Below are positions 1-64,000 of a stretch of DNA of 64,000 nt, piece by piece. A program made the position numbers and the translations under genes. Position 1 is the stretch's first letter, and each line of letters opens with the position of its first letter. The DNA comes from an uncultured bacterium (GTDB lineage Bacteria > Zixibacteria > MSB-5A5 > CAIYYT01), in assembly GCA_963726455.1 (NCBI GenBank), contig CAVSCK010000003.1:544001-608000 (forward strand), in the 5' to 3' direction. The notes beneath the pieces were generated by a model. That model was not told the DNA's origin. It did not search any database and was given only the letters and a program-made list of their open reading frames with translations.

Positions 1-3
1 CTG

Positions 4-1237
4 TCAGGCGCACTGAAGCACCTGATTGGCGCTGTCCAGCACCACCGCTATATCGCATTTCGTTCCATGTCTTTCCATTAGTTTTTCCACAGCCGGTTCA
101 AGTTCCGGCCACGGCTCAATCGGTATGAACTCAAGGTCGGATGCGGGCAGTTTCGAAACCAGCATCAGTTTGAGCCGCTCAGATAATCTTTCCGTCCGCT
201 TGACTTTGTGAATCCCCATCAGCAGCCATTCCGACTGGCCGTCAACCCGCAACTCACCATTTGCCGATCTCTCCGCCAATTTCAGAAATCTGGCGTCGCC
301 GGTACCCTCAACGCACCCGGAGACTAACAATATCGTACCATCCGATTTTACCGCGGAAGCCACGTTTTCGTAAGATTTCTGCAATTGATATAGATTCTTG
401 TCCAGAGGCGGATAGACGACGCAGATCGCCACGTCGTACGGGGAGCCAACATTGTGAGCATAGTTGGCCTTAACAAAGTCGCAAGCGCTGTCGTACGCTT
501 TGTCCCAATCACCTGCCGACAGGTGGAATACCGTTCCGTGGTGATCGCAGACAATCTGAATCGCAAAACGTCTCTTGTAATCGAGGCACGTGGTGCGAGA
601 ACGGATATCTTCCCATACCGGATTCCCTCGCCTGTGCCAATGGCTGGCTCTTTGAACTCAGCGCGTTTGCATGATTGCGGGAAACATCGGCGAATGATGC
701 ACAACCGGGCAGAATGATCTTGCGCCCGCCCGTGAATCCGGCGAAGTAATGCGGCTCGACTGAGCCGATTATCAATACCGAATCGCTCTGTTCGAACAGC
801 TTATTGAGACTTACCGTGTTGGCGCCGCTGCCGAACTCGGCCAACTGATTTTCGTCGAAGGCGCTGTGAATGTGAATCCGATCCGCGAAGCGCTCATAGA
901 ATCTGCCGAAGATTCTGCGCAGTTGCGTGTCATCAGGCGCACCGTGCAACGCGGTCGCTACAAGAAATGTGGTGTTGACTTGAGACAGCGAATCACCCAG
1001 GACGTCGAGCACGCGCGCTGTCGGTGTAGGTCGACAATGATCGTTGACGACGACCAGCAATTGCTGCGAGTTTTTCAGGAAGTCCGTGAGATCGGTGGGC
1101 AGCTTGCCGGTCGCAAGCCAGTTATCGTTCCCCAGCGAAGTAAGCCGCTTTTGAGGCAAATCGAAGAGGTCAACCCGACAAGTATCAGGCAAACTCAACT
1201 CAACATCCTTGTCGCAATACCAGATGGGAGTCCTCAT
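4..1237 (-). CDS. larA: LarA-family (nickel-pincer lactate/hydroxyacid racemase-like) protein, split by a frameshift near 630
   Basis: ORF 509-1237 has VVNDHCRPTP, ATALH and GSVEPHYFAGFTGGRKIILPG. The alternative frame continues GNPVWEDI... into ORF 4-432 (PPLDKNLYQLQK, GCVEGTG). Confidence 0.75.
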
Positions 1238-1260
1238 TCGCTTTCACAATGCCAAAGCGG

Positions 1261-1662
1261 CTATGAGAAATGAAATTTCAGTTCGATCTTTGCGTTCTCC
1301 ACGCTATCCGAAGCGTGCACCGAGTTCTTGCTTACATCAATTGCATAGGACTGGCGAATTGTCCCACACGCTGCTTTCGCCGGATCAGTCGCCCCGATCA
1401 ATTCACGCAGATCAGCCACGGCGTTGTCTTTTTCCAGCGCCATGGCAACGATCGGTGACGACGACATAAATTGAACCAGCTCATCCAGAAACGGCTTACC
1501 CTCGTGAACCTTGTAGAATTCGCGGGCGCGCCCGGCCGTCAGGTGAACCATCTTCATTTCTTTGAGTTCGAAACCGGCTGTCTCCAGCCGGTCGATAATT
1601 CGTCCTATCAGTTTGCGCTCGACGGCATCAGGTTTGATCATCAGCAACGTTTGCTGTTTCAT
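1261..1662 (-). CDS. ndk: Nucleoside diphosphate kinase
   Basis: TLLMIKPDAV...GATDP...GTIR...KNSVHASDS. The ATG at 1662 overlaps the korC stop. Confidence 0.96.
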   Translation of the reverse strand: MKQQTLLMIKPDAVERKLIGRIIDRLETAGFELKEMKMVHLTAGRAREFYKVHEGKPFLDELVQFMSSSPIVAMALEKDNAVADLRELIGATDPAKAACGTIRQSYAIDVSKNSVHASDSVENAKIELKFHFS

Positions 1663-2267
1663 TTCCTGAGCCTTTCCTTCGCCTTGCGGCCTTCTTCGAG
1701 GCCAAGCTGCAATGCCGCCAGGTTCTTTTCTTCGGTTCCGCGCGGAGCCCTGCGTTTGACAACTTCCGTCAAACCGGCTTCGGAAACGACGCCCGACACG
1801 GCACAGATAGCGCCCAGCGATATAACATTCGCCACCATCGGATTGCCGATCGTATGCCGCGCCAACTGGCTGAACGGAATGCCGACCCACAATGAGGTCG
1901 GGACTTGCGTTACCATGTGGCTGTCGACAATAAGCAGACCGTCTTCTTTCAGATCATGGTAGTAATTGTCACAGGCCTCTTGCGATAGCGCCAGCAGCAG
2001 GTCAAGCTGCATCGGTTTGGGGTAGTAAATCTCATTAGCTGAGATAACCACATCCGCTCGCGACGCGCCGCCGCGTGCCTCAGGTCCGTAACTCTGCGTC
2101 TGAACAACATTCTTGCCGTCATAGGTAGCGACCGCTTCCGCCAGCATCACGCCGGCGAGAATCAATCCCTGCCCACCCGAGCCGGAGAAACGAATTTCGT
2201 AACGATCGATAGTATCATTCCGGGCTTGAGCGGCAGCCGCCTTATTTGCTTTCGTTGGACTTGTCAT
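1659..2267 (-). CDS. korC: 2-oxoacid:ferredoxin oxidoreductase gamma subunit
   Basis: SGSGGQGLILAG and QTQSYGPEARGGAS motifs; operon context. Confidence 0.92.
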   Translation of the reverse strand: MTSPTKANKAAAAQARNDTIDRYEIRFSGSGGQGLILAGVMLAEAVATYDGKNVVQTQSYGPEARGGASRADVVISANEIYYPKPMQLDLLLALSQEACDNYYHDLKEDGLLIVDSHMVTQVPTSLWVGIPFSQLARHTIGNPMVANVISLGAICAVSGVVSEAGLTEVVKRRAPRGTEEKNLAALQLGLEEGRKAKERLRK

Positions 2268-2269
2268 GC

Positions 2270-3097
2270 TTATTTCCCCTGCAGACTCTCGATTAATGCG
2301 TCATAGCGGTCACAGTATTCCTCGCGTTCGACATCGCAGAAGACACCTGTGAGCAGTTTGCCCTCCACTTTCTCCGGCGGCATCTTGGCCGCGGCCTTCA
2401 GCGGCAGCACGTTCTTTTTCATCTCTTCCAGCATCTTGACCGAATCTCCCAAACGGTTCAGGCGGCCATAATAGGTGTGGCAGTTTGAAAAGGCTTCGAC
2501 GACCGAGAAACCGCGTTTCTGAATGGCTTCAAATATCAACTGATCGAGCTGAGTGACATGATAGACCGTGCCGCGCGCGACATAGGATGCGCCTGCAGCC
2601 ATCGCCAGTTTGGGAATATCAAAGGGATATTCCTTGTTGCCGTACGGCGCCGTAGCGGCATGGCTGTCAGTCGGCGTGGTCGGCGAGAACTGCCCGCCGG
2701 TCATTCCGTAGATCATGTTATTGATCAGGATGCAGGTGATATCGATATTGCGCCGCGAGGCGTGAATGAAGTGATTGCCGCCGATTGCCAGCGCATCGCC
2801 GTCACCGGTAATGACAATGACTTTCATCTTGGGGTTGGCAAGCTTGACGCCGGTGGCAAACGGCAGCGCGCGGCCGTGAGTCGTGTGCAATGTATTGAAG
2901 TCGAGGTAAACCGGCATGCGCGAGGAACATCCGATACCGGATACCAAAGTCACATTGTCGCGGTCCAACTGCAATTTATCGATAGCCCGAATCAGCGAGC
3001 CCATGACGATGCCGATACCGCATCCGGCACACCAGACATTCGGGAATTTCTTCTTCTCACGCAGGTATTGATGGGTGATGTCTGACTTCTGCGTCAT
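2270..3097 (-). CDS. korB: 2-oxoacid:ferredoxin oxidoreductase beta subunit (TPP-binding)
   Basis: WCAGCG, SGIGCS, HTTHGRA, GDGDALAIGGNH, NNMIYGMTGGQ. Confidence 0.94.
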   Translation of the reverse strand: MTQKSDITHQYLREKKKFPNVWCAGCGIGIVMGSLIRAIDKLQLDRDNVTLVSGIGCSSRMPVYLDFNTLHTTHGRALPFATGVKLANPKMKVIVITGDGDALAIGGNHFIHASRRNIDITCILINNMIYGMTGGQFSPTTPTDSHAATAPYGNKEYPFDIPKLAMAAGASYVARGTVYHVTQLDQLIFEAIQKRGFSVVEAFSNCHTYYGRLNRLGDSVKMLEEMKKNVLPLKAAAKMPPEKVEGKLLTGVFCDVEREEYCDRYDALIESLQGK

Positions 3098-3098
3098 C

Positions 3099-4238
3099 TT
3101 ACCTCACCTCCTTAATCTTGTTGAGAATCTGCATCGGGGTAATCAATTCGGAATCATAGCGACAGAGACTGATAACCTCGACATGCTTGGGTACCAGCCG
3201 CTGAACTTCATAAACCAGTTGGCCCTGATTCAGTTCGGCGACGATGACCTTCTGCAGATTCTTGGATGAGAAAATCTCGCGGTATTTCTTGTCGTGCGAT
3301 GGCCAAATTGTGATCGGCCTGACCTGGCCGACTTTCATTCTTCTCGCACGAGCCATCTGCACCGCCTGCTTGGCAGCGCGGGCGACGATACCGTACGCAT
3401 AGACCGCCACATGAGCGTCTTCCATGCCGTCGGTTTCGATCTGACAGATGTCGTCGAGATAGCGCATGATCTTATTTTGCAGTTTGCTCATCTTTGCCTG
3501 GATTTCGACCGGCTTGCTGGTCGGAAATCCGTATTCATCATGAGTCAGTCCGGTAACATGGAAACGATAACCGTCACCGAACGACGCCATCGGCGACTTG
3601 AAGTTCGGAGTGATTTCGAAGTGTTTGTACCAGCCGGCCGGAACGTCGGGTTTCTGGCGATTGATCACCGGCAGCTCGCCCTCGGCGGGAACAACGACTT
3701 TCTCCCGCATGTGTCCCAACACTTCGTCCAACAATAAGGTCACGGGTGTACGATACGATTCGGCGAGATTGAAAGCTCTCACAGTCAGGTCAATGGTCTC
3801 TCTCACCGACTGCGGCGCCAGCGCAATCGCGATATAGTCGCCGTGAGTTCCCCAGCGCGCCTGCATCGTATCCGACTGTGACACCTTGGTCGGCAGTCCG
3901 GTCGACGGGCCGCCGCGCTGCACGTTGACAACCACGGTCGGTACCTCCGCCATGTAGGCGTACCCGATGCCCTCGACCATCAGCGAGAATCCCGGACCGG
4001 AAGTCGCCGTCATCGACTTGGCGCCGGCGCAGGAGCCGCCGATAATTGCCGCCATCGACGCGATCTCGTCTTCCATCTGGATGAATTTTCCGCCGACCTT
4101 CGGCAACTTTCGCGCCAGAATTTCGGCAATTTCCGTTGACGGGGTGATCGGATATCCGGCGAACAATCGCAGGCCCGCGATCATGGCGCCTTCGGTGACC
4201 GCCTCATTCCCTTGTAGTAATTTTATATTTTCAGCCAT
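3099..4238 (-). CDS. korA: 2-oxoacid:ferredoxin oxidoreductase alpha subunit
   Basis: AGYPITPSTEI, QMEDEIAS, TATSGPGFSL, QRGGPSTGLPT. Confidence 0.94.
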   Translation of the reverse strand: MAENIKLLQGNEAVTEGAMIAGLRLFAGYPITPSTEIAEILARKLPKVGGKFIQMEDEIASMAAIIGGSCAGAKSMTATSGPGFSLMVEGIGYAYMAEVPTVVVNVQRGGPSTGLPTKVSQSDTMQARWGTHGDYIAIALAPQSVRETIDLTVRAFNLAESYRTPVTLLLDEVLGHMREKVVVPAEGELPVINRQKPDVPAGWYKHFEITPNFKSPMASFGDGYRFHVTGLTHDEYGFPTSKPVEIQAKMSKLQNKIMRYLDDICQIETDGMEDAHVAVYAYGIVARAAKQAVQMARARRMKVGQVRPITIWPSHDKKYREIFSSKNLQKVIVAELNQGQLVYEVQRLVPKHVEVISLCRYDSELITPMQILNKIKEVR

Positions 4239-4250
4239 TAAGCAGCACTC

Positions 4251-4499
4251 CTACTTCTCATTGGAGACGATCGCCAGATCAGGACAATGAAGCCAGCAGA
4301 TGGCGCACTGGGTACACTTGTCGGGATAAGAGATAATCGGTTTGCCGTCTCGGTCAGAGGTGAACACTTGATTGGGACAAAAACTAATGCAAATGCCGCA
4401 GGCCTTGCACCAGTGGAAATAAATTGTCAGCGGCCCGGCACCACTCTTCGATGCCGAATCCGTTGCCTGCTGCTCGGTATCGCCCGCTGTATCTGGCAT
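4251..4499 (-). CDS. korD: 2x[4Fe-4S] ferredoxin, oxidoreductase delta subunit
   Basis: CKACGICISFCP and CTQCAICWLHCP motifs, directly upstream of korA. Confidence 0.9.
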   Translation of the reverse strand: MPDTAGDTEQQATDSASKSGAGPLTIYFHWCKACGICISFCPNQVFTSDRDGKPIISYPDKCTQCAICWLHCPDLAIVSNEK

Positions 4500-4587
4500 C
4501 TATAAAGTCTCCTTAAACCTTGCGGATCAGCAGCGCTCGGCTCTCTTCCCAGATCGCTGTAGTCCGGATAAATCTATTGACAGTGGT

Positions 4588-5649
4588 CTATTTCTTCTTC
4601 GGTTTTGCTTTCGATCTGGATTTTGCCGCCCGGGCCAATTTGCTGACTTTGGGCTTCGCCTTCCTGATCGGGGCTGATTTCCTGACTACTTTCTTCGCGA
4701 CCGGCTTTGCCTTGGCAGACTTCTTCGCTGCCGGCTTCGCTTTCATCGCCGGTTTCCTGGCAGCGCCTTTCTTGGAAAGCGCGGCGAGTTTCTTCTCTAC
4801 CAGTTCGGCAACCTGAACCGGCGTCTTGGCAACCGGCACACCGACCGCTTCAAATGCCTTGATCTTTTCCGGCGCCGTTCCCGTGCCACCGGAGATAATC
4901 GCGCCGGCATGGCCCATGCGCTTGTCGGCCGGAGCCGTCAGCCCGGCGATAAAACCGACTACCGGTTTGGTGACATACTTCTTGATGAAGGCCGCGGCGT
5001 CTTCTTCATCCGTACCGCCGATTTCGCCGATTACCACGATCGCCTCGGTCTGAGGATCTTTCTGGAATTCAGCGAGACAGTCGATGAAGTTGGTGCCGAT
5101 GATCGGATCACCACCGATACCGATGCATGTTGACTGGCCGATCTTTCTCGCGGTCAGATTGTAGACGATTTCATACGTCAACGTCCCAGAGCGCGAAACG
5201 ACGCCGACCGAACCCTTCTTATGGATGTGTCCCGGCATAATCCCTACCTTGGTCACTCCCGGAGTTATAATGCCCGGGCAATTCGGTCCGATCAACCTCA
5301 CGCCTTTCACCTTCAAATAGTTGTACACTTTCAGCATGTCGTTCGCCGGAACGCCTTCACTGATGCAGACGATAACTTGCACGCCTGCGTCGGCGGCTTC
5401 ATAAATGGCGTCGACTGCCGCTGAGGCGGGAACATAGATGACGGACGTATTGGCCTTGGTCTTTTCGACTGCTTCGGCGACCGTATTGAAAATCGGAATG
5501 CCTTCCAAAGCAGTACCGCCCTTGCCCGGCGTCACACCGGCAACCACTGCGGTACCGTATTCTTTCATTTGCCGCGCATGGAAGGAACCGTCGCGACCGG
5601 TAATTCCCTGAACTACGACTCTCGTTTTCTTATCAACAAAGATTCCCAT
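4588..5649 (-). CDS. sucD: Succinyl-CoA synthetase alpha subunit with a Lys/Ala/Pro-rich C-terminal tail
   Basis: [32 protein letters not shown]. Start at MGIFVDK (5649). Confidence 0.96.
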
Positions 5650-5671
5650 GATCTCTTCCTTTTCTTTCTGC

Positions 5672-6808
5672 TCAGGCCACTTCGGCGAGTTCGATTGCTT
5701 TGGTAACCACGTCAACCATCGTTTCAGCCGCCTGAATTTGCGACTTTTCCAGAATCGCCCGCGCTTCCGCTTCGTTGGTGCCCGTGAGACGCACGACCAA
5801 CGGCACTGAGGGTTTGAATTCCGAAACGGCTTTGACGATACCGTTTGCGACGTCATCGCAGCGTGTAATGCCGCCAAAGATATTGAACAGAATTGCTTTC
5901 ACATTCTGGTCGCGCAGGATGATTCGCATCGCCGTCACGACTTTGTCCGGATTGGATGAACCGCCGATATCGAGGAAATTGGCCGGTTCGCCGCCATAAT
6001 GCTTCACCAGGTCCATCGTCGCCATTGCCAGGCCGGCGCCGTTGACGACGCAGCCGATGTTGCCCGACAAACCGACAAAGGATAGTCCGGCTTCGCGCGC
6101 TTCATTCTCGGATTCTTCCGCCGGAGCCACATCACGCAATTGCTCGAATCTCGGATGGCGATAAAGTCCGTTGTCGTCAAGATTGATCTTGGCATCGAGA
6201 GCGACGACGGTGCCCGATGGCGTGGTCACGAGTGGATTGATTTCTACCAGTGAAGCATCCGATTCCATGAAGCAGCGATAGAGTTTGAGGATAATATCCG
6301 CTGCCTGTTTCGCGGTCTCGGGATTCGAGTAGATCTTGTATGCCAGTTGCCGCGCCTGATATTGCCTCATGCCCAACAGCGGGTCGATGTGCAATTTGAA
6401 AATCTTTTCCGGTGTCTTGGCGGCCACTTCCTCGATGTCAATACCACCCTCGGCAGAAACCATAATCACCGGCTTCTTCGCGCTGCGGTCGACAATAATT
6501 CCGACATACGCTTCATGGCTGATGTCAGTGGCCTCGGTGATAAACACTCTGCGGACAATCAATCCCTTGATGTTCATGCCGATGATGTTCTGGGCGTTGG
6601 CATACGCTTCATCCGGTGTCGCACAGTACTTGATGCCTCCGGCCTTGCCGCGGCCGCCGACATGAACCTGTGCTTTCACCATAACCGGCTTTCCGATTTC
6701 CTCGGCCAGTTGACGTGCTTCGTCGGCCGAAAATGCAATCTTGCCCTTGGGAACCGGGATGCCGAAAGAGGCAAAAATCTCCTTTGCCTGGTACTCGTGA
6801 ATTTTCAT
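5672..6808 (-). CDS. sucC: Succinyl-CoA synthetase beta subunit
   Basis: [44 protein letters not shown]. Confidence 0.97.
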
Positions 6809-6828
6809 TATGGCTCCTTCAATTTCCT

Positions 6829-8194
6829 CTAAGACTTGGCCTTCAAAAAGGCTCGCGCCTCTTCGAGCAGTATATCGTAGCTATTCTTGTTCCGGAAAAT
6901 CAAGTACGACCTCAAGGAGATGATTGAGAATCTCCCCCACCAACTTCCCCGGTTGCAGGTCGAACACTCGCATAAGCTCATCCCCGTTGATCGCCAGATC
7001 GGCTAACCCAAAGGGGGGCTTGCGCTCCAACTCGGCGCGAATTCGCTGTTCAAACTCGTCCACGTCCTCGGTCTTCCCTCCCATTCCCTGTCCGACCACA
7101 TCCGCACGACGCAGATCGAGCAAGTCAAAAATCAAATCCGGGCCAACCTTGCGGATTAGCCGGCGCATTCCCTTATCACTAACCGCAGTCGTAAACATAT
7201 GTCGATCAACGAGCAACACGACTTTCTCCACAAAGTCATTGGAGTATCTCAGCCGCTCCAGGATTCTTTTGGCTAGCCGGGCGCCATAGTCCTCGTGCCC
7301 GTAAAAAGTCGCTCCGTCGGCTGTCAGTTGCTTTGCCTGCGGCTTGGCAACATCGTGAAAGAGCGCCGCCATGCGGACCACGAGCCGTTTGGGGGTTGCA
7401 TCCGCCGTGAAGATCGAATGCTCAAAGACCGGGTAGGCGTGATATGGTCCCGGCTGGTCGACGCCAACCGTATACTCCAGCTCGGGAAATATAAACTTGA
7501 GCATGCCGACTCGTTGCATCAGCAGAAATCCGGTAGAGGGTTTGTCCGCTTGCACCAATAGTTTGTTCAACTCTTCTGCGATTCTCTCAGCGGAGACAGT
7601 CTGAATCAGGGCGACATTCTCACGCAGCGACACATAGGTTGCCGGCTCAATCTCGAAATTGAATCGCGCTGCAAACTGCACCGCGCGCAACATCCGCAAC
7701 GGATCTTCTCGAAATGAATTCGGGAAAGCTACCCGAATGACGTGTGCCTTGAGGTCTGCCTGGCCGCCGTACGGGTCGATCAACTCGCCATTGACGACAT
7801 TGCGGGCAATTGCGTTGATGGTGAAATCGCGCCGCCCCAGGTCGTCTTCGACCTGCAAACGATGATCGAAGTCGACCTCAAAGTCGCGATGCCCGGAGCC
7901 GGTCGAGATTTCCTTGCGCGGTAGCACAAAATCGAAAGTCTCCGCCGGCATGTCGCCCTTGGCATATTGCGTAAATTTGATCACGCCAAACGAACGGCCG
8001 ACAAGATCGGCGCGTCCGAACCGGCTCAAGATCGCAAGCAGTTCCTGAAACGGAATTCCCGTAACGAGAAGATCAATGTCCTTCGACTCCGGTTGGCCCG
8101 GTATCAACGAATCGCGTACCGCGCCGCCTACTTCATAGAGCTGTCCCTGGGCCGTAATGGCTGCGACAAGTGAGGGTGAGAGTTGAACGGCCAT
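6829..8194 (-). CDS. cca: CCA tRNA nucleotidyltransferase/poly(A) polymerase family with HD domain; probable frameshift near 6890 at the extreme C-terminus
   Basis: VGGAVRD, DIDL, RRDFTINAI, EDPLRMLRAVQF, ALFHDVAKP. The alternative frame continues KNSYDILLEEARAFLKAKS* to 6829. Confidence 0.85.
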
Positions 8195-8195
8195 C

Positions 8196-9140
8196 TTATC
8201 CGCGTGTGACAACAGTTCCAGCATTTCCGAGCACCGCCTCCGCCGCCTTGTCAATGGATGTTATCACGACTTTCTGTCCGCCGTTCTTGAGGAAGTCCAG
8301 CGCTGCTTCGATCTTGGGACCCATGCTGCCCGGCGGAAATTGGCCTTGTTTGAGATAGGTTTCCGCTTCCGACGCGGACATCGTATCCAGCAACTTCTGA
8401 TTTGGCTTACCAAAGTTGAGCGCGACTTTGTCTATCCCGGTCAGGATGATCAACATCTCGGCGTTGATTTGGTTGGCGAGCAATGACGATGCGCGATCCT
8501 TATCGATTACCGCGTCGACACCTTCAAGTGTGCCGTCCTTCTCGATATAGACCGGTATGCCTCCGCCTCCTGCCGCGATCACGATGGCGCCACTCTTGAC
8601 CAGTTGCCCGATGATGTCACCCTCCACGATCCGCTTGGGAATCGGTGATGGCACCACACGACGCCAGCCACGGTTGGAGTCCTCTTTCATTACCCAGTTG
8701 CGCTCTGTCTGAAACAACACTGCCTGCTGTTCTGAATAAAATTGCCCGATGTACTTGGTGGGATTGGCAAGCTCCGGATCATTCTGGTCGACCACCACCT
8801 GGGTAATGATTGTCACCACATTGCGCTTGATATTGTCGCGATGCAAACGATTGTACAACGACTGGCCGATCATGTATCCCATACCACCTTCAGTATCCGC
8901 CACACAAATTCCCAGCGGCAATATCGGCGCCTTCCCACGTGCCAGTTCGACCCGCAGGATAGCATTACCTACCTGCGGGCCGTTGCCATGCGTTACCGCA
9001 ATATTATAACCGTGTCGGATCAGTTCGATCAATCCTTGCAGCGAGCTGCGCGTATTGGCAAACTGGTTGGTAATCGTATCTTCGACTTCCTTGCGCGTGA
9101 TGGCATTGCCACCCAGCGCAACCACGGCCGTCTTGGTCAT
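8196..9140 (-). CDS. arcC: Carbamate kinase
   Basis: VVALGGNA, THGNGPQVG, WRRVVPSP, VIDKD, GSMGPKI. Confidence 0.96.
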   Translation of the reverse strand: MTKTAVVALGGNAITRKEVEDTITNQFANTRSSLQGLIELIRHGYNIAVTHGNGPQVGNAILRVELARGKAPILPLGICVADTEGGMGYMIGQSLYNRLHRDNIKRNVVTIITQVVVDQNDPELANPTKYIGQFYSEQQAVLFQTERNWVMKEDSNRGWRRVVPSPIPKRIVEGDIIGQLVKSGAIVIAAGGGGIPVYIEKDGTLEGVDAVIDKDRASSLLANQINAEMLIILTGIDKVALNFGKPNQKLLDTMSASEAETYLKQGQFPPGSMGPKIEAALDFLKNGGQKVVITSIDKAAEAVLGNAGTVVTRG

Positions 9141-10483
9141 TTGCCTTTCTTCCGGCCTTTCTGAATCCGATTCACGAAGTCGGTTAATACATCGGACACC
9201 GTCGGCGAGCCAATTTCCTGAAGGTCGTATTCCACCCGCGTTGACGGCTGTTTGATCTTGATTACCCGCCGCAAGTCAATCGGTGTTCCAATAATCACCG
9301 AGTCACAGGGCGTGGCAGCAATAGTTGCTTCCAGATCCTTCACTTGCTTGCCGCCGTAACCCATCGCCGGCAGTAGCGTGCCGATGTCGGGATACTTGTT
9401 GAACGTGTCGATTAGCGTGCCCTTGAGATACGGCCTCGGATCGACCATCTCGGCGGCGCCAAACTTGTGTGCCGCCACGGTACCGGCGCCGTACTGCATT
9501 TCGCCGTGCGTCGCCGTCGGGCCGTCTTCAACAACCAGGACGCGTTTACCGCGAATGGCCGCTGCATTGTCAACCTTGATCGGCGAGGCGCCATCGATGA
9601 TCGTCGCCTTCGGATTATAGTCGCGAATGTTACTGCGAACCATCTCGATGCAGTCGCCATCGGCGGTGTCAATTTTATTGATGACCACCACGTCGGCGGC
9701 GAGCAGATTGGCTTCACCCGGATGGTACTGCAATTCGTGGCCGGGACGATGCGGATCGGCGACAGTGATATGCAAATCGGGTTTGTAGAACGGCAGGTCA
9801 TTATTGCCGCCGTCCCAGACGACCACGTCAGCTTCTTTCTCAGCCGCGCGCAGAATCATCTGGTAGTCAACACCCGCGTAGATCACCTGTCCGCGCGCGA
9901 TATGCGGTTCGTATTCTTCCATCTCTTCAATCGTGCAATTGTGCTTGGTCAGATCAGCAAGCGAACCAAATCGCTGGCATGCCTGCTTCGCCAAATCGCC
10001 ATAGGGCATCGGATGGCGTACCGCGACCACCTTCAAACCCATGTCTTTAAGAACTTCACAGACTTTGCGCGTGGTCTGGCTTTTGCCGGCGCCGGTCCGC
10101 ACCGCGCAGACAGCTATCACCGGTTTGGTCGACTTGATCTCGGTGTCGTTGGCTCCGAGCAGCGTAAAGTTAGCTCCCGCCGCCAATACCGTTGAGGCCT
10201 TGTGCATAACGTAACCATGCTGCACGTCGGAATACGAGAACACGACTTCATCGATGTTGTGCTTGCGAATCAGGTCGAGCAATTCGGATTCGGCGTAGAT
10301 CGGAATTCCTTTGGGATACAGTTTTCCGGCCAATGCTCTGGGATACTTGCGCCCGGCAATATCGGGAATTTGCGTAGCCGTGAAACATACTACTTCCACG
10401 CTCCGATTGTTGCGATAGCAGGTGTTGAAATTATGAAAGTCTCGACCTGCGGCGCCCATTATCAGAATCTTCTTTTTTGCCAT
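9137..10483 (-). CDS. P-loop NTPase of the cyclic 2,3-diphosphoglycerate synthetase-like family; probable arginine synthetase ArcE
   Basis: MGAAGRDFHNFN, AVRTGAGKSQT (Walker A), RHPMPYGDL, WDGGNND, EDGPT. ATGA overlap with arcC. Confidence 0.8.
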   Translation of the reverse strand: MAKKKILIMGAAGRDFHNFNTCYRNNRSVEVVCFTATQIPDIAGRKYPRALAGKLYPKGIPIYAESELLDLIRKHNIDEVVFSYSDVQHGYVMHKASTVLAAGANFTLLGANDTEIKSTKPVIAVCAVRTGAGKSQTTRKVCEVLKDMGLKVVAVRHPMPYGDLAKQACQRFGSLADLTKHNCTIEEMEEYEPHIARGQVIYAGVDYQMILRAAEKEADVVVWDGGNNDLPFYKPDLHITVADPHRPGHELQYHPGEANLLAADVVVINKIDTADGDCIEMVRSNIRDYNPKATIIDGASPIKVDNAAAIRGKRVLVVEDGPTATHGEMQYGAGTVAAHKFGAAEMVDPRPYLKGTLIDTFNKYPDIGTLLPAMGYGGKQVKDLEATIAATPCDSVIIGTPIDLRRVIKIKQPSTRVEYDLQEIGSPTVSDVLTDFVNRIQKGRKKGK

Positions 10484-10680
10484 CTTCTATCCTCCGATTA
10501 ATACAGAAATTTCGTGTAAAGAAACTGTTACCATCATAAGCAGAGCTGTGAGTTCTGCTCAGACGGCGGAGGCATACCAGATAACACGGAGAAAATAGTG
10601 GCGAATCCGGTTGCCGGCAATGTTTTCGGTGTGAGATGATTTCATAATCTCTAAACTGAATTCTGACCTTCAGCGATTTC

Positions 10681-12165
10681 CTAGGCGTCTATCTGCGCTT
10701 TCTGCAGTGTACCGGAAAAATCAATATAGCACGACTTCCATTCGCTGAAGATATCCAGCGCCTGATGTCCCGCCTCGCGGTGGCCGTTGCCTGTCGCCTT
10801 AGTACCGCCAAACGGCAAATGCACTTCCGCGCCGATCGTCGGGCTGTTGACATAGAATATGCCGGTGTAGATGTCACGCATCGCGGTGAATGCTTCGTTG
10901 ATGTCCTGCGTGTAAATCGACGCCGACAATCCGTACACCGTATCGTTAGCCATTTCAATTCCCTGCTCCAGCGACTCGCACATGGCAACTGATAACACCG
11001 GCCCGAAGATTTCTTCTTTCCAGATCGTCATCTTCTGCGTGACATCACCGAAAATTGTCGGCTGCAGGAAATAACCCTTATCGTAGTCGCTGCCGGTAAG
11101 ACGTTCGCCGCCGGTTACCAGCTGGGCGCCGTCTTTCTTGCCGATCTCGATATAGCGCAGGTCAGTGTTGAGCTGCGACTGGTTGATCGCCGGTCCCATA
11201 TCGACGTTCTCTTGAAGTCCATTTCCGACTTTCAGCTTCCTGGCACGTTCGGTGAGTTTCTCGATGAACTGCTTGTATACATCCTTATGCGCGACTATGC
11301 GCGACGTTGCGGTGCAGCGTTGGCCGGTGGTACCGAACGCGCCCCAGAGGGCACCGTCGACTGCCAGATCAAGTTTTGCCGACGACATTATCAGCATGCA
11401 GTTCTTGCCACCCATTTCCAGTGAGCAGTGCTTGAAATCAGGCGCGCACGCTCTGGAGACAAGTGAGCCAATCTCAGAAGATCCGGTGAAGGACACGATC
11501 TTCACATCCGGATGATGCATCAAGGGGTCGCCAACCTGGCTGCCGGTACCGGTCACCAGATTGATCACGCCCTTGGGAATACCGGCCTCTGCCAAAGTCT
11601 TGATGAAGTTGACACTGGACGCCGGAGTATCGGTCGCCGGCTTGAGGACTACCGTGTTGCCGCAAACGAGCGCCGGGATGATCTTCCACGATGGAATCGC
11701 CATCGGGAAATTCCAGGGCGTAATCATTGCGCACACGCCCAGCGGCTGACGAATAGACATCTGGAATTTGTTCGGCAGTTCCGACGGCGTGGTCTGGCCG
11801 TGCATGCGTCGGCCTTCGCCTGCCGTAAAATACGATATATCAATAGCTTCCTGCACGTCGCCGCGAGTTTCCTTGAGCACCTTACCCATCTCGCGGGTCA
11901 TGACCTTGGCATATTCCTCTTTGTGCTGCACCAACATCTGGGCAGCGCGATAAATAATCTCCGCACGCTTCGGGGCCGGAGTCAGACGCCACTTGTTGTA
12001 GGCCTGCTTGGCAGCATCGACTGCGCTGTTGACATCCTTTTCGTCGGATTTCTGAAAGACACCGACTACCTCATCGGTATTGGCTGGATTGCGGTTCTCG
12101 AAGGTCTGTCCTGTATGTGAAGCCACCCATTCGCCGTTGATAAAATTCTTAATTGCCTCAGGCAT
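10681..12165 (-). CDS. NAD(P)-dependent aldehyde dehydrogenase
   Basis: [35 protein letters not shown]. Confidence 0.95.
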
Positions 12166-12462
12166 TAGCGCCTCCCGAAAATGATTATCGCAGTTATGGA
12201 AATCGTGATTTTTGTCACATGCTGTTCCTTATATCTCAAGCCAAAATACGACTTCCGCCATCCGAATGTCAACTTCTTTCGGTTTGCTTGTTAGGTCCAA
12301 CCAGTGCCAGTCTGGAAGTCGCGGAATTCTCCGATTTCCTTGCATTAATTACATTAGAGACTCAGACTACGGGCCCGATTCATTCGAACCTGCAGTGATT
12401 AACTGATTCCACTAATCGGATTGCTCCATCTCGTCAACTCTATTAGAATTTGCCTGGCATAT

Positions 12463-13131
12463 ATGGACAATTACTACGACAAGAATCTGTCGTCCGACCG
12501 ACTAAAACGAGTCTACGAACTCGCCCCGCCGCGCGTCAGGCAATACCTTGAGGCCGAAATTGCGTTCGTCTTGACGCGAATTGAGGCCGCCGACTTTGTG
12601 CTGGAACTCGGCTGCGGTTACGGGCGCGTTCTGGAGCGACTTGCTTCCAAGGCCAAGCTCACCATAGGAATAGACACGTCCCAACCCAGTTTGTTGGCTG
12701 CTGCCGAATTTTGCCCACTCCCCAATGTTGGATTGGCGCGGATGAACGCGATTTCGCTCGGTTTCAAGAGCCGGAGCTTTGATCGCGTCGTGTGCATACA
12801 GAATGGCATTTCCGCGTTTCATGTCGATCCATTGGGAATGCTGCGTGAATGCGTACGAGTGACCAAGTCGGGCGGCAGAATACTGGTTTCCACCTATTCC
12901 GAGCGGTTTTGGAATGATCGGCTTGAGTGGTTTCGCCTTCAATCCCAAGCGGGCTTGCTCGGTCAGATAGACTGGGATCAAACCGGGGAGGGCGTAATTG
13001 TCTGCACTGACGGCTTCCGGGCCACGACCTTCACGCCGGAGATGCTCAATTCACTTGCGGCGCGGTTGGACCTGAGTTACTCCCTCTACGAAGTAGACGG
13101 CTCCAGTCTGTTTTGCGAAATTTTCAGCTAA
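12463..13131 (+). CDS. Class I SAM-dependent methyltransferase
   Basis: VLELGCGYG motif I; FDRV and RVTKSGG motifs. Confidence 0.85.
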   Translation: MDNYYDKNLSSDRLKRVYELAPPRVRQYLEAEIAFVLTRIEAADFVLELGCGYGRVLERLASKAKLTIGIDTSQPSLLAAAEFCPLPNVGLARMNAISLGFKSRSFDRVVCIQNGISAFHVDPLGMLRECVRVTKSGGRILVSTYSERFWNDRLEWFRLQSQAGLLGQIDWDQTGEGVIVCTDGFRATTFTPEMLNSLAARLDLSYSLYEVDGSSLFCEIFS

Positions 13132-13270
13132 TTTCGGGCAGTTTTCTCAAATCATCGTATCTCTGGAACCAAACGTCGACTAATCTTGTTCTTGTCTCCA
13201 GACGCCGAAACGAGAGGTCCTCGCCGGAGTCTTGAGTGAGAAACTCAGCGATTTTAAGGAGCAGAAGATC

Positions 13271-13468
13271 ATGCGCAGAAACATGGGTACCACGGATAGA
13301 ATCATCAGATTATTCGTGGGTTTGGGAATCTTGGTCTTGGGAATCGGTCTTAAAACTTGGTGGGGCGTTATCGGAGTAATACCGGTTTTGATCGCATTCG
13401 TAGGAATTTGTCCGGGGTATTTGCCATTTGGTATTTCGACCTGTAGGGAAAGAGCAAGAGTTCACTAG
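13271..13468 (+). CDS. DUF2892 (YgaP-like) small membrane protein
   Basis: NMGTTDRIIR...two TM segments...CPGYLPFGISTC; AAGGAG RBS. Confidence 0.85.
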   Translation: MRRNMGTTDRIIRLFVGLGILVLGIGLKTWWGVIGVIPVLIAFVGICPGYLPFGISTCRERARVH

Positions 13469-13493
13469 TCTCCGCAGTTGTTCCCCTAAGGTA

Positions 13494-13532
13494 GAAGCCG
13501 GTCGGAAGCAGAGTCCGCCGGCTTCATTTCTT
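13494..13532 (+). terminator. Intrinsic terminator between convergent genes
   Basis: GAAGCCGG...CCGGCTTC stem followed by a T-rich tract. Confidence 0.55.
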
Positions 13533-13551
13533 TCGGCTCATCTATATATTG

Positions 13552-14316
13552 TCAGATCAGAATCTCATCACCTTCGTTGGCTCGATAAACGTCCGTAACC
13601 CCCTGCTTGGCGCATGCGGTCTCAACGCCGGAAGAATCGAAATCGTCGGACATGTGTGTTAACATAATCTTCTTCAGTCCCGTCTTCACGGCGACCTCCG
13701 GTAGCCGCGTAAGATCCGTGTGCATTGCATCGAGAATGAGCAGGTCAGCTCCTGCGACTCCGGGGAGAATCTCGTCCAGACTCCCCACATCGGCGGAATA
13801 CGCCAACCGCTTGATTCCGCACTTCACAACAAAGGAGAAACATTGCATGCGATTTGCGAGGCCTGCGTCAGCCAGAAAGGACACATTATTCTTGAGATGA
13901 CTATTGGGAATAGCCGACACGGTGACGTCACCTGCCTGAATCGTGAATCCCTCTTCGATTCCACGTACCACAAGATCGAACGGAACTTTGTGCGGAAATA
14001 GATAGGTCAGATTGAATAGCTGCTTAACACCCCCCACCGCTTCCGACGGGACATAAATTGCCAGCGGCTCGACCCGTTTAAGCAGGTAGTTCGCCTGGAT
14101 GAACATTGGCAGTCCCATGCAGTGGTCCGGGTGCATATGCGAGACGAAACAGGCGCTGATACTGCGCGGATCGATCTGCAGACGGCGCAAGCGCCGATGA
14201 TAAACCCTCACCTGCATCCAAAAGCAAACCGACCTGTTCAGTCGTCACCAGGTACGCCGAGCTTGCCAGATGCGGATGCGGCAACCCGACGCACAGCCAA
14301 TGACTGCTAGTCGCAA
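13552..14316 (-). CDS. MBL-fold metallo-hydrolase (RNase Z/AtsA-like) with two frameshifts (~14285, ~14190)
   Basis: Joined frames read LRLAVIGCASG-PHPHLASSAYLV...LLDAGEG-...SHMHPDHCMG...YSAD...LTH. Confidence 0.75.
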
Positions 14317-14366
14317 ACCATCACCCCTGTATGTGAATATCTAAGAAGAAAACTGACAGAGTCTGG

Positions 14367-15402
14367 TCAACTCTCAAACACTTCGTGGAAAATCTTGATC
14401 GCGTCGTTGCAGTCTTCGCGATTGACATCCAGATGCGTTACGCAACGGATTTTCGTTGCCCCAAACTGAACTGCCAGCAGTCCTTTTTCTTTGCACGACC
14501 CGAGCACTTCGCTCACCTGCCGTCCCGACTGGGCAATATCCATCACCACGATATTGGTCTGCACACTGTCGAGATCAATGTAGATCCCGTCTATCTCCGA
14601 CAAAGTCTCCGCGAGGTACCAGGCGTTGTCGTGATCCTCGCTGAGCCGTTTGATGTTGTTTTCGACGGCGTAGATACCGGCTGCGGCAATAATGCCGACC
14701 TGTCGCATGGCGCCACCGAACATCTTGCGCACACGGCGGGCATCCTGAATGAACTCTCTGTCGCCGACAATCATCGAACCGATCGGAGCTCCCAGTCCCT
14801 TGGATAGGCACACGCTCAGCGTGTCCGCCAGCCGCCCGTACTCAGTCAACGGGATATCCGTTGCGACATGCGCATTCCAGATCCGCGCTCCGTCCAAATG
14901 CACCAGCAATCCCGTTTCATCGGCGAGATTGCGGATGGCTTCCATCTCTTCCAACGGGAAAATAGTCCCGCCGGCGCGATTGTGAGTATTTTCGATGGCA
15001 GATAATCTTAGTGCGCGGAGCATGGATATCCTTCTGCCTGATCAACGGCCGAATTTCGGCAGCCGTAATGACCCCGCGAACACCCTTCATCACATGAAAC
15101 AACAAACCGGAGAACGCAGCGGCGGTGGCCACTTCATAATTGAAGATGTGTGCCCCTTCTTCGCAGATGACTTCGTCGCCCGGTTGCGTGAGAGTCTTGA
15201 GGGACACCTGGTTTCCCATGGTTCCCGAAGGCACAAACAGCGACGCTTCCCTCCCGAATAGCTCGGCTACTATCTTCTCCAAGCGAATGACGGTGGGATC
15301 ATCGCCGAAAACGTCGTCGCCGACTTCGGCCGCGGCCATCGCCTGCCGCATCTGTTCGGATGGTTTGGTAACCGTGTCCGATCGCAAATCGATGTACTTC
15401 AT
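14367..15402 (-). CDS. ltaE: Low-specificity L-threonine aldolase, frameshift near 15010
   Basis: IDLRSDTVT, GDDVFGDDP and PSGTMGN in one frame; ENTHN, HLDGARI and LSKGLGAP in the next. Confidence 0.9.
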
Positions 15403-15518
15403 TTTGCCTTCTGTTCTTTCAAGTGCGCCCGTTAGGTGGAAAGAAGCGCCGCCCGATACTGATCGTCAAGAAAAAACGTTTATGCGGCACCTGCCTTAGA
15501 TTGCTCATTGGGCCGGTA

Positions 15519-16142
15519 TCATAAATCACTTTGCGGCAACTGCGGGAAGAATGCCTTGACCAGCAAATGCATTACCAGCCCGGCGATCAGAGGCACCGTC
15601 AAATTGTCATCGCGATGAATCGAAACCGCTTCTACTATAGTCGCTATTACGGCACCGATAATGCCGACTGTGTACGGTACCTTCGGAACCAGGACAATTA
15701 TCAACAGCGCTACCACCAGGAAACCCAACGCCCCTTCATACGTCTTGGGGCGCCTGATGAAGTGTCTGCCGTATCGCCTGCCGATCAATGCCGACGCGAC
15801 ATCGCCCAGGATTTCGAAGGTTATCGCAGTAAAAGCAATCCAGCGGGGGAAAAAGATAATGGTGGCTAGACCCCCAAGAATAATATAGAAGGCGCCGGTG
15901 AAATTGCCGTTTTCCTCCTTTGGGCGAATCATGCCGCCGACTGCAAACTTGAGGTAATGCCAGGGACGCAATTTGCGGAGGCGGATGATCTCGAACGTGA
16001 TGGCGACGACCATCGTCGCGCTCATGATCGCGATTGCCCACGGCTTGGGAAATATCACATAACAGGCAGGAATGAGCAAGGCGATGAAATGAGTCGCCTT
16101 GCGCATGGCCTCCTGTTTGTAACTGATATTCTTAGGAACCAC
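15519..16142 (-). CDS. CTP-dependent polyprenol/phytol kinase-like membrane protein (SEC59/VTE5 family)
   Basis: RKATH, GDVASALIGRRYG, KTYEG, DDNLTVP; multiple TM helices. Confidence 0.85.
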   Translation of the reverse strand: MVPKNISYKQEAMRKATHFIALLIPACYVIFPKPWAIAIMSATMVVAITFEIIRLRKLRPWHYLKFAVGGMIRPKEENGNFTGAFYIILGGLATIIFFPRWIAFTAITFEILGDVASALIGRRYGRHFIRRPKTYEGALGFLVVALLIIVLVPKVPYTVGIIGAVIATIVEAVSIHRDDNLTVPLIAGLVMHLLVKAFFPQLPQSDL

Positions 16143-17946
16143 TTTTCACAGTTTCAGTCACTGTTTTTGCCTGAGCCAGAGAGTCCGCTAACTGAAAATA
16201 GCGGTCGCGCTTGGTCAAGTCTATCTGTGAGAGTATGTCGTCGTACTTCACGATATCTCTCCCCTTGGTTACCATCGCAATCCACTTGCGATTCGAATCT
16301 TTCGCAGCTTCCGCGCGAACCAGCTCCTGCACGTCCAGCCGCGCCGCATCGAAATTCTTCATCGACTTGCGATCAACTACTTTGATGACATGCCAGCCCC
16401 ATTTGGTCTGGACCGGCCCAGCATACTTGCCGACACCGACCAGCCAGGCGGCATTGTAGAAATCGGTTCCCATTTCCTTCTCAGAGATCCAGCCCAGGTC
16501 AAACGCCTCCTCCTTAAACTTGGGATCGCCGGGATAATATTTCATTGCCAATTCCTTGAAATCCGCACCGGCCTCAAGTTTGCTTTTGACGTCTGCCGCC
16601 TCTATTGAATCCTTGAAGATGATATGCTGTACCTTAAGAGGTTTGTCGGAAATGAAATCACTCTTATGGCTTTCGTAGTAGCTCTTCAGCTCGGCCTCGG
16701 TCGGAAGCTCGCTGGACACTATCGTCCGATCTCGATAAATGCGGCCCATAATCTCCTGCCGCGCCAGATTGTTATATACCTGTTGAACCGTGTCCCTCTC
16801 GAAATAGCCCAGTTGACGGGCCGCGGAAGCCATGGCGTATGGCGATAGTTTCGACAGAACTATTTGTTTGCGCACGTCGGGAGTAACTGGTCCGCGTCTG
16901 CCGCCGGTGCGAAAGACCAGCTCCAACTCCTTGAGAATGCCGGCATTGATGGTGTCAGTGCCGTTTACCACGCATACCCAGTCCAATGGGTCGTAGCCGC
17001 CGGGTTCCTTTTGCAGCAACGGTTCATTCCATTCTAGCTTGGCGGAGGTGTCCACGCTGTCTACGAAGCTACTCACCATGATGGTGCGGTCGAAGGACTT
17101 AAGCTGCGTTCGTATGTTTTCCCGTAAGGCACTGTCGAGCGGCGTCACCATCGAATCGCGTATTTCGTCCACGCGAAGAATATGCCAGCCGAACTCCGTC
17201 TTGAACGGCGGACTCACCGCACCCTTCGGCAACTTGAAAGCAACCTTCTCGAATTCCGCTACCATCTGCCCTTTCTCGAACAATCCCGTGCTGCCACGAT
17301 TCGGCTTCGAATTGGTGTCATGGGAGAACTTCAGCGCGAGCTCCCCAATATCGGCGCCGCCCTTAACCTGGCGATAATACTCGTCGATCTGCTCCTTGGC
17401 TTTGGCGTCGAGTTGCGCCGCGGAAAGTCCGGAGACATTGATGCCCGATGCTTCCCAGGCCTTGGGATTTGTCGACATCAGAATTTGCGTGACACTGCGC
17501 CTCTCGGGAGTGCTGAATTTGGCAATGTTGACGCGATAGGCGCTGTCAACCGAGGCGTCGGGGATTCGAATCTTGTTGTCGAACAGGTCTTGCATCATGT
17601 AGCCAATGACGAAATCATGGGTGCGGTTCTGTGCGAGCCGATGAATCTCCTTCTTGTCGTAGTCCTTGAAATCCTTGGTGAGCAGATACGCGCACCTGCG
17701 GTAGATGACCTCATCGAGGGCATTCTCCAAAGTCGGCGCCACCGGAGCATTCGGTGATGTCTGTTTGGTGTACTCCTGCAAAACCTCACCCAGAGGAATT
17801 TTCATCGTATCGACGGTCGCCACTATGGTCGATGCGCTAATCGGTCCCGTCTGGGCTATGCGCGTTTGTTTGGAGCAACTCAACGGCAGTAACGAAATTG
17901 CCGTCAGAGTAACAAGTAAGACAAGTGCGAGATTCCGCTGGTTCAT
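16132..17946 (-). CDS. Lipoprotein peptidyl-prolyl cis-trans isomerase (two parvulin domains)
   Basis: Lipobox LPLSC; MVAEFEKVAF...TEFGWHIL and HII...TKWGWHVI parvulin motifs. Confidence 0.85.
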   Translation of the reverse strand: MNQRNLALVLLVTLTAISLLPLSCSKQTRIAQTGPISASTIVATVDTMKIPLGEVLQEYTKQTSPNAPVAPTLENALDEVIYRRCAYLLTKDFKDYDKKEIHRLAQNRTHDFVIGYMMQDLFDNKIRIPDASVDSAYRVNIAKFSTPERRSVTQILMSTNPKAWEASGINVSGLSAAQLDAKAKEQIDEYYRQVKGGADIGELALKFSHDTNSKPNRGSTGLFEKGQMVAEFEKVAFKLPKGAVSPPFKTEFGWHILRVDEIRDSMVTPLDSALRENIRTQLKSFDRTIMVSSFVDSVDTSAKLEWNEPLLQKEPGGYDPLDWVCVVNGTDTINAGILKELELVFRTGGRRGPVTPDVRKQIVLSKLSPYAMASAARQLGYFERDTVQQVYNNLARQEIMGRIYRDRTIVSSELPTEAELKSYYESHKSDFISDKPLKVQHIIFKDSIEAADVKSKLEAGADFKELAMKYYPGDPKFKEEAFDLGWISEKEMGTDFYNAAWLVGVGKYAGPVQTKWGWHVIKVVDRKSMKNFDAARLDVQELVRAEAAKDSNRKWIAMVTKGRDIVKYDDILSQIDLTKRDRYFQLADSLAQAKTVTETVKSGS

Positions 17947-17962
17947 AAGTATGTCGATCCTC

Positions 17963-18907
17963 CTAGAGTGCAACATTAAGAGATATGCGGTACGTATTGT
18001 CTAGTTCCTTGTGATTCATAAACGCGCCGTCGAGACGAAAGCGATTGAAGCTGACACCGACGCCGAGTGTTAGCCGTCCGACATCTGACCCGGCACGGAA
18101 AAATACCAAATTTTCGTATGATAGTTCTCCGCCCCAATGCGTGTCGAGCGACATGCTCCCCATCGATACTTGCGCAGCCGCTTTGCGTCCCTCGAACAGA
18201 AATTCACCGTCTGCGATCGCTCGCGCCGTGAATGACTGATAATGATAGGCGTAGGTTCCCCCCAGCTTGACTGCGGGGAGAATCGATTCCTTGGTGCCAT
18301 TGTCGTACGACAGGAAAGTCGAAGTCACATCGGTGATCGTCGCCCCCAGCGTCACGTCGGGCGTCAGATCATACTGCGTGCCGAGATCAAATCCCAATCC
18401 CCAGGCGCTATTTGCGGCCAGCGAACGCAAAATCATCTTCGCAGATCCACCGGCGCGCCAGCGGTCTGAAACTTTGTATCCGCCACCAAACGAGAAGACA
18501 TAATCGTAATGGCTTGCTTCGGATTTCGCCACGATCCTGCTGCTGTCCGAATTCCAGCCCGTGATCAAGATTCCCCCGCCACCGAGTCGATAGATGCCCA
18601 CACCCAGCGCCCCATTATGTGAACCGAATTTCACCGGATGTGCGAAAGCCGCGAAATCCTGATTGATCAGCGAACCAAACGTTTCCGAATGTAAGAAGGT
18701 CAGCTGATTGTTCGTTAAGTGCGCCAAACCGGCGGGGTTGTAGTAGATGCTGCTTGGATCAGCGGCCAGCGCTATGTACGCCCCACCGAATCCCAACGGT
18801 CGGGCGCTGGCGCCCAACTTGAAAGACTCGCCGGCATACTTGGCCGCCACAGCCGCAGAACAGACGAAGATGCTGGTCAATATGGCGGCGAATGTCGTAA
18901 AGCGCAA
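17963..18907 (-). CDS. PorV/UPF0164-like outer-membrane beta-barrel protein
   Basis: Signal peptide; GASARPLGFGGAY...D.SSIYYNPAGL; amphipathic strands ending NTYRISL. Confidence 0.75.
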   Translation of the reverse strand: MRFTTFAAILTSIFVCSAAVAAKYAGESFKLGASARPLGFGGAYIALAADPSSIYYNPAGLAHLTNNQLTFLHSETFGSLINQDFAAFAHPVKFGSHNGALGVGIYRLGGGGILITGWNSDSSRIVAKSEASHYDYVFSFGGGYKVSDRWRAGGSAKMILRSLAANSAWGLGFDLGTQYDLTPDVTLGATITDVTSTFLSYDNGTKESILPAVKLGGTYAYHYQSFTARAIADGEFLFEGRKAAAQVSMGSMSLDTHWGGELSYENLVFFRAGSDVGRLTLGVGVSFNRFRLDGAFMNHKELDNTYRISLNVAL

Positions 18908-18977
18908 AGTCAGATAGTCTCCAAACCAGCGGAAATTACCTCCTCACATCCTCACTGTCAACTCTATTGTACAAACG

Positions 18978-19008
18978 AAAAGGGCGGTCGAATCGCTCAA
19001 CCGCCCTT
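18978..19008 (-). terminator. Intrinsic terminator
   Basis: AAGGGCGGT...ACCGCCCTT hairpin with a T tract on the minus strand, downstream of the HMA gene. Confidence 0.6.
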
Positions 19009-19030
19009 GAGATCCGTTGTCAGAATATTA

Positions 19031-19867
19031 TTAGGACTCGCTCTTCTTGGCTTCCAGCTTGTCTTTGCTGCTATTAGCGCAGGATTTCTCCCACTTTTCA
19101 CCGTAATTGTCACCAAAGAGCGCCTTCATGTCCGAACTGTAATCGGTCTTCATCGCCGCAACATATCCGGCCTTGTTGATCGCGGAAACCATGTCGTCAG
19201 TCTTGACCTTGTCCGAATGGAACACTACGGACGCAGAGGCCGCCTTGAGATTAACATCAACTGCGCAGACACCGTCCATCGCGCCGAGTACTTTGGTGAT
19301 GTGATCAACGCAACCCTGGCAAGTCATTTTGTCAACCGACAAAAATACCACCATCGGATTGGCTTCGCACTTCATGGCGTCGGCAACCGTCTGAGCCGCA
19401 TGGCCGTTCGGCAGTTTGGCTTCGCCGGCAGTCCCGGTGGCTTTGCCCTTATCAACGCCGCACTTGGCTCTCTCGGCCGCAGTGCACTGGTGATCGGCAG
19501 GTTTGCTGCCGCTCTTGCTCATCGGGCAACCACCGGTTTCACCGGTGAGATTTACGGAAATTTTGGTGTCGGATGTGGCAATGGCCGGCATGATGTTGAT
19601 GACATCACTTGAAGTGGCGTCGGCCTTGCTCGCGGTGGATTTGCCGTTCGGGCAAACACAGCCCGGGTGAGAAGCGCAATCCTTGCCGTCTTTCTTCATG
19701 GCCTCGCAAGCGGCTTTGCAATCCTTTTTGTCTTTGTCGCAAGTGGCTTTACCGGTGCAGGTCGCGGAACAATCTTTGCCGGCTGCTTTCTTATCGCAAC
19801 TGTACGCTGGAACCGCCAGCGACATGGCAAAGACGGCAATCATAAGAACGAGCGCGAGTTTCTTCAT
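19031..19867 (-). CDS. Secreted Cys-rich protein with a C-terminal heavy-metal-associated (HMA) domain
   Basis: Signal peptide; Cys/Lys-rich N-terminal region; MTCQGC HMA motif followed by AI.KAGY. Confidence 0.8.
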   Translation of the reverse strand: MKKLALVLMIAVFAMSLAVPAYSCDKKAAGKDCSATCTGKATCDKDKKDCKAACEAMKKDGKDCASHPGCVCPNGKSTASKADATSSDVINIMPAIATSDTKISVNLTGETGGCPMSKSGSKPADHQCTAAERAKCGVDKGKATGTAGEAKLPNGHAAQTVADAMKCEANPMVVFLSVDKMTCQGCVDHITKVLGAMDGVCAVDVNLKAASASVVFHSDKVKTDDMVSAINKAGYVAAMKTDYSSDMKALFGDNYGEKWEKSCANSSKDKLEAKKSES

Positions 19868-19950
19868 CGGTGATCCTCCTATTGAGTAACTATGATTTTG
19901 GTTCTGTGTCAGTCCTGTTACTTTGTTATACTAATGAATTCGGCGAAGTA

Positions 19951-20523
19951 CTAAAGATACTTCAATATTCTTTGTTCTAGTACCGTCTTGTCCTGCAACC
20001 CCACGAAGCGATCAACAATCTCGCCTTTGCGATCAACCAGGAACGCAACCGGGATTGCCGAGCCAATATTCCAGTCGCCAGCCACCTGCGCGTTGCCGAT
20101 TACAACCTTGTACGGTATTTGCATCTGCTTGGCGAACTGGGCCACCTTCTCAGGACCCGTTTGATCCAACGATATCCCGACGACCGCAAAACCCTTGTTC
20201 GCATACTTGACCTGCAACGAACTCAAATCTGGTATGGAACGGCGGCACGGAGGACACCATGTCGCCCAGAAATCCACCAGCACGACTTTGCCGTCAAACT
20301 GGCTCCAGTCTACGGTCGAGCCGGTCGTCACATCAGCCAATTGGAAGCCGGGGGCTTTGCGCGACTGCGTTTCAATATTTGCAGCATCTCCTACGCGTCC
20401 GACTTTTGCCGGGTTCTTCGCGTTGAGCTCGACGGTAGAGTCTTTGGAACAGGAGTCGATAAACATTGCTGCGAGTAGAAGGAAGACAACAAGCAGACCG
20501 GTCTTGAAAATATGCTTTCTCAC
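19951..20523 (-). CDS. TlpA-family thiol:disulfide oxidoreductase (lipoprotein)
   Basis: VDFWATWCPPC; lipobox-like IDSC. Confidence 0.9.
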   Translation of the reverse strand: MRKHIFKTGLLVVFLLLAAMFIDSCSKDSTVELNAKNPAKVGRVGDAANIETQSRKAPGFQLADVTTGSTVDWSQFDGKVVLVDFWATWCPPCRRSIPDLSSLQVKYANKGFAVVGISLDQTGPEKVAQFAKQMQIPYKVVIGNAQVAGDWNIGSAIPVAFLVDRKGEIVDRFVGLQDKTVLEQRILKYL

Positions 20524-21047
20524 TTTGATCCGGCTTTCATGTTCTGCTTTTCCATATACTCCTTAAAAGACATCTTCTGATGCGCCTCGGTCCTTATGTA
20601 ATTAAGTATCGGCAGCATTGTCGATGCGTCTATATAGCCGGGCACGGGCGCTATCTTCGACCCGTCGGGTTCGAGAAACCAGGTAATCGGATATGCACGT
20701 ACGCCGAACTGGGAAGTCAAGCCCTTCTCGGTAATGTCTCCGTCCTTGAGTTTCAGGACGTTGTAAGATTCGCCATCTACCATTGCAGCCACGAAGTCGC
20801 GGTTGATGGTATTGACGATTTGCGTATCCTGATAAGTCGTGGCGGCCATCTTCTTGCACCAACCACACCAGGAAGTGTAGAAATCAATCAGGACATGCTT
20901 CTTATTCTTGCGGGCCTCTTCCACGGCCTTGTCATACTTAACCCACGAGATATTGCCCGACTTTTCGGAGGCAAATAGCGCCGGCTTGCCAAACGAACTG
21001 ATCAGCAAGAGTGCGATAATGACAGAGTAGATCTTTCGTGTATTCAT
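20520..21047 (-). CDS. Exported thioredoxin-fold protein (SoxW/DUF255-like)
   Basis: DFYTSWCGWCKKM, VRAYP, VPGY; signal peptide. Confidence 0.85.
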   Translation of the reverse strand: MNTRKIYSVIIALLLISSFGKPALFASEKSGNISWVKYDKAVEEARKNKKHVLIDFYTSWCGWCKKMAATTYQDTQIVNTINRDFVAAMVDGESYNVLKLKDGDITEKGLTSQFGVRAYPITWFLEPDGSKIAPVPGYIDASTMLPILNYIRTEAHQKMSFKEYMEKQNMKAGSK

Positions 21048-21182
21048 AGTTTAGTAGGCGGTATCCTAGGTTGCAGTAACTTTCAGTCCTCTAAATCTAA
21101 CAAATCCGACCATAAAAGCAAACGTTTTTCCGGTCTCATCAATGGTTTTAACCCTTCAGGCGGCCGACAGTTCCCGTCCTTA

Positions 21183-24100
21183 TCACACGGGCTTGAAATT
21201 AATATTCTCTTTTCCAACCAACAATGTCAACTGTTCGAATAGCTTGCCCTCGGGTCTGACCTTCAAGTTCTTTGACCTAAGATAAAACAATTGGCTCCCC
21301 GACACAACAGCTAGTTGCACTCCGACCGGCCCCGGATACCGGCGCAGCAGCGACTCGATATCCTGCAGCAAGTTGGCAGACGCGCCGCCGTTGATGAATA
21401 TTTCCATTAGCGCCGGCCGTTGATCGAACAAACCTTCTAGTCGGCATATTTCCGACGCCACCAGCTTCGATTTCTCATTTTCGCGTGTCGATACACGTCC
21501 GCGCGCCAGCAGCACGGCATCCGTGTGAATCATTTGCCGGCTGCGCTCAAATAAGTCGGCAAACACCACAACTTCGACGACGCCAAAAAAATCCTCCAGC
21601 GTGATGAATGCCATCTGTCGCCCCTGCTTGTCATAGCTCACCTTGAGCGCCTGAACGATTCCCCCTAAGCTCACATCGGTACCGTCAGGGCGGTCACTGA
21701 TTTCTTCCGAATTGGTCGTAGCGTACGCCGACAGCTCCAGGCGGAACCGCTCCATCGGATGGCCGCTGACATAAAAGCCCAATGCCTCACGTTCATTCTG
21801 TAGTATCGTCGCTGCATTCCATTCGTCGACGTTGGGCAGTAGCGGCTCCTGAACCGTGTCGTCGGCGCCACCAGACCCAAAGAGATCTGACTGCGCGATC
21901 CCCTCTTTTCGCTGGATTGACTGTCCGAAATTCAGCGCCACCTCCACTGCTCCGAACAACTGCGATCGATTGCCCCGCACCGAATCAAAGGCGCCGGACA
22001 TAACCAGGGATTCTATCGTTCTCCTGTTCACCGCGCCAAGATCAGCGCGCGCACAGAAGTCAAATATCGACTCGAATCTGCCTCCCTCATTGCGCGCCTC
22101 CAGAATCGCCTCGACTGCGCCATGACCGACATTCTTCACGGCCGCCAATCCAAACCGAATCTTGTCACCGACCACGCTGAATGCCAGTTCCGATTCATTG
22201 ACATCGGGAGGCAGTACCTCAATTCCCATCCGGCGGCATTCTTCCATTAAAATGATGATTCGGTCAGTCGAGCCCATTTCCGAGGTCATCGACGCCGCCA
22301 TGAATTCCTGCGGATAGTGCGTCTTCAAGTAGGCAGTCTGATAGGCCAACAGCGCATATCCCACCGAGTGCGACTTATTGAAACCGTAGCCCGCGAATTT
22401 CTCAATCAGGTCGAAAACCTGCTCAGCCGTTTTCTTCTCGATCTTGTTCTTCTGGCAGCCCTTGACGAATTCCTCTTTCTGCGCCCGCATCAGATCGGCA
22501 TCCTTCTTCCCCATCGCCTTGCGAAGGATATCCCCCTTTCCGAGCGAGTAGCCCGCCATCTCTGCCGAAATCTTAATCGCCTGCTCCTGGAACACGATCA
22601 CGCCATACGTGTCCTTCAGAACCGACTCCAACAAGGGATGCTCGTACGAAACTTTTTCCAGACCATGTTTGCGGTTGATGTAGAGATCAACCACGCCACC
22701 TTTAAGCGGTCCCGGCCGGTATAACGCGTTCATGGCTGCCAGATCGTTCAGGTTCTCGGGGCGAAGTTTGCGCAGATAATCGCGCATGCCCGTGGATTCG
22801 AACTGGAAAATGCCGATCGTGGCGCCGTCACAAAACAGCTCATAGACTTTCGGATCATCCAGCGGAATCTTGTCGATTTCCAAATGGAACTTGTGCCGCA
22901 CCGCGATCATCGCAATGGCATCGTCGATCACTGTCAGCGTGCGCAGCCCCAGGAAATCCATCTTGAGCAGACCGATTCCCTCAACAACCTTCATATCATA
23001 CTGGGTCGTGACTTCGCCCTTCGTCCCGACATACAGCGGCACAAAGTTAGTCAGTTTGGCCGGTGCAATCACAACCCCTGCGGCGTGTGTCGATGCATGC
23101 CGGGTCAACCCTTCCAATACTCTCGATATCTCTAGAAGCTTCGCGATGCGCGCGTCCGACTCGATCAGTTGCGTCAATTGCGGTTCGAGTTTGAGCGCCT
23201 TCTCGATCGTCATGTCCACGGCAAACGGGATCAGTTTGGCAATACGGTCAACCTCGCTGTACGGAACTCCCATGACTCTGCCGACATCACGCACCACTGC
23301 GCGCGCGGCCATGGTTCCGAAGGTGATGATCTGGCCGACGTTTTCCTGTCCGTATTTTTGAATAACGTATTGGATGATCTTGTCGCGTCCGCGATCGGAG
23401 AAATCGATATCGATATCAGGCATGCTGATACGTTCAGGATTGAGAAATCTCTCGAACAGCAGGTCATACTTGATCGGATCGATGTTCGTGATTCCCAGCG
23501 CATAGGCGACAATCGATCCTGCCGCCGAGCCGCGTCCCGGACCGACTGATACTCCTTGCTTGCGTGCTTCGCCGGTGAAATCGGCGACGATCAGGAAATA
23601 TCCCGCGTATCCCATCTGCTTGATGACTTTGAGTTCGTAATCAAGCCGCTCCTTGACACCCGCGGTGACCTTCGGGTAGCGTTGCGCCAGGCCCTTCTCG
23701 GCCAGATAGGTCAGGTAGTCGTCGAGGGTTTCGTATCCCGGTTTCAGCGGAAACGCGGGCAGGTGATTCTTGCCAAGCTGAATTTCCAGATTGCACTGCT
23801 CGGCGATCCTCAGGGTGTTTTCAATCGCAGTTGGCGTCGCTGCGAACTGCTCTTTCATTTCGGCGGCGGTCTTTACATACAGTTGATCGGTCGAGTAACG
23901 CATCCGATCAACGTCACCAATCTGTTTGCCCGTCTGAATGCAGAGCAACGCATCATGCGCCTCGGCATGTTCGCGGCGCAGGTAATGGCAATCATTTGAG
24001 GCGAGCAGATGGAAACCGTTTTCCTCAGCCAGCTTGACAATCATTGGCCGGACTTTGTCCTCGTCAGCGATAGCGTGATTCTGAATTTCCAGATAGAAGT

Positions 24101-24623
24101 TGTCCTTGCCGAAGATATCAGCAAGTTCAAAGGCGCACCGTTTCGCTTCGGCATCGTTGCCGCGTCGCAAGTACATTGCCACTTCCCCGTGCAAACATGC
24201 CGTGGAACAAATCAACCCCTCGGCGTGCTGGCGCAGCAATTCCTTGTCGATTCGCGGCCGGTGATAGAAACCTTCCAGGAATCCCGCGCTCGAAAGCTGG
24301 ATCAGATTCTGGTAACCTTCAGCGTTCTTGACCAGCAGGACCAGATGGTTTCCACCGTCGGGATATCCCGCCACCGGTTCTTTGAGCATCCGCGACTTGG
24401 GAGCTACATAAACTTCTGAACCGATGATCGGCTTGACACCGGCATCACGCGCCTTCTTGTAGAATTCCACCGCTCCGAACATGTTGCCATGATCGGTGAT
24501 GGCGATTGCCGGAAAATGCAGCTCCACTGCGAGCTTGACAAAATCCTCGATCCGGCAGGCGCCGTCGAGCAGCGAATACTGGGTATGATTGTGCAAGTGA
24601 ACGAAATCGGCCGTCTGCCTCAT
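21183..24623 (-). CDS. dnaE: DNA polymerase III alpha subunit
   Basis: HLHNHTQYSLLDG (PHP), GPGRGSAAGS, MPDIDIDF, KMDFLGL, FNKSH, OB-fold. Confidence 0.98.
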   Translation of the reverse strand: MRQTADFVHLHNHTQYSLLDGACRIEDFVKLAVELHFPAIAITDHGNMFGAVEFYKKARDAGVKPIIGSEVYVAPKSRMLKEPVAGYPDGGNHLVLLVKNAEGYQNLIQLSSAGFLEGFYHRPRIDKELLRQHAEGLICSTACLHGEVAMYLRRGNDAEAKRCAFELADIFGKDNFYLEIQNHAIADEDKVRPMIVKLAEENGFHLLASNDCHYLRREHAEAHDALLCIQTGKQIGDVDRMRYSTDQLYVKTAAEMKEQFAATPTAIENTLRIAEQCNLEIQLGKNHLPAFPLKPGYETLDDYLTYLAEKGLAQRYPKVTAGVKERLDYELKVIKQMGYAGYFLIVADFTGEARKQGVSVGPGRGSAAGSIVAYALGITNIDPIKYDLLFERFLNPERISMPDIDIDFSDRGRDKIIQYVIQKYGQENVGQIITFGTMAARAVVRDVGRVMGVPYSEVDRIAKLIPFAVDMTIEKALKLEPQLTQLIESDARIAKLLEISRVLEGLTRHASTHAAGVVIAPAKLTNFVPLYVGTKGEVTTQYDMKVVEGIGLLKMDFLGLRTLTVIDDAIAMIAVRHKFHLEIDKIPLDDPKVYELFCDGATIGIFQFESTGMRDYLRKLRPENLNDLAAMNALYRPGPLKGGVVDLYINRKHGLEKVSYEHPLLESVLKDTYGVIVFQEQAIKISAEMAGYSLGKGDILRKAMGKKDADLMRAQKEEFVKGCQKNKIEKKTAEQVFDLIEKFAGYGFNKSHSVGYALLAYQTAYLKTHYPQEFMAASMTSEMGSTDRIIILMEECRRMGIEVLPPDVNESELAFSVVGDKIRFGLAAVKNVGHGAVEAILEARNEGGRFESIFDFCARADLGAVNRRTIESLVMSGAFDSVRGNRSQLFGAVEVALNFGQSIQRKEGIAQSDLFGSGGADDTVQEPLLPNVDEWNAATILQNEREALGFYVSGHPMERFRLELSAYATTNSEEISDRPDGTDVSLGGIVQALKVSYDKQGRQMAFITLEDFFGVVEVVVFADLFERSRQMIHTDAVLLARGRVSTRENEKSKLVASEICRLEGLFDQRPALMEIFINGGASANLLQDIESLLRRYPGPVGVQLAVVSGSQLFYLRSKNLKVRPEGKLFEQLTLLVGKENINFKPV

Positions 24624-25312
24624 CGGGAATCCCACCATTCACCTTTCTTGCCGGTCAACTTGAAGTAGAGATAACCAAACGCAAATCCGCCGACATGGGC
24701 AAACCACGCCACACCACCTCCCTGCCCACCCGCGAGCAAACTCGGCAATCCGTACAGCAATTGCAGTACGAACCAGAATCCCAGCAGTATTGCCGCAGGT
24801 AGACGAACCGTCTGTATGAAAAATCCGAGGAACAGCAGGGTCAAAACGCGCGCCTTCGGATAGAGTGCCACGTACGCACCCAGGATTCCGGCAATCGCCC
24901 CCGATGCTCCAACCAGAGGAACTTGCGATGACGGTGAAGTTGCCATGAACAACAACAAAGCAGCAACGCCTGAAACCAGGTAGAAGACAACGAATTTGAA
25001 TTTGCCCAGGTAATCCTCGACATTGTTTCCGAAGATCCAGAGGTACAACATGTTACCGGCGAGATGCATGAATCCGCCATGTACAAACATGCTCGTTATT
25101 ACGGTAACTCCGTACGGCATAGCAAGTTGTGGATATAGCGTGCCGGCCCCTGTGTATTGCGCCGGCACAAATCCCATTCTGAACATCATGGCGTTGTATT
25201 GAAAATCAGTCAACGTGAATTGGTAAATGTATACAGCCACGTTGGCCGCAATAAGCACAACGGTTACGATAGGAAATCGCCTGGTGGGTACATCGTCCTT
25301 GAGTGGCAACAT
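24620..25312 (-). CDS. Rhomboid intramembrane serine protease
   Basis: HLAGNMLYLWIFG, GASG (Ser), AHVGGF (His). Confidence 0.93.
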   Translation of the reverse strand: MLPLKDDVPTRRFPIVTVVLIAANVAVYIYQFTLTDFQYNAMMFRMGFVPAQYTGAGTLYPQLAMPYGVTVITSMFVHGGFMHLAGNMLYLWIFGNNVEDYLGKFKFVVFYLVSGVAALLLFMATSPSSQVPLVGASGAIAGILGAYVALYPKARVLTLLFLGFFIQTVRLPAAILLGFWFVLQLLYGLPSLLAGGQGGGVAWFAHVGGFAFGYLYFKLTGKKGEWWDSR

Positions 25313-25378
25313 ATTTGACCAATATACGCCATTCGATAGATGACACAAGCAGCCAGTTAGATGGATGTAAGGTTACGA

Positions 25379-25434
25379 ATACGTACTTCTGTACGCACTA
25401 AGTTATTGACAGATAGAGCATCGGTGTCTATATT
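25379..25434 (+). promoter_or_regulatory. Sigma70 promoter of the PAS-LuxR gene with an upstream TACG box
   Basis: TTGACA (25406-25411), 17-nt spacer, TATATT (25429-25434). ATACGTACTTCTGTACGCACT lies at 25379-25399. Confidence 0.7.
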
Positions 25435-25519
25435 GGAACTACTTAGGTGGACTAAAACCAGTTTCCGCTCGTCCTCTCCAGCGAGGGGCCTGCTTCACCT
25501 GTATTTTGGGGGTGATGAA

Positions 25520-28500
25520 GTGCACGAACCTGACGGCAGCACTGACAGCAATCAAGATCAATCGAGCTCTCCCAATACTGGCCATGTAATCGCGGGATAT
25601 ATTGTTTGGGTCAACCGCGAAGGCACAATCGAATATGTCGCGCAATGGGAAGGTGGAATCAGCTACGAAGGGCTGCTGGGAAATAGTGTGTTCGACAGGG
25701 TACCGCCCGATGCCCGGGAGATTCTGATTGCCCGATTGCAGGATGTATTCTCGACCCACGTAAATGAAACGATCATCATGCCTGCTCCTGCGGACTGCGA
25801 CAAGGGCGGCATGGTTGAGATCAAGCTGATTCCTCTGAAATATCCCGGGAAACCGATTGACAAGGTTGCCGTAGCGTTCCGTCGGACAGCCGGAGAAATT
25901 AAGTTACCGTCTCCCGAAAGAACATCGCGCCTGCAGCAAAAGGGGACGCGATTCCCCTCCCGCATGACATTCGATGAGTTGCCTTGCGAAACAAGTCTCA
26001 AGAAACAGAAACACATCGAGGCGCTGCTCAAGGAAGCCGAGGAGAATTTCCGCCGACTGGCTGATACTTCGCTGCAGGGCATCATCATCATACAGGATGA
26101 TACCATTGTATTCACCAATCAGCGCGCCGCAGACGTTATCGGAATCACGGTCGCGGAATTGACCGGCCTGACCATGGTAACTATCTCCGAGAGGTTCATC
26201 GAACCGGAATCTCGGGCCCTGCTTGATCAGAAGCGCCGTGATCTATTTGACGGCGTTGTCTACGGATCGTCGTACGAATTAAGAATCCGCACGATGTCCG
26301 GCGACGCCCGGTGGCTGGATGTCACCACGATGCCCGTTACTTATCGTGGACATGATGCAATTCAGGCGTCACTGATCGACGTCACCGACCGCAAGAAGAC
26401 CGAAGATGACTTACGTGATAGTGAGGAACGCTACCGGACTCTCGTCGAGAATGCACAAAACGCGATCTTTTCAATGGAATATGACGGAACGCTGGCCTTC
26501 TTGAATTCGGTGGCAGCCCGCATGCTCGGTGGCGAGCCCTCCGAGTACGTTGGCAAGAACGTCCGTGACTTATTCCCGCCGGATAAAGCAGAACGACATC
26601 TGGCGGCGGTACAGCGTGTAATCGATAATGGCAAGGGCGAGACGATCGAGAATCTCACGGAACTGCGGGGACAACCGCGTTGGCATATCACCAGTATCCA
26701 CCCGCTCAACGGACGAAATGGCAAACGGCATTGCGCCTTTTTGATTTCTACGGATATTACCGACTCGAAATTGGCTAGCCAGAAGCTCGCGCGGGAACGC
26801 GATTTCACGCGCTCTATTCTGCAAACGGCGAACAGTCTGATCATCTGCCTCGACGAGCGCGCCGAAATCTTGATCTTTAACGAGGAATGCGAACGCGTCA
26901 CGGGATATTCGGGCGATGAGGTCAGGGGTAAACGCTGGTCAGATATTTTCGTCCCACCTGAATATCGTCATGAAGGGCTAAAGGATTTCGGCACCTGGGT
27001 GAGAGAGCATCCCCACGACCGCAAGGAAGAGCCGATTATTACGAAATCCGGCGAGCGGCGCTGTATTCTCTGGTCCAACTCGTCGTTCATTTCACCAGAC
27101 ACCGGTGAGTTGGCCGCAATTGCAATCGGCTATGACATTACCGAAGTGAAGCGGGCCAATCAGCAACTGAAGGAAGCGGAAGCACGATATCGTAACCTGG
27201 TGGAACTGCTTCCGCAAATTGCCTATACCGCCGCACTCAACGGCAACAGTACGACGACTTATATCAGTCCACAAGTGGAGAAGATACTTGGTTTTTCTCC
27301 GGCAGAATATCTTACCAATCCCGACCTTTGGTACCAGCAGCTATATCCTGACGATCGCGAGCGGGTCCTGGCCGAACTTCGTCGCACCCACGAAACTGGA
27401 CGCCCTCTGAATATCGAGTATCGGATGTACAGCCGCGACCGACGGGTGATTTGGTTTCGTGATCATGCAGTGATAATTCGAGACAGCGACGGCACACCGC
27501 TTTTTCTTCAGGGCGTTCAATACGATATCACCGAGAACAAGGTGGCAGAAGACGCGTTGCGAGAGAGCGAAAAGCGCTTCAAAGATCTTGCCGACATGCT
27601 GCCGTCGACCGTCTTTGAGTTAAGTCTCAAGGGCAAGTTTACTTTCGTCAACAGCCACGGGTTGGACCTTTTCGGTTACACACTGGAAGAATTAAGCCAT
27701 GATGCGGCCGTATTCGACGTGCTGTCCCCGGCGGATCGCGACCGCGTGAAGAAAAGTTTGCTGGAGATTCTGGGAGGCCGCACTCTGCAGGGGGCCGAAT
27801 ATACGGCGGTGCGCAAGGACGGCAGCGCGTTCCCAGCTCTGATTCATGTCAATCGTATCTCGCACAATGGCAAGATCAGCGGCTTTCGCGGCATCCTGGT
27901 TGATATAACGCAGCGCAAGAAAGTCGAGGAATTGCTGCGGCAGTCCCAGGAGGCCTATCGCGATCTGGTGGAGAATGTTGATGACGTCCTGTATATCCTC
28001 GATCAAGATCTCGTGATCACCTATGTGAGTCCGATTGTGAAAAGCGTTTTGGGTTATGAACCGGCGGAGCTGCTGGGACAGACAGCGTTGTCACTGGTTC
28101 ATCCTGATGATTTGCCCGGACTATTGGTCAGTGTGAACGACGTCCTGAATAACCGGCTCTATCCCAGCGATTACCGGATGCTGACGAAGACCGGCGACAT
28201 TCGCTGGGTGCAAACGTCCAGCCGCCCGATTTTTGAAAAAGACAAGCTCATTGGAGTACGAGGCATCCTGACTGACATCACCGAGCGAAAACGTTCCGAA
28301 CGGGCACTGCGAGAAAGCCAGGAACGATTCGAAAGAGTTGCTCAGCAAAGTCGTGAGATGGTCTGGGAAGTTGATGCCGACGGACTGTACACTTACGTAA
28401 GTCAGGCGTGTGATGAAATTCTTGGTTATCGGCCGGACGAACTCACCGGCAAGATGCATTTCTACGATCTTCAGCCCGAGTCGGAACGCGAGGACTTCAG

Positions 28501-30253
28501 AAAGAATGCCTTTGCAAACCAGATAGTCCCGCGCGCGCCCTTTCATAATCAGGTCAACAAAGTAGTCTCCAAGACTGGCCGGGTGTTGTGGTTCCTCACC
28601 AGCGGTTCGCCGGTCCTGGATGCCGACGGAAATCTGAAAGGTTTCGTAGGCGCCGATCTTGATATCACTGAGCGAATCGAGATGGAGCAGGACCTTCATA
28701 TTAAGGAGCGGGCCCTAGCTTCGTCCATTAATGGCCTCGGCCTTGCCGATCTGCAAGGACGAATCTCGTATGTGAACGACGCCTTTGTGAAAATGTGGGG
28801 GTATACTCGCGAAGAGATTTATGCCACGCCGATGAGCAATTTGGCGTTCGATCCGCAAGACGTTGTTCGTGTAATGGACGCCATCAGATCCAAAGGGCAG
28901 TTCTTTGGTGAGTCCGTGTCGAAACGAAAAGACGGCACCCCCTTTGATGTTCAAATCTCCGCCAGTATGGTGACCAATGCATCCAATCAACCGATTGCCA
29001 TGCTGGCCACATTTATTGACATCACCGAACGCAAGCGGAGCGAACGAGCCTTACAAATGAGCGAGGAACGTTTCCGTCTTCTCTACAAAGGGAATCCGCT
29101 GCCGACCTATACATGGCAGCGAAGAAACGGTGACTTCTTTCTGGTTGAGTGTAACAGCGCCGCCGTGACAATGACGAACGGCAAGATCGCTTCATACATC
29201 GGCGTCAACGCGAAAGAGCTCTTCGTGAAGCGGCCGGACGTGTTTGATGACCTGAATCTCTGCCTCGACGAACGATCCAACTTCAACCGTGAAATGGAAT
29301 ATCAGCTTGGTTCTCCCGGGCGGACCGTGCTGTTCTCAGTCAGGTACAACTTCGTGCCCCCCGACTTGGTATTGGTACAGACAGAGGACATCACTCAACG
29401 GAAACATGCTGAAAGCGCTTTGAAAATGAGCGAGGAAAGATTCCGAGCGCTCTTCAAGGGCAGCCCGTTACCGATGGTGCTGTTTCAATGGAGGATGGGA
29501 GATCTCGTCCTGATAGACACCAATGACGCGACGAATTCCGTGACCGAGGGGAAACTCGCCCAACTAACCGGTGAAACGGCCAAACACATATTTCAGACAG
29601 ATCAGGAGTTTCTGAACGAACTGTATGAATGCTTCAGCCACCAGTCAACTATCAGTCGGGAAGTCCGTCATCAATTTTGGGGCACAGACCATGAGCTGCG
29701 GCTATCTGTCTTTTGTTCTTTTGTCCCCCCTGATTTGATGCTCATACAAGCTGAAGACATCACCGAGAGAAAACGAATGGAAGAGCGCCTCCTAAGCGCA
29801 AAGCTGCAATTGGAGCGCGACAGTCAGGCACTGAAAGAAAAGAATATCACGCTCAAAGAAGTCCTGACTCAGATTCAGGACGAAGTTGATCAAGTAAAGC
29901 AGAACATCCAGTCCAATATCAGTAAGCTTGTCATACCAGTCTTGTTAAGACTCAGGGAGAAAGCAAGGGAGAGCGACCGAATCGAACTGGAGCATCTGGA
30001 ATCAGTGCTGAGTAACGCAGCCTCTCCGTTTATCCGTGACATAGAATCACGATTTGTTCAATTGACGCCGCGCGAGACGGAAATCTGCAACATGATTTGT
30101 AACGGGCTGCAATCCAAGGAGATCGGTCAGGCGCTGGGTATCTCCCATCGAACTGTAGAGAAGTTTCGCCAGAAAATCAGAGCAAAACTGGGAGTAAAAG
30201 ACCGCGACACCAATCTTACGTCCTTTATTCGATCGCTATCCCAAAAGCCGTGA
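25520..30253 (+). CDS. Multi-PAS (about 11) one-component regulator with a C-terminal LuxR-type HTH
   Basis: Ten PAS/PAC units ending in D(I/V)T plus a degenerate N-terminal PAS; LTPRETEIC...G.QSKEIG..LGIS.RTVEKFR..I..KL; no H-box, HATPase or REC. Start uncertain (GTG 25520; ORF is open from 25361). Confidence 0.9.
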   Translation: MHEPDGSTDSNQDQSSSPNTGHVIAGYIVWVNREGTIEYVAQWEGGISYEGLLGNSVFDRVPPDAREILIARLQDVFSTHVNETIIMPAPADCDKGGMVEIKLIPLKYPGKPIDKVAVAFRRTAGEIKLPSPERTSRLQQKGTRFPSRMTFDELPCETSLKKQKHIEALLKEAEENFRRLADTSLQGIIIIQDDTIVFTNQRAADVIGITVAELTGLTMVTISERFIEPESRALLDQKRRDLFDGVVYGSSYELRIRTMSGDARWLDVTTMPVTYRGHDAIQASLIDVTDRKKTEDDLRDSEERYRTLVENAQNAIFSMEYDGTLAFLNSVAARMLGGEPSEYVGKNVRDLFPPDKAERHLAAVQRVIDNGKGETIENLTELRGQPRWHITSIHPLNGRNGKRHCAFLISTDITDSKLASQKLARERDFTRSILQTANSLIICLDERAEILIFNEECERVTGYSGDEVRGKRWSDIFVPPEYRHEGLKDFGTWVREHPHDRKEEPIITKSGERRCILWSNSSFISPDTGELAAIAIGYDITEVKRANQQLKEAEARYRNLVELLPQIAYTAALNGNSTTTYISPQVEKILGFSPAEYLTNPDLWYQQLYPDDRERVLAELRRTHETGRPLNIEYRMYSRDRRVIWFRDHAVIIRDSDGTPLFLQGVQYDITENKVAEDALRESEKRFKDLADMLPSTVFELSLKGKFTFVNSHGLDLFGYTLEELSHDAAVFDVLSPADRDRVKKSLLEILGGRTLQGAEYTAVRKDGSAFPALIHVNRISHNGKISGFRGILVDITQRKKVEELLRQSQEAYRDLVENVDDVLYILDQDLVITYVSPIVKSVLGYEPAELLGQTALSLVHPDDLPGLLVSVNDVLNNRLYPSDYRMLTKTGDIRWVQTSSRPIFEKDKLIGVRGILTDITERKRSERALRESQERFERVAQQSREMVWEVDADGLYTYVSQACDEILGYRPDELTGKMHFYDLQPESEREDFRKNAFANQIVPRAPFHNQVNKVVSKTGRVLWFLTSGSPVLDADGNLKGFVGADLDITERIEMEQDLHIKERALASSINGLGLADLQGRISYVNDAFVKMWGYTREEIYATPMSNLAFDPQDVVRVMDAIRSKGQFFGESVSKRKDGTPFDVQISASMVTNASNQPIAMLATFIDITERKRSERALQMSEERFRLLYKGNPLPTYTWQRRNGDFFLVECNSAAVTMTNGKIASYIGVNAKELFVKRPDVFDDLNLCLDERSNFNREMEYQLGSPGRTVLFSVRYNFVPPDLVLVQTEDITQRKHAESALKMSEERFRALFKGSPLPMVLFQWRMGDLVLIDTNDATNSVTEGKLAQLTGETAKHIFQTDQEFLNELYECFSHQSTISREVRHQFWGTDHELRLSVFCSFVPPDLMLIQAEDITERKRMEERLLSAKLQLERDSQALKEKNITLKEVLTQIQDEVDQVKQNIQSNISKLVIPVLLRLREKARESDRIELEHLESVLSNAASPFIRDIESRFVQLTPRETEICNMICNGLQSKEIGQALGISHRTVEKFRQKIRAKLGVKDRDTNLTSFIRSLSQKP

Positions 30254-30332
30254 TACGTACATTGCGTACGCACTGCGTACGCGGTCGTGGCGTATTGATC
30301 TGGCTTGACATTTTCCCACATTTTGCCATCTT
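30253..30332 (+). promoter_or_regulatory. Promoter of the putative sRNA with tandem TACG/CGTA boxes
   Basis: ATACGTACATTGCGTACGCACTGCGTACGC (30253-30282); TTGACA 30305-30310; TGcCATCTT as a possible extended -10. Confidence 0.55.
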
Positions 30333-30339
30333 TTACGTA

Positions 30340-30746
30340 GCGATGCACAAGGGGCTAATCGGGTGGAATCTTCTATAGGCGGCGAAGGTTCGAAGAGGAA
30401 GCCAGGCAATTAGGCAAGGTTTCTCGAACCTCAGATAGTTAGGTGAGCCGGAGGATTTCCCAGATCAGAATGAACTGATTTCGTAATCGATCACAGGATG
30501 TGATCGAAACTGCGCGACCCGGAAACTGTGTACGCGAGTGGTTAACTCTGACGACTCCCTTTGGGAGGGTTGGCAGGACGAATCAGGGAGGCAGGACAAC
30601 GGGGGAAACTGGCGGCTGGCTGTGAAGCGGAGGTGAATCGCAGAACACTCTGCGCTGGTTTTGTGATTCGAGAGACTTCGTGAACGGTTAGTTACCAGAC
30701 CTTGGTAAGACCCGGTGGTGACCAAGCTGCCACCGGGTTTAATTTT
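30340..30746 (+). ncRNA. Putative structured non-coding RNA (~400 nt), possibly CsrB/Rsm-like
   Basis: No credible ORF; at least 7 hairpins, several with G-U pairs favouring the + strand; CAC-AGGAU-GUG loop; flanked by a promoter and an intrinsic terminator. Confidence 0.6.
30710..30746 (+). terminator. Intrinsic terminator
   Basis: ACCCGGTGG...CCACCGGGT followed by TTAATTTT. Confidence 0.75.
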
Positions 30747-30835
30747 GCTCAGTCTTGACTCCTACCTTCATATATATCCTCCCACATTTCATCACTCGAT
30801 ATCTATTAAGCCGAGAATCGGCCTCGCACGCAAAT

Positions 30836-30871
30836 AAAAGACCGGGAATCTCTTAGTGAGATTCCCGGTCT
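30836..30871 (-). terminator. Intrinsic terminator of the C25 protease gene
   Basis: AGACCGGGAATCTC-ttagt-GAGATTCCCGGTCT perfect stem with a T tract on the minus strand. Confidence 0.8.
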
Positions 30872-30899
30872 GATTATCGATCGGAATTAGATCTGATCG

Positions 30900-33800
30900 T
30901 TATTTAGTGCAAGGAGCCGGACCGCCTGAGAAAATGTAAGCGATCAAGAAAACGGCATCCGAGATGTCAACAGCTGTGTCGCAGTTGGCATCACCCAGCT
31001 CAAGTGGATTCGGAGCCGCTCCGCCACTAAAGATGTAGCCGATGATAAATACGACGTCAGAGATATCGATCGAACCGCTGCCGTCAGCATCGCCCGACAT
31101 CACTTGAGTTCCACCGACATTCATCGTAACCGGTATGTTGTGAACCGGGTTTGTAGGTGCGTTCGAGCCGATTGTCAACGAACCCGTGTAGGTTGAGTCG
31201 ATACACTCGGCGGCGTTGAACCCGATGGTCAGGGTGTCGCTGCCGTGCGGATCGATGCTGCCACCACTCGGATCGGAAGAGAGCCACGTGTTAAGCGGGC
31301 TCTTGAAGAGAATTGCTAAGTTGCCGTGCAAGTAGGCGGCATTGAATACGATCTGTGAACCGTCCAGACCGGTGCGATTCTCAATACCAACGCTGCTGCC
31401 CAGAATATCGAATCCCGCGGCTATGGTCTGATATTGAATTCTGATCTTGCCATTGGGCGACAGGATAACTTCCGCCGTGATGACATCACCAGGATTGGTC
31501 GTGGCATCGTACTCCGGATAGTTCTTGTACTCGATCACCAGGTCACCATTGACCACTTGATAGAGCACCTTGCCTCCGGGGCTGTCCGGATCAAGGATAT
31601 TGAGGTCGTCCCAACACCAGGCAATCATATTGTTCGGAGTGCCGGATGTCGGAATAGCGACGTTGCCCAAAGAGCTGAGATCGGTAGTCGGGCCAAATCC
31701 GATCAGGCCGTTGGCGCCAATATAGAACTCGGTGTAAACCGAATCATAGTACTGGAAGCTGAATCCGATCGGGAACGGACCGATGAAGTTGTCATCGGCC
31801 AGACCAGCCGTAACGTTGGTGCCTGTGGCTTCAATGTCAACCCAAGCGAAGGTCGGTCCACCCGGTTCATCCGAATCTCTCCAGGTGTATCCAAAGGCAT
31901 CCGGACCGCCTGAACCCTTCGTCATCTCGGCGAAATACGGCTCGGTATAACCGGTCTTATCCGGATCGGCTACGCGGGTACCCAACGGCACCTGCGGAGT
32001 CGGTGGAACATACGCCGTCTTGTCAGTGTTGCTGGCTACCGTGTAGGACAGTCTTCCCGGACCAGGGTTCTGAATGATGACCGATTTGGTGATTGTGGCG
32101 CCGCTATCAAGCACGGCGGTTAATGAAGTCGTGTTGATGACCATCTGGGGGATGTGGACATAAACGTTGGCCGGAACGGTTCCGGTCGTATGGCCGGGGA
32201 CGTTGGATACAAAATTGAGCGCGCCAGTATTGGCTCCCGGCGTCAGGCCGGCACTCTTGATGGTGACTGGGATCGTCAAGAACTCACCCGGAACGATTAT
32301 GTTCTGGGCTGTCGGGCAAGAGAGCCAGGAATTTGCCGGGGTGAATCTGATGCGCAGGTTGGACAAACCGGTGTTGGTTACCACCAGGTCAACCACGGAA
32401 GTGTCACCACCGACCAAACTGTCCGCAACGGCATCGGGAGCGAACGAATACGCAGCAGCGCCGCTTCCCGATGTCACATAACCCTTGAGTTCGATATCGT
32501 CAATATTCCAGCCGCAGTAGACCTGCGAACCGTCCGTCGGGCCAAGGCCCCAACGAAGCTGGAACAGCGGATTTCCGTCGGCATACGTTGCGAGATCAAA
32601 GAAGCTCTCGGTCCAACCCGACTCGCTTAACGTGGCGGCGTTGGAATAGAGGTTGATCCAGTTCGTGCCATCAAATACTTCGAAGTATGCGTGGTCATAG
32701 CTTGAGCTTTCCACGCCGAGTTGATGCCAGTAAGTCATCTGAACACCGGTTGCATTGCTGCAGTCAATGATCGGTGACTCTGCCCAGTAGGTCTGGCTAA
32801 TGCTATTGGCGTATGAACCGGGGTTACCCAGGTTGTTGCCCAGGATCATATTGGACGGACCCACTGTATGGTCGTCCGAGGGATCGGGGCTGCCCGAAGA
32901 AGATGAGCCACCGATTGCGGGGCCGATCTGCCATTGCGCAGCAGTTCCGAGACCAACCCAGCCCTGTTCGACCGTGAAGTCTTCGACGAAGAATGCGACG
33001 CGGTCACCGATCGTCATATTGAAGTTCGACGAGGTGAGGTAGCCGCCGTCACCGGAAATCGTCAACTTGGCAAGAAACGCGTGACCCATCGGAGTGGTCG
33101 AATCCGCTTGAACGATGAAAGCGTCAGCTGCGTTGTTAGCTGTGCCTCCGCCACCGTTAATGTTGCCGAAGAAGCCGGTGCTCTTAATGATATTGACTTT
33201 TGGATCTATCGCGCTAAGCGTGCCATTGATATTGAACGCCTGGCCGGAACCGCTGTTCTGAACCGTAATGGTCACCGGAGCGGTTTCGCCCGGGTCAAGT
33301 ATGCCGTTGTTGTTGCCGGACACGTCATTCACAGTGACTGACAGGTAAGCAACCGTCGGGGCATGCGTGGTCACGGTGAAGAAGCTCGTCCAGGTGTCGG
33401 TACCGGTACCAACAACGCTGACGTCGAACTTGATGCTGTGTCCATCGGGAGTCGACGGATCAACGGTAAAGGCAAAAGCGTCGGCAATATTCTTGGTGGT
33501 CATGCCGCCCGCCATGGTGCCGTAGTTTTCAGTGGCATCCGAGATTGTGACATAGCTGTCGGTCGTCGAAATCGTAGCTACGACGTCATTGGCAGCGTCA
33601 GGACCCACGTTGATGAGTTCCATGCCGAGCAGGATGTTTTCGCCGAAATCGATTTGGCCGTTGTTATTGCCGGCGGCATCGTTGATGGCATGGGCGTTGT
33701 GAACGATATATGGTCCATTCGGAGCGATAACCTGAATGGTCGTTACGTAAGGAATCAGGTTCTGGCCGGTAACGACGAGGTCAGCGGCACATGGCGCCCC

Positions 33801-35783
33801 GAACGGTGTCAGCGTCATATCGACGGTGCCGCCTGAGCCAACCAGCGCCGCGCCATGAAGCACGCCGCCAGACGACAAAGCGACATAAGAACCGGGGGCC
33901 GCCTGCACGGAAAATGTCGTGGACGTCATCAACATCGACGGCAGGTGCATGACGGGGTTCGTGGACGGAACCATCATGTAGGTGGAGAGTGACGGATCAC
34001 CCATCAGACTGTAGATTTCCCAGTAGTACTGTTTCTTGCTACTGGTCGACTGCTCAACGGCAAGAACGCCGCAATAGTTCATGGCGCCGTTGGTGATGTA
34101 ATGCTTGTTGGCCGGCTCGCCATGCTCGTGGAAAGTGCCGTCGTAGGCGCCAATTTTGGTGGCATCATACGGCGGACCGGCGGCGACGATGGCCTTGCCA
34201 CCACCAACGCCCCACCAGTAATCCTCATCCCAATAGGTGCTGTTGGTGCCACCGATATAACCGATGGAACCACCGTTGGCTTTCTGCAGAATCGCTTCAC
34301 CAAAACACGGAGTGCTTTCGGTAAACGTATTTGTCAGGCAGCAGTTGCCGACGGCGGTGAAGTACTTGTGATTGTTGGTAAGGGCATTGACATCGCTCAC
34401 GCCGAACGAAGGATCGGCCCAGCCATCGTGGCTGCCATGAGCGGTATAGTTGACAAAACCAACGCCCGAATTGTAGGTCGCGATAATGGCGGACTCAACC
34501 GAACCACCCGAGGCCGGATAGAGCCAAACGTTGGAGTTGATGTCGTGCGCAACGTTGAAATACAGATTCGTGCCGTAGTTGATCTGTCCATTGCCATAGG
34601 TAGCCGCGTAGCTGGCGTCGGCACCGGCAATAAGCGTGCAGTTGGCCAGGTATGACGGATCGGGCATAGTGTACTGCTCGTACTCGAGAGTCTTATCAAT
34701 TTGCGGCTGCAATTGTCCGGTTGTTTGCGCGGAGAAGCGGCCGATATAGACTTCCGGAATATTGTCACCGGTGTATTCGACAAACCGCATGTCAGTTACG
34801 TGCGAACCGGCGCCGCCTGCGAACGGCGGAATCTGCGGCGAGTCACCTACCAAAAGAACAAACGACGGCTTCGGATTCTCAGAGTTGTACAGTCCCTGAA
34901 GGTAAGTCTTAATGGCCGTGTTCGTAGTGCCGACGACATCGGTATAGCCCACGATAACTTTGAAACCCTTCTTGACCTTCCAGGCGATAAAGGGCTGCAA
35001 TTGGGCTTCGAACATTCTCGCCGACACGATGACCATCGTCATCGGATAGCGGGTGAGGTCGTCACGAAGTCCGAATGTGGATGCATCCGAATTCATCAGC
35101 ATCTGATAAAGCGGCTCGAATGCCGGAGAGTAGGTCGAGGTGTAGAGCTCGTTGGTAGCCGACCAGTCGGGATGCTCGAAACTCACCCGAACCGTCATCT
35201 CTTTGCATACTCTGATCTTATTCTGCGCGGCGTCATATTCAACCGGCGCCACTGATACTCTGCCAACTCGAAGGCCGCGCATAATACCCGCGACTTCGGC
35301 GGACGCCTTTGAAATCTGATAGTAGCCAGTGCGATTATACACGTCCTGATTGTACTCAAACGGAACATCGTCCGGATTTTGAGACTTGCTCAAAGACGGT
35401 TGAACCGGCATGATCCGGTTATAAACACCGTAATCTGCCAGAGAGATTTCCTGAATGTCGCTGGATAGAACCTCTGCTGTAAGGTCGCAGCCGAGTGGGA
35501 TAGCCATGAGCTGGTCGACGATAGGAACGCTCGGTTCGCCGACTCTGCCCGAACGGTCTATTCCCTGGGCGGTAAGCATCGTAAAGGCGCCAGCCTTGGT
35601 GTTGACCGGCGAAACCTCAAGCGAACCAACGGAAACTTTCAGAGTAAGGCCATTCTGGTCTCGCTCCATCAGTTGAATTCCATTGGTCGCATCACTCAGC
35701 TTGATCAGTTGTCCGGCAATGACAGAATTGCCGGCACCAATCACGAATAGCAACGTGAGGGCGACAATGACAAGCTTTCTCAA
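30900..35783 (-). CDS. Gingipain-like peptidase C25 with propeptide, Ig-like/adhesin domains and a C-terminal dockerin
   Basis: TTG start after GGAGG; signal peptide; VLLVGD, IGRFSA, YTAHGS (His), GNCCLT (Cys), LMGDPSL; duplicated dockerin motif at the C-terminus. Confidence 0.9.
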   Translation of the reverse strand: MRKLVIVALTLLFVIGAGNSVIAGQLIKLSDATNGIQLMERDQNGLTLKVSVGSLEVSPVNTKAGAFTMLTAQGIDRSGRVGEPSVPIVDQLMAIPLGCDLTAEVLSSDIQEISLADYGVYNRIMPVQPSLSKSQNPDDVPFEYNQDVYNRTGYYQISKASAEVAGIMRGLRVGRVSVAPVEYDAAQNKIRVCKEMTVRVSFEHPDWSATNELYTSTYSPAFEPLYQMLMNSDASTFGLRDDLTRYPMTMVIVSARMFEAQLQPFIAWKVKKGFKVIVGYTDVVGTTNTAIKTYLQGLYNSENPKPSFVLLVGDSPQIPPFAGGAGSHVTDMRFVEYTGDNIPEVYIGRFSAQTTGQLQPQIDKTLEYEQYTMPDPSYLANCTLIAGADASYAATYGNGQINYGTNLYFNVAHDINSNVWLYPASGGSVESAIIATYNSGVGFVNYTAHGSHDGWADPSFGVSDVNALTNNHKYFTAVGNCCLTNTFTESTPCFGEAILQKANGGSIGYIGGTNSTYWDEDYWWGVGGGKAIVAAGPPYDATKIGAYDGTFHEHGEPANKHYITNGAMNYCGVLAVEQSTSSKKQYYWEIYSLMGDPSLSTYMMVPSTNPVMHLPSMLMTSTTFSVQAAPGSYVALSSGGVLHGAALVGSGGTVDMTLTPFGAPCAADLVVTGQNLIPYVTTIQVIAPNGPYIVHNAHAINDAAGNNNGQIDFGENILLGMELINVGPDAANDVVATISTTDSYVTISDATENYGTMAGGMTTKNIADAFAFTVDPSTPDGHSIKFDVSVVGTGTDTWTSFFTVTTHAPTVAYLSVTVNDVSGNNNGILDPGETAPVTITVQNSGSGQAFNINGTLSAIDPKVNIIKSTGFFGNINGGGGTANNAADAFIVQADSTTPMGHAFLAKLTISGDGGYLTSSNFNMTIGDRVAFFVEDFTVEQGWVGLGTAAQWQIGPAIGGSSSSGSPDPSDDHTVGPSNMILGNNLGNPGSYANSISQTYWAESPIIDCSNATGVQMTYWHQLGVESSSYDHAYFEVFDGTNWINLYSNAATLSESGWTESFFDLATYADGNPLFQLRWGLGPTDGSQVYCGWNIDDIELKGYVTSGSGAAAYSFAPDAVADSLVGGDTSVVDLVVTNTGLSNLRIRFTPANSWLSCPTAQNIIVPGEFLTIPVTIKSAGLTPGANTGALNFVSNVPGHTTGTVPANVYVHIPQMVINTTSLTAVLDSGATITKSVIIQNPGPGRLSYTVASNTDKTAYVPPTPQVPLGTRVADPDKTGYTEPYFAEMTKGSGGPDAFGYTWRDSDEPGGPTFAWVDIEATGTNVTAGLADDNFIGPFPIGFSFQYYDSVYTEFYIGANGLIGFGPTTDLSSLGNVAIPTSGTPNNMIAWCWDDLNILDPDSPGGKVLYQVVNGDLVIEYKNYPEYDATTNPGDVITAEVILSPNGKIRIQYQTIAAGFDILGSSVGIENRTGLDGSQIVFNAAYLHGNLAILFKSPLNTWLSSDPSGGSIDPHGSDTLTIGFNAAECIDSTYTGSLTIGSNAPTNPVHNIPVTMNVGGTQVMSGDADGSGSIDISDVVFIIGYIFSGGAAPNPLELGDANCDTAVDISDAVFLIAYIFSGGPAPCTK

Positions 35784-36062
35784 AGGTACCTCCAATGTGT
35801 TTGGGTGGTGAAGGAACTTGTGGCAGTTCCACGCGGGGATGGGTTATACACAATTTTCATTCTACTCGATGGCACAGTTGCAAGTATATCAATGACTAAT
35901 ATATGAAAACAGGTCTGAAATCCAACAAAAAAACGCTTCGGACCCCGAAAAAGTGCGGCCTATATCAATACTAGGATACGATTTATCCTGTTTAGAGCCA
36001 AGAGGCTCTCAAAGACGAAGTATTGTCGAAACGGGATGCTGAGAAACCCCCGTGGTCGAAGA

Positions 36063-36575
36063 CTATTGCTTAGCCAAACAGCGCACAATCTCGCCGATGA
36101 ACATTCGGTGATAGTCTTTTTTGGGATACGCTTTGTGTATCACCGGATCGAGAAAGAGATGGGGGTCGATGTCCTGCGAGTAGACCTTCCGGCAAACGAG
36201 AACCAAACGCGCTTGTTCGAAATACACGGCCTTACCTTCCCAGTCGATCGGCTTGAGACCTGTCTTTTCGACCTTGTTAACGTCGCGGCCTGATTTGTTG
36301 CCGCAGTAATCGAGTATATTACGGTCACGCTCCTCAAAAAACGTGAGCGTGAACAGTTCGGCCCTGTCGATGAATTGGTATGTGTGTCGCGTCGGGCGAA
36401 CAAAGCAGAAGGCCACTTTCTTGTTCCAGAGTTCGCCGAGCGCCCCCCAGGACGCAGTCATAGTGTTGAAATCGTTGAGATTACCGGCGGTGACCAGCAT
36501 CCAGTCATCCGCGATCAGTTTGAATGGGTTATCGGTGATGTCACAAACGGGCAATTCTTTGAAATCGGCGGGCAT
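36063..36575 (-). CDS. Flavin reductase-like protein
   Basis: WMLVTAG, NTMTASWG, VRPTRHT, CG.KSGRD, YHRMFIGEI. Confidence 0.88.
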   Translation of the reverse strand: MPADFKELPVCDITDNPFKLIADDWMLVTAGNLNDFNTMTASWGALGELWNKKVAFCFVRPTRHTYQFIDRAELFTLTFFEERDRNILDYCGNKSGRDVNKVEKTGLKPIDWEGKAVYFEQARLVLVCRKVYSQDIDPHLFLDPVIHKAYPKKDYHRMFIGEIVRCLAKQ

Positions 36576-36788
36576 GCAAACTCCTTGGGTAAGTTCTACA
36601 GCCATCATAAGCGACGGCCAACTACTGCACAACCAAAAATAGCTGGGTTAGTGAGTGCCCGGGGATACTCCTCTGCCCGATCTCGGCCGGTCGGCATTGA
36701 GCCGGAACATAGAGCATTTCAGGTTGCTTTTTCACCGAAATGGATTATATTTGGATGTCTACCAAGGAACCTCTCTGGGGCTGACGAT

Positions 36789-38858
36789 ATGAGAATTCAG
36801 ATGAGAAAACGGCTATTACTGTATCCGATCATTGGCCTGTTGATCTCGTTGCCGTCCGCGGCAACCGGGGTCTCCAAAAATGCACTTTTGCTCACCGGAA
36901 ACAACTCATCGGGCCTGGGGGCAACGACGCTGGGCGAATTGCTGGCGACGCTGAATCTCTCGATCAGTCTTAATCCGGGATATCCAACGCTGACTGACTA
37001 TGATCTGGTCGTTCTGGACGGAGATATCTGGGACAGCAGCCACGTAGGCGAGTTACGCAGCTACCTGCAGTTTGGAGGAAAGGTAGCGATGACCGGGGAT
37101 GCGCCTCGGTCGTTGGCACGATCGGATGATTTGACGGCAATCGCCGATGTCGTGGGCTTCAACACCTTCGGCGAAGCACTGAATGGACGTGCTATTGTCG
37201 GGACAGACAACCCCTATTGTCTGCCGTATTGGGGCGGCGATCCTCTGGGGAGCGTACCGGTCGGACTGCGCCCGTACCTGGCGAATCCGGCAAAAAGGAT
37301 TTGCGACATCATCCGTTGGGAAGACAGCAGTATCTGCAGCTATACTTTCCGGTCGTACGGGGGTAAGGTTTTCTATCTTGCGGACATTGTCGGAGACTCG
37401 ACAAAAGAATTGTTTCGGGCAGCCATATCGTCGATGCTCAAGTTGAGTCAGCACGGCGACGCTGACGGTTCGGGCGACATCAATATTTCGGATGCCGTCT
37501 ACCTGATCAGTTATATTTTTTCCGGCGGCGCGGCGCCTCGGCCCTTTGTCTCCAATGGCGATGTCAATTGCGACGGAGCCCCGGATATCAGTGATGTCGT
37601 CTACCTCATCAATTACATTTTCGTAAACGGCCCGCCGCCCTGCGCTCGATGTTACCGGGGAGCTGTCTATGTGGTCACCGCTATGGACACGGAACCAATT
37701 CTAACGACCGGGCCGACCGAGCATCTGCTGGGAGTCTACCTCAGCAATTTCGACAGCACCGGAGCTTCTGCCTACGTGAGCCAGGTCATGGATCCGGCAT
37801 ACAGGAATAGTCTCACGGATTCGTATGGTGGACACATCAAGTTCTCGTTCTTTCTGGAAACGGGCGAGTATTTCTGTCACAGCGACAAACTCGACTGCAA
37901 CGGTATTTACACGCCGATGGAGAAATTCCATCCGGCCATTGCGACATTTGGGGATGAATTGGGCTGGCACTTTCACAATTCGGCCTGGGTGCAAGCCAGT
38001 TGGGACACATTGCATTATTACTGGAGCCAGATCATCACGTTCAACGGCACAATGTACTGGGACGGCCCGGATATCGGCGCCGCCGAAAAGGCGCTGGATC
38101 ATTGGCTGATTGACAAAAATTTTTTCCCGTCGACGTTTCGTTCGGGATGGGTGTGGGAAAACAATGATTTTTCTAACTGGCTGGATGAAGTGGTTCCGTT
38201 TGATTTCAGCAACCTGTCGCCGCACGGCTGGGATCAACCCTCGTACAACATTTTTTGGGACTATTATGATTGGCGGCGCGCGCCTCAAGGATGGGTCTCC
38301 TATCATCCAAACCGGTTTGACTATCAGTCGTCGGGTAATCTGAGACGGACGATTCTTCACAGCAACTACACTGACCCCAACGATCCCGAATCAGGACTGC
38401 CGACTCATCAACTGCAAGAGGTGTTCGCTCGGGCGGCGCGTGGTGAGAATGTTTATGTGTCGGTGTACGGCCACACCTCAAATCCGTTGACGACATTTTT
38501 CCAACAGGGATGGTACAACGACCTCGTGAGTTTGTCCGCGCAGTATCAGGTACCTTTCAAGTTTGCCACATCGCTGGAAGCGGCGCGGGCCGTGACAGGA
38601 TATGACGCCGACTCGACCGCGCCGATTGTCACGATTACGCGCGAAGGCGACTCATTGGCGATCGTGACCAGCGAAACGATCTTTCAACGAAACCCTTACT
38701 GCGCTCTCAAACGGGGGGACATTTACTCGCGCGTGATACCGACGCCATCGGGCGACCGGAGATGGACGGTAGACGTGACAGGGTTTACCAGATTCACCGT
38801 CGCGATAGGTGTGTGCGACTTTGCCGGGAATGTGACGGTGGCGAGGTGGGAGGAATAG
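36789..38858 (+). CDS. Secreted protein with an internal dockerin and a C-terminal polysaccharide-deacetylase-like barrel
   Basis: Signal peptide; GDADGSGDINISDAVYLISYIF dockerin pair; VVTAMDTE, ELGWHFH and FRSGW motifs. Confidence 0.65.
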   Translation: MRIQMRKRLLLYPIIGLLISLPSAATGVSKNALLLTGNNSSGLGATTLGELLATLNLSISLNPGYPTLTDYDLVVLDGDIWDSSHVGELRSYLQFGGKVAMTGDAPRSLARSDDLTAIADVVGFNTFGEALNGRAIVGTDNPYCLPYWGGDPLGSVPVGLRPYLANPAKRICDIIRWEDSSICSYTFRSYGGKVFYLADIVGDSTKELFRAAISSMLKLSQHGDADGSGDINISDAVYLISYIFSGGAAPRPFVSNGDVNCDGAPDISDVVYLINYIFVNGPPPCARCYRGAVYVVTAMDTEPILTTGPTEHLLGVYLSNFDSTGASAYVSQVMDPAYRNSLTDSYGGHIKFSFFLETGEYFCHSDKLDCNGIYTPMEKFHPAIATFGDELGWHFHNSAWVQASWDTLHYYWSQIITFNGTMYWDGPDIGAAEKALDHWLIDKNFFPSTFRSGWVWENNDFSNWLDEVVPFDFSNLSPHGWDQPSYNIFWDYYDWRRAPQGWVSYHPNRFDYQSSGNLRRTILHSNYTDPNDPESGLPTHQLQEVFARAARGENVYVSVYGHTSNPLTTFFQQGWYNDLVSLSAQYQVPFKFATSLEAARAVTGYDADSTAPIVTITREGDSLAIVTSETIFQRNPYCALKRGDIYSRVIPTPSGDRRWTVDVTGFTRFTVAIGVCDFAGNVTVARWEE

Positions 38859-38922
38859 CTTCTATCCTTCTTCGGATTTCCGTCTCACCCAATGCTGTCT
38901 AGAATCAATGTGCTGACTAAAT

Positions 38923-40695
38923 TTACTGATGAAAATGCTGCCGAAAGCTCTTTGTTCGCTCATACGGCGTAATGTCAACGATTTCGCCCTCTTCGACACA
39001 GCGCTGCATGTCTCGCCAGAATTCAAGCGTGTAGAGATCGCCGTGGACTGATTTGAAGGCGGCGCGCAATGCCGGCGGCAGGCCGGAGTAGCGCTCCATT
39101 TCATCGAGGAAGTAGTCATCCGGCATCGCGACGATCCAGTCGGACTCGGGCTCCATTTCCTCGAATTCGTCCTGCGGCAGCGGCTTGATACGGAAATTGA
39201 TCCGCTCCAATGGCAGGACGTCGTCGTAGTCGTACAGCACGACGCGTCCGCGACGAGTCACGCCGTAATTCCAAATATTGAACAAGTCGCTGGGGAAGAT
39301 TCCTGCCGCGGCCAGATCCTTGAGGAAGTAGCCGAAATCGATCAGCACGCGCCGGACTTTTTCGGGCTCCCGCTCCTGCTGCAGGTACATCAACAGCGGC
39401 GTGACCCGGCGCTGGACATAGAGGTGGCGAATGACAATGTATTCGCCGACTTCATCGATCGTGTCCCTGGCAGCCGCTGTGAATTCCTCCATGAGCTGGT
39501 CGGAAAAGCGAAAGCGTTTGAAGCGCAAGTTTTCGAATTCCTGTGTATCTACCATGCGGCCGACGCGGTCACGGTGGGCGACAAACTCGTAGCGATACTT
39601 GACCTCGGCGTGGCTGATGGTCTTGGGCGTTTCGTCGGGCGTGCGCAAGAAACAGGGCATGTCCTTGATGATCTTGAGGACGTAGTCGTAATGCTGCATG
39701 GTGAAAGCGATCATGACCGCGCCTTCCCGCCCGGGAGCGATGATGAACTGCTCCTTGGAAATATGAACGTGCCGATGCAGGTCGCGATAGAACTCGGTCT
39801 TGCCGTGCTTGGCGTATCCGATTGAGATGTACAACTCGGCAATGTGCTTTTCGGGCAGGATCGATTTCAGGAAATCGATCAATTCATCGTGTCGATCGAC
39901 GTCGACTTGAAAGTATGAGTGCGCGAAGCTGAAGACGATGCTGGCTTCCGATTCACGCAGCAGCACCGTATCGACATAGATGCCCCGCTCGCCGTTGTAA
40001 AGAGGCATGATCAGCGGCACCGTATGCCATCCGGCAACGATACGTCCCACGATGTAAGCGACCTTGTTGCGGTAGAACAGCGAGTTGACGATATCGATCG
40101 CATCGTAATCCTGATAGCCGACCAACGGCCAAAGATAGAGATCGATTTCCTTGGCCACGAGCGCGGCGTCGCGATCGGCATCTTCGTAGTTGCAGGTAAA
40201 AAGATGATCGTCCAGAATTTTGCGAATCAGATGTTCCGTCTCATTCGTCTTGGCGTAGCGCTTTAGAATCGGAGATTCCTCAATCGGTTGCGGATGGCGC
40301 CCCTCGACGCGAAAGAACTCGATCTCGCGATCGAGGCCGACGGTGAAAAAGACTTTGCGCGTTACGGAATTGAAAAATGTCTCCGCAAGATCAAGGTCGT
40401 GTCGATCCGCAAACAGCGCCGGAAACTGCTCTTTCATCATCACCCAAACCCGGCGGTCAAGCAGGTGGTCGTTCAGAAGCGGTCTAAGTTTGGCGGCGAC
40501 TTCGGACAACTTCCGTTCATACAGGCCGAGTCGCGCGCGGACATCCGTCTGAAGAGCATTCCAGTCTCTTTGTTCAAAACGGGTGCGGGCGCGGCGGGTA
40601 ATTTCGCGAAATTGGGCGGTGTAGGAATTAAACTCGTCGCGGATGCAAGCTGTGGCCAGAGCGGCGAGATTGTCGGGAACAACTGTCTGAGTCAT
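38923..40695 (-). CDS. aceK: Isocitrate dehydrogenase kinase/phosphatase
   Basis: LAETFFNSVTR, FYRNK.AY.VGR, KHGKTEFYR, APG..G.VM..FT, HRDRVGRMVDTQEF, RVVLYDYD. Confidence 0.92.
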   Translation of the reverse strand: MTQTVVPDNLAALATACIRDEFNSYTAQFREITRRARTRFEQRDWNALQTDVRARLGLYERKLSEVAAKLRPLLNDHLLDRRVWVMMKEQFPALFADRHDLDLAETFFNSVTRKVFFTVGLDREIEFFRVEGRHPQPIEESPILKRYAKTNETEHLIRKILDDHLFTCNYEDADRDAALVAKEIDLYLWPLVGYQDYDAIDIVNSLFYRNKVAYIVGRIVAGWHTVPLIMPLYNGERGIYVDTVLLRESEASIVFSFAHSYFQVDVDRHDELIDFLKSILPEKHIAELYISIGYAKHGKTEFYRDLHRHVHISKEQFIIAPGREGAVMIAFTMQHYDYVLKIIKDMPCFLRTPDETPKTISHAEVKYRYEFVAHRDRVGRMVDTQEFENLRFKRFRFSDQLMEEFTAAARDTIDEVGEYIVIRHLYVQRRVTPLLMYLQQEREPEKVRRVLIDFGYFLKDLAAAGIFPSDLFNIWNYGVTRRGRVVLYDYDDVLPLERINFRIKPLPQDEFEEMEPESDWIVAMPDDYFLDEMERYSGLPPALRAAFKSVHGDLYTLEFWRDMQRCVEEGEIVDITPYERTKSFRQHFHQ

Positions 40696-40874
40696 ACTTT
40701 GAGCACGAAATCAAGTTCTCCCTTATGACGAATATCAGAAATAATTGCCTGGCGTGTCAAGGATATAGTGGCGATCTTTGGCGAAAGACACAGGTTGTTC
40801 AAACAGTCGCGCAGCACATCGCGTCAACCAAGTATTGAGCAGCGCTCGCGGATCACCTGAGAACGGGAGAACTG

Positions 40875-41843
40875 ATGGCAATAATCTATCGCAGACTTGG
40901 CAGATCGGGTCCGGAGGTGGCGCCACTGGCGTTGGGAGGCAACGTATTCGGCTGGACTGCCGACGAGTCCACCTCGTTCAAGCTGTTGAGCAAATTCGTT
41001 TCCTCCGGTTTCAATCTGATCGATACCGCGGATGTTTATTCGCGATGGAAACAAGGCAACAGTGGTGGCGAATCCGAACTGGTTATCGGCAAGTGGCAGA
41101 AGCAGACAGGCAATCGGGAGAAAGTCGTTATTGCCACCAAGGTGGGTATGGAAATGGGACCGGGGAAGAAAGGTCTGACGCGGTCATACATAATGCAGGC
41201 GGTCGAGGATTCACTGCGCCGTTTGCAGACGGATTACATTGACCTGTATCAGGCACACCGTGACGATCACGATACGCCGCTTGAGGAGACTCTTCAAGCA
41301 TTTACTCGACTGATTGAACAGGGGAAAGTCAGGGCAGTTGGCGCATCGAATTATGCGGCTGATCGTTTGCATACGGCACTGCAAATCAGCCAGCAGTCGG
41401 GGCACGCATCATTCGTAAGTTTGCAGCCGATGTACAATCTGTACGACCGGGAGGAATTTGAGTCCAAGTTGGAGGCGGAATGCACCGAAAACGCGTTGGG
41501 CGTGATTTCCTATTTCTCGTTGGCGAGTGGATTTCTGACGGGCAAGTATCGCTCTGAGGGGGATTTGTCGAAGAGCGCACGTGGTAACCGTGTCTCAAAA
41601 TATCTCAACGACAGAGGTTACCGAATCTTGCAGGCGCTTGACGCGGTCGCAAAGGAACAGGAATCAACTTCAGCAAGTGTGGCGTTGGCTTGGCTGATGG
41701 CGCGGCCGAGCATCACGGCGCCGATTGCGAGCGCCACAAGTCTCGAACAATTGGACGCACTCATCGCGGCAGCCGACCTGAAATTGAGCCGGCCGCAAAT
41801 AGAGTTATTGAATCAAGCGAGTGATTGGGATATAAAGAAGTAA
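40875..41843 (+). CDS. Aldo/keto reductase
   Basis: LGGNVFG, DTADVY, IATKVG, SLRRLQTDYIDLYQAH, GKVRAVGASN. Confidence 0.93.
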   Translation: MAIIYRRLGRSGPEVAPLALGGNVFGWTADESTSFKLLSKFVSSGFNLIDTADVYSRWKQGNSGGESELVIGKWQKQTGNREKVVIATKVGMEMGPGKKGLTRSYIMQAVEDSLRRLQTDYIDLYQAHRDDHDTPLEETLQAFTRLIEQGKVRAVGASNYAADRLHTALQISQQSGHASFVSLQPMYNLYDREEFESKLEAECTENALGVISYFSLASGFLTGKYRSEGDLSKSARGNRVSKYLNDRGYRILQALDAVAKEQESTSASVALAWLMARPSITAPIASATSLEQLDALIAAADLKLSRPQIELLNQASDWDIKK

Positions 41844-41866
41844 TTCTCAAAGAAAGGGTGGTGACA

Positions 41867-42904
41867 ATGAATCGAGGATGGAAGGCATCGGTCAGAATAC
41901 TGGTGCTGGCAATTGCGGCATCCGCGGCCGGCTTGACGCCGCTCTTGGGACAGACATTGATGGAGCAAGCGAGAACCTACTTTGCTCCCCTGCCGAAGGT
42001 TATGGATTCCAAGGAGAACACTGTCACGCCGGAGAAGGCGAAACTCGGCAAGACGCTGTTCTACGAAACGAGAATCTCGGTTGATCGAACTGTGAGCTGT
42101 TCCAAATGTCACAAAATAGCGCTCTACGGAACCGACGGATTGAAAAAAGCCATCGGCAATCACTACAAGACCAATCCCAGAAACGCACCAACGGTGTTCA
42201 ATGCTGCCGCGCAAATCTCGGAACACTGGATCGGAAATCGCACCTCAGTTGAGGATCAGGCAAAACAGGCGCTGGTCGGACCGCCGTCCTACGGGCTGGC
42301 GTCATACGCTGATGCGGAGAAATTCCTGCGCAGTGTTCCCGGCTATCAAACATTGTTCGCGGAAGCGTTCCCTAACGACAAGGAGCCGGTCACCGCAGAC
42401 AATTTTGCCAAAGCCATCGGCGCGTGGGAGCGAACTCTGGTAACACCATCGCCGTTCGATGATTATCTGAATGGTGATACTACGAAGCTGGATGCTGCTC
42501 AGAAGGCCGGGCTGGCGATGTTTATGGGTGTCGGCTGTGCGCGCTGCCACAACGGTCCTTATGTCGGCGGCGAAATGTATGAGAAATTCGGGATCAAACA
42601 GCCCTATTGGAATTTGACGCACAGCCCGGAAATAGACTCCGGACGATTCGTCGTCACACGCAGCGACGCAGATATGTTTGTCTTCAAGATTCCAGTGCTT
42701 CGGAACGTCGCCATGACGTCGCCCTATTTTCATGACGGCTCTGTGGATAGTCTGAGTAACGCCGTGAAGATTATGGCGCAAGTTCAATTGGGAGTGACGC
42801 TGGATGAAAGCCAAGCCGGCTTGATTGTTGCTTTCCTCAAAAGCTTGACCGGCCAGATACCGCAGGACGCACTAGAAGTGCCGATTCTGCCGCGGGAAGA
42901 TTAA
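41867..42904 (+). CDS. Di-heme cytochrome c peroxidase
   Basis: Signal peptide; CSKCH and CARCH heme motifs; RNAPTV; FKIPVLRNV..T.PYFHDG. Confidence 0.92.
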   Translation: MNRGWKASVRILVLAIAASAAGLTPLLGQTLMEQARTYFAPLPKVMDSKENTVTPEKAKLGKTLFYETRISVDRTVSCSKCHKIALYGTDGLKKAIGNHYKTNPRNAPTVFNAAAQISEHWIGNRTSVEDQAKQALVGPPSYGLASYADAEKFLRSVPGYQTLFAEAFPNDKEPVTADNFAKAIGAWERTLVTPSPFDDYLNGDTTKLDAAQKAGLAMFMGVGCARCHNGPYVGGEMYEKFGIKQPYWNLTHSPEIDSGRFVVTRSDADMFVFKIPVLRNVAMTSPYFHDGSVDSLSNAVKIMAQVQLGVTLDESQAGLIVAFLKSLTGQIPQDALEVPILPRED

Positions 42905-42988
42905 GTGACGCATTTGGACCGAGAACAGTCCTGACGCTCGGATGCGCGGTTGTAATGACTTCGATCTTCCCCATTGAGGCGGGTTTCC

Positions 42989-44026
42989 TTAACGTAGCCA
43001 GGACTCTACCAGCCGCACCCTCTTATTGGGGCAGTCAATCTCCGCTTTGATTCCGAGTGGGAGAACGAGTTGGGGGTCAGTGTGGCCAATATCAAAGTTT
43101 GCAACGATAGGTAAGTCGGGCTTGCCGAATTCGTTAGCGACGATGGAAACGATGTTCACCTCCAATTCGGTCTTTTCTTCATTGGAGTAGTCTCTGGCGC
43201 GAGAGAAGATGAATCCGTTTATCCGGTCGAATACGCCGTGACGGCCATAATCTCTCAGCACCTGTTCAACGTAATGGATTGACGGTTTTCCTTCGGAAGT
43301 TTCGAGGAAGAATACTTTCCCGTTCCAAAAATCCGGCGCTGGCCAAAAGTCTGTTGTCTTCATCATTTCCAAAACCTCTATGCAACCGCCGAATAATTCG
43401 CCCCGTACCGTTGTTGCGCCCTGCAGCCAATGCCAACCGTCATTTGCTTTCAGCAGATTCACCTTTCCAAGATTCTCCGCGTTCGCCCACTCGGGATAGC
43501 CGTCGCAATACTCACTATATGCTCGGTACTCATAACTTTCCTTTGGCTCGAAGAGAATTTCCCGGACATGCGACTTGAACCTCTGCGGTAGACTCTCCAT
43601 CTGCGAAAAACCTGCCATGATGGAGGGGCCATAGAAACTTACCAGTCCCTTCAAGCCGCACAATACGTGGAGCGTGGAAGTATCGGAATAGCCCATCAGG
43701 ATTTTCGGATTGTTCGCGATAATCTTTCCATCTACGAATGGCAATATTCGCACGGAATCGTCGCCACCGATGGAGGCGAATACTGCCTTAACTTCAGGGT
43801 TGGCAAACGCATCGTTAATGTCACGAGCACGCACTGCCGGATTTACCCTCAGGAAGTCAGCGTCCATTCTCGCAGTAGGAAACTCCTTTATCTTCAGATC
43901 CCATTCCCGCAAGACCTTGAGGCCGTTTTCGTACACGTGCGGATGCACGCTCGGACCTCCCCAGGAAGGAGACACAATTGCCACAGTATCCCTTTGTTTC
44001 AGGCGTTTGGGCTTTTTGTACATCAT
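42989..44026 (-). CDS. S66 family LD-carboxypeptidase / MccF-like peptidase
   Basis: IVSPS, IGGDDS, GYSD (Ser), FLETSE, IGHTDP. Confidence 0.9.
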   Translation of the reverse strand: MMYKKPKRLKQRDTVAIVSPSWGGPSVHPHVYENGLKVLREWDLKIKEFPTARMDADFLRVNPAVRARDINDAFANPEVKAVFASIGGDDSVRILPFVDGKIIANNPKILMGYSDTSTLHVLCGLKGLVSFYGPSIMAGFSQMESLPQRFKSHVREILFEPKESYEYRAYSEYCDGYPEWANAENLGKVNLLKANDGWHWLQGATTVRGELFGGCIEVLEMMKTTDFWPAPDFWNGKVFFLETSEGKPSIHYVEQVLRDYGRHGVFDRINGFIFSRARDYSNEEKTELEVNIVSIVANEFGKPDLPIVANFDIGHTDPQLVLPLGIKAEIDCPNKRVRLVESWLR

Positions 44027-44130
44027 AGCTAGATCACCGAACTGTGCATTGGAAGATGCAGCGAATTGAAATTCCCCCGAAAGACGGCCTGCGAACCCGC
44101 GTGGCGGGCGAGCCCACATTTTCTATTAAC

Positions 44131-44220
44131 TGGCGGAGAGTGAGGGATTCGAACCCCCGGTCCCCGTAAAGGGACAACGGTTTTCAAGACCGCCGCTTTC
44201 GACCGCTCAGCCAACTCTCC
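44131..44220 (-). tRNA. tRNA-Ser(TGA)
   Basis: GGAGAGTTGGCTGAGCGG...TCTTGAAAA anticodon loop, long variable arm, GGTTCGAATCC, encoded CCA. Confidence 0.96.
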
Positions 44221-44413
44221 GGACGGAATATAAAAAGATGCCCTCTCGACGCAACAGAAATGAACCGCGAACCGGTCAAGAATTCGCTCCACCTCGAACG
44301 TATTAGATACGCAAACTGCGAATCGACCAAATGTGATTGACGGAACCACCGCAGTGGATTACCGTATCCATAAACAATGACTGGATAATACCTGAAGCAT
44401 TAAGGAGCAAACT

Positions 44414-44937
44414 ATGGCAGAAACCTACCTGGTTTACCGAACCGTCCGGGACTTTGTCCACGGCTGGAAAAACGAATCGGACGGCACTCGCAAACTGCTC
44501 GGGGCGCTGACCGACGCATCGCTGAAACACGCCGTGCACAAAGACCATCGCACCATCGGCAGAGTGGTGTGGCACATCTGCTGCTTCGATTCCCGAGATG
44601 GCCAGTCACACGGGCCTCAAAGTCGATGGCCCGACCGACAAGGATCCGATTCCGACCTCAGCCGCCGAAATTCAGAAGATATATGACAGATCGGCACAGC
44701 AGCTTCTGGAACAGGTGCAGGGCAGACTGGAAAGATGAAACGCTCACTCAGATTGACGACCTGTATGGCGAGAAGTGGCTGCGCGGGTTGACTCTGGGAA
44801 TTCTGCTCAGCCATGAAGTTCACCATCGCGGACAACTGACCGTGCTGATGCGTTCGGCAGGGTTGCCGGTTCCGGGAGTGTATGGGCCGTCCAAAGAGGA
44901 ATGGGTGAACTACGGAGCCAATCCGCCGGAAGTGTAG
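44414..44937 (+). CDS. DinB/YfiT family protein with two frameshifts (~44580, ~44720)
   Basis: RTIGRVVWHI at the N-terminus; HEVHHRGQLTVLMR..G..VPGVYGPS at the C-terminus; AAGGAG RBS. Confidence 0.8.
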
Positions 44938-44987
44938 GCGGGAACAGGCACTCAATACCCTGTAACTTGGGAGTCGTTTGCTTAACG

Positions 44988-45063
44988 GTCGCGACTAAAG
45001 TCGCTCCTACATATAAGAGGATCTACGGACCTGCAGATTTGTAGGAGCGACTTTAGTCGCGAC
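44988..45063. repeat. REPIN-like doublet of GTAG-family REP sequences
   Basis: Perfect 24-bp inverted repeats (TGTAGGAGCGACTTTAGTCGCGAC) at 44988-45011 and 45040-45063, each with an internal GCGACT-tt-AGTCGC palindrome. Confidence 0.8.
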
Positions 45064-45099
45064 TCCCCTTTAGATAGGCCGATCAGAATTGTGGAAATC

Positions 45100-46078
45100 A
45101 GGAAAGTGTTTCGTGGGCCCACATTGACATGCGTGACATGTCCCACCAGTTGCGGCTGAAAATGCGAACGGCCAGATATCGGGTAAAGCCGTCGGCGCGC
45201 TGGCCAAGTCTCATTGATGCGGCGGCGCGCTTCCTGCAGGTAGAGCGCGAGTTTCTGGTCAATCGGCAGCGATGTCCTCCTGTCCCTCAAGGAAACGGAA
45301 ATCCTCGCCGACGATGATGACATCGCGCAGATACGGCGTAGTGCTCCAACGACACATGGCGTCTTCGCCGTTGTCAATTGTCGTCACGATAATATCGAAA
45401 TTGGCGCTGCGCCATAACGCCGAGCCGTTCCGCCATCATCAATCCAAATACGTCATCGCCCTTGTTACAGCTTAATATGCTTTCATGATAGCGATGCGGT
45501 ACCCGCTGATAGTACATCTTGCCGTTGTACATTTCGTAGTAGCCCTTGTCCTCGTCGCGCAGCAGCTGCTTCGGTCTCTTCGGGGCTGGTGATGATCGGA
45601 CCCATGCGGCCGTTGTTGGGATCGAAGATGTACTCCTTGCCTTCGACCGTGAGCAAGCATGGAACAGTGCAGAATCTGTGGCAGGGCAAATCCGGAAACC
45701 CAGGAACCGATTCCGATTTCATCCGCCTTGCGCGAGTCAAAGGGTCGATTGGAACCGCGAATCGAGCCGCCAAAAACGCAGTCCACATTTTCAAAACCGG
45801 CCTCCCTGAACAGAGATACTTGAGCGCCATGTTCTTCTCGATACAGTGACCGCCAAAACCTTCCAGCATTCCCTGCAGAAATTCCTGCGGAGATTTCTGA
45901 TACTGGCAGTCGAAGCGGCCACTGAAATGCGAGTAGAACTCAAAATCGGCGTGGAATACGGCGCTGTATAGCTTCTTGGCAGCTCATGCCCGGGAAATTC
46001 GATGTGCGCAAATCGCAGGGCGATATTGCAGTAACGAGGATCATTGTTGATATAATCCATCACTTCCGGGCTGATCAT
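45100..46078 (-). pseudogene. Multiply frameshifted arylamine N-acetyltransferase/transglutaminase-like protein (3' end approximate)
   Basis: Fragments in different frames give FGGHCIEKN (Cys), ILHCSML (His) and LTVEGKEYIFDPNNG (Asp). Confidence 0.5.
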
Positions 46079-46270
46079 GCCACTATATTACACGATTTAG
46101 ACCTTAATAGCCAACGATTTTCTTGTTTTGCCTGCCGCCATCCCCTGCTGCCTCGAGCGAGACCGCGCATTTGCCGACATAATATTGGGATACTTTTTGT
46201 TCACGACCTATTGGGGGACGCTCCCAATTTGCTCGATCCGAGCGATCGACACCGGCATAAAGGAAGGCAT

Positions 46271-48919
46271 ATGATGCAAAGATCAAAAGCGCTTGGTTTG
46301 ATTCTTGTGGTCGCGCTGACGGCGACACAGATCATCCATTGCTCCGGGAAAGACAAAGGCACCACGCCGACACCGTCTACCGTCCAAATGAGCGGAACGC
46401 TTTCGTTTCCGAATTTGTCAACAGTGGCGCTAAGTGACATTACTGTAGGTTTCGGCAGCAATGAGACTTCGCCGGATACGTCCGGCAGATTCAGGATCAC
46501 CGGCAATACGCACGTCGTTGGCGTTGCCATGGCCTACGATCAGGACATGATTCCGATGCTGATGAGCGTCTGTCCTGATCCGACAGCGAATACGGCTCTC
46601 GGCCTAGATGTGCACTCCACGGCCATTTCGATGGCGTTTCTCGATCCATACATATGCAACACAGACCCGGCGCACGCAGGAGAGATCGTTCAACGAATTG
46701 AGACACTGCCCGAACTGACGGAGTTCGAGGATTTATTGGCGGGTAAATTGGCCGCAGATCCGAAGGCGCTGGGAAGCGAGGATGCCGAGATTGATTCCGG
46801 TCTCAGCCGGTTGGTGCTCGCTTATTATAACTCCTATCCTCAGGAAGTCAGCAAACGAATCGATGCCGTCACGGGAGCGATATCCACCGGTCGCGCCAAA
46901 CTTGCGACCAGTCCACCCGAGATTGATCCCAGCTATACGAAGAGCGGACTGCAATTGACATGGGTGAGCGGAAATACTTACAAGATTACGAACAGCTATG
47001 GACGCTGGTGTTATGCCTGCACGCCGGATGATTCTTTCTTCGTGTTTCCGAACGGTGACCTGCTCGATTGGATCAGGCAGGATCGGCCGTTTCCGCCATC
47101 CGAGCGCAAGTTTGATATGGAGGTCACCGCCGGACAAGACACCTCATGGGTGGAGATTTACGGCTATGGATTTTGGGGCAACCCGGCGAATGCCTGGGAC
47201 AGTCTGTCGCATGCCGAAAAGAATTGTGTACACGCCGGTGGTATCACCACGGTCACGATGGAGCTGTTCACTTCCGTGGTTTCCGCCCTCTGCAATACGC
47301 CGCGCGTGTTCGGAAATGAAAAAATCGCCAAGCTCTGGGGCCGCACCGGCTGGGGTTTTATCACAGACAATGCCCGCATCGTACAACGCCTTGAAGAATA
47401 CATCAAAGCCGACAACCCGATCGGCGCTTCCTGGTGGCTCACCAAACAGATCATGAGCCAGTTTGTCAACTCGGCAGATTATCGCGCGTTCCTGTGTCAA
47501 GCTACCGGGTTACAGATCACCGAGGGAATGCTAGGCAAAATTGGCGCGATACTGAACGTGCCGGCCAAGGTAGTGATAACGACCAACAATTTGACATCCG
47601 TGTTCAAAGCCGTGTTGGCGTTACGCAACGCCTACTTCGCGACATACTTCAAGGTCTGGCGCGAATGGGAGGACTACGGTTCAATCAGCGGACAGGTTGC
47701 CGCCAAGAACAGCGGCACTGGAATCTCAGGCGCCACAGTGACACTGGCAGGAGATGAGAACAACCCACTCAATCCCGCGCATCAGGTGACGACCGATGCC
47801 CAGGGACATTATCGCTTCGACAATATCGGGGTGGGCTCAAAGGAATTGACCGCATCCAAATCGGGGTTTACGACGAATACGGCTACCGTCACTGTGGTCA
47901 AGGATCAGACCGTAACCGCAAATATTCAATTGGAAGCCGCGGCTGCCGGTTTGAGCGGAAGAGTCTTGAATGAGATCTTCGTCAACAACAGTGTGAGCCC
48001 GGCCAATTTCCGGGGCACAGTTGACATAACGGCTCAGGAAATTGGCGGCCAGAACCAAACCCTGGGAACACACGCCATTGAAGGCGTCTACTCGCTCAGT
48101 TTGACGCCCGGCAACTGGTGGGTCGTTGCCACGCATGCCGACTACAAGTCTGATTCCGTGAGTATCAGCGTGTCCGGCAGTGGTAGCGCGGCGCCGCCGC
48201 GTGATCTGGTGCTTAAACCGGATCCCAAGATGACGGGCTCAGTCTCCATCAACACCGACAATCAGCCGGGGTACGAGATCAATTTCGAGATGGATTTTCC
48301 TCAAGTCGGTCTGACCAAACCGCAACTGTATACCAATCCATGTATTCATGGCGGCCAGCCGCAGAATTATATGGGCGGAATTGGCATGCGAGGATATTCC
48401 GGCAACGATTATGATTGGCTCGAACTCGATCTCAACAGCGCCCTGATCACCGAGTCCGGTGATTTTCATGTCGGCGGCTCTGACTATTTCGGTTGCACCG
48501 GCTTCAACTCACCAGCGATGATCGTCTTCGGGACAACTCGCGCACATTGTCTTTACTATCAGGCATACTCATTCCCGATGAGTTACCAGATTATGGACGG
48601 TCCCAATGATTATGGCTGCAATTGCGGCGTCGGTTTTGACCAGACGGTCACTATCACTGAATGGGGTACCGAACTGGGAGACATCGTCGCCGGCAGATTC
48701 GTCGTCAACCTCCCTGGCTCCACCACTTGCGAATGTTCGGGTAACGACACCAACGGCGACGGCGTAGTTGACCATTGGGATGTCGGTTGCAGTCAAGTCA
48801 TGGTCGAAATGGAATTTCGATTGCTGGTGGGGAGCGACTACCTGGTCACTTTCCGGCCAAACGGTTCTCCCTCTCTGACTGGAAACAGCGACAAATCCCT
48901 GGTGGACCCGCCCAAATAG
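46271..48919 (+). CDS. Large lipoprotein with carboxypeptidase-regulatory-like domain(s) and a Cys-rich C-terminus (paralog 1)
   Basis: Lipoprotein-like signal ending IIHC-SGKDKG; GSISGQV...ISGATVTL...TTDAQGHYRF...ASKSGF; DTNGDG loop. Confidence 0.8.
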   Translation: MMQRSKALGLILVVALTATQIIHCSGKDKGTTPTPSTVQMSGTLSFPNLSTVALSDITVGFGSNETSPDTSGRFRITGNTHVVGVAMAYDQDMIPMLMSVCPDPTANTALGLDVHSTAISMAFLDPYICNTDPAHAGEIVQRIETLPELTEFEDLLAGKLAADPKALGSEDAEIDSGLSRLVLAYYNSYPQEVSKRIDAVTGAISTGRAKLATSPPEIDPSYTKSGLQLTWVSGNTYKITNSYGRWCYACTPDDSFFVFPNGDLLDWIRQDRPFPPSERKFDMEVTAGQDTSWVEIYGYGFWGNPANAWDSLSHAEKNCVHAGGITTVTMELFTSVVSALCNTPRVFGNEKIAKLWGRTGWGFITDNARIVQRLEEYIKADNPIGASWWLTKQIMSQFVNSADYRAFLCQATGLQITEGMLGKIGAILNVPAKVVITTNNLTSVFKAVLALRNAYFATYFKVWREWEDYGSISGQVAAKNSGTGISGATVTLAGDENNPLNPAHQVTTDAQGHYRFDNIGVGSKELTASKSGFTTNTATVTVVKDQTVTANIQLEAAAAGLSGRVLNEIFVNNSVSPANFRGTVDITAQEIGGQNQTLGTHAIEGVYSLSLTPGNWWVVATHADYKSDSVSISVSGSGSAAPPRDLVLKPDPKMTGSVSINTDNQPGYEINFEMDFPQVGLTKPQLYTNPCIHGGQPQNYMGGIGMRGYSGNDYDWLELDLNSALITESGDFHVGGSDYFGCTGFNSPAMIVFGTTRAHCLYYQAYSFPMSYQIMDGPNDYGCNCGVGFDQTVTITEWGTELGDIVAGRFVVNLPGSTTCECSGNDTNGDGVVDHWDVGCSQVMVEMEFRLLVGSDYLVTFRPNGSPSLTGNSDKSLVDPPK

Positions 48920-48957
48920 ACAAAAGCATTTTCAGACGCAAAAGCGCAAGTACGACC

Positions 48958-48992
48958 AGCCGCCGATCCTGACATATCGGCGGCTTCTTTTT
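48958..48992 (+). terminator. Intrinsic terminator
   Basis: AGCCGCCGAT...ATCGGCGGCT followed by TCTTTTT. Confidence 0.8.
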
Positions 48993-49023
48993 GGCTTTCT
49001 GCAAACCAACTGCGAGGACTTGC

Positions 49024-49052
49024 TTGACAAGATGGAGGCCACAGCATACATT
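49024..49052 (+). promoter_or_regulatory. Sigma70 promoter
   Basis: TTGACA, 17-nt spacer, TACATT, upstream of an AAGGAG RBS. Confidence 0.6.
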
Positions 49053-49094
49053 ATTTTTGAAAGCTAGTGAATTCCTTCACAAAGGAGCAGAGTT

Positions 49095-51731
49095 ATGTCA
49101 AGTCGCATAGTCACGGCGCTGCTTATCGCCGTTGTGGCCGTCGCAGCGATCTTGCTGCAGTGTTCTAAAAAAGACAAGGGCACAAATCCACCGCCAAGTG
49201 TCGTCGAAATGTCCGGGCGACTCGACACGACTATATTATCCGGCATTCCACTTGATCAGGTCACTATTACGCATGGCGCCAACGTGTCGAGTGCTGACAC
49301 GGCTGGCGGCTTCACGGTCAAGGGCAACACCAACACGCCGGGGTTGGTGATGGCTGCCGATGCGAACGACAAAGTCCTGCTCATGAAGATCGTTTCGGAT
49401 CCTGCAAACAAATCGGCTTTGGAGATGAATGTTCATTCGACGGCGCAGGCAATCGTATTCCTGCACCCCTTTGTTTGCATTGCTGATCCCATAGAAGCAG
49501 CCGGCGTACTGAGCCAGATTGATGTCCTGCCGGAGTTCCAGAACCTCGAAACCTATCTCGACTCGAAAATGCAGTCTGATCCTCGGGGCCTGAACCTTGA
49601 AGATTCCCAGCTTGATTCCCTGGTCAGCCGGACCATTCTGGCGTACGTCGAGACCTATCCATCCCAATTATCGAAACTGCTCGGTATCGAGATCCCGATC
49701 GCGACAAACAAACTGAACACCGCGTTGGAAACGCCACCCGAAATCGAGCCAATTATTGAACGAGGAGGACTGAAGCTGACCTACGAAGGCAGTGACAAAT
49801 TCCGGATCTGGAATTCTCTCTGCCGCTGGGCGTTCTGCACGACACCGACCGACAGCTTTATGATCTTCCCGAGCGGGGATTTTCTCGACCTGATTAAGAA
49901 TTCCGGCACACCGTGGCCGCCATCAAAACGGGACTTCACCATGCACGTCACTCCGGGAGGTGATACCAGTCGCATTAACATCTATGGCTATGGGTTTCTG
50001 TTCCTGGAGTCAAACAAATGGCATGACCTTTCCATGCAAGAACGAAACTGGGCTCACGTAGCCGGATTGGCCACGATCATTTTCGAACTTGGGCGTCATA
50101 CCTTGGGAGTTGTGACAAACATCGCGGTCCCCCTGGCGGGTGATCGTATTGCGCCGCTGGTTCGAAACGATTTGTCACTGTTTTCCTTTTTCTACACTGA
50201 GCTAAACAATGCCGCCCGACTCGATCAGTATATCAACAATAACGACCCCTGGGGAGCAAGCTACTGGGTAATAAAACTGTTCTTCACACGTCTCATCTCA
50301 TCAGCGGATTATCGGGAGGCGTTCTATTCCATAACGGGAATTGCGCTGACTCAACAAGCGCTGCTCGGTCTCGGCAAATGGGTGGCGCTGCCGTTGAAAG
50401 CCGCAGTCGCCTTCAACAGCGTGTCACAGGGTTTTCGCGCGGCGTTGGGATTCGAGCGGAGTTTCTTCCGCACCAGCTTCAAAGTCTGGAAGGAATACAC
50501 CGAATTCGGAAATATTGAAGCAAATGTCGGTGATAAGCAGACCGGCCATGCAATTGAAGGAGTGGTGGTGACCGTTATCGGAGACGACAACAACCCGATG
50601 AATCCCGCTCATGAGTTAACTACTGATGCCAGCGGTTTCGTTCGATTCACCAACATCGGTACCGGCGAGCGAACACTGCAAGCCAGCAAGACCGGCTACA
50701 ACGGCAAGTCAGTGGCCGTAACCGTTGAGAAGGACAAGACTGTTTCGGTTGATATCGTGATGGAAAGGCAATCAGGCGGATTGTCGGGCAAAGTTCTCAA
50801 TGACATTCTCGTACACCACGGCGTTAGTCCGGCTTATTTCAAGGGCACTGTCGATATCAACGCCAACGAGATCGGCGGTCAACATCGGTCGGCCAACTCG
50901 TCGGCTTTCGATGGCCCATATAACATTACTTTGCCGCTGGGAAGCTGGTGGGTAATCGCATCACACGAAGACTACAAGCCCGATTCATTTTCGATTACGG
51001 TTTCTGCCGACGGCGCGATCACCGCGCCTCGCGATCTACTACTCAAACCTGATCCGAAAATGACCGGCGAGGTTTACGTCAACACGGATAACAGTGGAAG
51101 TTACGAGGTGCATTTTGTATTGAACCTGCCGCAGGTGGGATTGCGCAAACCCACTCTCTACGCCGACGAGTGCTATGAGGGGGGGCAGAAGCAATTGATT
51201 ATGGATGCGGCCGGCGTCAGGGGCTCCTCCAACTCGGATTTTGATTTCTTCCAGATCATATTCAATTCAGCACAGATCGAACAGGCGGGCGACTATCGTG
51301 CGTCGGGCATCGAGTATTTCGGGTGCACCGGCCATAGTGCTCCGGCTACCGCGGCATTCGGCACGTCTCGAACTCAATGCCTTTATGAGCAGATAATTCA
51401 TAGTCCGATGCTGTATTCTTTGTTCGATGATCCGGATTCCTACGGCTGCAACTGTGGCGCCAGTCTGACGCAATCCATTTTCCTCACTGACTGGGGAACG
51501 GAATTGGGGGACGTCGTCGCGGGCACATGCGTTCTCGATCTAGCCGGTTGGAATACCTGCGAATGCGGTGGAAACGACACCAACGATGACGGTAAAATCG
51601 ATTCATGGGACGTCTCCTGTTCGCAGGCGCGCGTTGACGTCGACTTCCGATTGCTGGTAGGGACTGAATATCTCGTTACGTTTACGCCCTCCGGTTCACG
51701 CGTATTCAAAGGTTCAGACGTACCCAAATAG
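49095..51731 (+). CDS. Large lipoprotein, paralog 2
   Basis: Signal ending ILLQC-SKKDKG; colinear similarity to 46271-48919 over the whole length. Confidence 0.85.
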   Translation: MSSRIVTALLIAVVAVAAILLQCSKKDKGTNPPPSVVEMSGRLDTTILSGIPLDQVTITHGANVSSADTAGGFTVKGNTNTPGLVMAADANDKVLLMKIVSDPANKSALEMNVHSTAQAIVFLHPFVCIADPIEAAGVLSQIDVLPEFQNLETYLDSKMQSDPRGLNLEDSQLDSLVSRTILAYVETYPSQLSKLLGIEIPIATNKLNTALETPPEIEPIIERGGLKLTYEGSDKFRIWNSLCRWAFCTTPTDSFMIFPSGDFLDLIKNSGTPWPPSKRDFTMHVTPGGDTSRINIYGYGFLFLESNKWHDLSMQERNWAHVAGLATIIFELGRHTLGVVTNIAVPLAGDRIAPLVRNDLSLFSFFYTELNNAARLDQYINNNDPWGASYWVIKLFFTRLISSADYREAFYSITGIALTQQALLGLGKWVALPLKAAVAFNSVSQGFRAALGFERSFFRTSFKVWKEYTEFGNIEANVGDKQTGHAIEGVVVTVIGDDNNPMNPAHELTTDASGFVRFTNIGTGERTLQASKTGYNGKSVAVTVEKDKTVSVDIVMERQSGGLSGKVLNDILVHHGVSPAYFKGTVDINANEIGGQHRSANSSAFDGPYNITLPLGSWWVIASHEDYKPDSFSITVSADGAITAPRDLLLKPDPKMTGEVYVNTDNSGSYEVHFVLNLPQVGLRKPTLYADECYEGGQKQLIMDAAGVRGSSNSDFDFFQIIFNSAQIEQAGDYRASGIEYFGCTGHSAPATAAFGTSRTQCLYEQIIHSPMLYSLFDDPDSYGCNCGASLTQSIFLTDWGTELGDVVAGTCVLDLAGWNTCECGGNDTNDDGKIDSWDVSCSQARVDVDFRLLVGTEYLVTFTPSGSRVFKGSDVPK

Positions 51732-51759
51732 CATGGGTCTGCCTTATCGAAACTTAACC

Positions 51760-51792
51760 AGCCGCCGGCGTTTCTGCCGGCGGCTTTGTTTT
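51760..51792 (+). terminator. Intrinsic terminator
   Basis: AGCCGCCGGC...GCCGGCGGCT followed by TTGTTTT; similar to the terminator of paralog 1. Confidence 0.75.
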
Positions 51793-51898
51793 GGCAATTT
51801 ATACAGAGCCTACCACCGGGGAATACGGCCGCTCATAAAGAAGGGTCGGAGTGTTGTCACATCCGACCCTTGAAGCTATTGGCGAATATCGAATTTTA

Positions 51899-53424
51899 TC
51901 AGCTTCCCGAGCAGGGAGCAGAACCACTTCCAAAGATGTATGTGATCAGGAACACGACGTCGGAAATATCGACTGACCAGCTCGTATCACCATCACCAGC
52001 CAGCATCGGGTTTGGCGCCGGACCACCGGAAAAGATGTAAGAGATCAAATAGACCGCATCCGATATATCAACGCTGCCGCTGCCGTCGGCGTCACCGCAC
52101 GTCGCATGCCTGGGAATACTTGACTGTAACGAAACTCATATTGCTGCCGCCGTAACCGGTGACGATTACATTGTTCGCCTGATCCAACGCAATTCCTACC
52201 GCACAACTCGATGGTCCATTTGGTGCGAGGTGACGATTCGTCCAGATTTCGTTCCCGTCGGAATCGTACTTGAACGCCAGCATATCGCTGTCGCTTGAAC
52301 CCGCTACATAGACGCTGCCGGCTTCATCCAACACCATGTCCCTGACGGATTCTTGGGTGCTCCCCGACGAAACGTACTGGCGAGTCCAGACGGGAGTTCC
52401 GTCTGGATAGTATTTTAGGATGAAGATGTGCAAACCAACCGGATTTCCTGCGGACATCCCGAGACATAGATATTATCTGATGCATCGGTACTGCGATGTC
52501 GCGTACATTGTCACGTGACGATCCGCAGTCAAAGTCGCGTTCCCAGAGGAACTCACCTGAAGCGCCGAACTTCATGGTGAAGAAGTCATACGCAGTTGCC
52601 CCGTTATATGCATCCCCGGCCACCACAACATCTCCAGCGTTGTCCACACAGACTTTGTAGATATATATCAGCCGATCCTCATAGCGCGTCCAAGTGTTCA
52701 CGACGTCGCCCGCTGCATTGTACTCGATCACTACAATTGTCGTTCGACCGTCCGGAATGGACTCGTACCCAAAACGCCCTGCTACATACACATTGCCGGC
52801 GCCATCCATGGTAATTGCGTCGACATAGCCCGGCAGACTGTCAGGGGTCTGATAGAAACGCATCCAATCCGTATCTCCGTTCGGAAGATACTTGATGGTA
52901 ACGAACTCATATAAGGAGTTGGGACGCAAACTAAAGCCGGTGACATAGACATTGCTGGATGCATCAGCGGCTATTCCTGAAATTATATCATCGCCGTTGT
53001 CCGGATTGTTGTACGTTCGCACCCAGGCGGTGTCACCGTTCGGAAGGTACTTGACGACGACAAGATCACGTGCCGTTCCGACACCCCAGCCGGTTGCCCG
53101 TACATAGGAGTTGCCGAAATTGTCAGCGATCACCCCAAAACCGAACACTGTAATATCAATGGCGGTAAAGTTACCCAAATATGTTCTCGCCCAGGCCGTG
53201 TCACCGTTGGGCAGGTATTTGACTGTCGTCAATAGGCAGCCGTTGACTCCGTTGGGACTCCGGCCCACCATGAAGATATTGTCCTGATTATCTACCGCGA
53301 CCCCTGCCGGGTCGCTATAATGCGACCTATTGTACTCAGATATCCATAGCGGGACTGCCGATTGCACAATTACCGGCAGCATCAATACGAGGATACAACA
53401 AGCGAACATTACCCTTTTGGTCAT
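51899..53424 (-). CDS. Secreted SBBP-like beta-propeller repeat protein with a C-terminal dockerin; frameshifts near 52480 and 52100
   Basis: Repeated D..GNVYV.G...KY.PNGDT.W.R units; the terminal frame reads CGDADGSGSVDISDAVYLISYIFSGGPAP...CSGS*. Confidence 0.75.
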
Positions 53425-53594
53425 GCGAACCTCCGAATCTTGATGAATGTACCGAGTCTTGGGAAATGTATACCAAAACACGTATGTATTGTCAAGCGTT
53501 TTTTTGAATCTCACGATCTGCACTCACATCATAACCTTGGCTCCGGTCGCTAATCTCACCTGCCGTCGAGACACGGCGACCGCTGGTGAATCCG

Positions 53595-53623
53595 TTGACA
53601 ATCTCACATAGCTCCCCTATCTT
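53595..53623 (+). promoter_or_regulatory. Sigma70 promoter of tdh
   Basis: TTGACA, 17-nt spacer, TATCTT. Confidence 0.55.
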
Positions 53624-53683
53624 TGCGCATCGAAATTGACGGCTGCCGATGGCCGATCAGAAAGGATTGCGACTGTGGATACG

Positions 53684-54722
53684 ATGTGGGCTGGTGTCAA
53701 AGCAACGACGTGCCAAAGGCGCCGAATTCAAACAGGTTCCGATTCCGAAAATCACCGATAATCAGGTTCTGATCAAAGTGAAGGCCGCCTCGATCTGCGG
53801 CACCGATAAGCATATCTACAATTGGGACGCCTGGGCACAGGGACGGCTGCAATCCGCCGCTGATTTTCGGCCATGAATGTTGCGGCGAAGTTGTCGAGAT
53901 CGGCAAAGGAATCAAAGGCACTCAAAGTCGGCGACTTCATCGCCGCCGAGTCGCATATCCCCTGTGGCGTCTGCAAACAGTGCCGCATGGGCAATATGCA
54001 CATCTGCGACAATCTGGTGATTCTGGGGGTCGATACCGACGGCATTTTCGCCGAGTATGCTGCTCTGCCGGAAATCGTCTGCTGGAAGGTCGACAAGTCG
54101 CTTGATCCGGCCATCGCCTCGATCCATGAACCGTTCGGCAACGCGGTCTATGTCACCATGTCGGGGAATGTCTCGACCAAGAAGATCGCGATCATCGGTG
54201 ACGGCCCGACCGGCGCGTTTGCGTGCGGCATCGCCAAAGCCGTCGGAGCGGAGAAAATTTACACGCTCGGAATGATTCCGTTCAATCTCGATATCTGCCG
54301 CAAGATGGGCGCGCACGTCACGATCGATGTCACCAAAGACAAGGATTTCATCGAAGCGTGTCGTTGACGAAACCCATGGCGGCGTCGATGTCGTTCTCGA
54401 CATGGCCGGCAATCAGGCCGCCAACGACAGCGGCTTCAAGATGCTGCGCAAAGCGGGCACCTATGTCATGTTCGGTCTGCCATCACAGCCGGTGACACTT
54501 GATATCTCCAACTACATCATCTTCAAAGGCGCAACGGTCATTGGCATCAACGGCCGCAAGATGTTCGAGACCTGGTATCAGATGTCCGGCCTGCTCAACA
54601 GCGGTCTGGTCGATCCCTCACCGGTCATCACGCACCGTTTCCCCTTCCACGATTTCCTGAAGGCATTCGAACTCGCCACTTCAACGACCACGCCGTCGGC
54701 GAAGGTTGTGCTGGTGATGTAA
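53684..54722 (+). CDS. tdh: L-threonine 3-dehydrogenase (Zn-dependent) with several frameshifts
   Basis: SICGTDKHIYNWDAW, GHECCGEV, ESHIPCGVCKQC, EPFGNAV and GINGRKMFETWYQ distributed over successive frames. Confidence 0.85.
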
Positions 54723-54913
54723 ATGCAGGAGCGCCTCGTTGCAAAGCACGAAGAGAGACATAATCGAACGGGCTGCGAGCGTGGATAAAAGCTCCGATTT
54801 GCTCAAGCAGACCTTTTCTCGCAGTCTCCTCCGATTTCCCGCCATTGCCACTTTCTTGGGAGATGCTTTCGAAGCTCGAATGAATAGATTCTGAATGGAT
54901 TGACAATCCAATT

Positions 54914-55837
54914 GTGCAATGCATCCTGTCACCTGACTTGGGAACGGCCGCTAACCTAGAATCTCTAATTGAGCACTCAAGTCCTGAGATTGTTAGCAGT
55001 ATCAAGCGGGAGATTAATGGTGCAGCTCCCGACTTCGACGAGAAGGTTTGGGATTACGTGACTGAAGTCGCCGCAACGATCTGGATGGCTCGTGAAGGCT
55101 ATAGCGGCACTGAGAAATTCAAACCCGTTGCAAGGAATGGCAAAGCTCCACAGAGTCCTGATTTCATTTCAAATCACAACGGGAAAAAGTGTCTGGTGGA
55201 GGCAAAACACCTGAGAGCCCCTTCCAGAGTAGAGGAGCTCTTATGGGTGCGACTTAATGCAAACTACCTGATCGCGCCTGACCTATATAGGCGTAAATTT
55301 GTCGTTCATATTAGCGATGGTGATTGCTTCGAAAATGAGTATTGCAGCACTGAGGACAGTGCAGCTTGCAGCCAGATATTTGCTCTCCTCGAAAAGGAAC
55401 TTGGAAACCAAGATTGTGGCTCAGTTCGACACCTATATGACAAAAGGTTTGATGGCGGGAAAATCCTGAACATCAGTGTCTGCATTGAATTCCGTAAGGG
55501 ACCAGATTTTGTTTGGTGTGTCAGCGCCTCCTCTCAGGTCACGACAAGCAACAAGTCACTCGAGGCGCAATCAAAGGCTGGATTTAAGGATAAGATCAGG
55601 AAAACAATAGAGAAGGGCTCATTGCAGTTGTTGTCAGCAGCGACTCCCGAGACTGGGGAGTTGGTAGTCTTCCTATGCTGGGACATACCCATGATGTACA
55701 AACAGCTTGATTGTGACTTTGAGAACGAAGTGAGTATGTACGTCAACTCAGAGTTGGCACCGGAGTATAGAGAGCAAGACGATAGGCTAAAGATCCATTT
55801 CACGGACTGGGGCAAAATACTTAACGACTTAGCTTGA
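54914..55837 (+). CDS. Hypothetical protein with a PD-(D/E)XK-like motif; the true 5' end may extend to ~54723
   Basis: E...SPDFISNHNGKKCLVEAKHL; more AT-rich than its neighbours. Confidence 0.55.
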   Translation: MQCILSPDLGTAANLESLIEHSSPEIVSSIKREINGAAPDFDEKVWDYVTEVAATIWMAREGYSGTEKFKPVARNGKAPQSPDFISNHNGKKCLVEAKHLRAPSRVEELLWVRLNANYLIAPDLYRRKFVVHISDGDCFENEYCSTEDSAACSQIFALLEKELGNQDCGSVRHLYDKRFDGGKILNISVCIEFRKGPDFVWCVSASSQVTTSNKSLEAQSKAGFKDKIRKTIEKGSLQLLSAATPETGELVVFLCWDIPMMYKQLDCDFENEVSMYVNSELAPEYREQDDRLKIHFTDWGKILNDLA

Positions 55838-55855
55838 GGCAGCTCTTCTCCCTGC

Positions 55856-56094
55856 AACTCGGTACCCCATCCCAGCAGGTGGGAATTCCTAATACAACAG
55901 CCCCCATTCTCTCCGACATCCCCCGATGAGCGAAACGAAATTGCCTCCAGCGGGTTTTGTTAAGTCGAGAAAGCAGGAGTGATTTCTTACCCACTCGCTG
56001 TGGGGTACAAACTTACCGCCTATACACTTATGCGTAACTTTGTGAACTCAGTACCCCAGCCCAGCGGGTGGGAATTTCTGATGCATCGGCCCCC
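55856..56094. repeat. Cluster of GTACCCCA-type extragenic repeats
   Basis: 50-nt direct repeats 55856-55905 and 56045-56094 (42/50 identical), an inverted degenerate copy at 55981-56008, and a related copy at 62113-62142. Confidence 0.65.
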
Positions 56095-56227
56095 GTCCCC
56101 TGTTCATCCGGCGCGCGACAATGTAGTTGCACCGACTATAGTTTCGTAGGTTGGCGTTGCGAGTCCCATGACATTACTCGACACCCGACAACTCGCAGTC
56201 GGTTCACTGCCTCGAACTCGCAACGCG

Positions 56228-57886
56228 CTACTTCTTCTCCGCCGCCGCGGATTTCGACTCCTCGCGGTAAAACACCCCCATGCTTGCCGGTGCATTGTAG
56301 AGTTCCGGCTGAAGATACTTGCCCTGACGCGCTCCCGTCTTCATTTCTATTGCAGGTGCTTTGTACTTCTGGACATAGAGATCATTTCGAGTTCCTGTCA
56401 CTGTCCAGGAAACTTTCAACCCGCCGGAGCCACCACTGATCTTAAACTTGTGGCCACTAACTTCCTGTGCGATAAAAAGGTTGGGGGCTGATGCTCCGAC
56501 CGGAGTAAGCTGATACTGGAAGTCTTTCGTGATGGACTCAGCATAATCGGGAAGTGTAACCCATGCCTCACCACCTGCATCGAGAACAGCATTGCCGCGA
56601 TAGGTGTAAGTAGGTTCAGTCGATTCAACGCTGTAATTATTAATCATCTTGTTCAGGGGATCGAGCGGGTGATCCAACTGGTTGACTGCCAATCCAGAAC
56701 CACCAAATCTGCCGCCATAGTATACTCCGTAACCGTATGGACTGGGACAGTACCCAAGCACTCCGAAACCGCCCCCGACAGAATCTTCCGATAAACCTTC
56801 GAGAGCCCCAGCGTCTTGCGCAGAGACTCCGGCAAAAATTGCCATGCTGCTGCTATCACTTATCACAGTCAAAACACCAAAGAGAGGAAGCGGCTTCGTC
56901 CCGATCGCGACAGTTGTTGCGTGAATCGACAATCCGTAGTCACTGTCAAGCTCAATCCTCGCATCATAGTCCGATATGCTATCGTTCTTGAAATCGATAT
57001 AGGGCGCCCCGCCAACCATTTCCATGTAGGCGTTTGGATCACGACCGATGTGGACACCGTACGCAGTCGATGAACTTCCACCGACACTAACGTTCCCGTT
57101 TGCCGGCGCCATCGATATGCCACCGACATCAGTCGAGATGATGCCGTGAGTCCCATCATGCGATAGATCAAGAAAAGTCCCCCAGGAGTTCGTTGTTCGC
57201 CCATGAATGCGCAGTGATGCATCATAGTCCCTGACATTACTGAAGGTATTCATGAAAGAGAAGATGTGCCCCGTCGTAGCGTCGCCATCGAAGACGGCAA
57301 GGTAGTCACCGCTAAAGGAGATACGCGGTCGCTCAGCAGCCGCCGAACCATCTTTCAAGGTCAATCTCGGTCCGTTCCAATAGCTCACCGTTATCCCCCC
57401 GTTGACTTCGAGAGCACTGGTAGGCGTTGACGTACCGATACCAACATTGCCTCCGGTGTAGTAAATGCTACTACCTGATTGGGTCCAGTAGCCACTCGTA
57501 CCACCCGGGGCGTTGAGTGCGTAGGGCACGGAAGCCATAAGAATCCGCGGTGACATCTCGGGGCCGGAGCCGATTGTGATTCCGAGGTAGCGGGGAAATT
57601 CCTTGAACAGGGCTGGGTCAAAAGGATTTGCAGACCCAAGCAAGGCGGTAAACAATCCGTCTGAGGTAGTGACATTGTGTTCTTCCGTCCACAAGGCTGA
57701 ACCACCCGAAAGATCGGCATAGATTGCGAACGTCACGCTATATGTACCATTTGGCACCGGTTTGCCTGTCGCATCAGTAAGTCTGCCCTGATAGCTGATT
57801 GGTTGTGTCGGGGCCGCCTGCACCAAACCTGCGACCATGATCGAAAAACAAAACATGAGATACAGTCTGATCAATTTCGGATTCAT
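56228..57886 (-). CDS. Secreted tail-fibre-like protein, paralog A
   Basis: Signal peptide; ISYQGRLT..G.PV N-domain; GNVGIGT.TP...LEVNG repeat; LDHPLDP...YQLTPVG C-domain. Confidence 0.75.
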   Translation of the reverse strand: MNPKLIRLYLMFCFSIMVAGLVQAAPTQPISYQGRLTDATGKPVPNGTYSVTFAIYADLSGGSALWTEEHNVTTSDGLFTALLGSANPFDPALFKEFPRYLGITIGSGPEMSPRILMASVPYALNAPGGTSGYWTQSGSSIYYTGGNVGIGTSTPTSALEVNGGITVSYWNGPRLTLKDGSAAAERPRISFSGDYLAVFDGDATTGHIFSFMNTFSNVRDYDASLRIHGRTTNSWGTFLDLSHDGTHGIISTDVGGISMAPANGNVSVGGSSSTAYGVHIGRDPNAYMEMVGGAPYIDFKNDSISDYDARIELDSDYGLSIHATTVAIGTKPLPLFGVLTVISDSSSMAIFAGVSAQDAGALEGLSEDSVGGGFGVLGYCPSPYGYGVYYGGRFGGSGLAVNQLDHPLDPLNKMINNYSVESTEPTYTYRGNAVLDAGGEAWVTLPDYAESITKDFQYQLTPVGASAPNLFIAQEVSGHKFKISGGSGGLKVSWTVTGTRNDLYVQKYKAPAIEMKTGARQGKYLQPELYNAPASMGVFYREESKSAAAEKK

Positions 57887-57917
57887 CGTTCCTCCGTCTC
57901 TGATACATTTGTCGCCA

Positions 57918-59690
57918 CTATTTACTGTCCGGCTTTGTCTGGTTCTGTTGTTTCTGCAACTCCTTCATCTTCGCCTCAGTCACCTGGCGCTCCAGCCTTT
58001 CCGCTTCCGCGCGCGCTTTGGCCGCCTTAAGCTCCAAGTCACGCAGATCAACCTGATACATATTCTCGTTCGTCGGCTTACCGAAGACATCGCTCGTCTC
58101 CACTTTGGTCGCTTGGTCAAAGCCCGCCGCCTCGCTGGAATTGGCCATCGCAATCACGCTACCGTACGAAGTCGGCAGATAGATCGCTGTCACTGCGGCG
58201 TCGGCGGGAGCCATATAGGCCACCCCGGTGACATATCGCGACCCTTCCATTCGGAATGTGTAAGTTCCCGCCGGTTTATAGAAAACGCGTTGCACGAAAA
58301 CGGAAAAAATCGTGCCCTGGTCGCCGCCTAATCCTACTATAGCAGTATATCCCGTTATCCGATCACCCCCGGCGGTTTCATCAATCTGAATGTAAGCTGT
58401 CTTGGTACCAGCCGGCCCACTAATGCTAACGTCGCAGCTTCCGATAACCAGTATGTAACCGCTTCCCGGCGTTGTGATCGTAGTGGTCACCAGGTCTTGC
58501 ATCGTTGCACTTGTTAATAAACTTGGCGAGGGGACTCGATTGGCCGAGATACCTGGTTCATCGAGAATTTCTCTACTGTCGATGGCGCAGTCAGGCAGAA
58601 TCACGGATGAATTCCCACTGGCTCCAGCGTCCATCCACACATTGAGCGCGTTGGTGCTGTCATTCAGCATCAGCGTACCGCCTCTGCCACCTCCGAATCC
58701 AACCGCCGACAGCAACGCCCCGCCGTAAGTGGACAAAGAGCTGTCGTACAGTACCAATAGACCAGCACCTTCCTCGCAAAGTCGAGCTCTTTCCACACCA
58801 TTAGATCCAAAGACCTGAATTTTCCTATTGTTCGGATCAACCATAACTCGGTCAGCGCCGCCGGATTGCCAGCGGCTATCGGCGGAGAAGACAACCGAAC
58901 CATTTGCCGGCGCCAACGTTATGTCCCCGACATCAGTCGACATGATACCGTGGGTCCCGTTATGCGTCAGATCAAGAGAGGTGCCCCAGGAGTTTGTTGT
59001 TCGCCCGTGAACGCGTAGTATTGCATCATAGTTTCTGACATTGCTGAAGGTGTTCATGAATGAAAAGACGTGCGCGGTTGAGGTGTCGCCATCAAAGATC
59101 GCCAGGAAATCGCCGCTAAAGGAGATACGCGGTCGCTCCTGCCCAACGTGGTTATCTTTCAGAGTCAATCTCGGCCCGTCAACTTTGCTTATAGTTGCGC
59201 TGCCATTGACCTCCAACACGTCGCCGGGAGTTGACGTGCCGATTCCGACATTACCACCATTGTAGTAAATACTGCTGCCGGACTGCAGCCAATACCCAGT
59301 CGTACCACTCGTGGCATTTAACGCATAAGGCACGGAACCCATAAGAATTCTTGGCGTCATTTCCGGGCCGGCACCAATCGTGATTCCGAGATAACGAGGG
59401 TACACTGAGAACAAACTCGGGTCAAACGGAGTCATCGATCCGAGCATCGCCGTAAACAATCCGCTCGAAGTGGTGACCGTATGACTTTCCGTCCACAAGG
59501 CTGAACCACCCTCAGAATCGGCGTAGATTGCGAATGTTACGCCGTAGTTGCCGTTGGCAACCGGATTGCCCAAACTGTTTGTAAGGCGGCCCTGGTAGCT
59601 GATCGGTGGAATTGACGCGGCCAGAATCGCCGTCGCCCAAAACGCAAACAGCGCGCAGATAACGATAATGCGATACCTGAATGATGACAT
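57918..59690 (-). CDS. Secreted tail-fibre-like protein, paralog B
   Basis: GGAGG RBS before MSSFRY; N-half highly similar to paralog A; different C-half ending in a coiled coil. Confidence 0.75.
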   Translation of the reverse strand: MSSFRYRIIVICALFAFWATAILAASIPPISYQGRLTNSLGNPVANGNYGVTFAIYADSEGGSALWTESHTVTTSSGLFTAMLGSMTPFDPSLFSVYPRYLGITIGAGPEMTPRILMGSVPYALNATSGTTGYWLQSGSSIYYNGGNVGIGTSTPGDVLEVNGSATISKVDGPRLTLKDNHVGQERPRISFSGDFLAIFDGDTSTAHVFSFMNTFSNVRNYDAILRVHGRTTNSWGTSLDLTHNGTHGIMSTDVGDITLAPANGSVVFSADSRWQSGGADRVMVDPNNRKIQVFGSNGVERARLCEEGAGLLVLYDSSLSTYGGALLSAVGFGGGRGGTLMLNDSTNALNVWMDAGASGNSSVILPDCAIDSREILDEPGISANRVPSPSLLTSATMQDLVTTTITTPGSGYILVIGSCDVSISGPAGTKTAYIQIDETAGGDRITGYTAIVGLGGDQGTIFSVFVQRVFYKPAGTYTFRMEGSRYVTGVAYMAPADAAVTAIYLPTSYGSVIAMANSSEAAGFDQATKVETSDVFGKPTNENMYQVDLRDLELKAAKARAEAERLERQVTEAKMKELQKQQNQTKPDSK

Positions 59691-60080
59691 AACGCCTCCG
59701 GTGTATGAAAAGAGCAGAATTATTATCAGAAGCAGGTCGGTCGCCGATTTGAGGACAAGACCCCTATCTTTAATATCGGCAATATGAGCAAATAAGGCAA
59801 ACGTTATTCTGATTGTCGCTGCCTCCCTGTACATGGTTTCGCAGGTCAGCGCTCCCAACCATAGCGCAATTGAAAACCGACTTATTCCCTCCCGCTTCAC
59901 CAAATCAACGACTCGTCTCTCTGCTATTGCCTTGACTTTCTCGCGTCTAAAATTATATTGGACTTGTCTATCTAGGTATTGTTGCCAAAAAAGGTCGTGG
60001 AGTTTGAACTGCCGTTCATGTCCCCGCCCGGGGCGCCACAATCTGCCGAAAGATCATCCGCAGATCAAAGGAGTAACCAT

Positions 60081-62057
60081 ATGAAACTCACACTATCACT
60101 CTGTCTGGCCCTGTCGATTCTCATGCTGACTTGGGCATCACTGACGTTCGGCGCGGTGCCGCAGTCAATCAACTATCAGGGCCGGCTCACCAACGCCGTC
60201 GGCGCTCCGGTGAATGACACAGTTAGTCTGGTGTTTACGATCTGTAGCGACTCCCTATGTGCCAAGACTCTCTGGACTGAAACGCAGAACGACATCATAA
60301 TAACCGACGGGATTTTTGCGGTCCGGCTCGGATCGATCAACCCGATCACACCGGACGCATTCGGGGGCGGGACGCGCTGGCTTTCAATTTCGCTGCATGG
60401 ACAGACTGTTAACCGACGTCTGCCGCTGGTGAGCGTTCCCTATGCCTATCAATCTGTAACGGCCGACACGGCTGATTACGCCAGGAACGCCGGTGCATCC
60501 GACTGCGCCGGGTGCAATGAAATCTTCGTGAATACCATCGGTCCCGACAGTGTCTACGCTTCTTCCGGGACCGCTTTTCTCGCGAAAACGGAAGCTAGCG
60601 CCGGCGATTACGCGTACGGTGTTAGAGGTATCGCATCCAACAGCTCCGGTGGCACGGCTTTCGGAGGCGCCTTCTCATCTCTCAATATTGGCACCGGCGT
60701 TCATTATGGTGTCTACGGCGAGGCACTCGGCGTCGCCGCCGGTCAAGCGTATGGTGTTTCCGGTGTAGCCACAAATTCGTCATCGGGTGAGACTTATGGC
60801 GGCCGCTTCTGGACCCTCGCCGGCGGCACAGGTTCCCATACCGGTGTTCGGTCCGAGGCCTTCGCTGCCTCCGCCGCTCCAACTTGGGGCGTCAGTTCCT
60901 GGGCTCGCAACACATCATCGGGTCTGACTTACGGTGGCCGTTTCGAAGTCGACGCCGCCGGCTCCGGCGCCCATTACGGAGTCTATTCGACTTCTGCCGG
61001 TTCGACCGATGTTACAACTTACGGTATCTACGGCAGCGCCGAGAATTCCTCTACCGGCGACGCCTACTCAGGATATTTCCTCACCTCCATTAATGGGACG
61101 GGCAGACACTTCGGTGTTGACGCAAATGCCTATTGCAACTCCGAATCTGAAGCTTACGGCGTGAACGGAATGGCCCAAAACAATTCCACCGGCGACGCCT
61201 ATGGCGGATACTTCTCGACCACGGCTTATGGAACTGGTCTTCATTATGGGGTTAAAGGCATCGGGCGCACTGGAGCGTCACCGGAAGTCTACGGGGTTGT
61301 TGGTGAGGGATCGAATACCTCCAGCGGCGCCGCTTTCGGAGGCATCTTCGCTACCGATACACTCGGCACTGGTCACCACACCGGCATCTATGCCCGGGCT
61401 GACGGCTCCTCCGAATCTACTATGTCCGGCGTGGTTGGCATCGCCATGAATTCGTCCACCGGCATTTCCTACGGTGGTCGCTTCTTGACATTTGGTGACA
61501 GTCCCGGCCAGAAGATTGGTGTCTACGCATCTTGTCCGACTGCTTCCGAGCCGGGAATCAATTTCGCCGGATTCTTTGACGGGCCCGTGATCGTCATGAA
61601 TAATTTTCAGGTAATGGGCACCAAGAGCGCCGTGGTTGGCGTTGGCAATCAAGAATACCGCTCCGTCTATTGCCAGGAATCGCCCGAAAACTGGTTTGAG
61701 GATTTTGGTGAGGGACGGCTAGTCAACGGTCGCGCTCATATCGACCTCGATCCGGTGTACTTGCAGACAGTCACCATCGACGCCAATCATCCCATGAAAG
61801 TTTTCGTGCAGCTCGAGGGCGACTGCCGTGGCGTGTATGTATCGAAAAGTACGACCGGCTTCGACGTGAACGAACTTCAGGGCGGCACCAGCGGCGTTGC
61901 ATTTTCCTACCGCGTTGTAGCGAAGCGAAAGGGTTATGAGGATCTTCGACTGGCAACAACGAAAGTCATTTCGCCCGATGTGAGACAGGCCATGCAAAAC
62001 CAGGGCCTTACTAACGTACCTAAGGCGATTTCCGAAAGACCCTCGCAAGACGAGTGA
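60081..62057 (+). CDS. Secreted repeat protein, paralog C
   Basis: AAGGAG RBS; INYQGRLT N-domain; about seven 45-aa Gly-rich repeats; ESPENWFEDFGEG C-domain. Confidence 0.8.
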   Translation: MKLTLSLCLALSILMLTWASLTFGAVPQSINYQGRLTNAVGAPVNDTVSLVFTICSDSLCAKTLWTETQNDIIITDGIFAVRLGSINPITPDAFGGGTRWLSISLHGQTVNRRLPLVSVPYAYQSVTADTADYARNAGASDCAGCNEIFVNTIGPDSVYASSGTAFLAKTEASAGDYAYGVRGIASNSSGGTAFGGAFSSLNIGTGVHYGVYGEALGVAAGQAYGVSGVATNSSSGETYGGRFWTLAGGTGSHTGVRSEAFAASAAPTWGVSSWARNTSSGLTYGGRFEVDAAGSGAHYGVYSTSAGSTDVTTYGIYGSAENSSTGDAYSGYFLTSINGTGRHFGVDANAYCNSESEAYGVNGMAQNNSTGDAYGGYFSTTAYGTGLHYGVKGIGRTGASPEVYGVVGEGSNTSSGAAFGGIFATDTLGTGHHTGIYARADGSSESTMSGVVGIAMNSSTGISYGGRFLTFGDSPGQKIGVYASCPTASEPGINFAGFFDGPVIVMNNFQVMGTKSAVVGVGNQEYRSVYCQESPENWFEDFGEGRLVNGRAHIDLDPVYLQTVTIDANHPMKVFVQLEGDCRGVYVSKSTTGFDVNELQGGTSGVAFSYRVVAKRKGYEDLRLATTKVISPDVRQAMQNQGLTNVPKAISERPSQDE

Positions 62058-62225
62058 AGGCATCCAGCCGCCTATAGTCGTTGAGATGAAGCGTGCAATT
62101 ACTGGGTATCTGGTCTCCCATCCCAGCGGCTGGGAGTATTCCACACATCTGGCCCACTAACTCACAACCACTCACCTGCTTCTGACGTACCATATCCAAA
62201 ACTCGGAACCCGGAAAGGATTTTCC

Positions 62226-62735
62226 ATGCCGAACATAACCGCTCCATTTATCATCGAACTCGATCACGAAGCCGCAACAACCCGCAGACTCCTCGAACGA
62301 GTGCCATTAGACAAATTCGACTGGCAACCGCATCCGACCTCGCGGAAACTGGGAATTCTGGCCGCACATGTCGCCGAGACATCGGGCTTCTTCGCGGACG
62401 TGCTGGCTAATGACGATTTCGATATGGCCAATCTGAAATACACTCCCCCTGAAGCACACAGCACTCCCGAACTGCTGTCACAATTTGATCAGAGCATGAA
62501 GGCATCCAACAAGTTTCTCTCCGATTTGAGCGACGAGCGGGCAATGACCGTCTGGAGCTTTCGCATGAGCGGTAAAGTGCTGTTCGCAGCTCCGCGAATC
62601 GCGCTGGTGCGGTCATTGATGTTCAGTCACTGGATCCATCACCGCGGCCAATTGTCCGTGTATTTGCGCATGCTCGGTGTGCCGATTCCTTCGATATACG
62701 GCCCCAGTGGCGACGAAAATCCGTTTGCAGCGTAA
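62226..62735 (+). CDS. DinB/YfiT family protein
   Basis: E...TRRLLERVP, LAAHVAE, HWIHHRGQLSVYLR...PSIYGPS. Confidence 0.9.
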   Translation: MPNITAPFIIELDHEAATTRRLLERVPLDKFDWQPHPTSRKLGILAAHVAETSGFFADVLANDDFDMANLKYTPPEAHSTPELLSQFDQSMKASNKFLSDLSDERAMTVWSFRMSGKVLFAAPRIALVRSLMFSHWIHHRGQLSVYLRMLGVPIPSIYGPSGDENPFAA

Positions 62736-62916
62736 CCGCCGGACTTGACCCTGCCCCAGGCATATGTGACCAGTCTTCCCGCTACTTCGTGAACTTTTTC
62801 ACAAAATCTTCGGCGCTACCCTTGCCGCCGGAAGGCGCAGATGCTATATTGGCGCGAATTCCCGGCCAGGAAAAATGCCGGGAAGTGGCGTGGCTATTTC
62901 GCGAGGAGGAATCTAC

Positions 62917-64000
62917 GTGACCAACATCGGCAGCTATGAAGATAAACTGACCAGCTTCAACTGGAGCATCGCGGAGAAGGAACTGGAATACCGCGACGGT
63001 AATTTGCTGAACATCGGCGAATACTGCACCGACCGCGTTTGTCGGATGGGTAAGAAAGACAAACTGGCGCTGATCTGGGAGAACCATTCCGGTGAAGAGC
63101 GTAAGTACACATTCAATGACATGCGTCTGCGCACCAACACGATTGCGGCTTTCCTGCAAAAGCTGGGTCTGAAGCCGGGCGACCGGATTTGCCTGTTTAT
63201 GGACAAAGTACCGGAGCTCTACTTCGGATTCCTCGGCATACTCAAGATGGGTGGAATCGCGCAACCATTGTACTCGGCGTTCGGCTCGGAGTCGCTGTTG
63301 ACCAGATTGGTGGATGCCCAAACCTCGGCAATCTTCACCCAGCGTAAACATCTCGCCAAGGTTCGCAACATCCTGGGCGAACTGCCATCGCTACAACACG
63401 TGATTGTCGTTGATGATGACGGCTCGCGCCCATTGAAAGAACGCGAACTCGCGTTTCACATGGATCAGGCGGAACTGATCGAGCATTTCGACGTTTTCCC
63501 CGCCAAAGCCGAGACGCCGTCAGTACTGCACTACACGTCTGGAACCACGGGCAAACCCAAAGGCGCTCAGCACGTGCATTACTCGCTGATTTCGCAATAC
63601 ATCACGACCAAGTATGTTCTCGATCTCAAGGATGATGACATCTACTGGTGTACTGCCGACCCGGGCTGGGTGACCGGCACGTCATACGGCATCATCGGGC
63701 CATGGGTGACCGGCACCACCCAGTGCGTGCTCGATGCCGGATTCGAGGCCAACGCCTGGTATGCATTCATCGAGAAATACAAAGTCACAGTCTGGTACTC
63801 GGCGCCGACGGCGATTCGTTCGCTGATGAAAGAAGGCGAGGAACCGGTCAAGAGACACAATCTGACATCGCTGCGCCATCTGGCATCAGTCGGTGAACCA
63901 CTCAATGCCGAGGCGGTGATTTGGTCGGAGAAAGTCTTCGGCCTGCCATTTCTGGATACCTACTGGCAGACTGAAACCGGCAGCATCATGATATCGAATT
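62917..64000 (+). CDS. acs: Acetate--CoA ligase (AMP-forming), truncated by the window end
   Basis: GTG after GGAGGA; HYTSGTTGKPKG, WCTADPGWVTG, SVGEPLN, DTYWQTETG. Confidence 0.9.
   Translation, partial: MTNIGSYEDKLTSFNWSIAEKELEYRDGNLLNIGEYCTDRVCRMGKKDKLALIWENHSGEERKYTFNDMRLRTNTIAAFLQKLGLKPGDRICLFMDKVPELYFGFLGILKMGGIAQPLYSAFGSESLLTRLVDAQTSAIFTQRKHLAKVRNILGELPSLQHVIVVDDDGSRPLKERELAFHMDQAELIEHFDVFPAKAETPSVLHYTSGTTGKPKGAQHVHYSLISQYITTKYVLDLKDDDIYWCTADPGWVTGTSYGIIGPWVTGTTQCVLDAGFEANAWYAFIEKYKVTVWYSAPTAIRSLMKEGEEPVKRHNLTSLRHLASVGEPLNAEAVIWSEKVFGLPFLDTYWQTETGSIMISN

Follow-up and report, generated by a model that had tools for sequence, protein, structure and literature searches.

The window, i.e., the whole stretch of 64,000 nt that was analysed, very probably holds a real ncRNA gene of about 405 nt on its + strand (30340-30747; its predicted 5' and 3' ends follow from promoter spacing and terminator, respectively). 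That the RNA is previously undescribed and forms a new sRNA family of narrow distribution (one genus) is well supported. Its sequence, structure and genomic neighbourhood are conserved, and a motif upstream of it recurs before the adjoining regulator gene. As an explanation of the whole, we tentatively favour a structured sRNA, lineage-specific and linked to a regulator, with a protein as its probable binding partner.

The RNA gene, its distribution and its fold

A preliminary description of the region had reported no convincing ORF at 30340-30746. Among the seven homologous sequences (the window copy and six relatives), neither strand has an ORF that is conserved, and the idea of a small protein was rejected for both strands. 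The conserved core contains indels of 1, 2 and 43 nt. G accounts for 30-33% and C for 16-21% of the bases in all seven sequences. The window RNA matches none of the 4227 Rfam families, either at the gathering score or at E≤10, and a search of the six homolog loci at E≤1 returned nothing on the RNA. The lack of an Rfam match, the conservation together with a promoter-like box and a terminator, and compensatory changes in several helices support the earlier suggestion of a new structured RNA class. With regard to the features of an independent sRNA gene, a terminator and covariation are present and a shared ORF is lacking, while the putative promoter consists of a conserved TTGAC box with weak consensus matches.

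The RNA had also been said not to resemble tmRNA, RNase P or 6S RNA, which agrees with the empty Rfam search at the locus. ARAGORN finds no tmRNA within 30000-31000, and the genome's own copy lies at C4:1264149-1264514 (195.6 bits); likewise, the RNase P RNA of the genome is located at C4:1146685-1147049 (294 bits). 6S RNA was rejected given that neither RF00013 nor RF01685 matches the locus and that the RNA is confined to one genus. The Rfam 6S model finds no 6S RNA elsewhere in this genome either. Across the family, it matches in 1 of 21 genomes, below the cut-off, and a search with RF01685 was uninformative, its control giving no match in any genome. Since the model fails family-wide, the missing 6S RNA is a detection gap and no pointer to the RNA described here.

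The RNA is confined to a single genus of Candidatus Zixiibacteriota: all four genomes of this genus carry it (a model search recovers it in 3/3 relatives, one of which BLAST missed), and it also lies on three metagenome contigs. The latter stem from nine matches to a 19-nt core pattern, three of which were confirmed by the model (E≤1.6e-32); the other six were dropped as chance matches (five without a model match, one weak with E 0.38). The core model R1 has no match in 17 family genomes outside the genus and, under stricter filters, none in 147 class genomes outside it (73 other genera), i.e., overall the RNA occurs in 4 of 151 class genomes. Within full-text searches of limited reach, no regulatory RNA was found described for Zixibacteria.

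Synteny is fixed in 4/4 genomes: a multi-PAS/LuxR gene is followed by the RNA and then by a convergent gene for a C25 peptidase (tblastn, 3/3 relatives). In the window, this gingipain-type peptidase gene with a dockerin domain (Pfam) spans 30900-35795 on the - strand, outside the RNA, and has a terminator of its own (terminator scan, 30871-30839, - strand). The core of the RNA shows 78-79% DNA identity, while the flanking proteins are only 58-69% identical. Conservation falls off 3' of the RNA's terminator.

We compared the minimum free energy (MFE) of 30340-30746 with dinucleotide-shuffled controls, as had been suggested. The + strand folds at -157.9 kcal/mol versus -131.7 +/- 6.0 for 100 shuffles (z -4.35, none of the 100 as good), i.e., beyond chance, while for the - strand (z -1.89) 6/100 shuffles are as good. 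The + strands of the six homologs give z values of -1.0, -1.9, -1.9, -2.6, -3.7 and -3.9 (50 shuffles each), such that the window is the extreme case; its folding excess is in part due to an inserted hairpin (30386-30431) that is seen in the MFE fold and, by alignment gaps, is missing from all six.

The MFE fold recovers most of the helices drawn earlier by eye. The stem proposed for 30361-30374/30450-30461 appears as 30362-30374 paired with 30449-30461 and encloses the inserted hairpin. Hairpins placed at 30464-30479 and 30548-30576 are found at about 30462-30481 and 30547-30577, respectively, and those at 30487-30507 (TCGATCAC-AGGAT-GTGATCGA) and 30635-30669 are found as drawn. A hairpin at 30692-30708 can be drawn (UUACCA/UGGUAA) but is absent from the MFE fold and not conserved. 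The terminator claimed at the 3' end is an intrinsic one (30708-30747), i.e., a 13-pair stem (30708-30740) followed by a T-rich tail; the terminator scan calls it in the window RNA and in homolog L004.

Overall, the predicted architecture is a closed 5' domain with three hairpins, followed by the long irregular hairpin of the core, another hairpin and the terminator. Near its start lies the near-invariant 5' motif GGGGCUAAUCGGGU (30351-30364, from the alignment of the seven homologs). The 5' domain is predicted to be closed by pairing of UCGGGU (30359-30364) with ACCCGG (30517-30522). This helix (alignment columns 15-20 with 173-178) is kept in 7/7 sequences with one U-A to U-G change, and it recurs when each of the seven is folded separately. 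The same holds for HP-A (30487-30507; UCGAUCAC-AGGAU-GUGAUCGA), a conserved hairpin whose stem sequence varies by lineage, for HP-B (30547-30577), which is the tip of the core hairpin (about 30510-30620) and also part of the MFE fold, for HP-C (30635-30669) and for the terminator. With a mean unpaired probability of 0.31-0.36, the RNA is mostly paired. Two alternative folds compete in the 5' domain.

Covariation was assessed on the alignment of the seven sequences, in which 93.8% of the cells are paired versus 38-48% when partners are slid, a contrast that is inflated because the tested structure was derived from the same sequences. Changes on both sides are seen for 20 of 115 predicted pairs versus 5.2 +/- 1.9 in shuffles (0/500 reach 20) and 2-7 when slid; essentially, the alignment has a single deep split that sets the window apart from six close relatives, and most of these changes are therefore single events. 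HP-A has four pairs that vary on both sides, and the terminator stem has three. In HP-B, 11/11 pairs are kept, 7 of them invariant. The stem of HP-C is rebuilt in different sequence in the window and in homolog M016, and one C-G to U-A change is found in genome G001. In genome G003, the 5' half of HP-C is tandemly duplicated (period 43, 2.0 copies, 86% matches), which shows that modules can be added while the gene is kept. The core helices have zero pairs with two-sided change, i.e., covariation says nothing on the core fold.

The most conserved part of the RNA is the purine-rich 3' strand of the core (30567-30619), in which 45/53 positions are invariant in all seven sequences versus 34/57 in the opposite strand (30510-30566). 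The motifs CAGGAC, CAGGGA, CAGGAC and GCGGAG, reported earlier for a purine-rich stretch, are indeed in the sequence, and AGG(A/G) motifs recur about once per 10 nt of the core strand. Judged from the alignment, this strand appears conserved far beyond the need of pairing, and we take it to be the working surface of the RNA.

The PAS-LuxR regulator and the shared inverted repeat

Upstream of the RNA, the + strand carries a sensor-regulator gene (25361-30253, ORF list and Pfam) with many PAS domains (PAS families match as many as 8 stretches) and, at the C-terminus, a helix-turn-helix of the LuxR/GerE type (GerE, residues 1567-1615, E 1e-12). The start given for this ORF, 25361, precedes the predicted promoter, so that translation probably begins only after about 25442; the orthologs align only from about residue 7-60 on. 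Relatives of the C-terminus were found at 44 loci, three of which (the genus) show 56-60% identity and the others partial matches with 23-55% best-segment identity.

Reading the sequence, we predict a promoter for the regulator gene at 25406-25434 (+), composed of TTGACA (25406-25411), 17 nt and TATATT (25429-25434). It is conserved as TTGACA-17-TATATT in genomes G001 and G002. A second putative promoter precedes the RNA at 30305-30333 (+) with TTGACA (30305-30310), 17 nt and ATCTTT (30328-30333). At this place, TTGACT-17-TATTTT or TACTTT is found in the homologs, and the TTGAC of the -35 box is invariant in 7/7. A scan with the promoter consensus flagged the aligned site in homologs L004 and L016 at 9/12 matches, no better than nearby sites, and did not flag that of the window, the -10 box of which (ATCTTT) is poor.

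Both promoters are preceded by an operator-like inverted repeat with the consensus TACGTAC-N4-5-(G/A)TACGCA. On the regulator side, TACGTAC-TTCT-GTACGCA (25380-25397, +) ends 8 nt upstream of the -35 box, and in G001 and G002 the repeat has the same place between a divergent rhomboid gene and the PAS-LuxR gene. On the RNA side, just 3' of the stop codon, TACGTAC-ATTGC-GTACGCA (30254-30272) is followed by an extra GCGTACGC copy (30275-30282), such that this region (30254-30282, +) is situated 23-51 nt before the -35 box of the RNA. The repeat is found there as TACGTAC-N5-(G/A)TACGCA in 7/7 homologs.

Genome-wide, the motif TACGTACN{3,7}RTACGC has five matches in the own genome versus none for the reversed control. 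In G001 and G002, there are exactly two each, at the RNA and before the PAS-LuxR gene, while in the 17 genomes of the family that lie outside the genus we count 6 matches overall, compared with 9 for the reversed control. Taken by itself, the palindrome GCGTACGC shows no enrichment (found at 55 places versus about 72 estimated from base composition), i.e., only the full inverted repeat is informative. Since the two relatives have their only two repeat copies at the promoters of the RNA and of the PAS-LuxR gene, the RNA is probably a dedicated output of the regulator.

From these sequence patterns, we consider it probable that the neighbouring PAS-LuxR protein controls the RNA through the shared repeat as a candidate operator. 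On the other hand, another factor may occupy both copies, which in the window differ in their distance to the -35 box (8 nt for the PAS-LuxR gene, 32 nt for the RNA). Under control by the PAS-LuxR protein, the latter would bind both inverted repeats, autoregulate its own gene and, once its PAS domains sense their signal, switch on the RNA as its dedicated output. The RNA would be transcribed independently from its own conserved TTGAC-type promoter up to the intrinsic terminator, and it would also share the 3' end of the PAS-LuxR transcription unit, there being no terminator in between.

Possible modes of action

The RNA would most likely act in trans as a protein-binding RNA that titrates or scaffolds. 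We propose protein binding with caution, however, as a strongly conserved strand would look the same if it served as a base-pairing seed.

It is rather unlikely that the RNA is an Hfq-independent base-pairing sRNA, in which the purine-rich strand or the 5' end (GGGGCUAAUCGGGU) would act as seed for pyrimidine-rich sites in mRNA or other RNA and the remainder as scaffold. The concentration of conservation in one core strand and at the 5' end is what is expected of seeds, and a location next to a transcription factor gene fits such sRNAs; sRNA genes adjoining the gene of their own transcription factor are typical of the base-pairing type (OxyR/OxyS, GcvA/GcvB, SgrR/SgrS). However, an RNA of about 405 nt that is mostly paired would be unusually long and closed, and Shine-Dalgarno sequences are no possible partners for a purine-rich seed. 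Antisense matches within the own genome are no longer than 13-15 nt, which is chance level (E at least 1.1). Repeated 13-nt matches among them were discarded, coming from unrelated tandem repeats with a common CTCCC...GGGAG hairpin. A target search by duplex energy was likewise set aside as meaningless: whole-length folding zips up any pair, e.g., the PAS-LuxR leader scores -112.5 versus -111.8 +/- 9.5 (n=713). No Hfq gene was found in the genome, which is 100% complete by marker genes, and this weighs somewhat against the Hfq-dependent type of such sRNAs.

We give little credence to the idea that the sequence is only a structured 3' UTR of the PAS-LuxR mRNA with a role in cis (stability, termination or protection from 3' exonucleases), i.e., with neither a transcript of its own nor a role in trans. 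RNA and PAS-LuxR gene occur together in 4/4 genomes, the -10 box of the window is weak, and, since no terminator lies between the stop codon (30253) and the RNA, the PAS-LuxR transcript must enter the RNA and end at 30747. But a pure 3' UTR needs neither the invariant TTGAC, which in 6/7 sequences stands at a fixed 17-nt spacing from a TAnnnT-like hexamer, nor a copy of the operator-like repeat before it, as is found before the PAS-LuxR promoter. The sequence constraint on one strand also exceeds what a stabilising structure needs.

The preliminary description had further raised the possibility of a Csr-type sponge, in which several GGA sites would bind CsrA dimers and relieve repression, with the PAS-LuxR protein in the role of GacA/UvrY. 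We found this improbable. The drivers of the Csr/Rsm sRNAs, GacA and UvrY, belong to the same DNA-binding family as GerE-type regulators, and the neighbouring regulator carries such a helix-turn-helix. According to PMC7652899, BarA-UvrY activates CsrB/C. A search for csrA, the absence of which would speak against a sponge, and for fliW found both genes in a flagellar locus: csrA (PF02599, 81.7 bits, at G000:C4:301621-301773; Pfam CsrA E 2.6e-24) lies between flgK and a flagellin-family gene, and fliW is 2.3 kb off (C4:304085-304444). The lack of a detected Hfq and the spacing of AGG(A/G) in the conserved core also speak for a sponge, and the module duplication in G003 is sponge-like. Three GGA sites are invariant in 7/7 sequences, and each lineage has one GGA hairpin loop in the 5' domain, i.e., AGGAU in HP-A of the window and, for the six relatives, AUAGGAAG in the second hairpin.

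Against this stands that GGA is not enriched. The seven homologs (386-428 nt each) have 12, 10, 10, 12, 9, 8 and 9 GGA; the 12 of the window compare with 14.2 +/- 2.5 in dinucleotide shuffles (1693/2000 reach 12) and the 10 of G002 with 11.2 +/- 2.4, while CsrB has 22 (PMC7652899). The textbook AGGAU loop (30495-30499) is present in 1/7 sequences, that of the window, and the invariant GGA columns number only the three mentioned. A core GGA is lost in 2/7 (AAGGAC to AAAGAC), with the predicted pair kept (U-G to U-A). In 3/7 sequences, the exposure of GGA triplets exceeds the average, but in the other 4/7 their unpaired probability equals it. No CsrB, CsrC or Rsm family of Rfam matches the RNA. 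The CsrA of this genome is, by its gene neighbourhood, of the FliW-antagonised type, and fliW is absent from Gammaproteobacteria according to the review PMC7652899. Finally, CsrA is present in 14 of the 17 family genomes outside the genus, while the RNA was found in none of the 17.

A broader version of the idea is a Gac/Rsm-like cascade built from different parts, i.e., a multi-PAS/LuxR one-component sensor whose essentially single output is a 405-nt decoy RNA, with the purine-rich strand titrating a FliW-type CsrA or another RNA-binding protein; we regard it as a long shot. That there is no functional RNA at all, with DNA-level elements or recent descent behind the conservation and with composition plus two terminators behind the folding excess, is highly improbable: homolog z values as weak as -1.0 and a sample of seven sequences from one genus would allow it, but the core has kept its DNA identity next to more diverged flanking proteins, helices are rebuilt with different sequences, and strand asymmetry and G-U pairs fit the + strand only.

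Relation to known systems and meaning

Among known systems, CsrB/CsrC and RsmX/Y/Z of Gammaproteobacteria, which are under GacA/UvrY control, are similarly long, hairpin-rich and intrinsically terminated ncRNAs, CsrB being of similar size. The likeness extends to a GerE/LuxR-type regulator that apparently acts via an upstream inverted repeat, and to csrA in the genome. In contrast to them, the RNA described here lacks GGA enrichment, conserved GGA hairpin loops and an Rfam match. It is encoded by a gene fused to that of the regulator at the latter's 3' end, and this regulator, unlike GacA/UvrY, is not a response regulator but a multi-PAS protein of the one-component type. CsrA, moreover, belongs to a flagellar FliW module.

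The pairs OxyR/OxyS, GcvA/GcvB and SgrR/SgrS resemble the locus in that the regulator gene adjoins the RNA gene; here, a shared regulator-type motif lies before the RNA promoter. OxyS, GcvB and SgrS are Hfq-dependent, 100-230 nt long and mostly divergently transcribed, whereas the present RNA has about 405 nt, follows its regulator gene in tandem and occurs in a genome without a detected Hfq. DapZ and MicL, too, have a promoter-like box close to the upstream coding region and a terminator in common with that gene. Both are short base-pairing RNAs from 3' UTRs with promoters inside the coding region, while here the stop codon is followed by a spacer of 86 nt that holds the promoter and the operator-like repeat. 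With 6S RNA, the RNA shares a structured fold of housekeeping size and, as a feature of 6S RNA that is only proposed here, the binding of a protein; unlike the single rod with a central bubble of 6S RNA, it has several hairpins.

The locus is a compact module of a sensor-regulator, a shared candidate operator and one structured RNA. If the RNA is of the base-pairing kind, it would stand out by its unusual size, in a genome in which Hfq was not detected. If it binds a protein, regulation by decoy RNAs would extend to a new phylum. And if the decoy cascade holds true, it would provide the first description of a protein-sequestering sRNA from outside the Proteobacteria, and also the first of one coexisting with FliW.

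The RNA locus and its relation to known families

The predicted RNA gene (30340-30747, + strand) occupies most of a 646-nt gap that separates two convergent ORFs, one on the + strand (25361-30253) and one on the - strand (30900-35795). As the preliminary description had claimed for the RNA stretch, the gap holds no convincing ORF in our ORF listing; none is common to the RNA and its six homologs on either strand. The conserved part of the RNA contains 1- and 2-nt indels as well as a 43-nt tandem duplication in G003, another genome of the genus (L004:1189-1275; period 43, 2.0 copies, 86% matches), which takes in the 5' half of hairpin HP-C (30635-30669) together with its 5' flank.

With dinucleotides preserved, 100 shuffles of 30340-30746 give an MFE of -131.7 +/- 6.0 kcal/mol; the + strand itself folds at -157.9 kcal/mol (z = -4.35, 0/100 as good), while the reverse strand reaches z = -1.89 with 6/100 shuffles as good. 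The folding check that had been proposed thus favours the + strand. The extra stability is in part due to a 46-nt hairpin (30386-30431, +) present only in the window's sequence among the seven, and the six homologs show moderate z-scores (-1.0 to -3.9). The hairpins proposed earlier appear at their places in the MFE fold, with one exception: the sequence would allow the small one at 30692-30708, but the prediction lacks it. Overall, the initial observation is borne out. All seven sequences are G-rich and C-poor on the + strand (G 30-33%, C 16-21%), which fits an RNA using G-U pairs on this strand only. In the terminator scan, the RNA ends in an intrinsic terminator (30708-30740, +; 13-pair stem, then a T-rich tail), immediately 3' of which conservation falls, and a separate terminator (30871-30839, -) serves the convergent gene.

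Searching the whole window against Rfam 15 at gathering scores leaves the RNA unmatched and returns a single tRNA gene (44134-44220, -). Within 30150-30950, a threshold of E<=10 yields five chance-level matches (top 19.8 bits, cut-off 60), and in none of the six homolog loci does an Rfam family match the RNA itself at E<=1. Neither the RNA nor its homologs thus show a strong match to a known family, and the earlier impression that the RNA is unlike tmRNA, RNase P and 6S agrees with the lack of such model matches at the locus. ARAGORN reports nothing there either. An identity as tmRNA or RNase P was rejected; the genome has both genes elsewhere. With the 6S model, this genome gives no match and the family as a whole a single one below the cut-off (1/21 genomes). 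Missing 6S is therefore a family-wide detection gap that a genus-limited RNA cannot fill, and this identity was rejected as well.

Two side observations concern other parts of the genome. The main tmRNA gene (C4:1264149-1264514, 195.6 bits) is followed 3 kb downstream by a second tmRNA-like match (C4:1267337-1267681, 103.9 bits, cut-off 47 bits), perhaps a duplicate that an element integrating at ssrA left behind. Contig C3 carries intergenic tandem-repeat arrays (62824-63140, period ~101 nt; 64581-64913, period 83 nt; 29440-29841, matches 120-160 nt apart), each unit with a CTCCC-N3-5-GGGAG hairpin; save for this short motif they are unrelated to the RNA.

Distribution and structural conservation

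The RNA is single-copy in its own genome. BLAST recovers it in two of the three other genus members and in 0/57 further relatives, and R1, a covariance model of the RNA core (~30510-30620), finds it in all three. Outside the genus, R1 gives 0/17 for other family genomes and 0/147 for other genomes of the class (73 other genera). A 19-nt core pattern hits nine loci in metagenome contigs, of which R1 identifies three as true homologs (E<=1.6e-32); the remaining six were dropped as not confirmed by the model. Gene order is the same in 4/4 genomes, i.e., a gene for a multi-PAS protein with a C-terminal GerE/LuxR helix-turn-helix (Pfam), the RNA, and a convergent gene for a C25 peptidase with dockerin (Pfam), such that homologs downstream of PAS-LuxR genes, as sought in the preliminary description, exist in 3/3 relatives. 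Identity is 58-69% for the flanking proteins and 78-79% for the DNA of the RNA core.

For the alignment of the seven sequences, the RNAalifold consensus comprises 115 pairs. By independent count, standard pairs fill 93.8% of cells vs. 38-48% in controls with the 3' partners shifted by 1-3 columns. Two-sided changes occur in 20/115 pairs, above both 500 shuffles (5.2 +/- 1.9, none reaching 20) and the shifted controls (2-7 pairs); the tested structure was derived from the same seven sequences, and the contrast with the shifted controls is inflated accordingly. Since the set combines the divergent window sequence with six close ones, most double changes go back to a single event each.

In separate folds, 7/7 sequences form the closing helix UCGGGU/ACCCG(G/A) around the 5' domain, the hairpins HP-A (30487-30507), HP-B (30547-30577) and HP-C, and the terminator stem. 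The window's HP-A stem differs almost wholly in sequence; HP-C is rebuilt in the window and the metagenome homolog M016 and, in G001, has one C-G pair replaced by U-A. Inside the 5' domain, two folds compete. No core pair is changed on both sides, as the core is too conserved for covariation to reach its pairs.

Predicted promoter and operator-like repeats

A predicted -35 box, TTGAC(A/T) at 30305-30310, is invariant in 7/7 sequences and followed 17 nt on by a -10-like hexamer (TATTTT in five, TACTTT in one, ATCTTT in the window). A consensus scan flags the site in two homologs (9/12 matches) and not in the window. A start ~7 nt past the -10 would fall on 30340, where the RNA had been placed initially.

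Directly after the stop codon of the PAS-LuxR gene, the sequence reads as an inverted repeat, TACGTAC-ATTGC-GTACGCA (30254-30272, +), with one further GCGTACGC copy behind it (30275-30282, +). Another, TACGTAC-TTCT-GTACGCA (25380-25397, +, also seen in the genome scan), sits in the short spacer between the PAS-LuxR gene and a divergent rhomboid gene, upstream of TTGACA-17-TATATT. Repeat-to--35 spacing in the window differs (8 nt for the PAS-LuxR gene vs. 32 nt for the RNA). Across the RNA's own genome, the pattern TACGTACN{3,7}RTACGC has 5 matches vs. 0 for the reversed pattern used as control. G001 and G002 hold exactly two matches each, at the RNA and in front of the PAS-LuxR gene, the latter confirmed by tblastn with the rhomboid and PAS-LuxR proteins; G003, on a short contig, has the RNA site only. 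Outside the genus, the family's 17 other genomes have 6 matches in all vs. 9 for the control. The repeat's two conserved positions in these genomes of the genus are therefore the predicted promoters of the regulator gene itself and of the RNA. LuxR/GerE family regulators bind inverted repeats as dimers, and on the simplest reading the PAS-LuxR protein would act at both repeats, regulating itself and activating the RNA.

Three observations accompany the repeats. The first ~80 nt of the PAS-LuxR ORF (25361-25442) lie upstream of its predicted promoter and orthologs align from about residue 7-60 onward only; the true start codon is thus probably downstream of ~25442. A third copy, TACGTAC-ACCAT-GTACGCA (C4:1857586-1857603, -; intergenic, L074 ~3560-4110), has TTGACG 32 nt further on, with an ATATTA-like -10, a ~420-nt leader and an ORF of 1200+ aa without Pfam match, whose N-terminus looks like a signal peptide; this locus, for which pattern search finds no equivalent in G001-G003, may belong to the regulon as well or represent a second RNA. 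Finally, the core's 5' strand contains ACTGTGTACGCG (30525-30536), which matches the promoter-proximal repeat ACTGCGTACGCG (30272-30283) at 92%, a resemblance that may be accidental or may reflect a DNA site of the same factor further downstream.

Mode of action

Of the 53 positions in the core's purine-rich 3' strand (30567-30619), 45 are invariant, vs. 34/57 in the partner strand; the 3' strand is therefore read for sequence and not for pairing alone. No Hfq was found in the genome (100% complete by marker genes). A protein-binding RNA would fit best with a molecule that is long and mostly paired, with no Hfq and no antisense partner above chance. The RNA may instead act through a base-pairing seed, against which stands that no partner in its own genome rises above chance.

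That the RNA is a Csr-type sponge, one of two options raised initially, we consider improbable. Passages of PMC7652899 describe CsrB with 22 GGA, high-affinity CsrA sites as GGA in short-hairpin loops (SELEX consensus RUACARGGAUGU), sponge sRNAs from Gammaproteobacteria under BarA-UvrY, and FliW as the protein antagonist of other lineages, absent from Gammaproteobacteria. The proposed search locates both csrA and fliW in the genome's flagellar locus, so the absence of csrA, which would refute a sponge role, does not apply. The csrA gene (C4:300217-304444 region; L002, L062) encodes 107 aa with a ~55-residue C-terminal extension, and fliW lies downstream. The GerE-type regulator, the missing Hfq, periodic AGG(A/G) motifs along the invariant strand, a GGA-carrying loop in one 5'-domain hairpin of each lineage, and GGA triplets more exposed in 3/7 sequences favour a sponge; in the other 4/7, however, the triplets are paired like the rest. 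The seven RNAs carry 8-12 GGA without excess over shuffles (window 12 vs. 14.2 +/- 2.5; G002 10 vs. 11.2 +/- 2.4), only three GGA columns are invariant (30450, 30576, 30604), and the AGGAU loop of HP-A is found in the window only. Furthermore, AAGGAC becomes AAAGAC in two sequences, turning a predicted U-G pair into U-A, csrA is flanked by flgK and a flagellin-family gene, 2.3 kb from fliW, and CsrA occurs in 18/21 family genomes while the RNA does not extend beyond the genus. Thus, the sequence tests lend the sponge no support; the other option, a new structured RNA, stands.

The third alternative, a purely cis-acting 3' UTR of the regulator mRNA, gains from the lack of a terminator between regulator gene and RNA, due to which read-through transcripts must carry the RNA, but a second operator-like copy and a conserved promoter box ahead of the RNA speak against it.

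Judged from sequence comparison, the locus would thus represent a real structured sRNA gene, newly recognised and limited to the genus; synteny and the shared operator-like repeat tie it to the multi-PAS/LuxR regulator.
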